Shown in pieces: positions 1 to 64,000 of a DNA stretch of 64,000 nucleotides. The stretch lies in NCBI GenBank assembly GCA_951406725.2, contig OX597840.1, positions 39,370,001-39,434,000 of the forward strand. Direction: 5' to 3'. The stretch is from Octopus vulgaris. Its lineage: Eukaryota. Each line of letters starts with the position of its first letter. The stretch's first letter is position 1. The notes below the pieces were generated by a model. That model did no database searches and had not been told where the DNA came from. It saw nothing but the letters and a program-made list of their open reading frames with translations. The position numbers were made by a program, and so were the translations under genes.

Positions 1-74
1 TTACATATATCATTATTTCACGAAGACAATATGATACTATCTTGCCTGCGTGCCTGCAAGTAATGGGGTATGCT

Positions 75-169
<95 letters not shown>

Positions 170-340
170 AATATATGTATATATATATATATATATCCAT
201 AAGTACATGTGTTTTTATATACATCAGTTATATATAGATGTATAGTTACGCACATATAACACGTATGCTGTCTTGTTAACGTATTTATAGCTATGTATGT
301 ATATGCATATGTGCGTATATATGTAGAGGATTTATACTTA

Positions 341-435
<95 letters not shown>

Positions 436-476
436 ATATATATTTATATATATGTATGTATATATGTATATATATG

Positions 477-512
<36 letters not shown>

Positions 513-614
513 CATACATGCATACATATATGTGTATATATATGTACATACATATATATATATGTGTGTGTGTGCGTTTATGTATTTATATATATAAATA
601 TATTTGTACGTAAG

Positions 615-649
<35 letters not shown>

Positions 650-1057
650 TGTATCTGTTTCTATTTTTATTACTGTTCTAGTTTTTTTTTATATGTGCTA
701 CTTTTTAGAATTTATTGTTTTATATTTACATAAATTTTTGAAAACTTGTTGTTTTCGTAGCGTTCTTACCTTATTCAACATTTACGTTGTGCTATCAATC
801 TACAAAAAATACGGAGGGAAAAAACACGTTCTGTAATCTGTTAAGCACTGTCATCGTACTACGAATTATTATCTGGTAAATTTCAATATAAAGCAAAAAA
901 AACACCTGAGTTGATGTTTTAAACTATACGACTGTGTCAAATTTTAAGAAATATTAAAAATGTATCTCATTTCCCGGCCTATATTTGCGGTTTTGAGGAC
1001 GAAAATCTACAGCGAATTACATTTTGTTCAGTTTGTGCAACTAAACGATATTTGATT

Positions 1058-1680
1058 CTTTATTGCTCACAGAGGGCTACACTTAGAGGGTACAAACAAG
1101 GAGAGGCGAAGAATTTAAGCTGATTACCTCAATGCATAACTGGTACTTATTTTATTGACTCCAGAATGATGAAAGGTAAAGTTGGACTCGTTTGAATTCA
1201 GAAAGCAGTGCCAGACGAAATAATGCTAAGTATTTCACCCGGGGTGCTAACGATTCTGCCAGCACGCACGTTTGTCAGAATATTAATAATTATTTCCACT
1301 CTTGGCACAAATCATTGAAAATTTTGGGGGAAGGAGACTAGTCGATTATATCGATCCCCAGTGCGTAACTGGTACTTATTTTATCGACACAAAAGGATGA
1401 AAAGCAAAGTCGACCTCAGTGGAGTTTGAACGTAACGGCAGACGAAATACCTATTTCTTTACTACACAAGGAGCTAAACATAGAGAGGATAAAAATTGAC
1501 ACACAAACAGATTAAGTCGATTATATCGAGCCCAGTGCGTAACTAGTACTTATTTAATCGACCCCGAAAGGATGAAAGGCGAAGTCAACCACGACGGAGT
1601 TTGAACTCATAAGGTAATAGCAGACGAATTACCGCTAAGCGTTTCACCCGGTGTGCTAACGATTCCGCCAGCTCACCACC
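1058..1680 (-). mobile_element. Cluster of three adjacent SINE-B copies (about 1058-1265, 1290-1450, 1452-1680), tRNA-derived SINE
   Basis: Each is the reverse complement of the family body (GAGTTCAAATTCC..GAGGTCGACTTTGCCTTTCATCCTTTCGGGGTCGATAA..AAGTACCAG). The two outer copies keep the TGGCAGAA..GTTAGCAC head and have tail type 1; the middle copy is headless with tail type 2. Confidence 0.85.
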
Positions 1681-1709
1681 CTACACCTAGACGATATTTA
1701 AACTGCAAA

Positions 1710-1895
1710 AGGCGACGAAATGGAAGAATGGTTAGCATGCAGTGCAAAATGCTTCGCAGCATTTTGTCCGTGATCTGGGTACGAATTCCTCCGAGATCGA
1801 CTTTACCACATTCTTTAAAGATTGGTAAAATATGCGCCAGTTAACCGCAAGTAGTAGTGAAAATTCGTGGCTTGTCTACGTACTAAACATGTATT
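1710..1895 (+). mobile_element. Degenerate SINE-B copy
   Basis: GGCGACGAAATGGAAGAATGGTTAGCATGC head and CCGAGATCGACTTTACC body match the family with many substitutions. Confidence 0.65.
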
Positions 1896-2139
1896 TTCAC
1901 AAGGATTCATCTGAGTTGGGCATGTCAGGGTTGTGTTTGATCGTTTAGCAGGATTTTATATTGATACTAAACGCACGTACACACATATATATGGGTATAT
2001 ATATATATGTATGAATATATACATATTTACACGTGTATATATATACACGCACACACAGTGAGAAATGTGTACATATATATATATGTATTGTATGTATACA
2101 CACTCCCTGAGAAAATTCTGCAAATTTATACGTATCTAT

Positions 2140-2535
2140 TTTTTATATATTTCAACCATGATGCTGTGGCCATGCTGGGGCCCGACCAGTGTAATCACCT
2201 TTTAATTGGCCAATTCTATGGGGTTGGTTTTGGTGAATGAGAGAGTTCGATACCACTGCCCTCTTTTGAATTCTATGCCTTGATATTGGTTCATCCGGGA
2301 TCTTGAATAGCAAGAGGTCAATCTGTTTTTTTGAAACTATTACCTCCCACTCCATGAACATCCCTCAAATATTTTGGGAAGGCGTTAAATAGTTGTGGGC
2401 ACTTCAATTCGAAGCTATTGCAGTACAAGTTCTACACCTTAAATGAGACAGCTGGGACATTTGGAACAGGGCAGTGACGTCTAATTCGATGTTTGGTATA
2501 ACTCTCAATTCCCAAGTTTGGTGCCATTCCCACCC
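2140..2535 (-). mobile_element. CR1-group LINE 3' end fragment (decayed ORF2 C-terminus plus 3' tail)
   Basis: Minus-strand translation KKQIDLLLFKIPDEP...KRAVVSNSLIHQ resembles invertebrate CR1-group ORF2 termini; followed by GCCCCAGCATGGCCACAGC..TTGAAA tail. Its 2432-2535 part aligns with 44145-44245. Confidence 0.75.
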
Positions 2536-2589
2536 CATATATATATATATATATACATACATAAAGAGAAAGCGATAGAAAGAAGGAGA

Positions 2590-2949
2590 GAGAGGGTGAA
2601 TTCACAAAAAAAAAAAACAAGATAGGTGGTGTAGGCAAAAACAGATGTATTAGTATATAACGCTAGGGAAGTAAGAAAGTCTTTAACGTTTCGAGCATGC
2701 GTCCTTCCACAGAAAGGAACACAGTAAGAAACAGGGAGAGAAATTAAAGGAATGTGTAGTGGCTAGCGATCTATCTTGGCGACTGCCAGCTAGAAGGGTC
2801 ACACAGGAGCGCTTGGAAGAAGGAGAGATAATACAGTAGAGGTGATCCTAAAACAAAGATACGCGTGCGTGTGTATAAGAGATTTTGTATGTGCGTGTGG
2901 AAGAGGGGTGCGTGTGTGTATGTGTAGGTGTGAAAATATGGGTCTAGGA

Positions 2950-2952
<3 letters not shown>
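2590..2952 (-). mobile_element. Hammerhead-bearing PLE-derived unit, family 5 (longest copy); motif at 2681-2716
   Basis: Minus strand CTTT-CTGTGGA-AGGACGCATGCTC-GAA-ACGT-T-AAAG; homologous to 21157-21310 and 35824-36041; (TA)n nearby on both sides. Confidence 0.7.
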
Positions 2953-2998
<46 letters not shown>

Positions 2999-3221
2999 AA
3001 CAAAAAAATGTGTGTGTCTGTATAATTTGGAGAAATAATTTGGCATTATTTATTTACCATTATACATGTTTCATTGGCAAATAACAATTTCAAAATTGTA
3101 CATGCAGCATAAACATATATGATTTATGCAAATTTTTTTTGGCATTTTTCCAGTTTTCTTATATAATGTCTATATGTGAACGCCTATATGTATATATATA
3201 TATATATATATGTATATATGT

Positions 3222-3302
<81 letters not shown>

Positions 3303-3374
3303 CATATGTATAAAATTCACATATGTATAATTCACATTGTATACATATAATTCACATTTTCTTAGGAGAGAATT

Positions 3375-3490
3375 AAAATTCCGATCAAAAGGGATCGTGA
3401 GAAAAGACAACTTTTAAAGTGTAAAAAGCAAGATTAGGTTTATCCGTGGAAAGAAAAGCCTACGGTAAAGACTACGGTAACCTCAGGCAG
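3375..3490 (-). mobile_element. Tx1/L1-like LINE 3' UTR fragment
   Basis: CGATCAAAAGGGATCG and CCGTGGA..AAAAGCCTACGG.AAAGAC.ACGGTAACCTC blocks are shared with 10800-10990; followed closely by (GATA)n. Confidence 0.7.
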
Positions 3491-3514
3491 GGAGAGAATA
3501 AGCACATGAGAGCG

Positions 3515-3568
3515 GATAAATAGATAGATAAGATAGATAGATAGATAGATAAATAAGTATATATATAT

Positions 3569-3612
<44 letters not shown>

Positions 3613-3659
3613 ATAATTAGATAGATAAATAAGTATATATATATAGATAGATGGATAGC

Positions 3660-3742
<83 letters not shown>

Positions 3743-3745
3743 ACA
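3515..3745. repeat. (GATA)n microsatellite (similar arrays at about 4610-4740, 11309-11750, 20340-20490, 22633-22905, 32770-32935, 44865-45080, 52178-52585)
   Basis: Directly visible tetranucleotide tandem repeats. Confidence 0.97.
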
Positions 3746-4607
3746 TAAATTTCAGTTGCTAATAGACATTAGTCTGCAGTCATATTGGAACAGCAGCTCA
3801 AAGATTTCCGATCGATCATACAGACCCAATCACATATTTTTTTTGTAAAGTCTTTTATTTTAGCGATAACTCTTTACCTTCTCTTTCACTCTCTTTCTCT
3901 CTCTGTCTCTCTCTCTCTCTGTCTCCGTCTCTCTCTCTCTTGCCTTCTCTATGTCTGAGCAAGAGTTTGTGTGTGTGGAAGTGTGATCGAATGCGTGTAT
4001 CGCTATACTCTCTGTAGAATGATTGAGAAACTAATTGAACAATAAATACTAATTATGAGAAATCATTGATTTGTAACTTCAATCAATCGTTATAGCTCTT
4101 TTGTGATATTTCATGAAAACTGTCACGATCACAACCGCCACCACCTCAACACCACCACCACCACCACCACCACAACCACCTCAACCACCGCAACCCACAC
4201 CCTCGGACACTGTTACGAAAAAGTGCTAGAACAAAGATGACCAACGCCACGATCAAGGACAAAAGCCGTTCACACATTTACCGCCTGGATAACACGCACA
4301 AGTTACCTAATTAGCTTTTGAATAATTTTCGTTTCTTCAAACTATGTGTAGAGAATGGGTAACAACTCTTTTGTTTTAGAGGAGTCACTCAAGAACTCTG
4401 CATATCGGACGCTACTCCGTTTCAGGGGTCATCTTGTGAGAACGGGCATATTTTCGAGGCCTTCCCCTCGGCGGTTTTGCAACCCGCTATCCCCAATATC
4501 ACTGGTGTGAAATTTCTCACGTCCCTGCTGGATCCACTGGGCAGTTTTCGATTTCATGTCCATTTCGAGATCATCAGAACAATGTATATCTCTCTCTCTC
4601 TCTTTTT

Positions 4608-4674
<67 letters not shown>

Positions 4675-4678
4675 CTAT

Positions 4679-4736
<58 letters not shown>

Positions 4737-5924
4737 CTATTTATCTATTGCTATACATAAATATGTGTGTATATGTGTGTGCGTGTGTACGTACGTACGT
4801 ATGTATGTATGCATGTATGTAGCAGAATATATAGGCAGATAGATTGCATATGCAAATTGTGGTGGGAGAAAGAGAAAGAGGAAAATAAAGATAGAATGGA
4901 AGTGAGAGAGTGACTTCTTAGGTGAAAAACACTTCACTCTCCACCATTATTTCTGCTTCAAAGTGGAATATAAAAATGTAGTCTTGGACGACGAGGAATA
5001 TTTCTGTACTCAGCAATTTCTATTTCGTACTTCACGCAATTTCTTTCCCCGTGGCTTCCGAACAATTGAAAGCTCTCTGGGGTGGCTGAACAATTATTTT
5101 GATCGACAATTGTATCTGTACTGCTCCGAAAAGTAAGAACACCCCGACGTAAGTCATCAATATACAAGTCATCAATCCACAATTCATCAATCTACAGATG
5201 CTGCAGATGTGAATGCAGTGCAGTTTTGTTGCATCATTTCCATTTCAAACAAAACCTTTCCGATAGCAATTCCGTAACTGTGGACTTTGTCTCAAACAGA
5301 AGGGCCAGCCTGTAGCACTGAAGGGCTAGAATTTCAAGAAATTATATATGCTTGTCTCAGGCTGGAAATTTTTCATGAACAGACAATAAAATTCGTTTGC
5401 CTCGACGCTTAGAGCATCACCGAGTATGCCATAGAACTTACTCTTCACAACAAAACCCAATTTATGACAATACAGCCTGAACAAACATGTGGAAGTTGTT
5501 CTCGTTTCCAGAACCTTCATTGTAACGTGTTTACTAAACGCTTCTTCTAACATGTAATCAAGCGCGCCCTCAAGTTTTTGCTTCTCAATCACAAGGATTT
5601 CACAAGCTCTAAACGCCTAAACGCCTTCTCCTTTCGCCCAAACTTCGGTGGTTGTCGATGGTCCCCGACAGCTGCCGTGTACCTAGCTGTCTGATACGAC
5701 AACGTTAGACCTTGTGCGCCACGTAAGTTCCGATTAATGTCCTGAAGCCGTCTCCCCTTTTGTGGTTCCTTTTGAAATCGTGAAGTTACAATCTTGTGGT
5801 CTCTCTTCAGCTGTGAAAATTGTGGATACACTTGCTAAACTTTATAAACTAATATGCCGAACAATCTAGGTTAAGCGGCGATAACAAAAACGACGGCGGC
5901 TTCAAAGTGGATAATTATAACATC

Positions 5925-6689
5925 GATGATGATGATAAGATGGATGATTAACGTCTATCGCGAAGATGGCGATGATGTTGGAGACGACGACGACGATGAT
6001 AATGATGATGATGATAATGATGATGATGATGATCATGATGATCATGATGATCATGATAATGATGATGATGATGATGATGTTGATAGTTATATAATGATGA
6101 TGACGATGATGAACACGACGCCGATGACAATGATGATGATCACGATGATCACGATGATGATGATGGTGGTGGTAGTGGTGGTGGTGGTGATGGTAGTGGT
6201 GATTGTGATGACGATGATAAAGACAACGACGACGACGATGATGATGATGATTATTGTTATTATTATTATTATTATTATCATTATTATTATTATTATTATT
6301 GTTATTATTATTATTAATATTATTATTATTATTATTATTTTAATAACGGTTGCAGTAGTAGTGGTGGGGTTAGTGGTGGTGGCGATGCTGACGACGGTAA
6401 TCATATGAATAGCACAGAAAATACCAATTCTTTTACAGTCGAAAGAAAAAACAAAAAAAAACAAAAAAAGATAAACCAATAAAAGTTTGGCTCATTGCGG
6501 AATGTCATTCTATTACCGTTTTCACTGTTATTATTAAATGCATACAGTTTTGCCTTGCTCCATTTATCATTATTATTATTATTATCATTATTATTATCAT
6601 TATTATTATTATTATTATTATCATTATTATTATCATTATTATTATCATTATTATTATTATTATTATTATCATTATTATTATCATTATTA

Positions 6690-6764
<75 letters not shown>

Positions 6765-6916
6765 GTTATTATTATTATTATTGATATCATTTCTATCATC
6801 ATCGTCGTCAACGTTATTAGACTTTTTAATGTTATTTTTATATCGCCAGCTTTTTAATCTTCTGCTCTCTCACCGCGGTATATTTGGCGTAAAAGTGTAG
6901 AAAAAAAATTTATAAC

Positions 6917-6975
<59 letters not shown>
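5925..6975. repeat. Compound trinucleotide arrays (GAT/GAC/GGT/ATT, then TAT/CAT, then AAT) with unique spacers
   Basis: Directly visible; account for the poly-D/M/I/L/N ORFs. Confidence 0.95.
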
Positions 6976-6977
<2 letters not shown>

Positions 6978-7711
6978 GTAAAAGCAACAACAACAACAGT
7001 AACTTCAACTACAAACTACACACAACACCAAGCAACGAATATAAGAAAGCCAGGAATATGAACGGCCGTATTAAGTTCTTTGAAATGGCTTATTTTCTTC
7101 CAAAACAATTCCCCCCTTCATTCCGCTTTTGTATTCGCAACGTGGGGTCATATCAGCAATGAGGTTTCTTTCCCTCTTTATTTCACTCATTCTCAACACT
7201 TCGCATTCTCTACCTTTGCCACCACCCCCTCCATAATCTTTCAATAACGCCATTTTGTTTTTGCCGTCTCTCTTTCTCGCTTTCTCTGTGTTTCTTTCTC
7301 GATTTTTTATTTCTTCTCTTTATCTCTCTCCTGTATCTCTGTTTATTTTCCACACAATTGTCCATTTCCACCACACTGATTTCATTGATAAAAGAAACTC
7401 TAGCTAGTTTTATTCTGCACCAGCAGCGCCGAGCATTCAATATTTCTCTCTGTTTGTCTGCGTATGCATGTGTGTATTTCTCCGTGAAGGGGAGCATCTG
7501 TGTGTCTCGATTTCCTATGCGTAAAACCGTACACATTTATACACCAACACTCTTGAATCATACACGCCCTCACACGCCTATGTTCATATACATATAAACA
7601 TATATGTGTGAGTTTGTGTACATATAAATACATATACATATAATGATATTTATATATATATATATACACACACAAACACTTATATATGTAAAAACTAGTA
7701 TGTATGCCCGC

Positions 7712-7806
<95 letters not shown>

Positions 7807-7911
7807 GTATATATATATATATGTGTATATATATATATACATATGTATATGTATATATATAGCCATATAGAAGCACACATACATACATATGTATGTATAA
7901 TTATATGTGTC

Positions 7912-7950
<39 letters not shown>

Positions 7951-8008
7951 AAATATGTATATATATATATATGAAATATATATATATATATATATGTGTG
8001 TGTGAGTG

Positions 8009-8039
<31 letters not shown>

Positions 8040-8215
8040 ATACATATATATATGCCTGTATGCATGCGTAGATGTATGCGCGGGCGTGGGTATGTTACGT
8101 TTCTATATTGCCTCTTTTTAAGAAAAAAAAATCTGAAGCCAGAGTATAAAGCAACAGGATATAAAAAGTAAGGAATATTTCCAATATCTTGAAACAGTTC
8201 CTTCTTATAATGATG

Positions 8216-8251
8216 AGGTCAAGAGGTCATCGCTGTCAGCAGCAAAGGTCA
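8216..8251 (+). promoter_or_regulatory. Candidate nuclear-receptor response element: perfect DR2 plus a third half-site
   Basis: AGGTCA-AG-AGGTCA at 8216-8229 and AGGTCA at 8246-8251 in non-repetitive sequence. Confidence 0.3.
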
Positions 8252-8354
8252 AAAGGCTGAAGATATCATCGATGCTACAACAATAGGCCAACAACAGCTC
8301 TCGCATCATTTCCATATTAGAGTTGTTACCGTCATCACCACCGCCGTCATTATT

Positions 8355-8405
8355 ATTCACTACTACCACTACTACAATCACTACTACTACTACTACTACT
8401 ACTAC

Positions 8406-8480
<75 letters not shown>

Positions 8481-8512
8481 TAATAATAATAATAATTGTA
8501 ATAATAATAATT

Positions 8513-8546
<34 letters not shown>

Positions 8547-8581
8547 TAATAATAATAACAATAATAATAATAATAATAATT

Positions 8582-8633
<52 letters not shown>

Positions 8634-8879
8634 TAATAATAATAATAATAATAATTGTAATAATAATAATAACAATAACAAAAGAATTAATAATAATGAT
8701 AATAATAATAATGATAATAATAATAATAATAATTATTATAATAATAATAACACCACTAATACTATTATTGATATTATTATCGTTATTATTAATGATATTA
8801 TTTCAGTTATACTCATTATCATCATCATGCTTCTCACCTTTATTATTATTATTATTATGATTATTATTATTATTATTAT

Positions 8880-8942
<63 letters not shown>

Positions 8943-8955
8943 CAGTAGCAGTATA
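8355..8955. repeat. Compound (ACT)n-(AAT)n-(ATT)n-(AGT)n microsatellite
   Basis: Directly visible. Confidence 0.95.
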
Positions 8956-9194
8956 AGTATTAGTATTGTCCACTTCTTTCAGTTTTGCTTCAATTTCTTG
9001 TCGAGTGATTTCCGACACTCAGGGCAAAGAAGCTGAATACGTTGGTAAGTCATTAAAAGAAAGAGGCCAGGTGTTCTCTTCTATAGTCATGTGATAGAAG
9101 AATGTTATTATATTAGGCGTTCCTACATTACTCTATGTTACTCTTACAACAAATAAGGTAATATCTCGAATGGATATATATATATATATATATT

Positions 9195-9494
<300 letters not shown>

Positions 9495-9510
9495 TATTTT
9501 TTTCTTATAC

Positions 9511-9716
9511 GGCGGCGAGCTGGCAGAAAAGTTAGCACGCCGGGCGAAATGCTTAGTGGTATTTCGTCTGCCGCTACGTTCTGAGTTCAAATTCTGCCTA
9601 TGTCAACTTTGCCTTTCATCCTTTCGGGGTCGATAACTTTAGTAATCGACTTATTCCCTTTCTCTGTCCTTGTTTGTCTCCTCTATATTTAGCCACTTGT
9701 GGACAATAAAGGAAAC
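9511..9716 (+). mobile_element. SINE-B copy, tail type 1
   Basis: GGCGGCGAGCTGGCAGAAAAGTTAGCACG head, GAGTTCAAAT B-box-like motif, tail TGTTTGTCTCCTCTATATTTAGCCACTTGTGGACAATAAAG. Confidence 0.88.
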
Positions 9717-9786
9717 AGAAAGTTCGATTTTATTTATACATATGCATATTTTTCTATTAAATTTATTTAAAATATTTTGTATACAT

Positions 9787-9922
9787 AGGCGTAGGAGTGG
9801 CTGTGCGGGTCCGGGTTCAGTCCCACTGTGTGGTACCTTGGGCAAGTGTTTTCTACTGTGGCCTCGGGCCGACCAAAGCCTTGTGAGTGGATTTGGAAGA
9901 GGGAAACTGAAAGAAGCCCGTC

Positions 9923-9925
<3 letters not shown>
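9787..9925 (+). mobile_element. SINE-A 5' half (head with internal deletion), ending in (TA)n
   Basis: GGCGTAGGAGTGGCTGTG..GGGTTCAGTCCCACTG..CCTTGGGCAAGTGT..AAAGAAGCCCGTCGT. Confidence 0.85.
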
Positions 9926-9966
<41 letters not shown>

Positions 9967-9976
9967 AGAGAGAGTG

Positions 9977-10009
<33 letters not shown>

Positions 10010-10520
10010 CATATATACATACATACATAGAATAAGAGAGGGGGAACGAGGAATCATATTTCGAGAGAAAGAGACGGAAGTGTTGAGAAGGTCCCTATTA
10101 TTCTGCATATTTGCGTTCAAATTTATTTAACAGAATGAAACAATGTCATGAAGATTTATAAATTTAGGCATTACAAGATATATCGATAGATAGTTAAATT
10201 TAAGGACATACCATAGTTACTATATATCTATGGCTGCTACACTTTTTTCCATTTCCTGCTCCAGACCAATGACTGTAGCTATGCTGGGTAAGTCATTTAT
10301 TCAATTTTATATAATTTTGTCATTTGGTTTAAGTACTTATCTACACAGAGAGATTTATTGATTAACATACAAGTACATATGTAGCTGAAATGAAGTGAAA
10401 CGAAAAGAAACGAAAATAATCTGAATTGGTAAATAACTTTGACTGAACATTGGCGACGGTTGGACAGCATACATCGTAATTTTGTGAGTGTGTGTGCGTG
10501 TGTGTATGTATGTTTGCTTT

Positions 10521-10550
<30 letters not shown>

Positions 10551-10553
<3 letters not shown>

Positions 10554-10690
10554 TGTTGTGTCTGCGGATAGTCATTTTGTTTTTGTGCCTTATAATTTAA
10601 CACACTCACCGGTAAAAGTTCCACTTATTTCTTATATTCATTTTCCTAAAATTTTCGTTGCGTTTTGCAACCTTTTCAATAGCCTTGACT
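10551..10690 (-). mobile_element. Hammerhead-bearing unit, family 7; motif at 10646-10682 with U3-A8 core
   Basis: Minus strand CTA-TTGAAAA-GGTTGC-AAAAC-GCAAC-GAA-AATT-T-TAG; homologous to 33963-34215 and 47240-47455; abuts (TA)n. Confidence 0.65.
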
Positions 10691-10699
10691 ATATAGATA

Positions 10700-11431
<732 letters not shown>

Positions 11432-11480
11432 ATAAATAAATAGATAGATAGATAGATAGATAGATGGATAGATAGGTAGG

Positions 11481-11535
<55 letters not shown>

Positions 11536-11540
11536 GTAGG

Positions 11541-11608
<68 letters not shown>

Positions 11609-11702
11609 AAGACAGAGAGAGAGAGAGTGAGAGATAGAGAGAGTGACAGAGAGAGAGAGAGTGACAGAGAGAGAGAGAGATGGATAGCTAATGGATATAT
11701 AT

Positions 11703-11749
<47 letters not shown>

Positions 11750-12699
11750 CATACATACATACATACATGCATACATACATAAAAGCATACATACATACAG
11801 AGGAAGAGAGAGGGAGAGAGAGAGAAGAGAGAGAGAGAGAGAAGAGAGAGAGAAGAGAGAGAGAGAGAGCGAAATGAATACGTTTTATCACTTTAATACT
11901 ACTTTTATATGCCTAAACTACAAAGAACATGATATTTGTCAAATATATTAGAAGGAAGAAAATAAGTAACTCCTTCTAAGTTTATTTAGATTATATTTCA
12001 AAGTACAGTTTTGATTAAATCACAGGCTTTCAGAAGAATTTATGGCAATTACTTGCTTGTGTTTGATATAATAACGAGTTTTCAAATATGCTGACATATG
12101 CTATCGAGTTTCCTCAGGTTATGCATGTTTTTATTATTATTGTGTCTGTGGAGTCGACTTGGCAGCTCCGGCGAATTTGCTGGCCATGTGCCTGAATTTG
12201 AAACCGAAATTTTATTATTGGAGTCCTGAGGAGCAGCTGCTATCGACAAATGCGTATATCGGCCGAATATACCCTGAGGATCGTTCTACCCACCCGTTCA
12301 AACAAGACAAGCCAGTCGGTGTCCTTCTATCTGGTAGCTATGGTGCAAGAGGTTATGCGATGAACATGGCCGAAAGGATTGAAGAAAGGAACCTCCTTCT
12401 TCAGTCAATGTCTCATCAAATTTTATATGTTCCATTTGGAAAGGAAAGTGAAAATAGACAGACGTGTGCTATGTCCCAGTGAATTTGTTAAAAGACACGG
12501 GTGATTATGGCAAAAATGGTTAGTGCAATTGACCATACTCTAAACGGGAGCCTGCAGATTAGGGATCTGAGAGAGTTCCCTTTTTTTAGTGATGATGATA
12601 ATCTTGGATCTGATGTGATTCGTTGATTAGCCCTTGTTCGGTAATAGAAGGGATGCATTATTCAGGTTTCTACCAAATAGTGTAGTGTATTTCTTCTTT

Positions 12700-12941
12700 T
12701 AGTTCTTCACTCATTAGACTGCGGAAATGTTGGGTCACCACATTGAGGATTTTTTTAGTCAAATCAATCGAGCCCACTACTATTGTTTCTTCAAGCCCGG
12801 TACTTATTCCCGGTTTGATTTGCCGAACCGCTAATTATGGGGACGCAAGAACACCAGCAGGTGTTGTCAACGTGTAGTAGGTAACAAATACAAACATAAA
12901 GTTATACACGCGCACACACAGACTACACACTCACACACACG

Positions 12942-12975
<34 letters not shown>

Positions 12976-13172
12976 TATACATAGATATAGATATAGATAT
13001 ATACATAAACGATGGGGTTCTTTTGATTTCCATGTACCAATTCCACAAATCGAATAAGTGGGCGTTGGTTGGTCGTAGACTGCAATAGAATATACTTACC
13101 CAAGGTACCACGGTGTGGGACTGAACCGTTAAACATGTGGATTGAGAGCAAATGTCTTACCACTCAGCCACA
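12700..13172 (-). mobile_element. Degenerate full-length SINE-A
   Basis: Head (GGGACTGAACC, CTTACCACTCAGCCAC on plus), internal TA tract and tail are all present. Confidence 0.75.
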
Positions 13173-13344
13173 CTTGTACCTCTTTATCCTTTTCCGGTCA
13201 TTTGCATTTCGCTCTCACCATCTTGCGCCTAAATATAGTTACATCCATTACAATTTACATCAACTTCATAATTATTGTAATAATAATCATCATACTCAAC
13301 ATCATCACATCAGCATGAAATTATTATAATCATTCATTTTTAGT

Positions 13345-13637
13345 TTTTCTTCTTCTTCTTCTTCTTCTTCTTCTTCTTCTTCTTCTTCTTCTTCTTCTTC
13401 TTCTTCTTCTTCTTCTTCTTCTTCTCCTTCTTATTTTCCTCCTTCTTCACCTCCTTCTTATTTTTCTTCTTCTTTTTCCTCTTCTTTTCCTTCTTCTTCT
13501 TCTTCTTCTTCTTCTTCTTCTTCTTCTTCTTCTTGTATACATTTTTTAATATATTTTGAGAACTATATGTAAACCATCACACTTTACGTCTGTCTGTATT
13601 GTCCTCCTCATCTTTCACCCCCGCCGCAAATAAATGA

Positions 13638-13712
<75 letters not shown>

Positions 13713-13725
13713 CATTATTATTATT

Positions 13726-13795
<70 letters not shown>

Positions 13796-13917
13796 GTTTT
13801 ATTATCATCATCATCATTATTATTATTATTATTATCTTCATCATCATTATTATTATTATTAGTATCATTATCTCATCACTAACAATATCACTATTATTAG
13901 CAGAACCAGTAGTAGTG

Positions 13918-13974
<57 letters not shown>

Positions 13975-13975
13975 T
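13345..13975. repeat. (TTC)n, (ATT)n and (AGT)n microsatellites
   Basis: Directly visible. Confidence 0.95.
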
Positions 13976-14364
13976 TTTGATAAGTTATCTTTATTATTGT
14001 TAGTGTTAAATTGGTTTTGAATTTTTATTGTATTATTTTGGTTTTTGTTGTTTTTTGGTGGGGTGGGGGGTCGACTCCCCCACCATTTGATTGCCTGACA
14101 TTGATTTTTATTCGGAAAACAGGAGATTGTGATTAAAATGATTTATAACAGGAACCATTATTGGTATTGGGAATTAGCAGGAATCGATTCTCACGGGGCT
14201 CTAAGTACAGATTCCGATCACGTTGAATATAATATATTTATATATGAAAGTAGTACCTGACCAGAATAAGTAGTGGAGTCGATATGAGAGCAATATGAAC
14301 GACTGAGATTTTTGGAAAGGAAACTTCAGTGTGGCTGCAGGTAGTATTTGAGAGGAAAGAGTTA

Positions 14365-14411
<47 letters not shown>

Positions 14412-14417
14412 CATACT

Positions 14418-14456
<39 letters not shown>

Positions 14457-14548
14457 ATAAAAATATATAACTTACCTGTTATTAGTCTTTGGGAAAATAA
14501 GGTATCTCTAATCAATATATATATATATATACATATGCATACAACCAT

Positions 14549-14686
<138 letters not shown>

Positions 14687-14694
14687 CGAGTGTA

Positions 14695-14845
14695 TACGAT
14701 GGGTTTCTTTCAGTTTCCATCTACCAAATCCACTCACAAGATATTGGTCGGCCCGAGACTATAGTAGAAGACACTTGCTTAAGGTATAACGTAGTCGAAC
14801 TGAACCCTGATCCACGCACTTCGCAAGCATGCTACTTACGACACA
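14695..14845 (-). mobile_element. SINE-A 5' half
   Basis: TTTCAGTTTCCATCTACCAAATCCACTCACAAG..AGAAGACACTTGC matches the family. Confidence 0.8.
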
Positions 14846-14875
14846 TTCAGAACAATTTAATTAAATATATATACA

Positions 14876-15678
14876 TATTGAGATTATGAGATATCTAATA
14901 GACTTGGAAGACCCCTCTTCCAAAAGTCTCTTGTCCATGGCGAAAAGTACTCCTCCAGTAGTGTTTTGACTTCCTCTACAGAATTCATATTTTTTCCGTC
15001 GAAATCATTTTGGAGACTGCCGAATAAATGATTAGTTGGGGAATGCCCAGCAAATATGTTCGAGTGGCATCGTTTCCCATTCAGACTGCTCCAGCCTTTG
15101 GAATGTCATCCTCCTTATATGTGGCTGGTGGAATAAAACCTTTCGTCTTGAAGCAAAAGATGGTCGTTTTCCGATGCCATGTATGTGCCGCAGACTGTTT
15201 GAATGACAAAATCCAAGTTTCTCTGCAAGTTCCTCAACTCTTACAATGGCATCTTGTTCCACTAGGTCATGTAGGACGTTCTCGTTGATCTCTCAAATCT
15301 TCCAGGGTGAGGCTTGTCTTCTAAGCTATAGTTTCCGGCTTGGAATTTCTGGAACTACCATTGACATTGGCTTACGCTTATTGTCCGATCATCATATACT
15401 GCATTAATATTTTTCGCACTTTTCGTTGCGTTGTTGCCTTTATTGAACTCGAAAAGCAAAATATGCTGAATATGCTCATTTGCCACTTCCATTGTAGCTT
15501 TGAAAAAATAAGTGTTAAAATCGAACTGCACTCTTCAAAACTTGAACTAAGAAGAAGCACAAGGAAAAGTTGATATCCGCTTTTAAAGGAAGTTGATGCA
15601 GGAGTTTTATACTTCCCCCTTCGTCCTTTAGTTCATGCAATAGAAAAAAAAACCATAATTTATGGGATGACCCAATAT
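14876..15678 (-). mobile_element. Decayed, internally deleted mariner (Mos1-like) transposon
   Basis: From ATG at about 15492: MEVANEHIQHILLFEFNKGNNATKSAKNINAVY...W*FQKFQAGNYSLEDKPHPGR, then VEELAEKLG (HTH) and HIRRMTFQRLEQSEWETMP; stops and frameshifts; TATTGGGTCATCCCATAAA TIR-like end at 15660-15678. Confidence 0.85.
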
Positions 15679-15794
15679 ATAGCGAGATATATATAGATAT
15701 ATAGATAGATAGACATTAAAATATATATTATATTCTTGCTCTGTACATACAGACACACATATATACATATACATATATATATATATATATATAC

Positions 15795-15883
<89 letters not shown>

Positions 15884-15889
<6 letters not shown>

Positions 15890-16197
15890 TAAATTAGAGA
15901 TAAAACCACTATTAGGCAAATCATACAATGAAAAACTTAAGCCAATACATAAGATTAATTAATTTATATTATTTAAATATATATCAAAATTATTAAAAAA
16001 AGATAATTAGTATAACACTACGATCGTTTCATGGCTGTCCAATTCGTAAAAATTCGAGTTACAGTCATTGCATGATTTGCCTAATAGTGGTATTATGTCT
16101 AATTTAATATAATATAATATTTTACTATAAAATTGGATTCAATCCTAAATCTGATTTTTCCCTGTAAGTTTGGATTCATTCCCTAATATTTTATTAT
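15884..16197. mobile_element. (TA)n-flanked PLE-like unit with about 48-bp inverted repeat (15884-15931 / 16065-16113); related fragments at 23790-24030 and 51340-51450
   Basis: TATATTAAATTAGAGATAAAACCACTATTAGGCAAATCATACAATGA versus TCATTGCATGATTTGCCTAATAGTGGTATTATGTCTAATTTAATATA; 3' half of a hammerhead (GAAACGATCGTA) on minus at 16019-16030. Confidence 0.65.
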
Positions 16198-16671
16198 ATA
16201 TATATATATATATATATACATAAATTATGAGTATATATTTTTTGTTATATATCTAATAATTATGAAATCAAATGTCTTCATAGAACAGATTTACTGTAAA
16301 AGTATTAATCTTTTTTTTTTTCTTCCTCGATAGAATAAAATGCTCCTGCAAAGATTTCGAATAAAAATATTTTCGTATAAGTAAAAGTTTTACTGACTAA
16401 ATTTTAGTTTTTCCTATAACAAAAACTACTTTACAACAGAAATCATATAATTCTCCGAGTGACTTCGCCGGCCTTAACATTGCAAAATTTATTGTTTTTC
16501 AATGTAATTTTATTTCAAATACAGGCGCGAACGCGACACTTTAGCCCAACCCTGCCCCACAGACACTTAAAAACGTAGACGGACAATCGCATGACCATAT
16601 ATAGTTTTGGTGACAGAAGCCGGAAACTAGAAAATGTATGTACGTTATTATGTTAACAACAGGAGATAAAC

Positions 16672-16906
16672 ATTTATTTCTTTATTGTGCACAGGGGACT
16701 AAAATTAGAGAGGACAAACACGGACAGACAAAGGGATTAAGACGTGTACATCGACCCCAGTGCGTAATTGGTACTTATTTAATTGACCCCGAAAGGATGA
16801 AAGGCAAAGTCGACCTCGGCGGAATTTGAACTTAGATCGTAACAACGGACGAAATACCGTTAAGCATTTCGCCCGGCGCGCTAACGTTTCTGACAGATTG
16901 CTGCCC
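16672..16906 (-). mobile_element. SINE-B copy, tail type 1
   Basis: Full head, body and tail match. Confidence 0.88.
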
Positions 16907-17017
16907 TAACAGATATACATATTGACTCAGGAACTGGAATTTCCGTGCAATGTATATACAAATTGCCATCCTTCGAATCATATTACCACTTCTGCTGTTA
17001 CATACACATACATATAC

Positions 17018-17108
<91 letters not shown>

Positions 17109-17110
<2 letters not shown>

Positions 17111-18340
17111 TTCAGTAAAACTTAGATTCAGATGAATATGGTACTTAAGTCAAAGGCACCAGAATTGTGTATGGTATTATCCATATAAATCAAATGGAGT
17201 GATTATAATCAAAATAAGCAACAAGGATATACAAGGTAGAGTAGTACAATTGTTTTATGCTACTTCATTTTATTAAACACTGTAAGTATTACATCAGTTT
17301 TAAAAAATGTCGAGCAATCTTCAGCCACTTATAGAAATTTCCAATCAAACAGACAATACACATCCTTATCTCTATTTCATTTGCCAATATTGTAAAGAGG
17401 GTAGATATATAGACAGAGAGGTTGATTTCATTCTTAAGAACATGATAGTAGTAAATTTACGCTATGACTGTAGATTTTATCGTTGAGTTTACTTTGATTT
17501 AGATCTGTCAGTGGGGAGGGTTTTTTTATTTTTGGTTGGATGGAGACAAAGAATTTTTTCTAGTTATAGATATAGGAAGGGGTAGTACAGTTGTCAAAAC
17601 CATAAACCTATTTCCATCTTGAGGAATTCAGTTTAGACACATTTGAATGTATTATAGCAAAAAGCTAGGTTGAAGTTAGAGCTGTAGGGGAACTTAGACT
17701 ACTAGATGTTTTAATGTCCCTTACCATTTGACATCCAGATTCTATATTAAGAAATCTAAGTAAATATCGTTGAGATAATTTTCTAAAGGATTTCAATAAA
17801 TATTAGTATCTTATATAGGGATAGAAAATATAGAAATCATTTCATATTTATATGAATATATATATATATATCCATTTCTATTAATATATAATCATAATTA
17901 GCTGGTAACTGGTGATTTTATAACTGAGTTGAATTAAAACAAAATGTTAGACATAATATTTACTAAGTGTGGAAAAATAACTTTATTAATTTAGCACATA
18001 TATCAGGAGTCAATAAGATGTATTAAAAGTAAAGGAAGGGGGGTAATCAAGATGAACCAAATAATTTCTCTAGATATATAGAATTTTTTGTAATTATTTC
18101 ATATTAATATATCTCTATTTCTATTAATATAGAATCATAATTAGCTAGTAAATGGCGATTAGTTTTATTAAGGAGTCGAATTAAAAGAATATGTGAGGCA
18201 TAATATTTACTACCTGTGGAGAAAAACTTGTCAATTCAGTAAAGATATCAGGAGTCAAAAAGATATATTCAAAAGTAATGGAGGGGAGGTAATCAGGATG
18301 AACCAAGTAATTTACCTAGATATATTGAATTTTTTTGGCA
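17109..18340 (-). mobile_element. Highly decayed Penelope-like element 3' region with an internal about 243-bp tandem duplication (17875-18090 / 18118-18335)
   Basis: Ends in (TA)n; decayed hammerhead remnants (CTGATG...TAAAACAATTGTA) at 17243-17300; PYSSNFN..C..CLN-like remnant of a GIY-YIG C-terminus near 17630-17700; the duplication is directly visible. Confidence 0.45.
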
Positions 18341-18554
18341 TCCAATATGGGAGAATATCAAAAAAAATTCTAATTTCATGATATTCAGATTTATATATAT
18401 AATGAAATTTCTTAGTAATATATGCAGGTTAAATAAAAACTAGTATGGTATAATAATTTTTTTAGACTTGATTATACAACGTACAGTAAACTTATTCGAA
18501 AAGAACTGAACTTGAGATACAAAATAACTACAAAGAAGAACCTGAGGGATATCA

Positions 18555-19430
18555 ATTTAGAAATGATCCTTCCAAGTCAATCAGGTTCATCGCCAGATAT
18601 ATGAGAAGGTCTCAGTTTCTTTGCATGAAGACATTCAGTATTCCTCATATAAAATGTGAATGAGCCAATTTTTTGACCAAGCCATGATGAACAAGAGAAA
18701 AGATCGCGTTACGAAGCTTTTGAAAAACTCAAGCATCCCCTAAAACCGAACGTTCTTTGCTTTTTCTCAGACGAGAAAAATTTCTGCCAGGATCATATTG
18801 TGAATACACAGGAAAACAGTTGGCTGTCGTGTACCCAACAAACATATACCGAGAGTGTTAAAAATCAAGCATCCAGTCAACATCACGGTGTTTGGAGTGA
18901 TCACTAGTGATAGCGAAGTTATACCTCCATTCATCTTCCTACTCGGCCTCAGACTCAACACAGAAACTTACATCAAGGACCTGTAAGAGGTAGTGCTGCC
19001 CCTGGCTCATGAGGTTAGCTGCTGGGGACCCTATTGCTGGCAACAGGTCTATGCACCATCCCACCCAAGCAGAACACAGTCATGGAACTCAGAATATATC
19101 TGCGAGTACATCACCCCTAACATCTGGCCACCTAAGTCCCCAGAGTGCCACCTCCTTGATTATTATGTGTGGGGCGCAGTTAAGCGAGAGACCAACAAAA
19201 CTCATTGTAACAGCAAACGATTGTGACAGGTTTCACCAACTTACACCAGAAGACGGTCCAGAGGAGTTGCAAGAGGTTCCGACATCGTGTAGATGCAGTG
19301 TTATGAGCCAAGGGCAATTTTATAGAAGAAATTTATTCTTTCGTAATTATGATAAATATATCGGTTAAATTGAGATGCCAGTGTTATTTTCATTTTACGT
19401 AATTTAGACAACATATTAACCGCATCCCCC
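18555..19430 (+). mobile_element. Decayed IS630-Tc1-mariner superfamily transposase
   Basis: Fragments DPSKSIRFIAR, FSDEKNFCQD, KHPVNITVFGVITSD..PPFIF..GLRLNTETYI, WQQ..PSH, WPPKSPECHLLDYYVWGAVKRETNK with stops and frameshifts. Confidence 0.88.
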
Positions 19431-19436
19431 CCTCCC

Positions 19437-19472
<36 letters not shown>

Positions 19473-19476
19473 GCCG

Positions 19477-19538
19477 GATAACTGAAGAGATGGCGGCGTG
19501 GATTTTCACCCCGACATCCCGAAACTCGGAGTTTTATC
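19477..19538 (+). ncRNA. Type-I hammerhead motif with long stem II (family 3), within unit 19472-19645
   Basis: GATAA-CTGAAGA-GATGGCGGCGTGGATTTTCACCCCGACATCCC-GAA-ACT-CGG-AGT-T-TTATC; (TA)n immediately upstream. Confidence 0.72.
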
Positions 19539-20053
19539 ATGGCTACCGAATAATTGTTACATATGACATTTACAGATAAATTCTTCTATTTTACATAATA
19601 TATAGGTATCTTTCATTCTTTTGTTGTCTATCCATTTCTTTCAATACACACACAAACACACACACACACACACACACAGATATATATATATATATATATA
19701 TATATTTACATCCCCATACACATACTGATATCTGAAAAGTAAATCGACCAAACCTCATTATACACTCTTACATGTCTGCACACATATTTTGATACTTAAA
19801 TCTCGATAATGTATTTTCCGCACAACGCATGCCTATTAAATGTTAGATTAAATAGTTCAATGCATTAATGACATTATTTTGTTTCGAGAAATAAATTCTT
19901 CAAAAATGGCTGTCTTTTTATTTTTGAGGTGTTTGTGTTTATAAACACTGCGAGCGTGTGACTTGTACCCACGCATGCTTTATGTATGCGATATTTACAC
20001 ACGCACATACACACACACAATCGTATATGTGTGTATGACAGAGTGTATATATG

Positions 20054-20109
<56 letters not shown>

Positions 20110-20170
20110 CGTATATACATATTTATATATATACACATATAGGTATATATATTTATATATATATTCAAAT

Positions 20171-20216
<46 letters not shown>

Positions 20217-20285
20217 TAATTGTTATCGCCATATTAAGATGGCAGTCTTATAGATATAAGACTAAAGCTGTCGATGTATATATAT

Positions 20286-20403
<118 letters not shown>

Positions 20404-21099
20404 GTATTGTATTGATGTATATGAATAAAGATAGATAGACAGACAGATAGATAGATAAATAGACCGATAGATAGATACATAGATAGATAGATATTGATGT
20501 ATGTGTGTGTCGTCAAGTGCGTATCTATTCATATATGCATAAACGCTTGAGTTATTTATTGCGATGTGAAGACGAAAACACTTTACGCGTACATTTTAGT
20601 GCAAATAATATAAAATAAACAAAATTTATTTAGCTGTACCCGAGAATTGATATGTAAAACATATCCTATTCAAATTTAATTAGCTCAATAAAATCGAATT
20701 TTGATTATATATCTAGAAAATTCATATAGATATTTGAGTATCGAGCCAGACGATTTAATGCCTGTTAGTTTGTGTTTCGGATTTGCGCACCTACTTGAAT
20801 TGCATCGTTCTAAATCGATCGTTATCTGAGTTTCATACCTATATACATATATACATAGATATACACAAACTCAAGCACGCACAAAGACATATATATACAT
20901 ATATAGGTAGATATAGGGAGAGAGAATGGGAGAGATACGAGGGATCGAATATAAACTGAGTTTCATTCAAGTTTCATATATGTTTACACAATCATGCACA
21001 AATTTAGGCAGATAACTTATTTACGTGTAAAATAATGTTACCCATATTGGTATCTTTCTTTCCCTGGAAGCACATACACATAGTCATATATACGTATGT

Positions 21100-21156
<57 letters not shown>

Positions 21157-21159
<3 letters not shown>

Positions 21160-21310
21160 AGAGTTTACGAAAAAAACAAAAGACGAAGACAGGTCGTGTA
21201 GAAAACAAACAGATGTATTAGTATATCGCTCAGGAATAGAAAAAAATCTTTTACATTTCGAGCCTACGCTCTTCTACAAAAAGGGACAGAGAAAAAACAA
21301 GGAGAGAAAA
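21157..21310 (-). mobile_element. Hammerhead-bearing unit, family 5; motif at 21248-21283
   Basis: CTTT-TTGTAGA-AGAGCGTAGGCTC-GAA-ATGT-A-AAAG; 3' end AACTCTCCC joined to (TA)n. Confidence 0.7.
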
Positions 21311-21627
21311 ATATATATATGTGTATGTATGTATGTATGTATGTATGTATGTATGTATGTATGTATGTATGTATGTATGTATGTATGTATATGTATGTAT
21401 ATTGTGTTTGTATGTGGTCGTCTGTGTATATATGTGTTTGTGTGTATACAGCACCTGGAAGAATTTTTTAGTCGAATGTATCGACCACAATGGTTTTTCG
21501 TTTTTATGGCTGGCAATTATTTTATCGATCTTTTCATCAAACTGCTTTTCAAGCGGTCTTGGGGGAGAAAGACAGACAGAAACATCCGCACACGCATATA
21601 TACGAATATATATGTCTATGTACGCAA

Positions 21628-21733
<106 letters not shown>

Positions 21734-22631
21734 TGTATGTGTGTGTATATATAATAAGGGTGAAAATTGAATATCAAAGATATTTTGTAATTTTTTCATT
21801 TGTCTTGTTCGCTTACGTTCTGGTGTTTGCTGAATTTTCTTGAGAACAATCTTTTCTTAGTGGTCAGTGCATATGGGATCTACCTTTAGCATAATGCATG
21901 TCCACTTAGTGGTAATCCCTCTCATATCAGTGTATATATATATGTGTGTGTGTGTGTGTATGTATGTGTGTCTGTGTGTATGTGTGTCTGTGTGTGTGTC
22001 GCTATGCAGTGTTTACGTATAATCACAATTTAGGTTCGTTGAAATACGTTTGTCACATATTTCAACTGCTAAAGGCAAATACACTGCAGTTACCCTGGAG
22101 AAAAGAATCTCTCTTATGGTAACAAGGTGTCAAACCACCCAGTTTGTTCAGTGTCGCCCTCTCTTGGGATTCTCAGAAAGCGATGTTTCGAGTTTATTGA
22201 TTCTGTCGATGAGTTGTACCTAAGAGAGGCATCTATCCTCTCTCTCTCCTACAAATAATTAATCCACATTTGGATTATTTTAAGTCTAATCATTTACTTA
22301 ACGTCCCTAGGAGAAACACAAGCAAAATTGTTTGATTACAACCATATCTAACTTTTTCTTTTCCTTCTCTAATCTCTTTTATTTATTTTTCATCGGTTTT
22401 ATTACCAAATATGATAAATATTTTTAACATATGAAAGGCAATACCATACAATATTGAAAGCAGAAACAGCTGTTTGATGCGATGGTGTCTATTTGTATTG
22501 AATAGATAGATAATAATTGATATAAGGCAAATGGTTTTCATCAATATTTCTCCATTTTCTGTTTTCTACCCTCGAACTTTCTCTCACTTTTTCTTTCTTG
22601 CTCTTTGTCTCTGTCTGTTGGTGTCTCTTTC

Positions 22632-22692
<61 letters not shown>

Positions 22693-22693
22693 A

Positions 22694-22806
<113 letters not shown>

Positions 22807-22819
22807 GTTTGTCTATCGG

Positions 22820-22862
<43 letters not shown>

Positions 22863-23522
22863 GTTTGTCTATCGGTCTATCTATCTATCTATCTATCTAT
22901 CTATCGTTTGGGTTTTAGTCTTTTTTTATCAGTTAGGGTTTCGTAAAAAACCTAACGCTAATTATATAAAGATAAAGAAAATAAAAGATAGGACGTTGAA
23001 TAAAGGTATTTTTTAAATAAGTGGATCAGTTACCTTTCGGTATGTGTTTCCACTATTGGCCTTCTGCATTGTACAACCATCTTTATCCAAGCAGATAACG
23101 AACACCTCAGAGATAAATAAATATAGCTCAGATGGCAGACAGGAATTCATTTCTGTTGTGTCAATAGAAAACAGAAACAGGCGAATCCTGCGCATATCGT
23201 GATAACATCTATGACACAACTAAAAGCTTTTATTGGTTTCCGTTATTGTACCGAAAGTAATATACGTGGTGGTCTTCAATTCCATAAACGAGCAAATGGA
23301 CAATCGTTCTGGCAAATATATTCTTCATATTATGACCCGAAAGTGGATGAAAGGCGGATTTCATTTCAGCGGATTTTTAAAAGCAAGATGGAAAGAAAAG
23401 TAATTAAAGTAAGCGTTTAGTCTGACAATTTACAGATTCTGTCCATCGATATATTGCATATTCAAGGAATATGGATATCCTCGAGTAGGTATCCATGGAC
23501 CGGGTACGAGGAAATATGTATG

Positions 23523-23690
23523 CGCACAGGCGTGGCTGTGTGGTAAGAAGCGTGATTTCCAAGCACATGGTTTCGGGTTCAGTACCACTGAGTGGAAGCT
23601 TGTGCAAGTGTCTTCTACTAAATAGCATCGAGAGGACCAATACAATGTGAGTGGATTTTGTAGACAGAAACTGACAGAAGCTTGACGTAT
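23523..23690 (+). mobile_element. SINE-A 5' half
   Basis: CGCACAGGCGTGGCTGTGTGGTAAG..GGGTTCAGTACCACTG..GCAAGTGTCTTCTAC; ends at the internal microsatellite. Confidence 0.82.
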
Positions 23691-23692
23691 AC

Positions 23693-23740
<48 letters not shown>

Positions 23741-24038
23741 GTGTGTGTGTGTATGTGTGTGTGTGTGTGTGTAAATATTATATATATAACTTAAATTAGA
23801 GATAATACCACTATTAGACAAATCAAACAGTGAAAAACATAAACCAAAAAATAAATATAATTGATATAATATACAAAATATACAAAATATACAATTTAAA
23901 ATTTTTAATTTATATTTATAAATTTATAAAATTTTAAACTTTTAATTTTTTAATATTTATATTTTTTTATATACAACTATCAAAAAGGTATTAAAATGTT
24001 TAATATAATATAAGTAAAACCACTCCCTAATATTATTA

Positions 24039-24100
<62 letters not shown>

Positions 24101-24112
24101 AATTACTTACAA

Positions 24113-24154
<42 letters not shown>

Positions 24155-24614
24155 TTCAGCAATACGACAATACGAGTAAGCACGTTATGAAAAGCGGTGT
24201 GTAGAACCATCCGTTAGCCTGTACGAAACTGTGATATCTATGTAAATGTACATTTGTTTGTGTGTGTAGGTGTGTGTGTGCGTGTGTGAGTGTGTGTGTG
24301 TGTTTACGTGTGCAGGCGCACGTATGCGTATACATCAGTGCGTGGGCGTATATGTGTGATGTTAACAACAAAGAAGATAAGGACAAGAATCCGTCAAATG
24401 TAAATAATATAAATAATGTCCTTTCTCCCAACGGCATATCAGTGTTCGAGAATTGTGGAGTCTTGAGACCTTCTCGGGTGGAGCAGGGTATGTATACACG
24501 TTTTGTAATTATGATAAATCTGTAGGAGCGGAGATATAAATTTAATAAATCACGAAGATTTGTTGCAAGGTTTTTGAGATCGTGGTATTTGTTTACACAC
24601 ACACACAAGCCTAT

Positions 24615-24801
24615 ACTCTTTTACTCTTTTACTTGTTTCAGTCATTTAGTCGAGCAAATCGACCCCCGGGACTTATTCTTTGTAAGCCCAGTACTTATTC
24701 TATCGGTCTCTTTGCCGAACTGCTAAGTGACGGGGACGTAAACACACCAGCATCGGTTGTCAAGCAATGCTAGTGGGACAAACACAGACACACAAACACA
24801 T

Positions 24802-24858
<57 letters not shown>

Positions 24859-25024
24859 ATATACGACAGGCTTCTTTCAATTTCCGTCTACCAAATCCAT
24901 TCACAAGGCATTGGCCGGCCCGAGGCTATAGCAGAAGACACTTGCCCAAGATGCCACGCAGTGGGACTGAACCCGGAACCATGTGGTTGGTAAGCAAGCT
25001 ACTTACCACACAGTCACTCCTGCG

Positions 25025-25027
<3 letters not shown>
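24615..25027 (-). mobile_element. Near-consensus full-length SINE-A
   Basis: tRNA-like head with A/B boxes, CORE-like CTTGGGCAAGTGTCTT, internal (TA)/(TG) tract, tail ATGACTGAAACAAGTAAAAGAG. Confidence 0.92.
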
Positions 25028-25071
<44 letters not shown>

Positions 25072-25199
25072 ACAGAGAGAGAGATGGATAGATAGATATA
25101 TAGATAGATAGATAGACAGACAGAGAGACAGAGAGATGGGTAGATAGACAGACAGACGCATAGACAGGTAGATAGATAGATAGATATATATATATATAT

Positions 25200-25232
<33 letters not shown>

Positions 25233-25752
25233 GAGAAGGCACGTAAATATGTAAAACAATGGGAAGACAAATATGGATGGATATATAGGTAGATACTTAG
25301 ATTGTCAGATAGAGAGAGAAATTAATAACATTGTGCGCGTGCGTGATGGGATACTTTTTCTCTATGTTTACGAATGTCTTTCCGTCTGTACGAATAGATG
25401 CATATTGACTGACGTATTAAATGATAGATATAACCTGATAGCTAGAGTCTAGTATATCAATTTCGAGATAGATGTCAAAACAATACATTCACCATACGTT
25501 CAATGATTCCTCGGACAGGAACAAAAGCATTCACACACACAACACACACATACATACATACACACATGTAGCTTTTTGGTGTGTGCGCGTAACTATTAAG
25601 TGCGAACGTACGAGAGAGCTACTGGGCGAAAGAAGAAGCACGTCAGAGCGGTCGGAGAATTCTTACGCGCAAAGCTCGTTAATAATATATACATATAAAC
25701 ATACGCAAACACACCTACACTCTCTACTACATACATATGTTTGTGCGTGTGA

Positions 25753-25783
<31 letters not shown>

Positions 25784-25922
25784 TATATATAGACATAACT
25801 ATATGTGTGTGTGCGTGCGTTTGGGTGTGTGTGTGTTTGTGTGTTTGTTCAAGTATGTATACATACATACATTCACACACACATATACACACATACACAC
25901 ATATATAGATATATATATTATT

Positions 25923-25960
<38 letters not shown>

Positions 25961-26006
25961 AATATATATACACACACACATTTATAAGTAGGTATGTAAT
26001 CACAAA

Positions 26007-26057
<51 letters not shown>

Positions 26058-26164
26058 ATATATTATATATGCGCATATATATTTATATATTTGCGTGTCT
26101 CTTTGTATCTATGTATATACACACATATATATATATATATATATATATGCATATACGGAAATAA

Positions 26165-26211
<47 letters not shown>

Positions 26212-26726
26212 GATAGATAGATACAGACATACGTACATACATATATATGTATGTATGTATTATGTATATGCATATACGTACACGGAGAAAGAAGTGGAGA
26301 GCGTGGGGTGGGCGGTAGGGCAGGGGGATGATCTAGGATGCAACTTCCCTTACGTTAGACAACAGATGAAGACGGCAAATGACAACGATCTTTTCATTTC
26401 AAAACGTCTCTTCTTCTCTTGTGATCTGTCTTATGTAATCTTGAGAATCATGGGAAATAAATGTTTTTAAGAGCCTGACAACCTACGGCGGCGCGGGTTA
26501 TGTGGCCGTCAATAAAATAGGCAACGCCGGTGCATGATGATTGAAGAGGTTGTATTGCGCATGTCAACTTTGCTCGACCTGGCCATTTGTCATCACCTTC
26601 GCAGAATACCTGCGTATCTATATCTTTATCTCATCTCGTAATCTCTCTGCCCGTATCTACCTGTATAAGTGCGTGTGTGTGTGCGTGTGTATGAGTGTGC
26701 GCGCGTGTGATTGTGCGTGTGCGTAA

Positions 26727-26762
<36 letters not shown>

Positions 26763-26765
<3 letters not shown>

Positions 26766-27168
26766 CGCAGGAGTGGCTGTGTGGTAGGGAGCTTGCTTAC
26801 CAACCACATGGTTCCGGGTTCAGTCCCACTGCGTGGCACCTTGGGCAAGTGTCTTCTCCTATAGCCTCGGGCCGACCAAAGCCTTGTGAGTGGATTTGGT
26901 AGACGGAAACTGAAAGAAGCCCGTCGTATATATGTATATATATATATATATGTGTGTGTGTGTTTCTATATCTGTGTTTGTCCCCCTAGCATTGCTTGAC
27001 AACCGATGCTGGTGCGTTTACGTCCCCGTTACTTAGCGGTTCGGGAAAACAGACCGATAGAATAAGTACTGGGCTTACAACAAAAGAATAAGTCCCGGGG
27101 TCGAGTTGCTCGATTAAAGGCCGTGCTCCAGCATGGCCGCATTCAAATGACTGAAACAAGTAAAAGAG
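26763..27168 (+). mobile_element. Near-consensus full-length SINE-A (CORE-like domain, CR1-like tail)
   Basis: GGCGCAGGAGTGGCTGTGTGG (A box), GGTTCAGTCCC (B box), GCACCTTGGGCAAGTGTCTT (CORE-like), tail GCTCCAGCATGGCCGC..ATGACTGAAACAAGTAAAAGAG. Confidence 0.93.
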
Positions 27169-27183
27169 TATATGTATAAGTAA

Positions 27184-27490
27184 AGGCGCATGGTTCAGGG
27201 ATTAGAGCGTCGAGATTACGATCGGGAATTTGTGAGTTCAAATCCTGGACCGGACTGTGTGTTGTGTTCTTGAGCAAGTCACTTTATTTCACGTTGCCCC
27301 ACTTCACCCAGCTGTAGAAATCAGTTGTGACGTCACTGGTGCCAAGCTGTATCAGTCCCTTTGTCTTTCCCTTGGATAACATCAACCCTAGTTTGTGTGT
27401 TCGCCCGTAAGGCGATTTACCGCCCGAACATTTTTCCTCGGAAGGGAACCTTTTAGTTGCACTCAGGTCATTCGTGACCGACGGAGTCAA
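27184..27490 (+). mobile_element. SINE-C copy (tRNA-derived)
   Basis: GGCGCATGGTTCAGGGATTAGAGCG..GAGTTCAAATCC head, TGTTCTTGAGCAAGTCACTTT CORE-like block; homologous to 39381-39717 and 40575-40886. Confidence 0.85.
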
Positions 27491-27549
27491 GTGAATGTAA
27501 ATTCTTTGAGATAAACAAAATAAATTAAATAAATAAGATAAAAAAAATA

Positions 27550-27875
27550 AATGAATTCAATATAAATTATAAATTATAAAAATCGAGGAAAAAACTTAAA
27601 TTTGCGTATGCATATGTATATGTGTATTTGTGCGTATATTTACGTCTTACATATACATGTCTGCATATGTATGTCGTCTATGTATATCCATCTGTGTATT
27701 TTGATGGTTTAGAATGAGTATATACTGTTAAGAAATATTTTGATTTCTAATGTATTAATTGTATTAATCGAATTATATTTCATATATAAATACTGACAGT
27801 TTATATTTTAATCCGCTCTTCGATTTAAGGTTTTTTTCTCGAATTTTATAATTTATAATTTATATTGAAATCATT
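27550..27875. repeat. Inverted repeat, about 52-bp arms with about 220-bp spacer
   Basis: AATGAATTCAATATAAATTATAAATTATAAAAATCGAGGAAAAAACTTAAAT versus ATTTAAGGTTTTTTTCTCGAATTTTATAATTTATAATTTATATTGAAATCATT. Confidence 0.8.
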
Positions 27876-28140
27876 GATTTTGTTTATCGCATGCTTAAGA
27901 CCGTTATTTGAAAGAACCAATGAAACGAATCCATTTTTAAAGATGTGTCCTTTAACTACTTTTGATCATATTGTTATTTCTGTTCAATTTTAACAAAACA
28001 GTCCGACGAACGGGAACGTGATATCCTGAGTAACAGATTTTGTTATATTTCTGCTGCTTTTAAATAAAGCATATCACTCTACCTCTGATATTTGAGTACT
28101 CTTTTTTCCACTTTGTTTCACACTTATGTGCTTACTCCAG

Positions 28141-28171
<31 letters not shown>

Positions 28172-28197
28172 CTGTATTTCGGGATGGTCATTTTGCT

Positions 28198-28234
<37 letters not shown>

Positions 28235-28890
28235 ACACGCATTGTATATATACATTTCTTCACTCGTTAATTTTGTTAGTTTAACGCCTGTCCAATGTCC
28301 AGATATCTTTCTTCACACATTTGGTGACCTCTTCAGCGACACTTTTCGTTTCCGCGTGTATCCTTCCTCCATTTAACCCATTCTGTACCTCCAAGATATG
28401 CATCCTTATGTGCGCATGCGTTTGTATTTCTTGTTTGTGTAAACGTGTGTGTGTCAGATTTTAACAGTAGTGTGGCCTTCCTCTCAGCCCCAGCATCTCA
28501 CCCCATTTTGCTGCTGTCCAAATACCCGAGAAACGATGAAAAACAGAAAAAAAAAGGTACAGTATTCCACAATTTATGGATGTTCGTCCCCGGTGTTGCC
28601 ATCGTGGTAAATGTTGTTGTTGATATTACCATCGGCGGCACCAATGTACACCCATATATTATTGAGGCATAATCAAACATCCAGATACCATCTAATCACG
28701 TGCTACGTTGTTATTCTGAAAAACTGGAACACGTGATGCGATCAACCGAAGATGCACTTTCTTTCGTTTTTGTTTGTTTTTGGGGCTTTTTTTTTCACTT
28801 TGTTGTGTCTTTTAATTCTTTTCATTTTTTCCTTTCTGACATTTTTGATGTTATCCAAATTTATTACTGACAATAACATTTCTTTAGGAC

Positions 28891-32057
<3,167 letters not shown>

Positions 32058-32795
32058 GCTTCTGTTGCTGTAATGTTTTCTTCTGTATACATCATTTTTT
32101 TTTTACTTCAATTCAAATCATCTTCCCACCTCATTAGCGCCTATAATTGGTCCTGATATGGGTTTAGTACTTGGACACGTCAAGAATAAAAGATTGTTTG
32201 TTTGTTTTCTTTTATGTTTATTTTTTTCCTCTCTTTTTTTTGCGTGAAACCTACATTGAAATTTTCTCACTATTAACTCCCAGGAAACATGAATGGCCAG
32301 AAATGTTGTTTCCTTCTTTTATTTCTTGTGTTTCATTTTGTTTTGTTTTGTTTGGTCTTCAATATAGCATTCCACTTCCTTGGAAACGGAAATGTAGCGC
32401 AATAACAAATTTAAACCGACTTTATAACATAACGTCACAAATTGTCTTAACCGAAATCAAACAATCAGGATAAATCGTATACACTTTTGCAATATCTGTG
32501 GATTTTTTCTTACTTTATCTTTCATTTATGCCTCACTCTGTCTCTCAATTTCACTCTTTATCTTTTTCTATATACCTAAATCTCTCTGTCTCTCTCTCTC
32601 TTTCACACGATATATATATATATATATGTGTGTGTATGTGTGTGTGTGTGTTTGTGTGTGTTTGTGTGTGTTTGTGTGTGCGTGTAGATATATATATAGA
32701 TTGATAGATAGACAGACAGATAGACAGACAGATAGGTAAATAGATAGGTAGCTAGCTAGCTAGCCAGCTAGCTAGATAGATAGATAGATAAATAA

Positions 32796-32881
<86 letters not shown>

Positions 32882-32979
32882 GGATAGATAGATGGATAGG
32901 TGGATGGATGGATGGATGGATGGATGGATGGCTAGATAAATATATAGACAAATATATATGTTCACGTGACACTATAAAC

Positions 32980-33320
32980 ACACTGAACAATGTTAACACT
33001 AGCGGCCTAGAAATTGTTAAAAAACTAGAGATTGATGATAGATCTGAACCATATACACCTATGAAGCCTAGTATCACCCTTAATGATCACAAAATCAATT
33101 TCTTAAATAATCCTTCTGTACGACTAATTTCCCCCCTTCATCAGATAAGGCCGGATTATTAAGGCTATCATAGATAGGGTCACAACCATGCCCATATCAA
33201 AGTTATGGTTGGCGCTGTGGTCTGACACACGCTAAGTAATAGATTGTTTCAAGCATCTTGATATTAGCTTGAATAGTAAACTCCTTCAATTTGATATAGA
33301 TAATTATTACACCACAGTTA
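32980..33320 (+). pseudogene. Penelope-like element reverse transcriptase fragment
   Basis: [29 protein letters not shown] and LWSDTR*VIDCFK..KLLQFDIDNYY match the PLE RT motifs ITLKDHK.NF...RLINP and W......WF...QFDI..FYPSI. Confidence 0.85.
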
Positions 33321-33962
33321 ATTCCATCATTCGCAACAAAGCACTGATATAATTCTTACGCCTAGGGATACATTGATAGATTTTGATGATAATATCTGGG
33401 ATGATACACCCGACGCCTTTAACATGTGCTTCATGTGTCGGTGTTGATGTGATCTCTGTATGTGTCTGGGTGGGTGTATCTTTGCGCCTGAGGCATGTTT
33501 GCAGCTATGTTTCTGTACGTGTGTATAGCTGTGTGTTGTGCGATTTACTGACATATATACCTGTGTTGGTGTGCCCTTGCTTGTGCTCACGACTAATTAT
33601 TAATATGTGTGTCTGTATGTCTTTGCATTGATTTAAAGGTTTACAGGTGCGCGTCTGTTTGTCAGTGCAGCTGTCTAACTGTTAAAATCTCCCAATACAG
33701 CAAAACACGAATCTACGTCTCCCAGCTAAAAACCTTATTACCCCACCTGAGGGCTCTTCTATGAACTGTGCCTTGTATCTGGTGTTATTGCATCGTCCCA
33801 CGCCCAGAAGGGAGCAGCAATGCAATCTTGAAGATGAAACAATTGTTGTGGTGATATAAATTTTTCTTTGTTGGTACATTCCGTTTTCCCTTTTAAACTT
33901 TATTATATACATGTATGTATATATGTATTTGAGTGTAAATGTACGAATCTATGTATGTATTG

Positions 33963-34215
33963 TGTTGTGTCTGGGGAGAGTTATTTTATGTTTGTGCCTT
34001 ATTATGTAACACACTCACAGCTAAAAATTCCACTTAATTCTTTTTATTTTATTATCCTAGGAAAATGAAACTAAGAATTAAGTGGAAATTTTACCAGTGA
34101 GTGTGTTACATTATAAGGCATAAAAAGAAAACGACTCTCCCCAGACACAACAGAATATGCTTCAACACACGAACTCATATAAAGAATCTTGCAAACCAAA
34201 TCCAAAAACGAAATA
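33963..34215. mobile_element. Fold-back copy of family 7 unit (arms about 33963-34058 / 34059-34152, apex CCTAGG)
   Basis: TGTTGTGTCTGGGGAGAG...CCACTTAATTCTT versus AAGAATTAAGTGG...CTCTCCCCAGACACAACA; the right arm continues to the family 3' end seen at 47455. Confidence 0.85.
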
Positions 34216-34269
34216 TGTTTTTATGTTTACGTATCTATATGTGTTTGAGTGTGTGTATATTTGTATATT

Positions 34270-34450
34270 TGTTTGCCCCCGTACTACTACTCGACAGTCG
34301 GTGTTGGTTTGTGTATATCCCCATAACCTCACAACTCGGCAAAATAGACCAATAAAATATGTACCAAGATTTAATAACTGATCACAGGGATAGATTTAAA
34401 TCAACGTGTACCTTCCCATCAGACTTGCTGGTCTTGTGCCAAAATACAAA
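34270..34450 (+). mobile_element. Degenerate SINE-A 3' body carrying the type-2 tail
   Basis: CGACAGTCGGTGTTGGTTTGTG..CGGCAAAATAGACC body followed by GCTGGTCTTGTGCCAAAAT. Confidence 0.55.
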
Positions 34451-35692
34451 CAATTCTTTGAATTCGTGTACGGTCTAATGTAACGTATTTAGAGTTCTAT
34501 TCTTTGAAGTTTTTGATCATGGATTCATTTATTTACTGGTTAGCATGTATTTGCCTCATACGATACATTTCACGTATGCAATGAGAATAGACAGAGAACT
34601 CGTTCTATTGCTTGTGTTGTTTTGGGTTTGTATTGTTGTGGCTTGACTGAAGATTGTTTGATTAAACGATGTTGAAAACTAACGTTAAAGAAAGACCTAG
34701 AAATCTATTTGTACTAATTCTGGACATTCAGAAAAAACTTCATACATATATATAACATACATATATATAACAGACTTCATACATATATATACCATATATA
34801 TATATATATATAACGATATCATCTCTAGATATAAACAGTATCATAGAAGGTAACGGCTGCAAAACGTCCGTTTACATCAAAGATGCAGGTGAGTGCGTTT
34901 ATTTGTATGGAAATTGAAGAATGTTCAGACACACAGAAACAAACTTCAATGATAAAAACCTATATTTAGAAGAACATTCGCATCCAACTCCACAAACGGG
35001 GAACAAGACAATGATATCCACAGCATAAAGAAAACTTTGATACACAATGGCTATTCTCACGAACAAATATACCGTGTTGTACTGCAATACGAATTTTATC
35101 CAAAAAGAAACTGAACTTTTAAAAGCGTACGCTTTTCAGCCGGAGATTTACGGCTGTAGTTCTGTATTCGGATGACCTTGAACTTCAGTCTAACAATTGT
35201 CTCATCAATAAACGTCAATTAGTTATCGATCTTCCACTGTATGAATGGTCGGTGTATTTGGTCATGTGTCGTAAGGCGAACAATGCAGGCTTTGTAAGAG
35301 CAGCGAATTATGAGAATTTCTGCTTCAATTTCTGCAGAGATTTTTCTACAGACATTTCTCTTTCTGAGACTCTCCAGTGACGAAACTTTGTTGAAGAGAC
35401 ATCGATGTGCGGGAAAGAAGTTCAATCTTTAGCCACATAGATTTGATTTCAGTTCCATTGGGCGGCATTATGAACAAGTAGATTTTAATATATCCACGGA
35501 CCGACTGATGAATGTTGAAAGTATTTAGTAGACGAAAACTATGCGGAGGCCCGTTGTATACATATATACAAGCATACACACATATGCACACACATATATA
35601 CATGCATACACATATACACACTCACATACATATACATATGTATGCTTTATACTTTATATTTTTCTTCGATTACTTCATATATTTACGTGTAC

Positions 35693-35730
<38 letters not shown>

Positions 35731-35823
35731 GGAGAGAGAGAGAGAGAAATAGATAGATAGATAGATATAGATATATATTTGTATAACTATGTTTATATTT
35801 ATATATCCGTATATATTTACACG

Positions 35824-36040
35824 GATATATCATGGCAGTCGTCATGATATATCGGTGGCCACTATACACATTTTTTCTCTCCTTGTTTCTCTCCTTGTTT
35901 TTTTCTGTGTCCCTTTCTGTAGAAGAGCGTAGGCTCGAAACGTAAAAGACTATTTCAATTCTTGAGCGTTATACTAATACATATGTTTGTTTTGAACACC
36001 AACTGTCCTCGTCTTTTGTTTTTTTTCGTGAACTCTCCCC

Positions 36041-36041
<1 letters not shown>
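35824..36041 (+). mobile_element. Hammerhead-bearing unit, family 5 (best copy); motif at 35913-35948 with A6U core
   Basis: CTTT-CTGTAGA-A-GAGC-GTAG-GCTC-GAA-ACGT-A-AAAG; 5' end is a small inversion GATATATCATGG/TCATGATATATC; 3' end GAACTCTCCCC then a TA tract. Confidence 0.75.
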
Positions 36042-36088
<47 letters not shown>

Positions 36089-36894
36089 CATGCATTCATC
36101 CATCCCTACATACATGCATACATAGAAATATACATACATATGGTGATCTCTCAGTTTTCGGCTACCAAATCTACTTACAAGGCACTGGTGAGCCTATAAC
36201 GCCTATAACTCAGGGAGACGCTTGCCGTGCAGTAAAGTTAAACCCGAAACCACGTAGTTGCAAAGCAAATATCTTAAACACGCAGCCATACCTGGGTCGC
36301 CACGTATTATTTCTATTTGGAGCCAACCAAGAATTTATTCCTCTCTTATATAAAATCCCCTAGTTATATATCTCCCTATTTAATCATTAACGTAAGCGAA
36401 AATACAAGAGGCATTTTATCGCTCTGAGTCCCTATAAAAAATTCAACGATTTATTATTTTCAAAATGCATCTCTTTATCATATAACCATCACACACAGCA
36501 TTTTCTTTCTGTTTTCATATAAACGCATTTTCTCTCTACCTAATTTAAATCTGCTGACGGTTCTTATTCCAGAAACGCTTTCCTTCATTAATGTCTTTTC
36601 TTCTTTTTTCGTTCCTTCTTTCTTATTCTTTCCTCCATTTTCTATTTTTGTTTTCATAATACAGGCTTTCATTGCACCTATACTTTTCTTCTTTTTCAAC
36701 TTCCTTATCTCTTTTCTCTCCATATTCTTTCCTCTCCCAAACCTCTCCACATATAATAGACATAATTTTTATGTTCTTTTATACTATCTTTCTTCCCAAT
36801 AAAAGGTACATAACATATTCAAGACACACACGCACACACACACATGCATACACTCACACGCACATACACACACATATTTATATATATATATTAT

Positions 36895-36937
<43 letters not shown>

Positions 36938-37209
36938 TTTACATATGTATATATCAATATATATATGTAAACATATACATATATATAGATTTATATACAT
37001 ATATATGTATATACATATCTATATATATATATATCTATATATGTATTATATGTATGTATGCATATATATATATATATATACACATATATATAAATATATA
37101 TATATATATCAATATATATACACACATATACGTAATTCATATATGCATATATAAACATGGATATATATAAATAATCATATACATATGTATGCATATATAT
37201 ATATACATG

Positions 37210-37264
<55 letters not shown>

Positions 37265-37325
37265 TTATATGTAAGTGTGTGTTTGGAGTGCATATACGTA
37301 TACATATATATATATATACACACAT

Positions 37326-37361
<36 letters not shown>

Positions 37362-37769
37362 GAATACATATAATTTATGCATACATGTAGATATGTATAT
37401 CTTTGGCATATGATGATTATGGGAACGTGATCGAGAACTCATATGTGTGTAGATTTTAAATTATACACATGTGTGTGTGTGTATAAGGGAGGTTTAATGT
37501 AGTCCTTTGTGAGAAATTTTCAACTTCATCAAATGCATATATCATCATTAAATGAGATATATTTGGTGACAGATCTAAATTATAACCCTGATGAGGGAGC
37601 CATCAATCTTCCCGTTATGCACGTCACTTACTGATCAGAAACTTGTTTACTATATTTTATATGACATCTACTCATCTCATCTGGATGTATATTGGAAAAT
37701 TCTCGATCGCGTGCATGCGAGTGTGCTTGTGTGTGTATGTGTGCGTGTGTGTACATGAAGATATATGTG

Positions 37770-37854
<85 letters not shown>

Positions 37855-37952
37855 ATGTGAGTGTACACTTATATGTGTAGGTATACACTTGCACATACTA
37901 CACAGAGGATAAATGAAAAAATATATATATATAAGTGCTTATAATAAATAAT

Positions 37953-38002
<50 letters not shown>

Positions 38003-38053
38003 GGATATATTTGTGTGTACGAATATAGATATATATACATACATATATATATG

Positions 38054-38098
<45 letters not shown>

Positions 38099-38211
38099 GT
38101 ATGTATATATATATATATATATATATACATATATACAAACATATATGTATATATATATGCATGTATATATATATATATATATATACATATATACATATAT
38201 GTATAGATATG

Positions 38212-38271
<60 letters not shown>

Positions 38272-38326
38272 AACATATATGTACTTATATACATGCATGT
38301 ATAGATACTGTATAGATATGTATATG

Positions 38327-38377
<51 letters not shown>

Positions 38378-38514
38378 TTATATATATATGTGTTTGCGTG
38401 TTCATAGAAGTACATATGAACATATATATATATGGATGTGTGTACATATGTGTATATATGTATATATACATATATATATGCATACATGTGTATGTATATA
38501 TATTATTTCAAACA

Positions 38515-38675
38515 AGACTAAAGGAAACCATGATGTTCCTCTGGAGGACTTTCGTTCACAGCCGCCCGGATTGTAGCTCCCTACTCTCGTCACCAAAGTG
38601 TATAAAATTAAAAATGCAACTGGAGGCTTTGCTAGGAAACTACACGAAGAAAATTGATACAATGCAACATATCAG
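38515..38675 (+). mobile_element. CR1-group LINE ORF2 fragment
   Basis: KETMMFLWRTFVHSRPDCSSLLSSP..LEALLGNYTKKIDTM, homologous to 44380-44470. Confidence 0.75.
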
Positions 38676-38944
38676 CCAGATTCCTTGCAAAAAATTACAC
38701 AACATAGACCACTTTCTACAGCAAATTCAAAACAAGTGTATATTCATAAATAAAGCTTTATCTAATCATCCCTTTATTTTGTGATTTTACATCCATTGTA
38801 CCCTTCTTGCTAACCCATCATCACGCAACTCTTCTTCAAAATCAACCCGGTATCTTTCCACCGCTCCGAAAGGAGCAGTATCGCCCACTTTGAGAACCTC
38901 TGCTTTATATCACATCCTGTATATTACTAGTGTATATATACACT

Positions 38945-39347
38945 TCTCTTTTCTCTTTTACTTGCTTCAGTTATTTGACTGCGGCTATGCTGGAGCAAAT
39001 CGACCCCGGCACTTATTCTTTGTAAGCCCAGTACTTTCTATCGGGCTCTTTTTGCCGAACCGCTAAGTGACGGGGACGTAAACACACCAACATCGGTTGT
39101 CAAGCAATGCTAGGGAGACAAACACAGACACACAAACACATACACACACACACAAACATATATATATATATATACACATATACGTCAGGCTTCTTTCAGT
39201 TTCCGTCTACCAAATCCACTCACAGCTCGGATTTGGGGGCTCGGGGTTTTAGCAGAAGCCATTTGCCCAAGATGCCACGCGGTGGGACTCAACCCGGAAC
39301 CATGAGGTTGGTTAGCAAGCTACTTACCACACAGCCACTCCTGCGCC
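38945..39347 (-). mobile_element. Full-length SINE-A
   Basis: Head, body and tail match 26763-27168. Confidence 0.9.
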
Positions 39348-39380
39348 TACTGCTGCATATATACATATGGTTATGTGGCT

Positions 39381-39717
39381 GGTGACCCCCTTCGGTTAGA
39401 CACTGACCATGGATTTGCACCTAGATTGTTACCCTCTGAGGCACAAGTCCGGGTAAGGTTGATGTTTTTATGGAAGACCAGTTGTCGCCCATGCATACCG
39501 GCCTCCCCTCTCAACGTCACCGATGTTGTCCAAGGGAAAGGCAAGGGCCGATACAGCTTGGCACCTTTGACGTCGCAACTCATTTCTACAGCTGAGTGAA
39601 CTGGAGCAACGTGAAATAAAGTGTCTTGCTCAAGAACACAACACGCAGCCCGGTCCGGGATTCGAGCTCAACCTCACGATCGTAAGCTCGACGCTCTAAC
39701 CACTGAGCCACGCGCCT
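39381..39717 (-). mobile_element. Full-length SINE-C
   Basis: Minus head GGCGCGTGGCTCAGTGGTTAGAGCG..GAGCTCGAATCCC with A/B boxes. Confidence 0.88.
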
Positions 39718-40095
39718 TCATTCATATATACATATATACATATATATATAATATTTTAGGTACATATCTACGTGTGTTTATATATGCATACGTGTGCGCA
39801 CTTCTTTTAACGCAGGCGGAGTGATAAGTGATAAAATGTAACTCAGATATATTTTGAACCAGTTAACAGCAACGTGACCGTTAGACGCAGCATAAAACAA
39901 TTTAACACATGCAATGTTATATCTGCAAAGTTATTTTGAAGTAACATTCACACGAAATGTTGTGATGAATATAACATTTATAAGTTTTCCATAGTGGTGT
40001 TTAGCACATGGACATTAATATCATAGATGCCATCGAACATATTCGATGTACACTGACACCTCAAACGTATATAAACTCCCTTCATCATATCGTTC

Positions 40096-40490
40096 TGTGG
40101 CTGTGTAGTAAGTAGCTTGCTAACCAACCACATGGTTCCGGGTTCAGTCCCACTATGTGGCATCTTGGGCAAGTGTCTTCTGCTATAGCCCCGGGCCGAC
40201 CAATGCCTTGTGAGTGGATTTGGTAGACGGAAACTGAAAGAAGCCTGTCGTATATATGTATATATATATATATATGTGTGTGTGCGTGTGTGTGTTTGTC
40301 CCCCTAGTATTGCTTGACGACCGATGCTGGTGTGTTTACGTCCATGTCACTTAGCGGTTCGGCAAGAGAGACCGATAGAATAAGTACTGGGCTTACAAAG
40401 AATAAGTCCCGGGGTCGATTTGCTCGACTAAAAGGCAGTGCTCCAGCATGGCCGCAGTCAAATGACTGAAACAAGTAAAAGAGTAAAGAG
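40096..40490 (+). mobile_element. SINE-A, nearly full length
   Basis: Matches 26763-27168. Confidence 0.92.
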
Positions 40491-40574
40491 TATCTGTGCA
40501 AACGTTACTTATTAGTACGATGCCGTAAAGAGGTTAACTTTTTAAAAACTTCGCAAGGCGGATTGCTAGAGAAG

Positions 40575-40886
40575 GACCCGCCTTGTTCATGGATGACCAT
40601 GGGATTACACCTAGAAATTTACCCTCTGAGGCTCAAGTACGGACGAGGTTGTTTATGGAAGATCAGCAGTCACCCATGTTTACCAAATTCCTCTCTCCAC
40701 TTCATCTATGTTATCCAAGCGAAAGGCAAAAGGGGCCAGTGATGTCGCAAATCATTTCTACAGATGCGTGAAGTGGAGGAACTTGAAATAAAGTGTCTGG
40801 CTCAAGAACACAACACACAGCCCCGTCCCAGAATCGAACTCATTACCCCCCGATTGTGAGCCCAACATTCTAACCATTGAGCCATG
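40575..40886 (-). mobile_element. SINE-C copy
   Basis: Homologous to 39381-39717. Confidence 0.8.
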
Positions 40887-40962
40887 AGTTTCATGTCTTT
40901 CTAGATAAAGTATTGAAATGCATCAGATGACATTATTTTGTTTCTCGATATAAATCCTTAGT

Positions 40963-41400
40963 AGGCGGCGAGCTGGCAGAAACGTTAGCACGCCGGGCGA
41001 AATACGTAACCGTATTTCGTCTGCCTTTACGTTCTGAGATCAAATCCCGCCGAAGTCAACTTTGCCATTCATCCCTTCGGGGTTCATAAATTAAGTACCA
41101 GTTGCGTACTGGTGTCCATCTAATCGACTGGCCCCTTCCCCAAAATTTCGGGCTTTGTGCCTGAGGAGAAAAGAATATTCCTTAGGGCAGCGAGCTGCCA
41201 GAAACGTAAGCACGCTGGACGATATATTTAGCAATACTTCCTCTGACTTTACGTACTGAGATCAAATTCCACCGAGGTCAACTCTTCCATTTATCCTTTC
41301 GGGGTCGATAAATTAAGTAGCAATTGCCTACTGGAGTCACACTAATCGACTGGCCCCTCTCCCAAAATTTATGTCCTTGTACCTAGAGTAGAAAAGATTA
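40963..41400 (+). mobile_element. Two head-to-tail SINE-B copies, tail type 2
   Basis: Heads at 40963 and about 41185; tails CTAATCGACTGGCCCC..CTTGTGCCT.GAG.AGAAAAGA. Confidence 0.88.
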
Positions 41401-41694
41401 TAAACCATTAGAGAAAAAAAAAAACATAAGTCAATGGTGTCCATTTACTTTTGGGTTTCTTGTGTATCTGTTGGCTTTTGTCTTTCACTTCTTTCAGTAT
41501 TTAGACTGCTGCCATGCTGGGGCACCACCTAGAACATTAGTAGTCGAACGAGTCCACCGCAATACCTACTTCTTTAAAGTCTGTTAGTTATTCTGCCGAT
41601 GCTTTTCCCGAACCGCTAACCTCCTAGGACGTACACGTATATATGTAAGATCCGGGGACCAAGATACAGAAAGATATAGAAAGGGAAGGAGGGA

Positions 41695-41850
41695 GACGAT
41701 TACATCAAGTCCATGTTCAACTCCCAACTTTATCGAACCCCGAAAGGGTGAAAACAACATTGACCTCCATGGAATTTGAACTCAGAACGTAAGGACGGAC
41801 GAAATGCCGCTACGCCTTTTAGCCAGCATTTGTAACGTTTCTGCCAACAC
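41695..41850 (-). mobile_element. Degenerate SINE-B, next to a SINE-A tail fragment at about 41490-41635
   Basis: GGAATTTGAACTCAGAACGTAA..GTTTCTGCCA. Confidence 0.7.
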
Positions 41851-42499
41851 GTGTTAGTAAATATATGAACATCTCTTGAAAAATACACCGTTTTTGCCAT
41901 CACAAATAAATGAAATAAATCAAAAAGAAACGTTAATAACGGTCTTCAAATTGTGTGTTGTAGGAATTAGATTTTTTTTTCTTGTGCGCAGAGGTTAGTT
42001 TTTACCGTTTTCACACAAGATCGCTTATGTGTGACAGATGAAATGATCCCGGACAGACGGTTGTGGTTGACAAGCATGTTCGATCAGGCAATAAACACAA
42101 ACTACACGAGTCTTGCTCCCAAGAGGTTCGACAATCTAAAACACTACATCATTTGCATTCCCTGTAAAGCTTAACCTACAATAATTACAGAGGGAAATGA
42201 ATCGTTACACAGATGTCAGTTTCACTAGCAAATCTCTGGGCAAGGTGCATTCATCCTGACCAGAGTGAAATCGTAAAAAAAACGCATATGATTAGCGTAT
42301 AAATGTTGGGTTGAAAATCGGCGTTTGGACAGCAATGGCCCGAGAGATTCTCGTGCAACACAAGACCACAGCTTTTGCAAGCGTAACAAGCGTTCTAGCA
42401 TAGGAACAATGCAATCCTTCAAATTTCATTATTTATTTTATTCTGTCTGACATTTTCTATCCAAAACATTTTTTGTAACCCCAAAATCGCCAATATTAA

Positions 42500-43165
42500 T
42501 GCGGCGATTTGGCAGAATCGTTATGCACGCTGTGCAAAATGATTTGCGGTATTTCATCCGCCTTTACTTTCTAAGTTCAAATTCCAGCGAGGTCGACTTT
42601 GCCTTTCATCCTTTCCGCGTCAATAAATAAATACCAATTGCGCACTGGGGTCGATCAAATCAACTTAATCCCTTTGTCAGTCGTTGTTTTTCCCCTATAT
42701 CTTTAGTCCTCTGTCGGCAATGAAGAAATATATAATTAACGTGGTGATTTGGCAGAATTGTTAGCACGCCGTGCAAAATGGTTTGCGGCGTTTCATCGAT
42801 TTTTACGTTCTGAGTTCAAATTCCGCTGAGGTCGACTTTGTCTTTCGTCTACTTGGGATCGATATAAGAAGTACCAGTTATGTACTGGGGGTCGATCTAA
42901 TAGTTTTACCTCCTTCCTCGAACTTGCTGACGTTGTGCCAAAATTTGAATCGAATATTAAGGCGCCAACTTGGCAGAATCTTTAACATGCCGGACTAAAT
43001 GTTTTGCGGTATTTCTGAGTTGAGATTCTGCAGAGGTCAGCTTTATCTTTCATCATTTGTGGAGACGATAGAATAAGAATTATTTTAGCACAAAGGTCGA
43101 TGAAATCGCCACGCCCCGCCACCCCGAAATTGGTGGTCTTGTGCCACAATTGGAAAACCAATATT
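42500..43165 (+). mobile_element. Three head-to-tail SINE-B copies (tail types 1, 2, 2)
   Basis: Heads (T)TGGCAGAAT at about 42509, 42749 and 42970, each preceded by ATTAA. Confidence 0.85.
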
Positions 43166-43934
43166 CACAAATGTTGACACGCTAATATTTGTAGCTTCAT
43201 CTGCTTCGAGTTTAACAGCTCCAAAAAATAATCACTTTGCCTCCTCTCGAAGATTCTAAATCTTTATGGATTCTACAGATTCTATAAATTCTTATCAAAT
43301 ACATAATTTGTCTCTTCTATGTAACAGTGTAACTTCACTGCAACGAAGAATTCAACATCAGGTTCTATGTGTGTGAAAGGAAATCTGTTTGTCTCATCAC
43401 GTAATATGTGAATGTGTGTATGAGCGTGTGAGCGTCTATTTGAACGTAAACAATAATTCTCACACGATAAAGACAGTAAGTTATGGAAGGGATTACTGAA
43501 ATCTGTAGAGCGCAGGATAAAAAAAGCATTTAGATATATTATCTATGTTATCACAATACGGGTTCAATGACACGTTTCCGTTGGATGAATGTCTGCAACA
43601 CGTTTCTCACTGGCGCAATGCAATTTTGATCGGATAATTGCGAAGGGAGAGTGTATGGAAATCAATTCAGAACAAACATGTCAACAGGTCCCAGTTATAA
43701 GTATAGTATACAGATAGACGGATATAAAAAGAAAGAAATTTAAAAAAGCAGAAAAGATGGTTGATTTAAATATGTAGTTTTGTGTGTGTGTGGGTGTGGG
43801 TGTGTGTGTGTACATGTTTATTTCCTTCTGAAGCACATGGTTCCGGATTCAGTGCCACCGCGTGACCCCTTCAGATGTTGCCGTCTATTATAACCTGGTG
43901 CCGAACAAAGCCTTATTTAGTGAGCTGAAATGAT

Positions 43935-44140
43935 TTGGTAAATTCAAATTGAGTGAAACGCCGCAAACCATTTTGCACAGCGTGCTAACAATTCTGCCAC
44001 AATGTCACATTAATTATTTACTTCTTTATTGCCCACAGGGGACAAACAAGGACTGAAAGAGGGATTAAGTCGATTACATCGACCCCAGTGCGTGACTGGT
44101 ACTTATTTAATCGACCCCAAAAGGATGAAAGTCGATCTCG
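43935..44140 (-). mobile_element. SINE-B tail-to-head junction fragment, inverted relative to 42640-42820
   Basis: Shares GGCAGAATTGTTAGCACG.TGTGCAAAATGGTTTGCGGCGTTTCA and the inter-copy spacer. Confidence 0.75.
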
Positions 44141-44144
44141 CTGT

Positions 44145-44770
44145 AGGCCTCACCTTAGATGAGACAGCTGGGAATTTTGGTACATAGGCGTCCATTTCGA
44201 GGTCTCATGCAACTTTCAGTTCCAAAGTTTGGTGCCAGCCGCTCCAATATCTTGCACACATATATCACTGCATACCTCCCCTCTCTTCGCTGCAGTCTCT
44301 TCCAGTAGCTCCGCTGTTCCAATTATGCAATCTTCCTCGTGTAGCATCGCTGAACTGCTTCAAGTTCTGCTACTAATCATACAGTATGAGGTGACCACCA
44401 TTGAGAGCAGTAGGTCGGACGGCTGAGGACAAATGTCCTCCATAGGATCATTATAGTTTCCTGGTCTTTTGTTCTGAATGCTCTCAGAATCCATCCGGCC
44501 ATTCGCCTGCACGCTGCCACCATCTTAATGACATGCATCTGAAACGTGGTATCGTTGCTCATATCAATCTCAAGATCACGCACCGTTTCTGATTCTAGGA
44601 TTTCCGTTCCTTTTCGTCCAAAGTATCGTTGCTGGGACTTCTCAGCACCAAATACCTGGTAGCGGAGGGCTTGCAATTTGTCTGCATTGTATTGCATGTT
44701 ATTGCCCTCAGCCTATTTGTATATAGCATCGAGGTCTTTCTGTAGAAGATTGGCACCAGGAGGTTCCTTG
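44145..44770 (-). mobile_element. CR1-group LINE ORF2 fragment (region downstream of the RT core)
   Basis: MQYNADKLQALRY..VRDLEIDMSND..FQMHV..AGWILRAFRTKDQETIMILWRTFVLSRPTYCSQWWSP, then a decayed EELLE/SERG region. Confidence 0.85.
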
Positions 44771-44798
44771 ACTGCTTGTATGCATCCATATATGTATT

Positions 44799-44842
<44 letters not shown>

Positions 44843-44891
44843 AACAGGCAGACAGACAGAAAGACAGATAGATACATAGATAGATAGATAC

Positions 44892-44939
<48 letters not shown>

Positions 44940-44943
44940 GTAA

Positions 44944-45079
<136 letters not shown>

Positions 45080-46184
45080 GGATAAGTGTGTGTGTGTGTG
45101 TTTGTATATTTTTATACGGAAAATCTGATAAGACGAGGTCGTATGGTAAATATTTACAGGCATCTGGACAACATCGCTCGGGTTTAAGCGACGCAAAGGA
45201 TGTGACAATAAACAAAAATGAAGATCTGGCGATAACCAACGGATGAGGAACAGCTCCTGACATACATCGATGCAATATATGAAAACACTGCATACAGCAA
45301 AATAACAACGAATGATTGATATAGATTCTGGCATTCACGTACAGATATTAAATATGAACCATTAGAATTAAACACATACTGGAATTAGATTCATTATAGC
45401 ATAGATTTATAGATATTGTTTTATATAATCGATGACTTGAAAGAAATGAGATTATCCACCGACCTCGTAAAAATTCAATAATGTTTAACAAACGATATTA
45501 ACAATATCACATTTAACCTTGAAATAATTGAATTTTCAAATGTATCTATTCACATAACAGTTAATGTCTTTATTAAATTTGATGCATCTGGTATCCATAT
45601 AGCTTAGAAATTAACAACTTGAAATGAAATGTGTGTTTATTTTTATTTTTTTATTTTGTATTGCAGATGGCACAAAATATATGAAAGGGGCTGGAAAAAG
45701 AAAGGGTAAACAACGATGCCAACAATGAATATAGAAATGTAATCAGGCGGGGAAAAAATAATCGAAATATATTCATAAGTTTATTTAATATTTCGGATGT
45801 AGAATATAGATTGCAAAAGAGCAAATTTATCGGAAATATACGAGATATATATTCATATTTGATTATGAATTTATCCCAAGATTCGCTGCACAATGTACAA
45901 CACACGTATACATGTATATTGCTATGTTCTGCATTGGGTATTGTATACAGGTGTGTATATGCTGTGTGTGTGAGTGTTTGTAAGTATGTGTATGTGCGTG
46001 TGTCTGTGAGTGTGTGAGGGGTATAATATATTATCTGTGTTAGTTCTAAGTCGCGGTCGTGCAGGATCTTAGCCAAATGCATCGATCACAGTACGGATTT
46101 TTTGAAAGTTTAGTGCTAGCCGACAGTTGAGCCGAACCGCTAAGTTAAGAAAACATAAACCAAACCAATATATGTATATGTATA

Positions 46185-46361
46185 TGTCAAAATGGGACCC
46201 CGTGTGTACCGTTGGCGATTTTATTTCCTCTGTCTTCCCTTCTCTGGATCTTTCTTTCTCCTATGTTTCCGACGAAGAGCTCCGCTCGAAACGTTAAACC
46301 TTCCTTCTTTCCTACTTCCACGTTCTCGCGTTGTTGTGTTTTTGTGCTTTCTTGTTTGGAT

Positions 46362-46366
<5 letters not shown>
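46185..46366 (+). mobile_element. Hammerhead-bearing unit, family 6; motif at 46265-46299 with U4C core; 3' fragment also at 51208-51262
   Basis: GTTT-CCGACGA-A-GAGC-TCC-GCTC-GAA-ACGT-T-AAAC; both copies end TTTGGATTAAC-(TA)n. Confidence 0.7.
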
Positions 46367-46400
<34 letters not shown>

Positions 46401-46578
46401 AATATAAATTAAAAACGTAACACAAAGGATTTTTAATTTATATTTCATTTTTTATATTTTATTGATGTTTTTATTTATATTTCATTTATATTTGATATAT
46501 TCTCTCTCACCTCTGCCACTATCTGGCATATACAGATGCTTACACTTATCAAGTATTCATCCTATATTTACAGTACCT

Positions 46579-46629
<51 letters not shown>

Positions 46630-46705
46630 ACAGTGTACATATGTAGAGTAGAATAGTTAGTGGGCTATCATTTTGATCGATGTAAGTATGTGTGTGTTAG
46701 GCGTG

Positions 46706-46748
<43 letters not shown>

Positions 46749-47029
46749 GGAAATGAAAGTAAACAGATCAACATACAGACGGAGAGGCACATCCACACTT
46801 ACAAGCACGGTACATAATTGCTAACACACTCACACACACACTCAGACATGTACACACAAGGAAACAGAGGTACACACTCATATGCAAACGCACACGCACA
46901 CACGCACGCACATACATAAAAACACACAAACACGGGCAAGCAGGCTCATGAATATGCGGAATACATACGAATATATATACATATATACATATGCACACAC
47001 ACAATGCATGTATACACAGACACGCATAC

Positions 47030-47095
47030 AAATGGCGGTGCCCCAGCATGGCCACAGCTCGTGAGCTGAAACTAGATAAAATAAAAATTAAATTA
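47030..47095 (+). mobile_element. Extreme 3' end of CR1-group LINE
   Basis: AAATGGCGGTGCCCCAGCATGGCCACAGCTCGTGAGCTGAAACTAGATAAAA, nearly identical to the minus-strand end at 53855-53908. Confidence 0.8.
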
Positions 47096-47239
47096 AAAAA
47101 ATAAAATATACATACATGCATACATACATACATACATACATTCATACATTTATAAATGCATACATACATGCATGCATGTGTAGGCACACACACACACTAA
47201 CCCACACACATGCGCACAAACAAAATAAAAAAAGAACCT

Positions 47240-47455
47240 TGTGTGAATAACGTATGAAGTCAAAACTACTGAAAAGTGTGCAAGATGCAACCAAAAATTT
47301 AGAAAAACAGAAAAGAAATAGGAGAAATTTTACCGATGAGTGTGTTAAATAATAAGGCACTAAAATAGAATGACTCTCCCCAGACACAACAGAATATGCT
47401 TCAACACACGAACTCGCATAAAGAATCTTGCAAACCAAATTCCAAAACGAAATAT
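47240..47455 (+). mobile_element. Family 7 unit with decayed hammerhead at 47266-47302
   Basis: CTA-CTGAAAA-GTGTGCAAGATGCAACC-AAAAATT-TAG, then the family body ending CCAAAACGAAA-(TA)n. Confidence 0.7.
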
Positions 47456-47855
47456 ATATATATATATATATGATACACATAATTTAATTTTACTGGTTGC
47501 AGCTAAAAAGTGTGGCCATACTCGAGCACAAATTGTGATGACTTCCAGTCGTTCGACACCTTGAAATGCCAAGTCTATACAGCAACGTGTGCAATACCTG
47601 AGTATTGCAAGGTTAACTGGTCTTCTTACGTAATATTTAAACACAATCGCCATGGCCGTGATGTGAGTTGCAAGTACAGGTAAGATAACTTTTGAAATTG
47701 CTAAACAGTTTTGCAGGTGAACATACATTTGCACCTGTTTGGTACGAATTCATGTGTTCTAGAGTGTTGCGTATGTGTGTGCGTCTGCATGTGTGTGTGT
47801 CTATGTATAAACACATACACACAGAATGAATGTTAGATAGATGTTTATATAGATG

Positions 47856-47904
<49 letters not shown>

Positions 47905-48002
47905 TTATATATATATATATTATATATATATATTTATATATATATATGTATACACACATATACACAGAATGAGTGTTAGATAGATGTTTATATAGATGGA
48001 TG

Positions 48003-48060
<58 letters not shown>

Positions 48061-48188
48061 AAGGTAGAGAGAGAGTTGTAGATATGGAGATAGATGTTTA
48101 TATATATTTATAAACGCAATAACACACGCACACATATAAAGCAATGTCTATATATATTTCTGTGTGTGTATAAATGCTGAGTGTACGG

Positions 48189-48229
<41 letters not shown>

Positions 48230-48437
48230 TAATATTGAATGTGTATACGTATGTGACATCAGCTGCTTCGTATGGAGCCGATGTCACATCTATGAACGTA
48301 ATTATTTCTACATTCAAATTGATGTCAATCGTGATATATCTACAGAATTCATAAGACAAAACCATGAATAAACAGAAGCGAAATTAAGTGACAAATTCAA
48401 TAAGAAAAAAATAGGTACACATACATACATACATACA

Positions 48438-48545
<108 letters not shown>

Positions 48546-48719
48546 TGTACGTGTATATAGATAAATATATAGATATAGATAGATTTTAAAATATACCATT
48601 CTCTAAGTCGTTTAGAAGAAATAATAAACGGTCAAATGCCAGAAAATGCAATTTTTTATAACGTTTTTATTCCAATTTGATATCAATTTTTACATTAATC
48701 TTGTTACCTGACAATTTTC

Positions 48720-48926
48720 TCTGCTGTTGTTGCTGTTGCTGTTGTTGTTGTTGCTGTTGTTGTTGTTGCTGTTGTTGTTGTTGCTGTTGTTGTTGTTGCT
48801 GTTGTTGTTGTTGCTGTCGTTGTTGCTCTTCTTCTTCTACTTCATCATCATCTTCTTCTTCTTCTTCTTCTTCTTCTTCTTTGTCTTCTTTTTCTTCTTC
48901 TTCGTCGTCGTCGTCTTCTTCTTTTA

Positions 48927-48987
<61 letters not shown>

Positions 48988-48993
48988 CATTAT

Positions 48994-49030
<37 letters not shown>

Positions 49031-49090
49031 TGATTATTTTTTTTATTATTATAATTATCATAATTATTATTATTATTATTATTATTATTG
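48720..49090. repeat. Compound (TGT/TGC)n-(TTC)n-(TTA)n-(TAA)n array
   Basis: Directly visible. Confidence 0.95.
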
Positions 49091-49299
49091 TTAATGTTAT
49101 TCTTGGTGGTGGTGATGGAGATTAGCTGCGCTACTTCCGTGCCTGGAGGTCAACGTTGTTCACTTCATCGTGACGGTTAAATCAGAGTAAATTCTATTTG
49201 GAGACATTTACCGCGGGGCATCAAAATATAATCAACAATTTATGCTTCGGTTACAGTTTCTCCGTTTAACTTTTATCCTTTTATATTGAACTCATTTCT

Positions 49300-49770
49300 T
49301 TCATTAGGCTGCGCCTTTGCTGCAGCACTGTCTTGAAGGCTATCACCCAACAAATCAACTTATTTCTTAAGGCATATACTTATTCTATCGGTCTCTTTTG
49401 CCGTACCGCTAATTTAAGGGGACGTAAACGCACCAACATCGGTTGTCAAGCGATCTTGAGGGACAAACACAAGTATATACACACACACATACATACATAC
49501 ATACATACGAACATACACACACACACACACATATACATATATATATATATGTGTATGTATGTATGTATGTATGTATGTATATGTATATGTATATATACAT
49601 ATATACGACGGGCTTCTTTTAGTTTACATCTACCAAATCCACTCACAAGTCTTTGGTCGGCCCGACGCAATTGTAGCAGACACTTGCCCAAGGTGCCACG
49701 CAGTTTGACTGAACCTGGAACCACGTGGTTTGTAAGCAATGTACTTACCACATAACCACTCCTTCGCCTA
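49300..49770 (-). mobile_element. SINE-A copy
   Basis: Head, CORE-like block, internal microsatellite and degenerate tail. Confidence 0.82.
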
Positions 49771-50381
49771 AAATATGTATAGAACTATTTATTCACACAC
49801 ATACGCAGATTCACATACAAAAAAACACAAACACATGTATGTATAATATATATATATATATATATACAGCTATTTTGTACACACACGCATACATACACAC
49901 TCACATACACATATATATATATATACATAAATACACGACGAGTTTCTGCACAGTTTCCCGTCTGCCAATTTCACTCCCAAGGCTTTAACTTGTCCGAGTC
50001 TCAATGAGAATACACTGGCGCAAAGGATAAAGAATGCCACATTCACAGAATGGTTGGTTACATTTTATAGGAATATGGCATTCATTCGGTCCTTTGCTAT
50101 TTATTTTTCATACTCGGCTATATTACCACCGCACCCACACGTTTTAGGATGGGCAATTGTTACTAAATAATAGATGGGGGCCCTTTGTATATGCCCACCA
50201 CTACAGAGAATCCAGACGTAACAATCCCATTTTTATTCATATAGCAATTAATGGAGTATATTTTCCTATCTCTCCCTCCTTTCTTAAAAAGAAATTGTTT
50301 AGCTTTATGTTTTAAGGTTTGACATCTATTTTTAGCAAAACAGCGTAGAGTGTCTTTCAGTGCCTGTTCCAGAAGGAATAT

Positions 50382-50595
50382 TATTTTCCACTCTAGGCAG
50401 AAGTCCCGAAATTTGTGGGGAGGGGGCCAGTCGATTAGATCGACCCCAGTGTTTCACTGGTAATTAATATATCGACCCCGAAAGGATGAAAGGCAAAGTC
50501 GACCTCGGCGAAATTTGAACTTAGGACTCAAAGACAGACGAAATACTGCTAAGCATTTCGTCCGGCGCGCTAACGTTTCTGCCAGCTCGCCCCCT
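50382..50595 (-). mobile_element. SINE-B (tail type 2) with 15-bp target-site duplication
   Basis: TTCCAGAAGGAATAT at 50367-50381 and 50596-50610 flanks a complete copy. Confidence 0.92.
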
Positions 50596-50689
50596 TTCCA
50601 GAAGGAATATCGCCATTCATTTATTTATCCCAATTAAATCCAAATTTGGTCAACAACGCCATAGATTCAAGGTTATCTTTCTGGACAGG

Positions 50690-50860
50690 CACTAAGTGGT
50701 ATTTCGTCCAGTTTTATATGATTAGTTCAGGTCAGCCTTGCTTTTCATAATTTGACGTCGATAAAATAATTATCAGCCAAGCACTGGGGTCGATATAACC
50801 TGCTGGTTATATCGACCCCAGCCAAACCTGCTGGCCCTATGCCAAATGTCGAAACCAACG
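50690..50860 (+). mobile_element. Degenerate SINE-B containing a perfect 17-bp hairpin (50784-50821)
   Basis: CTGGGGTCGATATAACC-TGCT-GGTTATATCGACCCCAG. Confidence 0.75.
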
Positions 50861-51256
50861 TTAATTTAAAGAAGAGGCTTTCGACAAAGCGTATCATTCA
50901 ATTCTTTACATTTACTGCTGTGACCTGCGAATGAATACAAATAGCTTCGTTCTTCTACTTTGTACGACATTATACAAAGAATACAAACGGTCAAGTATAA
51001 AGAACCTGATCTTAGTGAAAAGGAAATCATATTGTGTTAGGTTTATTACCCGCTTTACTAAAATGTTCTAGCCCTAATCTTTCAGTGTTCAAATCACACT
51101 GGAGGTCTGTCATCAGCATTGCCCATAAAGAACGTCATAAAATATTTTTTGTGAGCCACTTAAACTTAAATATATATATATATATAATACTATATAATAC
51201 TATATTTATTCCACGTCCTCGCGTTGTTGTGTCTTTTTGTGCTTTCATGTTTGGAT

Positions 51257-51313
<57 letters not shown>

Positions 51314-51442
51314 TGTGTGTGTGTGTGTGTATGTATATATATTATATTAAATAGTCAAATCATACAATGAAAAACTTAAGCCAATACATAGAATTATTAA
51401 ATTTATATTATTTAGATATATAACAAAATTATTAAAAAAATA

Positions 51443-51492
<50 letters not shown>

Positions 51493-51777
51493 GTGTTGTC
51501 AACCCCCTGGCTAGGCGGGAAGATTAACGATCTGTTGTGAAGGAGACGTCAGTCAGGTTCGGGGTGACACATTTACAGCTGAGTGGACTGCAGCAACAGG
51601 AAATAAAACAAATTACACGCAAAAATAAAATGCACCTCCACTCTGGGAATCGAAACCACTATCTCATGCTCCAGTATGGAACGCCCTAATCAGTAGTTCA
51701 CGTATCTTTACATATACATATAGGAGGTGGCGTGTGTGTGTAAGTGTGTAATGTATATATGTCTCTAATTAATATTA

Positions 51778-51835
<58 letters not shown>

Positions 51836-52193
51836 ACACGTGTGTGTGTATACAGACAAACAGGAACACACACATTTATATGTGTTCTTTAAGTCGGTGA
51901 ATGCATCTAGTTTCGTTTCACTTAAATACATTTGAATACTTCATCAGCCATTTTTGCTTCAATGACAGCTCGATTCTTGTGGTCCCAATTAAATTAATTT
52001 TTTTCCGCTCCTGTCATTAATTGACTTTTATTTCGTTCATTTGCATTATCATATTAACGCTCGACACACAAGCACACATACATATGCGCGTGCACACACA
52101 TAGACGCACACGCACATGCACACAGGTTTCTATGTATGCATGTATGTGTCCATACATGTATGTAGGCGTGCATGAAGATAGATAGATAGATAA

Positions 52194-52269
<76 letters not shown>

Positions 52270-52274
52270 TTAGT

Positions 52275-52350
<76 letters not shown>

Positions 52351-52394
52351 CAGACAGATAGACAGACATAGAGACAGACAGATAGTTAGTTAGT

Positions 52395-52456
<62 letters not shown>

Positions 52457-52457
52457 T

Positions 52458-52504
<47 letters not shown>

Positions 52505-52505
52505 T

Positions 52506-52578
<73 letters not shown>

Positions 52579-53239
52579 AAGATAGACAAAATCTTCTAAC
52601 CAGCAACTTCGATGTTTAACTGAGTCAGTCTCCCTTCTTATCAATGCCATGTTATTTCATTCTAGGCAGCGGTTCTCCAGAACAACATGAAAATTATAAG
52701 ACCATAATGAACTGTGAACGTGAGATGCTGACTACATTCTCTCTGTTTATCTTAATTTCTGTCACAAGTTCTACAGCACACGAGTCGGCACTTGAGATGT
52801 ACCTTATCTATCGAGGTTTTTGTTGTATTTCCCTTTTACATGAAGAAGATGCGAACTCCTCGCACATTAGTTATTCACCTTAGGTGTGAGAGATTTGAGT
52901 GGTGACTGTTGGTGTTGTAACCCACGGTTGCATTTATAGGAAGCTAAAAATTATTATATCTACCTACTGATAGGGACTTTTTGTAACATAAGTCTGTCTG
53001 TATAAGAAAAAAAAAAAGAAAATAGAAAATATCCTTTCTACCTACTGATTGAACCTACCCATATATCGTAGGTATGTGTACATAAGAAGGTAAAAAATAT
53101 TTGCTATACTTAACTTCATCTATTCAACAAAAAGGGCCTGTGAAAATTTAAGATTTTGTACAATGCACATAACATGGTCTCTATGAACCAAAGAGGAACC
53201 TCGAAGAGGTCGCATCACACATACACTCACAGACACACG

Positions 53240-53277
<38 letters not shown>

Positions 53278-53299
53278 TATATATATATATATATATATA

Positions 53300-53405
53300 T
53301 AACACGAGGATGGAGGATATCATGGTTTCATATTATGCTTTCGAAAATGGTGCAAGAAGCATGTTTCGGTCTGGGTTTCTTCGTGACGTGAATTCCCTCG
53401 TAAGA
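53300..53405. repeat. About 110-bp dispersed repeat, second copy at 55562-55672; both start at (TA)n
   Basis: TAACACGAGGATGGAGGATATCATGGT...CTGGGTTTCTTCGTGAC.TGAATTCCCTCGTAA. Confidence 0.85.
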
Positions 53406-53849
53406 TTTCGTTAAAATACGTAGCAGAAATATACTGTCCTTAGTTCAAGTTTTTTTAATGTTTTTGCTTTGTTTTTCTTTTACTAAGCGTAAGGGCCGTA
53501 TCCATAGCATTTACTGTTTTGCTTCTGGACACCATGAGTAACTGGGACACAGAAAATTTTCTTAGGAGTAAAAAATTAATGTCATTCAATGGACTCTCCC
53601 TCAAGTCCACAACCAATAGATGATCTTAATGGTAGCGGGTATTGAGTTAAATCGGGTGAATTTAGTTAAGGACCATTCCCCAAAATCCTGGAACATTCTC
53701 TCTTATTTCCTTCTACACCAGTGGTACTCAAATATTTTTACCTATGGGCTCCTTTGATTTCTATTGCACTGTATTTGACCTCCATGCCCATTCGCTGTAT
53801 ATAGAAACAATCGTACTATATTATATAATTAAATATTATTATTATTTAT

Positions 53850-54030
53850 TATTTATTTTATCTAGTTTCAGCTCACGAGCTGTGGCCATGCTGGCGCACC
53901 GCCATTTGGTGTTGCTACATGATTTTACTTCACGAATGCTGTTTAGCATTTGCCATTTGGTGCATGAGAGAGTTCGATGCAGCTGCCCTCATCTGCACCT
54001 CCTGCCATGAAGTTGGTGCAGTTAGGAATT
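53850..54030 (-). mobile_element. CR1-group LINE 3' end
   Basis: Minus translation FLTAPTSWQEVQMRAAASNSLMHQMANAKQHS* followed by the CCAGCATGGCCACAGC..CTGAAAC tail. Confidence 0.8.
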
Positions 54031-54227
54031 TTATAAAAATATTTTTAGTATTTCATGAATGTGGAAGTATAACATTAATGCACATAAATTTTAACAGCAT
54101 AATCATATGATGGACAACCAAGAGTCCATCATACGTAATGCCATTTTGTTTAGGACAGATATAATTACCAATACAGGAACATGTATCATACATGACAACG
54201 AAGCTTGTCCTCTGTGGATCACATTCC

Positions 54228-54697
54228 TACTTCTCGAAAGAGTCCAGGAGCTGGCTACCCGAATGGTTCTTGGTCTCAAGCATTCGTCTTATGAAGAAAG
54301 GCTGAAGACGCTCGACCTTTATTCTCTAGGAAAACGACGACGCCGTGGTGATCTCATTCTTGCTCACAACATCATAAGCGGAAAGTGTAACCTTTCGAAA
54401 GAGCTGTTCTTCACTCCTGCTCCAGAGCGTTGGCTGCGGGGTCACTCCGAAAAGCTCTATCTGCAACGATTTCATCTCAGTCAAAGGAGAAGGGCATTCT
54501 CCGTCCGGGTTGCGGATCCGTGGAATAAGCTGTCGGACGAGATAGTAAAGATGCCGACGACCGCTCGGTTCAAAGTATCTCTTGACCAGAAATGGCCTGA
54601 ACTCTTTGCATGAACACCCTCCCTGTACATGACTCCATCTCCTCCTACATGGCCTTGCTTTTTGCTTTTTGAGCCAAAAAATTAACTTAACTTAACT
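54228..54697 (+). mobile_element. 5'-truncated CR1 LINE (second family) with (AACTT)n tail
   Basis: LLERVQELATRMVLGLKHSSYEERLKTLDLYSLGKRRRRGDLI...LRGHSEKL...FSVRVADPWNKL...FKVSLD; stop at 54613; tail AATTAACTTAACTTAACT. Confidence 0.92.
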
Positions 54698-56445
54698 CAA
54701 CATAGTCGCCGCTTCTCTCAATAGCAAAGTTCCACCTTCGAATGAGAGTATGTATCTCTGCCACGTAAAAACTACTGCTCGTCCCACCCAGTTGGATAAC
54801 CGCTGTTCTACACAATAGACATGCCTGCCTCAAATTTTCACTTGCAAAACTTTGGTCAGCAATGAAAGCAATGTTAGAGAGAAGAAACTTGTCTGAGTTG
54901 CCCAGCAAAGCCTTCGAACACGAGAGCAGTATAATTACACAGCGACCATCTTAACAAACACGTCTACGCGTTGATTCAGTCGGGTACAACATTAAAACGG
55001 CTCTTTACAATTTTAAAAAAGAAAATGATAATAACAGTAAAGAAAAATATGTAAATGTATTAATCAATAACGAATCAATACCAGAGAGATTGAACACAAT
55101 AATTCTGAGCTAAGAAATTGTATGCATTTGGACTGATTTAATATAATGAAGTCGACTGTACAGGACAATCTTGTGCAGTTCTAGTTATAGCTGTTTCATT
55201 TCCTATTCTCACTTCCTCATTAATACGATTATTGCAGATAATTGAATTATACTTCATTAATTAATGCAATTAACTCCGAATGTATTCGACTGTAAACAAC
55301 AGTTAGAACAACAACAACAACACCAAGAACAACAACAGTAATGATTATCATCAATTTAGTCTACAGAAATCAAAAAGCACAAAACAAATAAAATTAACAT
55401 ATTTACTAATCGATTCACATCTGGTTGAAACCATGTATTGTGCTAAACAGTGATGGCGGTTGTTCATAGTTTCCACTTCCACTGTTTTCGAGATACACAC
55501 ACGAACACACATACACGCGCACACACACATATATGCATGTATATATATATATGTATATATATAACACGAGGATGGAGGATATCATGGTGTTTCGTATTGC
55601 ATAATTCTTTCTAAAATACTGCAAGAAGCCTGTTTGGTTCTGGGTTTCTTCGTGACATGAATTCCCTCGTAATATTTTTCTTTAAATTTATTACTATCGT
55701 TCTTATCCATTTTGTTATGAAAGGAGTATGGTTTCCGCTTCATTCTAAGTATGAATAAATTTCTTGTATTTCGTGAGCTCTTTTAGGTATTCTCTTCTTC
55801 GTCTTTGAGTGAGGCATTCGGTGTAGTCTTTTCCATCTTTAGGCATCGCTCCGATAGCGATTTAATTCCTTATTTAAATATTGGTAGTCTTATTTATTTA
55901 ATATAATTCGGGTAAAAATGAACATTACGGGGTTTTTAACGCCAATTACACTTTGTATGCATGTGGGCGTATATATGTATGGATGTAATTATGCAGCCAT
56001 AATGGGGACAGTCTTGAAAGAATTATTCTAACAAATCGGCACCCGTCCATATTTTTTCAAGTCTGTTACTTATTGTTCTGGACACTTTTGCCGAACGTGT
56101 AAGTTACGGGGGCCAGGTGAGAATCGCTGACAAACACGGAACAAACGGCAAACACAAATACATACATATATACATACATACATTCATGCACACATAAACG
56201 CACACTCACACATATACAAATACACACATTCACACACATATAGTATATCTATCCATCTATATATATATATATATACATAACTTGATTAGCAATTCAATAT
56301 GAGCTATATATAGACATGCACAAACTCTGTAAGTTTAAGACCTTTCATCGGATCTCCAGGAATCGAACTTTCTTCAATGCAGTTAATCTTACACCCTCTT
56401 TTGTATCTACCCCTTTTGATGTTTGGGAATTCTCTGATGTTTTTT

Positions 56446-56529
56446 TCGGCTGACGGGTACGAGCCATCTGTATTTACTGCATTTTTTGTAGCTTATTAAA
56501 GATGTCCTCGTACGAAACAATTGTACCGA
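56446..56529 (+). ncRNA. Type-I hammerhead motif with long stem II insert (family 4), within unit about 56285-56560
   Basis: TCGG-CTGACGG-GTACGAG..CATCT...AGATG..CTCGTAC-GAA-ACAATTGT-A-CCGA; A9 is G in this copy; the unit ends in (TA)n. Confidence 0.68.
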
Positions 56530-57039
56530 GATTTTAATCCATTCTTGTTGCTTTTTTCCTATATATATATATATATATACATATATACGACGAATTTCTT
56601 TGGTCAGCCAGGAACCATAGCAGAAGACATGTGCCCGAGGTCTTGCACAGTAGAACTGAACCGAAGTTTCTCAACCACACACCCAAGACAACTATCCACT
56701 TATTTTCCTTATTTAGAAAGCATCTTGTTCCGCATGAGAAGGACAGTCAGACATCATCTACCTAAATATTATGTTTATAGATGCCTGTCATATCGTTTCA
56801 GTATTTAGTTGTATGCAGTATAGGGGAAAGGGCTAGTATAGCCCCATTGGAGATTATTTGGCAAATACTCTAAGATTAAGAATCCTAAGACAGGCCATCG
56901 CTCTCAGAAACGAGAGGGAAAAGAAACACGAAACCTTGCTGTAGTTTTGGTTGTTTTGCCATAATCCAGCCCTCCTTAGGTATCCGTCCAGTCCACGATT
57001 TTCGAATATGGCTCTGGAATCATTTTTGTACATACAGTC

Positions 57040-57770
57040 TTTTATTCTTTTACATGTTTCAGTTATTTGACTGTGGCCATGCTGGAGCACCGCTTTTTAG
57101 TCGAAGACATCGATCCCCGGGATACATTCTTTGTTAGTCAGTGCTTACTCTATCGGTCTTTTACCGAACCACTAATTTACGGGGACGTAAACACACCAAC
57201 TTCGGTTGTCAAGCGATGCGTGGGTGGACAAACACAGACACAAAGACACACACATAAATATATATACTCATATATATATATACGACAGGCCTCTTTCAGT
57301 TTCCGTCTACCAAATTCACCCTCAAGACTTTGGTTGGCCCGAGGATATATTAGAAGACACTTGCCAAAGGTACCATACAGTGGGACTGAACCCGGAACCA
57401 TGTGGTTGGGAAGCAAAGCTTCTTGACCACACAGTAACGCCAGCTCTTATTTTACTTATTTCAGTTACCGGAATGTGGCCGTGTTGTCACGAAGTATTTA
57501 GCCGAATAAATCGACCGCATTTAATTATTTGTAAGTTTGGTATTTCTTATATTGGAATATTTTGTCCCACCTCTAGGCTACGTGGACGTAAACAAACAAA
57601 CAGTGCTTCTCAGGTGGTGGATGGCGACAATCACAAACAGAAAATTCATACTATATGATGCGTGTCCACACAGTCTCCGTCTACCAAGTATATCCAAAAG
57701 ATATTTTACGGCCAGGGTTTATAGTAGAAAACCCTCGCCCAAACCCCCAAACCATAGTTGTGAACCAAGC
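57040..57770 (-). mobile_element. Two adjacent SINE-A copies (57040-57440 good, 57450-57770 degenerate)
   Basis: Family matches; further degenerate copies near 36140-36295, 55990-56160, 56585-56690 and 59655-60095. Confidence 0.8.
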
Positions 57771-58278
57771 TTCATAATCATTGACGTAGCTTAACGATGG
57801 TTTCCTTTATTTCAAGAAAAAACTGTGAGATTTGTGAGGATTCGGCTATTATTTCATGGGGGACAAAATGTCATATAGAATTTCTTCATCTCAGTAATAT
57901 GTCCATAATTTATTTCAAAGAACTGTCACGGATTATACTTTTATAAAACACATTTTCGACGCGTGTTTTCTGTTGTAAAGCGGAAACACGGTTTAACGCA
58001 ACTTCGCTCGAAGCAATTTAGAATGTTGTTATACGCTTCTGAAATACATGTGTATGGTTCAACTTTGTAAAGTTATTACACAGTTTCGAGGCTACGATAA
58101 AAAATTAGATCTGAAAACTTGAAAAGCTGAGCGTAAAAATTAAAAGAAAAAAAAACTGCTATGCAGTCACGTTTCCAACACGATATGCATGAGAGAAGAA
58201 GCGATCTTCATTTTTGCATATATAGACTTAAATGCATACACAAACATCCATATACATGCATACATAAATGTACACACG

Positions 58279-58312
<34 letters not shown>

Positions 58313-58364
58313 CATATATATATATACTTTTATCTATCCATCTATCTATCTCTCTCTCTCTCTC

Positions 58365-58395
<31 letters not shown>

Positions 58396-58771
58396 TTGTT
58401 TATGTATATAGATATATATGCAGATATGTGCATATATGAGTGTCTTTATATATGCATGTCTATCTATCAGTATATGTATATATGTGTATTTGTGTATGTA
58501 TGTATATATACATACATACATACATACATACATACATACATACATACATACATACATACATACATACATGCATTCAGAGGCAGATAATGAGACACATATA
58601 TAGCATGCTGGATACATGAATTCGAAAAGTTCCTCCGATTTTTCTAAGACATATTTTGCAGTCACGTTCACTGCATGACTAGTTCCACACGCATGTGTGC
58701 AAGGATTCGCGGACACGCAATTACACGCATACATAAACCAGAGTGAATACATATACAAACCCGTATTTACA

Positions 58772-58804
<33 letters not shown>

Positions 58805-59291
58805 TCACACACGCACATACGCATACACACAAGCACATGAATATATCCCCACACATACGTATGCAACATATACGTAAATGCTTGTGTGTGTGTGTATGTG
58901 TATTTGCGTGTGTATGTGTGTGTGTGTGTGTGTATGTGTGTGTGTGTGTGCGTGTGTGTGTGTGTGTGTGTGTGCTATGTGTGGTGTGAATAAATGTTTG
59001 CCGCCGTCGGAATCTATGAGACCAAGTGACTACAAACTTCTCAAGGCAACAAGGTCATAGGTTCGAACTGGTTGTGCTGCAACACGGGTTTAAACTAAAG
59101 GCTGCAGTTGAAATTCTTTCTGTAGATTAATCACTGTGTGGATGCACTTGCGTCAGTGCATATATTCTTTCAATCTTTGGCTTAAGTCATTTGACTGCGG
59201 CTATGCTGGAGCACCATCTTAAAAGTTTTATAGCGCATATAGTCCCCCACACGAAGAGGAAGCCGGTCTGTCCCTCTTTTGTATATTCTCA

Positions 59292-59341
<50 letters not shown>

Positions 59342-59358
59342 TAGAGCACACATATTGT

Positions 59359-59403
59359 CACACGCTGATGACGGGTCAATACCCAGAAACTCGAGTCCGT
59401 GTG
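59359..59403 (+). ncRNA. Type-I minimal hammerhead ribozyme motif, canonical core (family 1)
   Basis: CACACG-CTGATGA-CGGGT-CAAT-ACCCA-GAA-ACTCGAGT-C-CGTGTG: 6-bp stem I, GGGT/ACCC stem II, palindromic stem III, GUC triplet. Confidence 0.85.
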
Positions 59404-60104
59404 TATCATAGGTTGAAGATGGGAAGGATGGCTTCCCTTTGCAAATAGTGATGGGGCACAAATAGTGTGTCAATAGCCAGCTGGAGAAGATGTTCTCCTG
59501 GGGCTACAAGCTACAGTAGCATCCACCCTTAGTGGTTAGCCACATTTAAGTGGCAAATATACTTCACATTGTTGTGCAGCTACTGTTTATACCTCGTTCA
59601 GATATTTATTATTGCTCATATATATATGTATGTATGAACTTATTATGCATTATCTTTTATGTGTTGCAGTCATTGGACTGCGGCCATGCTGGGTTACTGC
59701 GCTGACAGGTTTGAGACGAACGAATTTTAGTTGAATCTGGTATTTGATTCTTTTGAAGCATTGTACTTATACTATCGACCAGTTTTGCCGAACCCCTAAC
59801 TTATGGGGACATACACATAACAGGTGTTTTAAGGCAGTGGCGGAGGAAAAGAGAAACAGAAACACACAAACGCACGTGCTCACACACGTACACACATACA
59901 CACACATATATGCACACACACACACACACACATATATATACGACTGGATTCTTTCAGTTTCCTCCCATAAATTCGCTCAAAAATGCCTTAGTTTGCCCAG
60001 GGATATAGTTAATTAAACTCGTCCCAGGCGCCACGGACAAAGATTGAACCAGAAACTGCGTTGTTGGCGAGCATTCTTCTTAGCAGAGAAACGCCTACAT
60101 GAAT

Positions 60105-60168
<64 letters not shown>

Positions 60169-60500
60169 TTGTAGATATGTATTTATGAATATTTGCATGG
60201 ATTTATATATCTACGTCTGTATATGTTTCTGTATATATATATATATATGTTTGTATATTTTGGTTGATGTAAATAGATTTATCTAGAATTTTCTTCAATT
60301 TGTTCACTTGCTTGTAAACCTACATTAGGCTTCCCTTTCTTTGTGCTGATATATATTGAATATTTCAGAAACATGTGCACTAGGAGTTTAAAATTAAAAG
60401 CCTATATATATATATATGTATATGTACGTATTCACAAGCATCTAAATATTGATGTACACAGGCATTTATCTACATTGCAACATAAACATATCTACTTAAG

Positions 60501-60639
<139 letters not shown>

Positions 60640-61270
60640 GTCTATATTCGTCCATATATGCATAAATATATATGTGTATGTATATTGCATATTGAATGAG
60701 TAATAATGGTGTACCCTTTGAGGAAGTTAATAATTCCAAGAGTCGCAGAAAGGAAAAAAAAATGTAAGGTAACAAGCTCGAAGAATATTCTGACAGGTGT
60801 TAAACGAAGGAAATGGACTAACTCGGTGTATTAATATTTGATATATGCCAGGAAATTTGCACATCTTCAATCCAACTTTTCCAGGTCTCTTTTGGCACAA
60901 TAGCGGTATGCACAGGCGTGTGTTTGTGTGTGTGTGAGTGCGTTGTATGTGTGCGTGTGTGTGTGTGATTGTAGGAACGTGAGTGTATATGCGTGCAGGT
61001 GCATTTTACGCATGTTTAAGAAAAGGGAAACGAAAGAGAAAGAAAGAGAGAGAGAGGGGGAGAATGAGAGAGAGAAAAGGGGACAATATTCTATATTGAA
61101 AGATATTTATTGGAAGTAGTAAGTGACTGCTCCATGTATACAAATATTAAGTTTATTTAGAATTGAAGATTTTCATCTACATCACATTTTGTATACGCTT
61201 CTCGAATTGCGGATGTATTCCAAAATTATCTATATATGTAGATATATATATATATATATATATACATATC

Positions 61271-61306
<36 letters not shown>

Positions 61307-61527
61307 TAGATAGATATAGGTATAGATATATAGATATATATATATATAAATTAATAAATATATATATGCATAGTGTGTGTGTATGTGGTGGCGCGCATGT
61401 ATTTGCGTGTGCAATATGTGTGTTACTGTATGTGTGCGTTTACCTGCGTGCGTTCGTGTGTGTGCTTATATATATACATGTCTTTATTTACACCTACCTG
61501 TCTAAGATTATGCATGTAACTCCATAT

Positions 61528-62325
61528 ATACAGGTGCGATGGGTAAATTGCCACCGTTCTATGTTTTTAATTTTGTGCATGCGTATTGAGGGGTTTCAAT
61601 TTGGCCCCGTCTTCGATAAAAACAGCACCATGATGCAATATCCGCACCCACAAATTAGGAAACGACATGCGCTACTGCTTCGGAATTGTACCGTGAACCC
61701 CAATACAAACATTTCAGAGAAACTGGGTATCTATTTGAGGGCGTGTACCGAGAGCAATACAAATCAAACATCCAGAAAACATCATGGTGTTTGGAGTGAT
61801 CACTAGTGATGGTCACGTTATGCGTCCATTCCAATTCTAACACGGCCTCAGGTTCAACATGGAGGTCTACATCATGTGCCTGAAGGAGTTAGTGCTGGCT
61901 TGGATCAAGAGGGTGGCTGCTGGAAGATCCTATGCTTGGCGACAGGAATCTGCACCATGCCACACAAGTAGGAGAACCCAGTCATGGCTATCAGACAAAT
62001 TCTGCGATCACATCATCCCTAACATCTGGCCACCTTACTCTCCAGGCTGAAACTTCCTTGATTATGATGCGTGCAACGTAGTTGAGTGACAGATCAACAA
62101 ATCTCCTTGTGACACCAAATGAGAAGTGAAGGCTAGGAATATGGCAGCATTCACCAAATTAAACAAGAAACCCGTGCAGGAGCGTTTCAGGTAATTTTAA
62201 AAACGTCTGGAGGTCGTGGTTGAAGTCAATGGCAATTTTCCTCGAATAGATTTACTCTCTAGTATTTCAAGTTATTTTCACTTTTGCTTACTTTAGACTA
62301 CAGTTTATTCAGCGAGCTTCTGTGT
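61528..62325 (+). mobile_element. Internally deleted Tc1/mariner-superfamily element, same family as 18555-19430
   Basis: KHPENIMVFGVITSD, WIKRVAAGRSYAWRQESAPCHTSRRTQSWL..IWPPYSP; starts TACAGG after TA and ends with a degenerate inverted terminus. Confidence 0.85.
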
Positions 62326-62362
62326 ATACACACACACACACACTCACACATTTATATACATA

Positions 62363-62426
<64 letters not shown>

Positions 62427-62933
62427 TATAAGTGTATATAAAATAATAATTATTTTTATATTCAAAAAGCACACAAAAACCGTTAGATTGACTTCAAAAT
62501 ACACATGCGTACATACTCTCATACGTACATACATATTCATACATATATATATATGGGCAGTTGTCTGTTCGTCTTCGCTACGTAAGGTTGGTAGTTTATT
62601 TATGATGTGTTCAGAATCAGTTCTGCTGAGGATCATAAGACGTAAGTTGAATGTGAAATCACGGTGATACAGAACTAAATTCATTTTTTAAATGTCTTGC
62701 TTTGAAAAACTGCATTTAGGTATGATTAGTATAATTTTGGTAGTAATGACTTTGTCCCTCTTAGTGTGAGGCATTTATGTGTAATAATGCCCTCTATACA
62801 ATATAGATATAATTAATTTGTTCAAAAGAAAAAAATAATTTTCGAATTCTTTTCTTTTATGAGGTTTTCACGCTAACTACCCGATAATTTCTTGTTAAGA
62901 TCCCTTATTAAGAGGTTATCCTTAATTGTTAAA

Positions 62934-62971
<38 letters not shown>

Positions 62972-63704
62972 CTCACTGTTACTTTCTCAGATGCAGCACA
63001 GACATTTGTCAGTGAATACGTTGAGGTTTCAAAGTGACGAAAATATTTTGACAAATTAAATTAACATGTTGAAGTGAATCTAACGGGTTCTGTGTGTTTT
63101 TTTAAATTATATCAAAGAGCACACGCATTAATGAATATATCAGGGATGTTCTTACTAAGTTCAGTGAAGCTCATTGATGGCAAATCTTGTTTATAACCTG
63201 TCAGTCATTCAGCCTTATCGAAGTACAGCTAGACATATATTACTGAAGAGAACTGGTTTTGTTATGGCTTCACCAAATAGGAGTTAAACTATTATATATC
63301 AGCCAAATCTCGAGAATCTGTGCCACACACACACACACTTATTTTACTTTCTATGTTCTTCTACTAAACATTTGCTCCGAAGTTAATTCCATTGTATATT
63401 ACACAGAGATGTATATATATTGAAATTATATGAAGCCAGAGTGAAGAACCAGATGTAGATGTTTTAAAACAACTTACAGATGCTTCAAGTTAAAAGTTCC
63501 GCATACAGGATGCGAGCAAGTTTTGGGGGTCCTCAGAAGACAATGCGTGCCGTTTCGGGACCTACCTCACGACGGCATCATTGTGCACCGGCCCTCCTAA
63601 CTGCAATAAGGACTCGCTTGCTAAATTAGCTGGTTGTTAAGTTTTCGATCAATACGCTTCTAGCCATTGATCATGGTCTCTTTTTAAGCAAATATAGCTA
63701 AAAA

Positions 63705-63925
63705 TAATCTTTTCTACTCGAGGAAGAAGGACTGACATTTTTGAAGAGGTAGAGTAATCGATTTTACCGTTGCGAGTACTTGATTGGCACTGATTCTTTT
63801 TTTTTTACATGGAAATGATGAAAGGTAAATCCGACGTCGGGGGAATTTGAACCCAGAACGTAAAGCCGGAAGAAATGCCATTAAACAATTTCTCCGATGT
63901 ATCTCTCGATACTGTCAGCTCACTT
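63705..63925 (-). mobile_element. Degenerate SINE-B, tail type 2
   Basis: GATGAAAGGTAAAT..GGAATTTGAACCCAGAACGTAAAG. Confidence 0.7.
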
Positions 63926-64000
63926 CCTAAATAAAGCTACCACTATACAGTACGAAGATATTGGTTTAAAAAGAATTTTGGTTTGAAAAAATGTCGAAGG

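Follow-up and report, generated by a model that had tools for sequence, protein, structure and literature searches.

The fold-back described here, in a window of 64,000 nucleotides of Octopus vulgaris DNA, is probably a head-to-head insertion of the pLTR of a Penelope-like element (PLE), made by priming of reverse transcription from two nicks, with the two cDNAs joined at a TA that lies mostly by chance on the cut of a predicted hammerhead ribozyme. An earlier note on this DNA had read the same hairpin as the trace of an RNA template that began at the ribozyme cleavage point. A single hairpin by itself proves nothing, and most of the evidence below comes from the relatives of the window copy elsewhere in the genome.

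The hairpin and the element that it belongs to

The fold-back that had been reported at 33963..34152 is real: positions 33958-34157 pair with themselves at 84% identity (self-BLAST), and the DNA fold of the hairpin (-69 kcal/mol, z = -16.9, equalled by none of 200 shuffles) is far beyond chance. Its right arm runs on unpaired, as a tail, to 34214, beyond the end coordinate given in the earlier note (Table 1). Family positions are numbered from the predicted hammerhead cut, +1 being the T of TAGG (34058; 10648 on the minus strand) and -1 the preceding base. As the earlier note had claimed, the symmetry axis lies at the predicted cut: the TA at 34058-34059 is common to both arms and corresponds to +1 and +2 of the cut predicted from 10646-10682 (minus strand), and the hairpin copy contains no sequence from upstream of that cut. 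The only perfect run over the axis is TCCT/AGGA at 34058/34059 (4 bp). The CCTAGG micro-palindrome, which had been named as a competing explanation of the inversion point, is present at this apex but is not a feature of the family, in which the majority sequence is TTTAGG. The CC at the apex is supplied by the inverted arm, and only TA is therefore microhomology.

Table 1. Features of the element family in the window, in positions of the whole stretch.
Feature	Position	Strand	Remarks
Inverted tail-less arm of the PLE pLTR	33958..34059	-	Family +1 to about +100
Forward arm	34058..34214	+	Family +1..+157; takes in the tail at its 3' end (about 34158-34214) and the beginning of the PLE reading frame
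Apex CCT/AGG	34056..34061		With 2-nt TA microhomology
Candidate left copy of a decayed 11-bp target-site duplication	33950..33960	+	9/11 match; low-complexity flank; tentative, by eye
Candidate right copy of the same duplication	34214..34224	+	Tentative, by eye
Predicted U3-A8 minimal type-I hammerhead	10646..10682	-	Cut between 10649 and 10648
Second family copy	10548..10690	-	About -42..+101; tail-less; adjoins a (TA)n tract; whole ribozyme retained
Third, more diverged family copy	47258..47451	+	About -42..+157; reads through the cut

The window hairpin is atypical among inverted copies in the divergence of its arms: they disagree at 14 of 98 sites, where the mean is 6.9%, and have only one variant in common. 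Its target-site duplication (TSD) is doubtful, and an automatic scan for TSDs at the hairpin did not recover the pair seen by eye (33950..33960 / 34214..34224). These three properties of the window copy count against the reading that we prefer. The family ATG at +74 reads ACG in the forward arm. An assembly artefact is an unlikely source of the hairpin, given arms this different and the 60 of 91 family copies that are built alike. Among the contigs listed from public sequencing runs none spanned the apex, which speaks neither for nor against the junction. Of the two other larger copies in the window, the one at 10548..10690 contains the whole ribozyme, so its template was uncut. A short diverged fragment of the family (about +65..+100) at 28141-28198 (minus strand) adjoins a (TA)n tract. 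Microsatellites dominate the repeat listing of the whole window, and long trinucleotide-type tracts, some of them oppositely oriented, lie at 6000-8800 and 30600-31600.

In the genome (2.8 Gb in 227 contigs, microsatellite-rich) there are 1,799 perfect matches to a 38-mer taken from the right arm. By its sequence the repeat is the pLTR of a PLE, of the Neptune type as judged from the linker motif alone; we identify it so because long copies carry the linker, a GIY-YIG domain and RT motifs, and because the repeat both fronts and follows the reading frame. In one such copy (L191), a Pfam GIY-YIG domain lies upstream of the repeat (E = 8e-5, above the cut-off) and is preceded by RT motifs, giving the RT and C-terminal GIY-YIG in one reading frame that define EN+ PLEs; the RT motifs were seen by eye, Pfam RVT_1 reaching only E = 0.05 on a frameshifted piece. 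This locus also bears an inverted, tail-carrying arm. The C-x4-C-x2-C linker before the nuclease in the translations of L191 and L199 fits the CX2-5CxxC of the Neptune/Nematis clade. The repeat stands behind the frame in L191 and L199 and in front of it in L220/L231, where the frame begins at the ATG at +74, so that it forms the partial tandem expected of a pLTR, one that takes in the beginning of the reading frame. The 3' repeat of L231 was not found inside the stretch retrieved around that locus. We rejected a 48-nt intron after an ATG at +8, since only a minority of copies carry that ATG, and the one at +74 is in frame, can serve without splicing and matches the start of a sister family.

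The L220/L231 locus (G000:C5 near 7.21 Mb) is a long copy, now decayed, that extends from the pLTR into the frame, and an Asn-rich stretch upstream of its RT motifs recalls the N-rich inserts of rotifer Penelopes (PMC3846280). The 3' region of the element upstream of the pLTR (about -450..-70; L054, L112, L161-L190) contains (CA)n/(TACA)n-like repeats, and many copies of the family sit in (TA)n tracts; the element may seed or spread microsatellites in this genome. The sister PLE, found at L196:8380-8712 (plus strand) and L191:2300-3434 (minus strand), is younger and has 2,001 exact tail matches. Its N-terminus is homologous, and its hammerhead core has C3-G8 at the homologous place but a C at position 9.

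The U3-A8 hammerhead of the earlier note is sound as a predicted motif, lying as it does in a PLE pLTR and having a C3-G8 version at the homologous place in the sister family. It has the hammerhead core (C3-G8 or U3-A8, G5, A6, A9, G12-A13-A14, helices I and II and an NUH triplet), with a 3-bp helix I, an unpaired G before a 5-bp helix II, and AAUU as helix III. The predicted helices I and II form the minimum-energy fold (-7.3 kcal/mol), with a z of only -1.1. No hammerhead appeared among 150 listed of the 309 Rfam matches in the window, these being matches of microRNA models and of a single snoRNA model to (TA)n/(CA)n tracts. The motif resembles the minimal hammerheads of metazoan PLEs, in the U3-A8 variant of Schistosoma Cercyon, in its U3-A8 covariation, its unpaired base before helix II, a palindromic 15.2-16.2, its short helix I and motifs lying near each other on opposite strands; it differs from them in having a helix I of only 3 bp, a helix II of 5 bp and a UUU cleavage triplet (PMC4209133). 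A type-III hammerhead cutting at -44, with a small AGTC/GACT hairpin as helix I, was rejected on inspection, having no NUH triplet.

Formation of the inverted units

To describe the build of the family we used a sample picked by the 3' end only, namely 93 of the first 100 listed of the 1,799 matches to the 38-mer (7 were left out), from which two copies at L081 were dropped to leave 91. At L081 (G000:C1 near 113.75 Mb), two tail-only pieces separated by 1.6 kb both follow the same 138-nt stretch foreign to the family, and were probably carried by another repeat. Among the matches listed, 60 of the 91 copies (62 with a looser parser) have an inverted arm abutting the 5' end, and so show the inverted 5'-truncated arm and the one-arm tail of EN+ PLEs. 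The outer ends of the inverted arms fall at +92..+107 in 55 of these 60 listed copies, and the forward arm ends at about +157; outer ends are thus fixed near +100 and +157, while inner ends are variable. TSDs of 8 nt or more, with 12 nt the commonest length, surround 53 of the 62 inverted units among the matches listed, against 8% in shuffled pairs; for non-inverted copies the figure is 7 of 29 listed, against 12% in the control. A TSD around the entire unit, another mark of EN+ PLEs, is therefore present in the family, even if it is in doubt at the window hairpin. Non-majority alleles common to both arms of a unit occur at 0.0135 per site, compared with 0.0037 in permuted pairs (3.7 times; reached by 0 of 2000 permutations). 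By this comparison an inverted unit goes back to a single insertion, templated probably by one RNA or one source locus. The junctions between arms show short overlaps or short insertions, and in four loci (L089, L113, L153 and L120) there are short templated tandem inserts from the 5' side of the ribozyme that resemble repeated template switching.

PLE copies with an inverted 5' arm and a tail have been published (PMC8557442, PMC3846280). For an anole PLE it has been demonstrated in vitro that both nicks serve as primers, that reverse transcription starts at two internal sites and that both strands are extended, with uncleaved RNA as the main substrate (PMC11167929). The difference between +100 and +157 in our family is the PLE 'tail', which matches those two internal start sites. 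From the observed anatomy, TSDs, shared alleles and distribution of ends, we infer nicking, priming, a common template, run-off and joining, as follows. A staggered double nick would be made about 12 bp apart at an AT-rich target, and the 3' ends of both nicked strands would prime reverse transcription at the two internal start sites of the element, with the same RNA, or the same source locus, serving as template for both arms. The cDNAs would run off at the 5' end of the transcript (-44) or stall earlier, and their ends would be joined by microhomology; at the window hairpin, both would have stopped near +1 and been joined via the 2-nt TA.

An alternative, raised in the earlier note as a cDNA end that snapped back, is that one cDNA folded at a small palindrome and copied itself, which would make the ribozyme incidental; self-priming has been proposed for inverted PLE junctions (PMC3846280). 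Junctions that are symmetric to within 10 nt are enriched 1.8-fold (20 of 60 among the matches listed, against 11.1 expected, P = 0.001), and several lie on local palindromes. This enrichment is not explained by independent ends alone and counts against the reading that we prefer. However, the asymmetry exceeds 10 nt in 40 of the 60 listed junctions, and overall the inner ends show no correlation (rho 0.11, p 0.39). Pure snap-back moreover gives no cause for the fixed outer end near +100 or for the 12-bp TSDs, and the TA at the window apex offers only 2 nt. We thus consider self-priming very improbable as the origin of the window hairpin, and keep to priming from two nicks.

Genomic 5' ends relative to the predicted cut

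The strongest claim in the earlier note was that hammerhead cleavage defines the 5' end of the element, and it is refuted by the distribution of ends, despite the window hairpin and a second locus (L237) that start at the cut on both arms. Among the matches listed, the 91 copies provide 151 inner arm ends, of which 91 lie upstream of the cut, 30 at -46..-42 and just 2 at -2..+3, and the whole ribozyme is retained at 62 of the 151. Genome-wide patterns for ends at single positions gave 413 matches at -44, 10 at +1, 10 at -8 and 24 at +9, with 0 in each reversed control, instead of the pile-up at TAGG that had been sought. The +1 pattern is handicapped because the partner arms are T-rich (46% T), but once anchor match rates and the composition of the flanks are corrected for by hand, -44 is still about 11 times as frequent as +1. 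Raw counts are slightly inflated by L259/L260 and L022/L023, each pair having the same insertion and flanks; these are probably segmental duplications. Both other larger copies in the window carry the uncut motif as well, and we give the idea that cleavage sets the 5' end almost no credence.

The pile-up at -44 is sharp and falls on a C/A step upstream of the hammerhead (e.g. L131-L160, L191:6960). Judging by the pattern of ends, -44 is likely the transcript start, and for Penelope an internal promoter with a fixed start site has been described (PMC2377424). If cDNAs started at +100 or +157 within the 5' pLTR and ran off at -44, the dominance of short copies would be accounted for. As the inner ends peak at -44, upstream of an intact hammerhead, the usual template would be uncleaved RNA, with hammerhead-cut RNA as the possible source of no more than about 1 arm in 200. 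A G precedes 57 of 100 ends at -44 (among the matches listed, hand count), but we rejected a cap-derived G at -45 as evidence of a capped start, since it is mostly TTGA microhomology of the partner arm.

Nor does a fold-back apex at the cut stand out, as had been supposed: exact symmetric TA apexes occur genome-wide at one locus at the cut (L237), against two at the control TA at +15 and none at that at +35. The window hairpin is too diverged to match this pattern, so that two +1/+1 apexes are known, where about one is expected by chance (a rough hand estimate that takes ~1% of arms to end at +1 and the inverted units to number roughly 6,000). An apex placed as in the window hairpin is within the range that the junctions of the family yield, and its match to the cut is likely mostly coincidence.

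There is, nevertheless, a roughly 2-fold excess of ends exactly at +1, which amounts to about 0.5% of arms. An unbiased pattern covering -3..+1 has 61 matches, which by hand count end 21 times at +1, 6 times at -1, 12 times at -2 and 22 times at or beyond -3; the share at +1 compares with about 19% expected (P = 0.004) and exceeds those at -1 and -2 (P = 0.007). A control of the same design at +35, in the same AAATTT/TA context, gave 7 of 63 (Fisher p = 0.002; 0.004 minus one duplicate row, and 0.02 also minus four rows with TAG microhomology). Among 100 listed of 126 rows, which come largely from the same loci, 17 (16 distinct) end at +1, against 7, 7, 5 and 11 at +3, +2, -1 and -2, so that +1 takes 16 of the 46 among -2..+3 (P = 0.011). 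A simulation of uniform ends with microhomology does not raise +1.

This excess, over both the neighbouring positions and the control, counts against a join that met the cut by chance. It favours a rival in which the element and the route of insertion are the same but the window copy came from hammerhead-cut RNA, both cDNAs having run off the cut end before they were joined at TA; the two +1/+1 apexes fit this as well. Against it, positions -23..-19 also vary about 2-fold among themselves through microhomology (8.4-17.7 per expected unit; hand count, all 92 rows), and +9 is nearly as frequent as +1 after correction (hand calculation). The partner arm passes through the cut in 7 of 10 loci that end at +1, and about one +1/+1 apex would be expected by chance. 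Minimal hammerheads cut poorly in vitro (PMC4209133), and in the anole PLE no RNA reads were reported to end at the cut (PMC11167929).

The sister family gives arguments for either side. Its outer ends lie at +127 and +190, and among the matches listed its ends cluster at about -104..-94 and +71..+84. In favour of the cut-RNA rival, 38 of 100 listed rows (of 138 in a 12-nt window) end at -2..+1, an excess with P between 0.004 and 0.07 when 17 rows of one microhomology hot spot are left out. With those rows included, however, P is 0.10-0.47, and an unbiased sample of 100 copies, the first listed of the 2,001 matches, taken from 370-nt stretches in which long arms are clipped, has only 2 of 135 ends at -3..+3, with no peak, and 83 of 135 upstream of -40. 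Taken together, we regard an origin of the window copy from cut RNA as unlikely. The wider proposition, that about 0.5-1% of cDNAs ran off RNA cut by the U3-A8 minimal hammerhead and that both did so at the window hairpin, appears from the sequences to be possible, if doubtful. Of the earlier claim that the hairpin is a genomic record of cleavage in vivo, what is left is the residual excess at +1, which could be a faint record but is close to the spread that microhomology produces at other positions. The reading that we prefer is still a join of two cDNAs primed from the two nicks, at a TA that probably lies on the cut mostly by chance.

Comparison with known elements and significance

The element, its ribozyme variant and its inverted build are all of kinds already known. 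L1 twin priming likewise involves an inverted cDNA primed by the second strand of the target, a single TSD around the unit and a join by microhomology. The inverted and forward parts of L1 cover different stretches of the RNA, whereas both arms cover the same stretch here. R2 has an HDV-like ribozyme near its 5' end, and the cut makes the end of the RNA. Non-LTR retrozymes are likewise retroelements with a self-cleaving ribozyme near the 5' end, whose cut yields a monomer (bioRxiv 10.64898/2026.07.22.740005). Most copies of our family, by contrast, retain sequence upstream of the cut. The piling of genomic 5' ends at the cut that would mark an R2-like element or a retrozyme is not seen (2/151 ends among the matches listed; 2/135 among those listed for the sister family), and no tandem retrozyme arrays were seen among the loci retrieved.

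A close parallel is PAc (Poseidon of Anolis), which shares the two fixed 3' ends just inside the frame, the AT-rich targets and genomic copies made mostly from uncleaved RNA (PMC11167929). Our hammerhead lies wholly upstream of the ATG at +74, whereas the frame of PAc starts inside its helix II, and a sharp 5' end at -44 with a weak excess at the cut is not described for PAc in the available text (PMC11167929). The tail is about 57 nt here, against the 30-40 usual for EN+ Neptune-type PLEs in the text available (PMC8557442, PMC3846280), and the TSD is about 12 bp, against 8-10 in Adineta Penelopes (PMC3846280). Our search of open-access papers, in their main text, turned up no mapping of PLE genomic 5' ends relative to the hammerhead cut. 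Cutting by PLE hammerheads in vivo and the origin of PLE inverted repeats are described as open questions (PMC8557442, PMC11167929).

The family offers thousands of junctions with which both hammerhead cleavage in PLEs and the origin of their inverted repeats can be tested. The fixed ends at +100 and +157, the 12-bp TSD and the shared alleles support formation of the inverted unit in one event with two primers. By the map of ends, the 5' end of the element does not lie at the ribozyme cut, and genomic copies alone give a sharp candidate transcript start at -44. If the excess at +1 holds in a full map, cleavage in vivo would be measurable from genomes. Rare run-off at +1, if true, would be genomic evidence, readable from assemblies alone, of an animal PLE minimal hammerhead cleaving in the germ line, beside the dominant end at -44.
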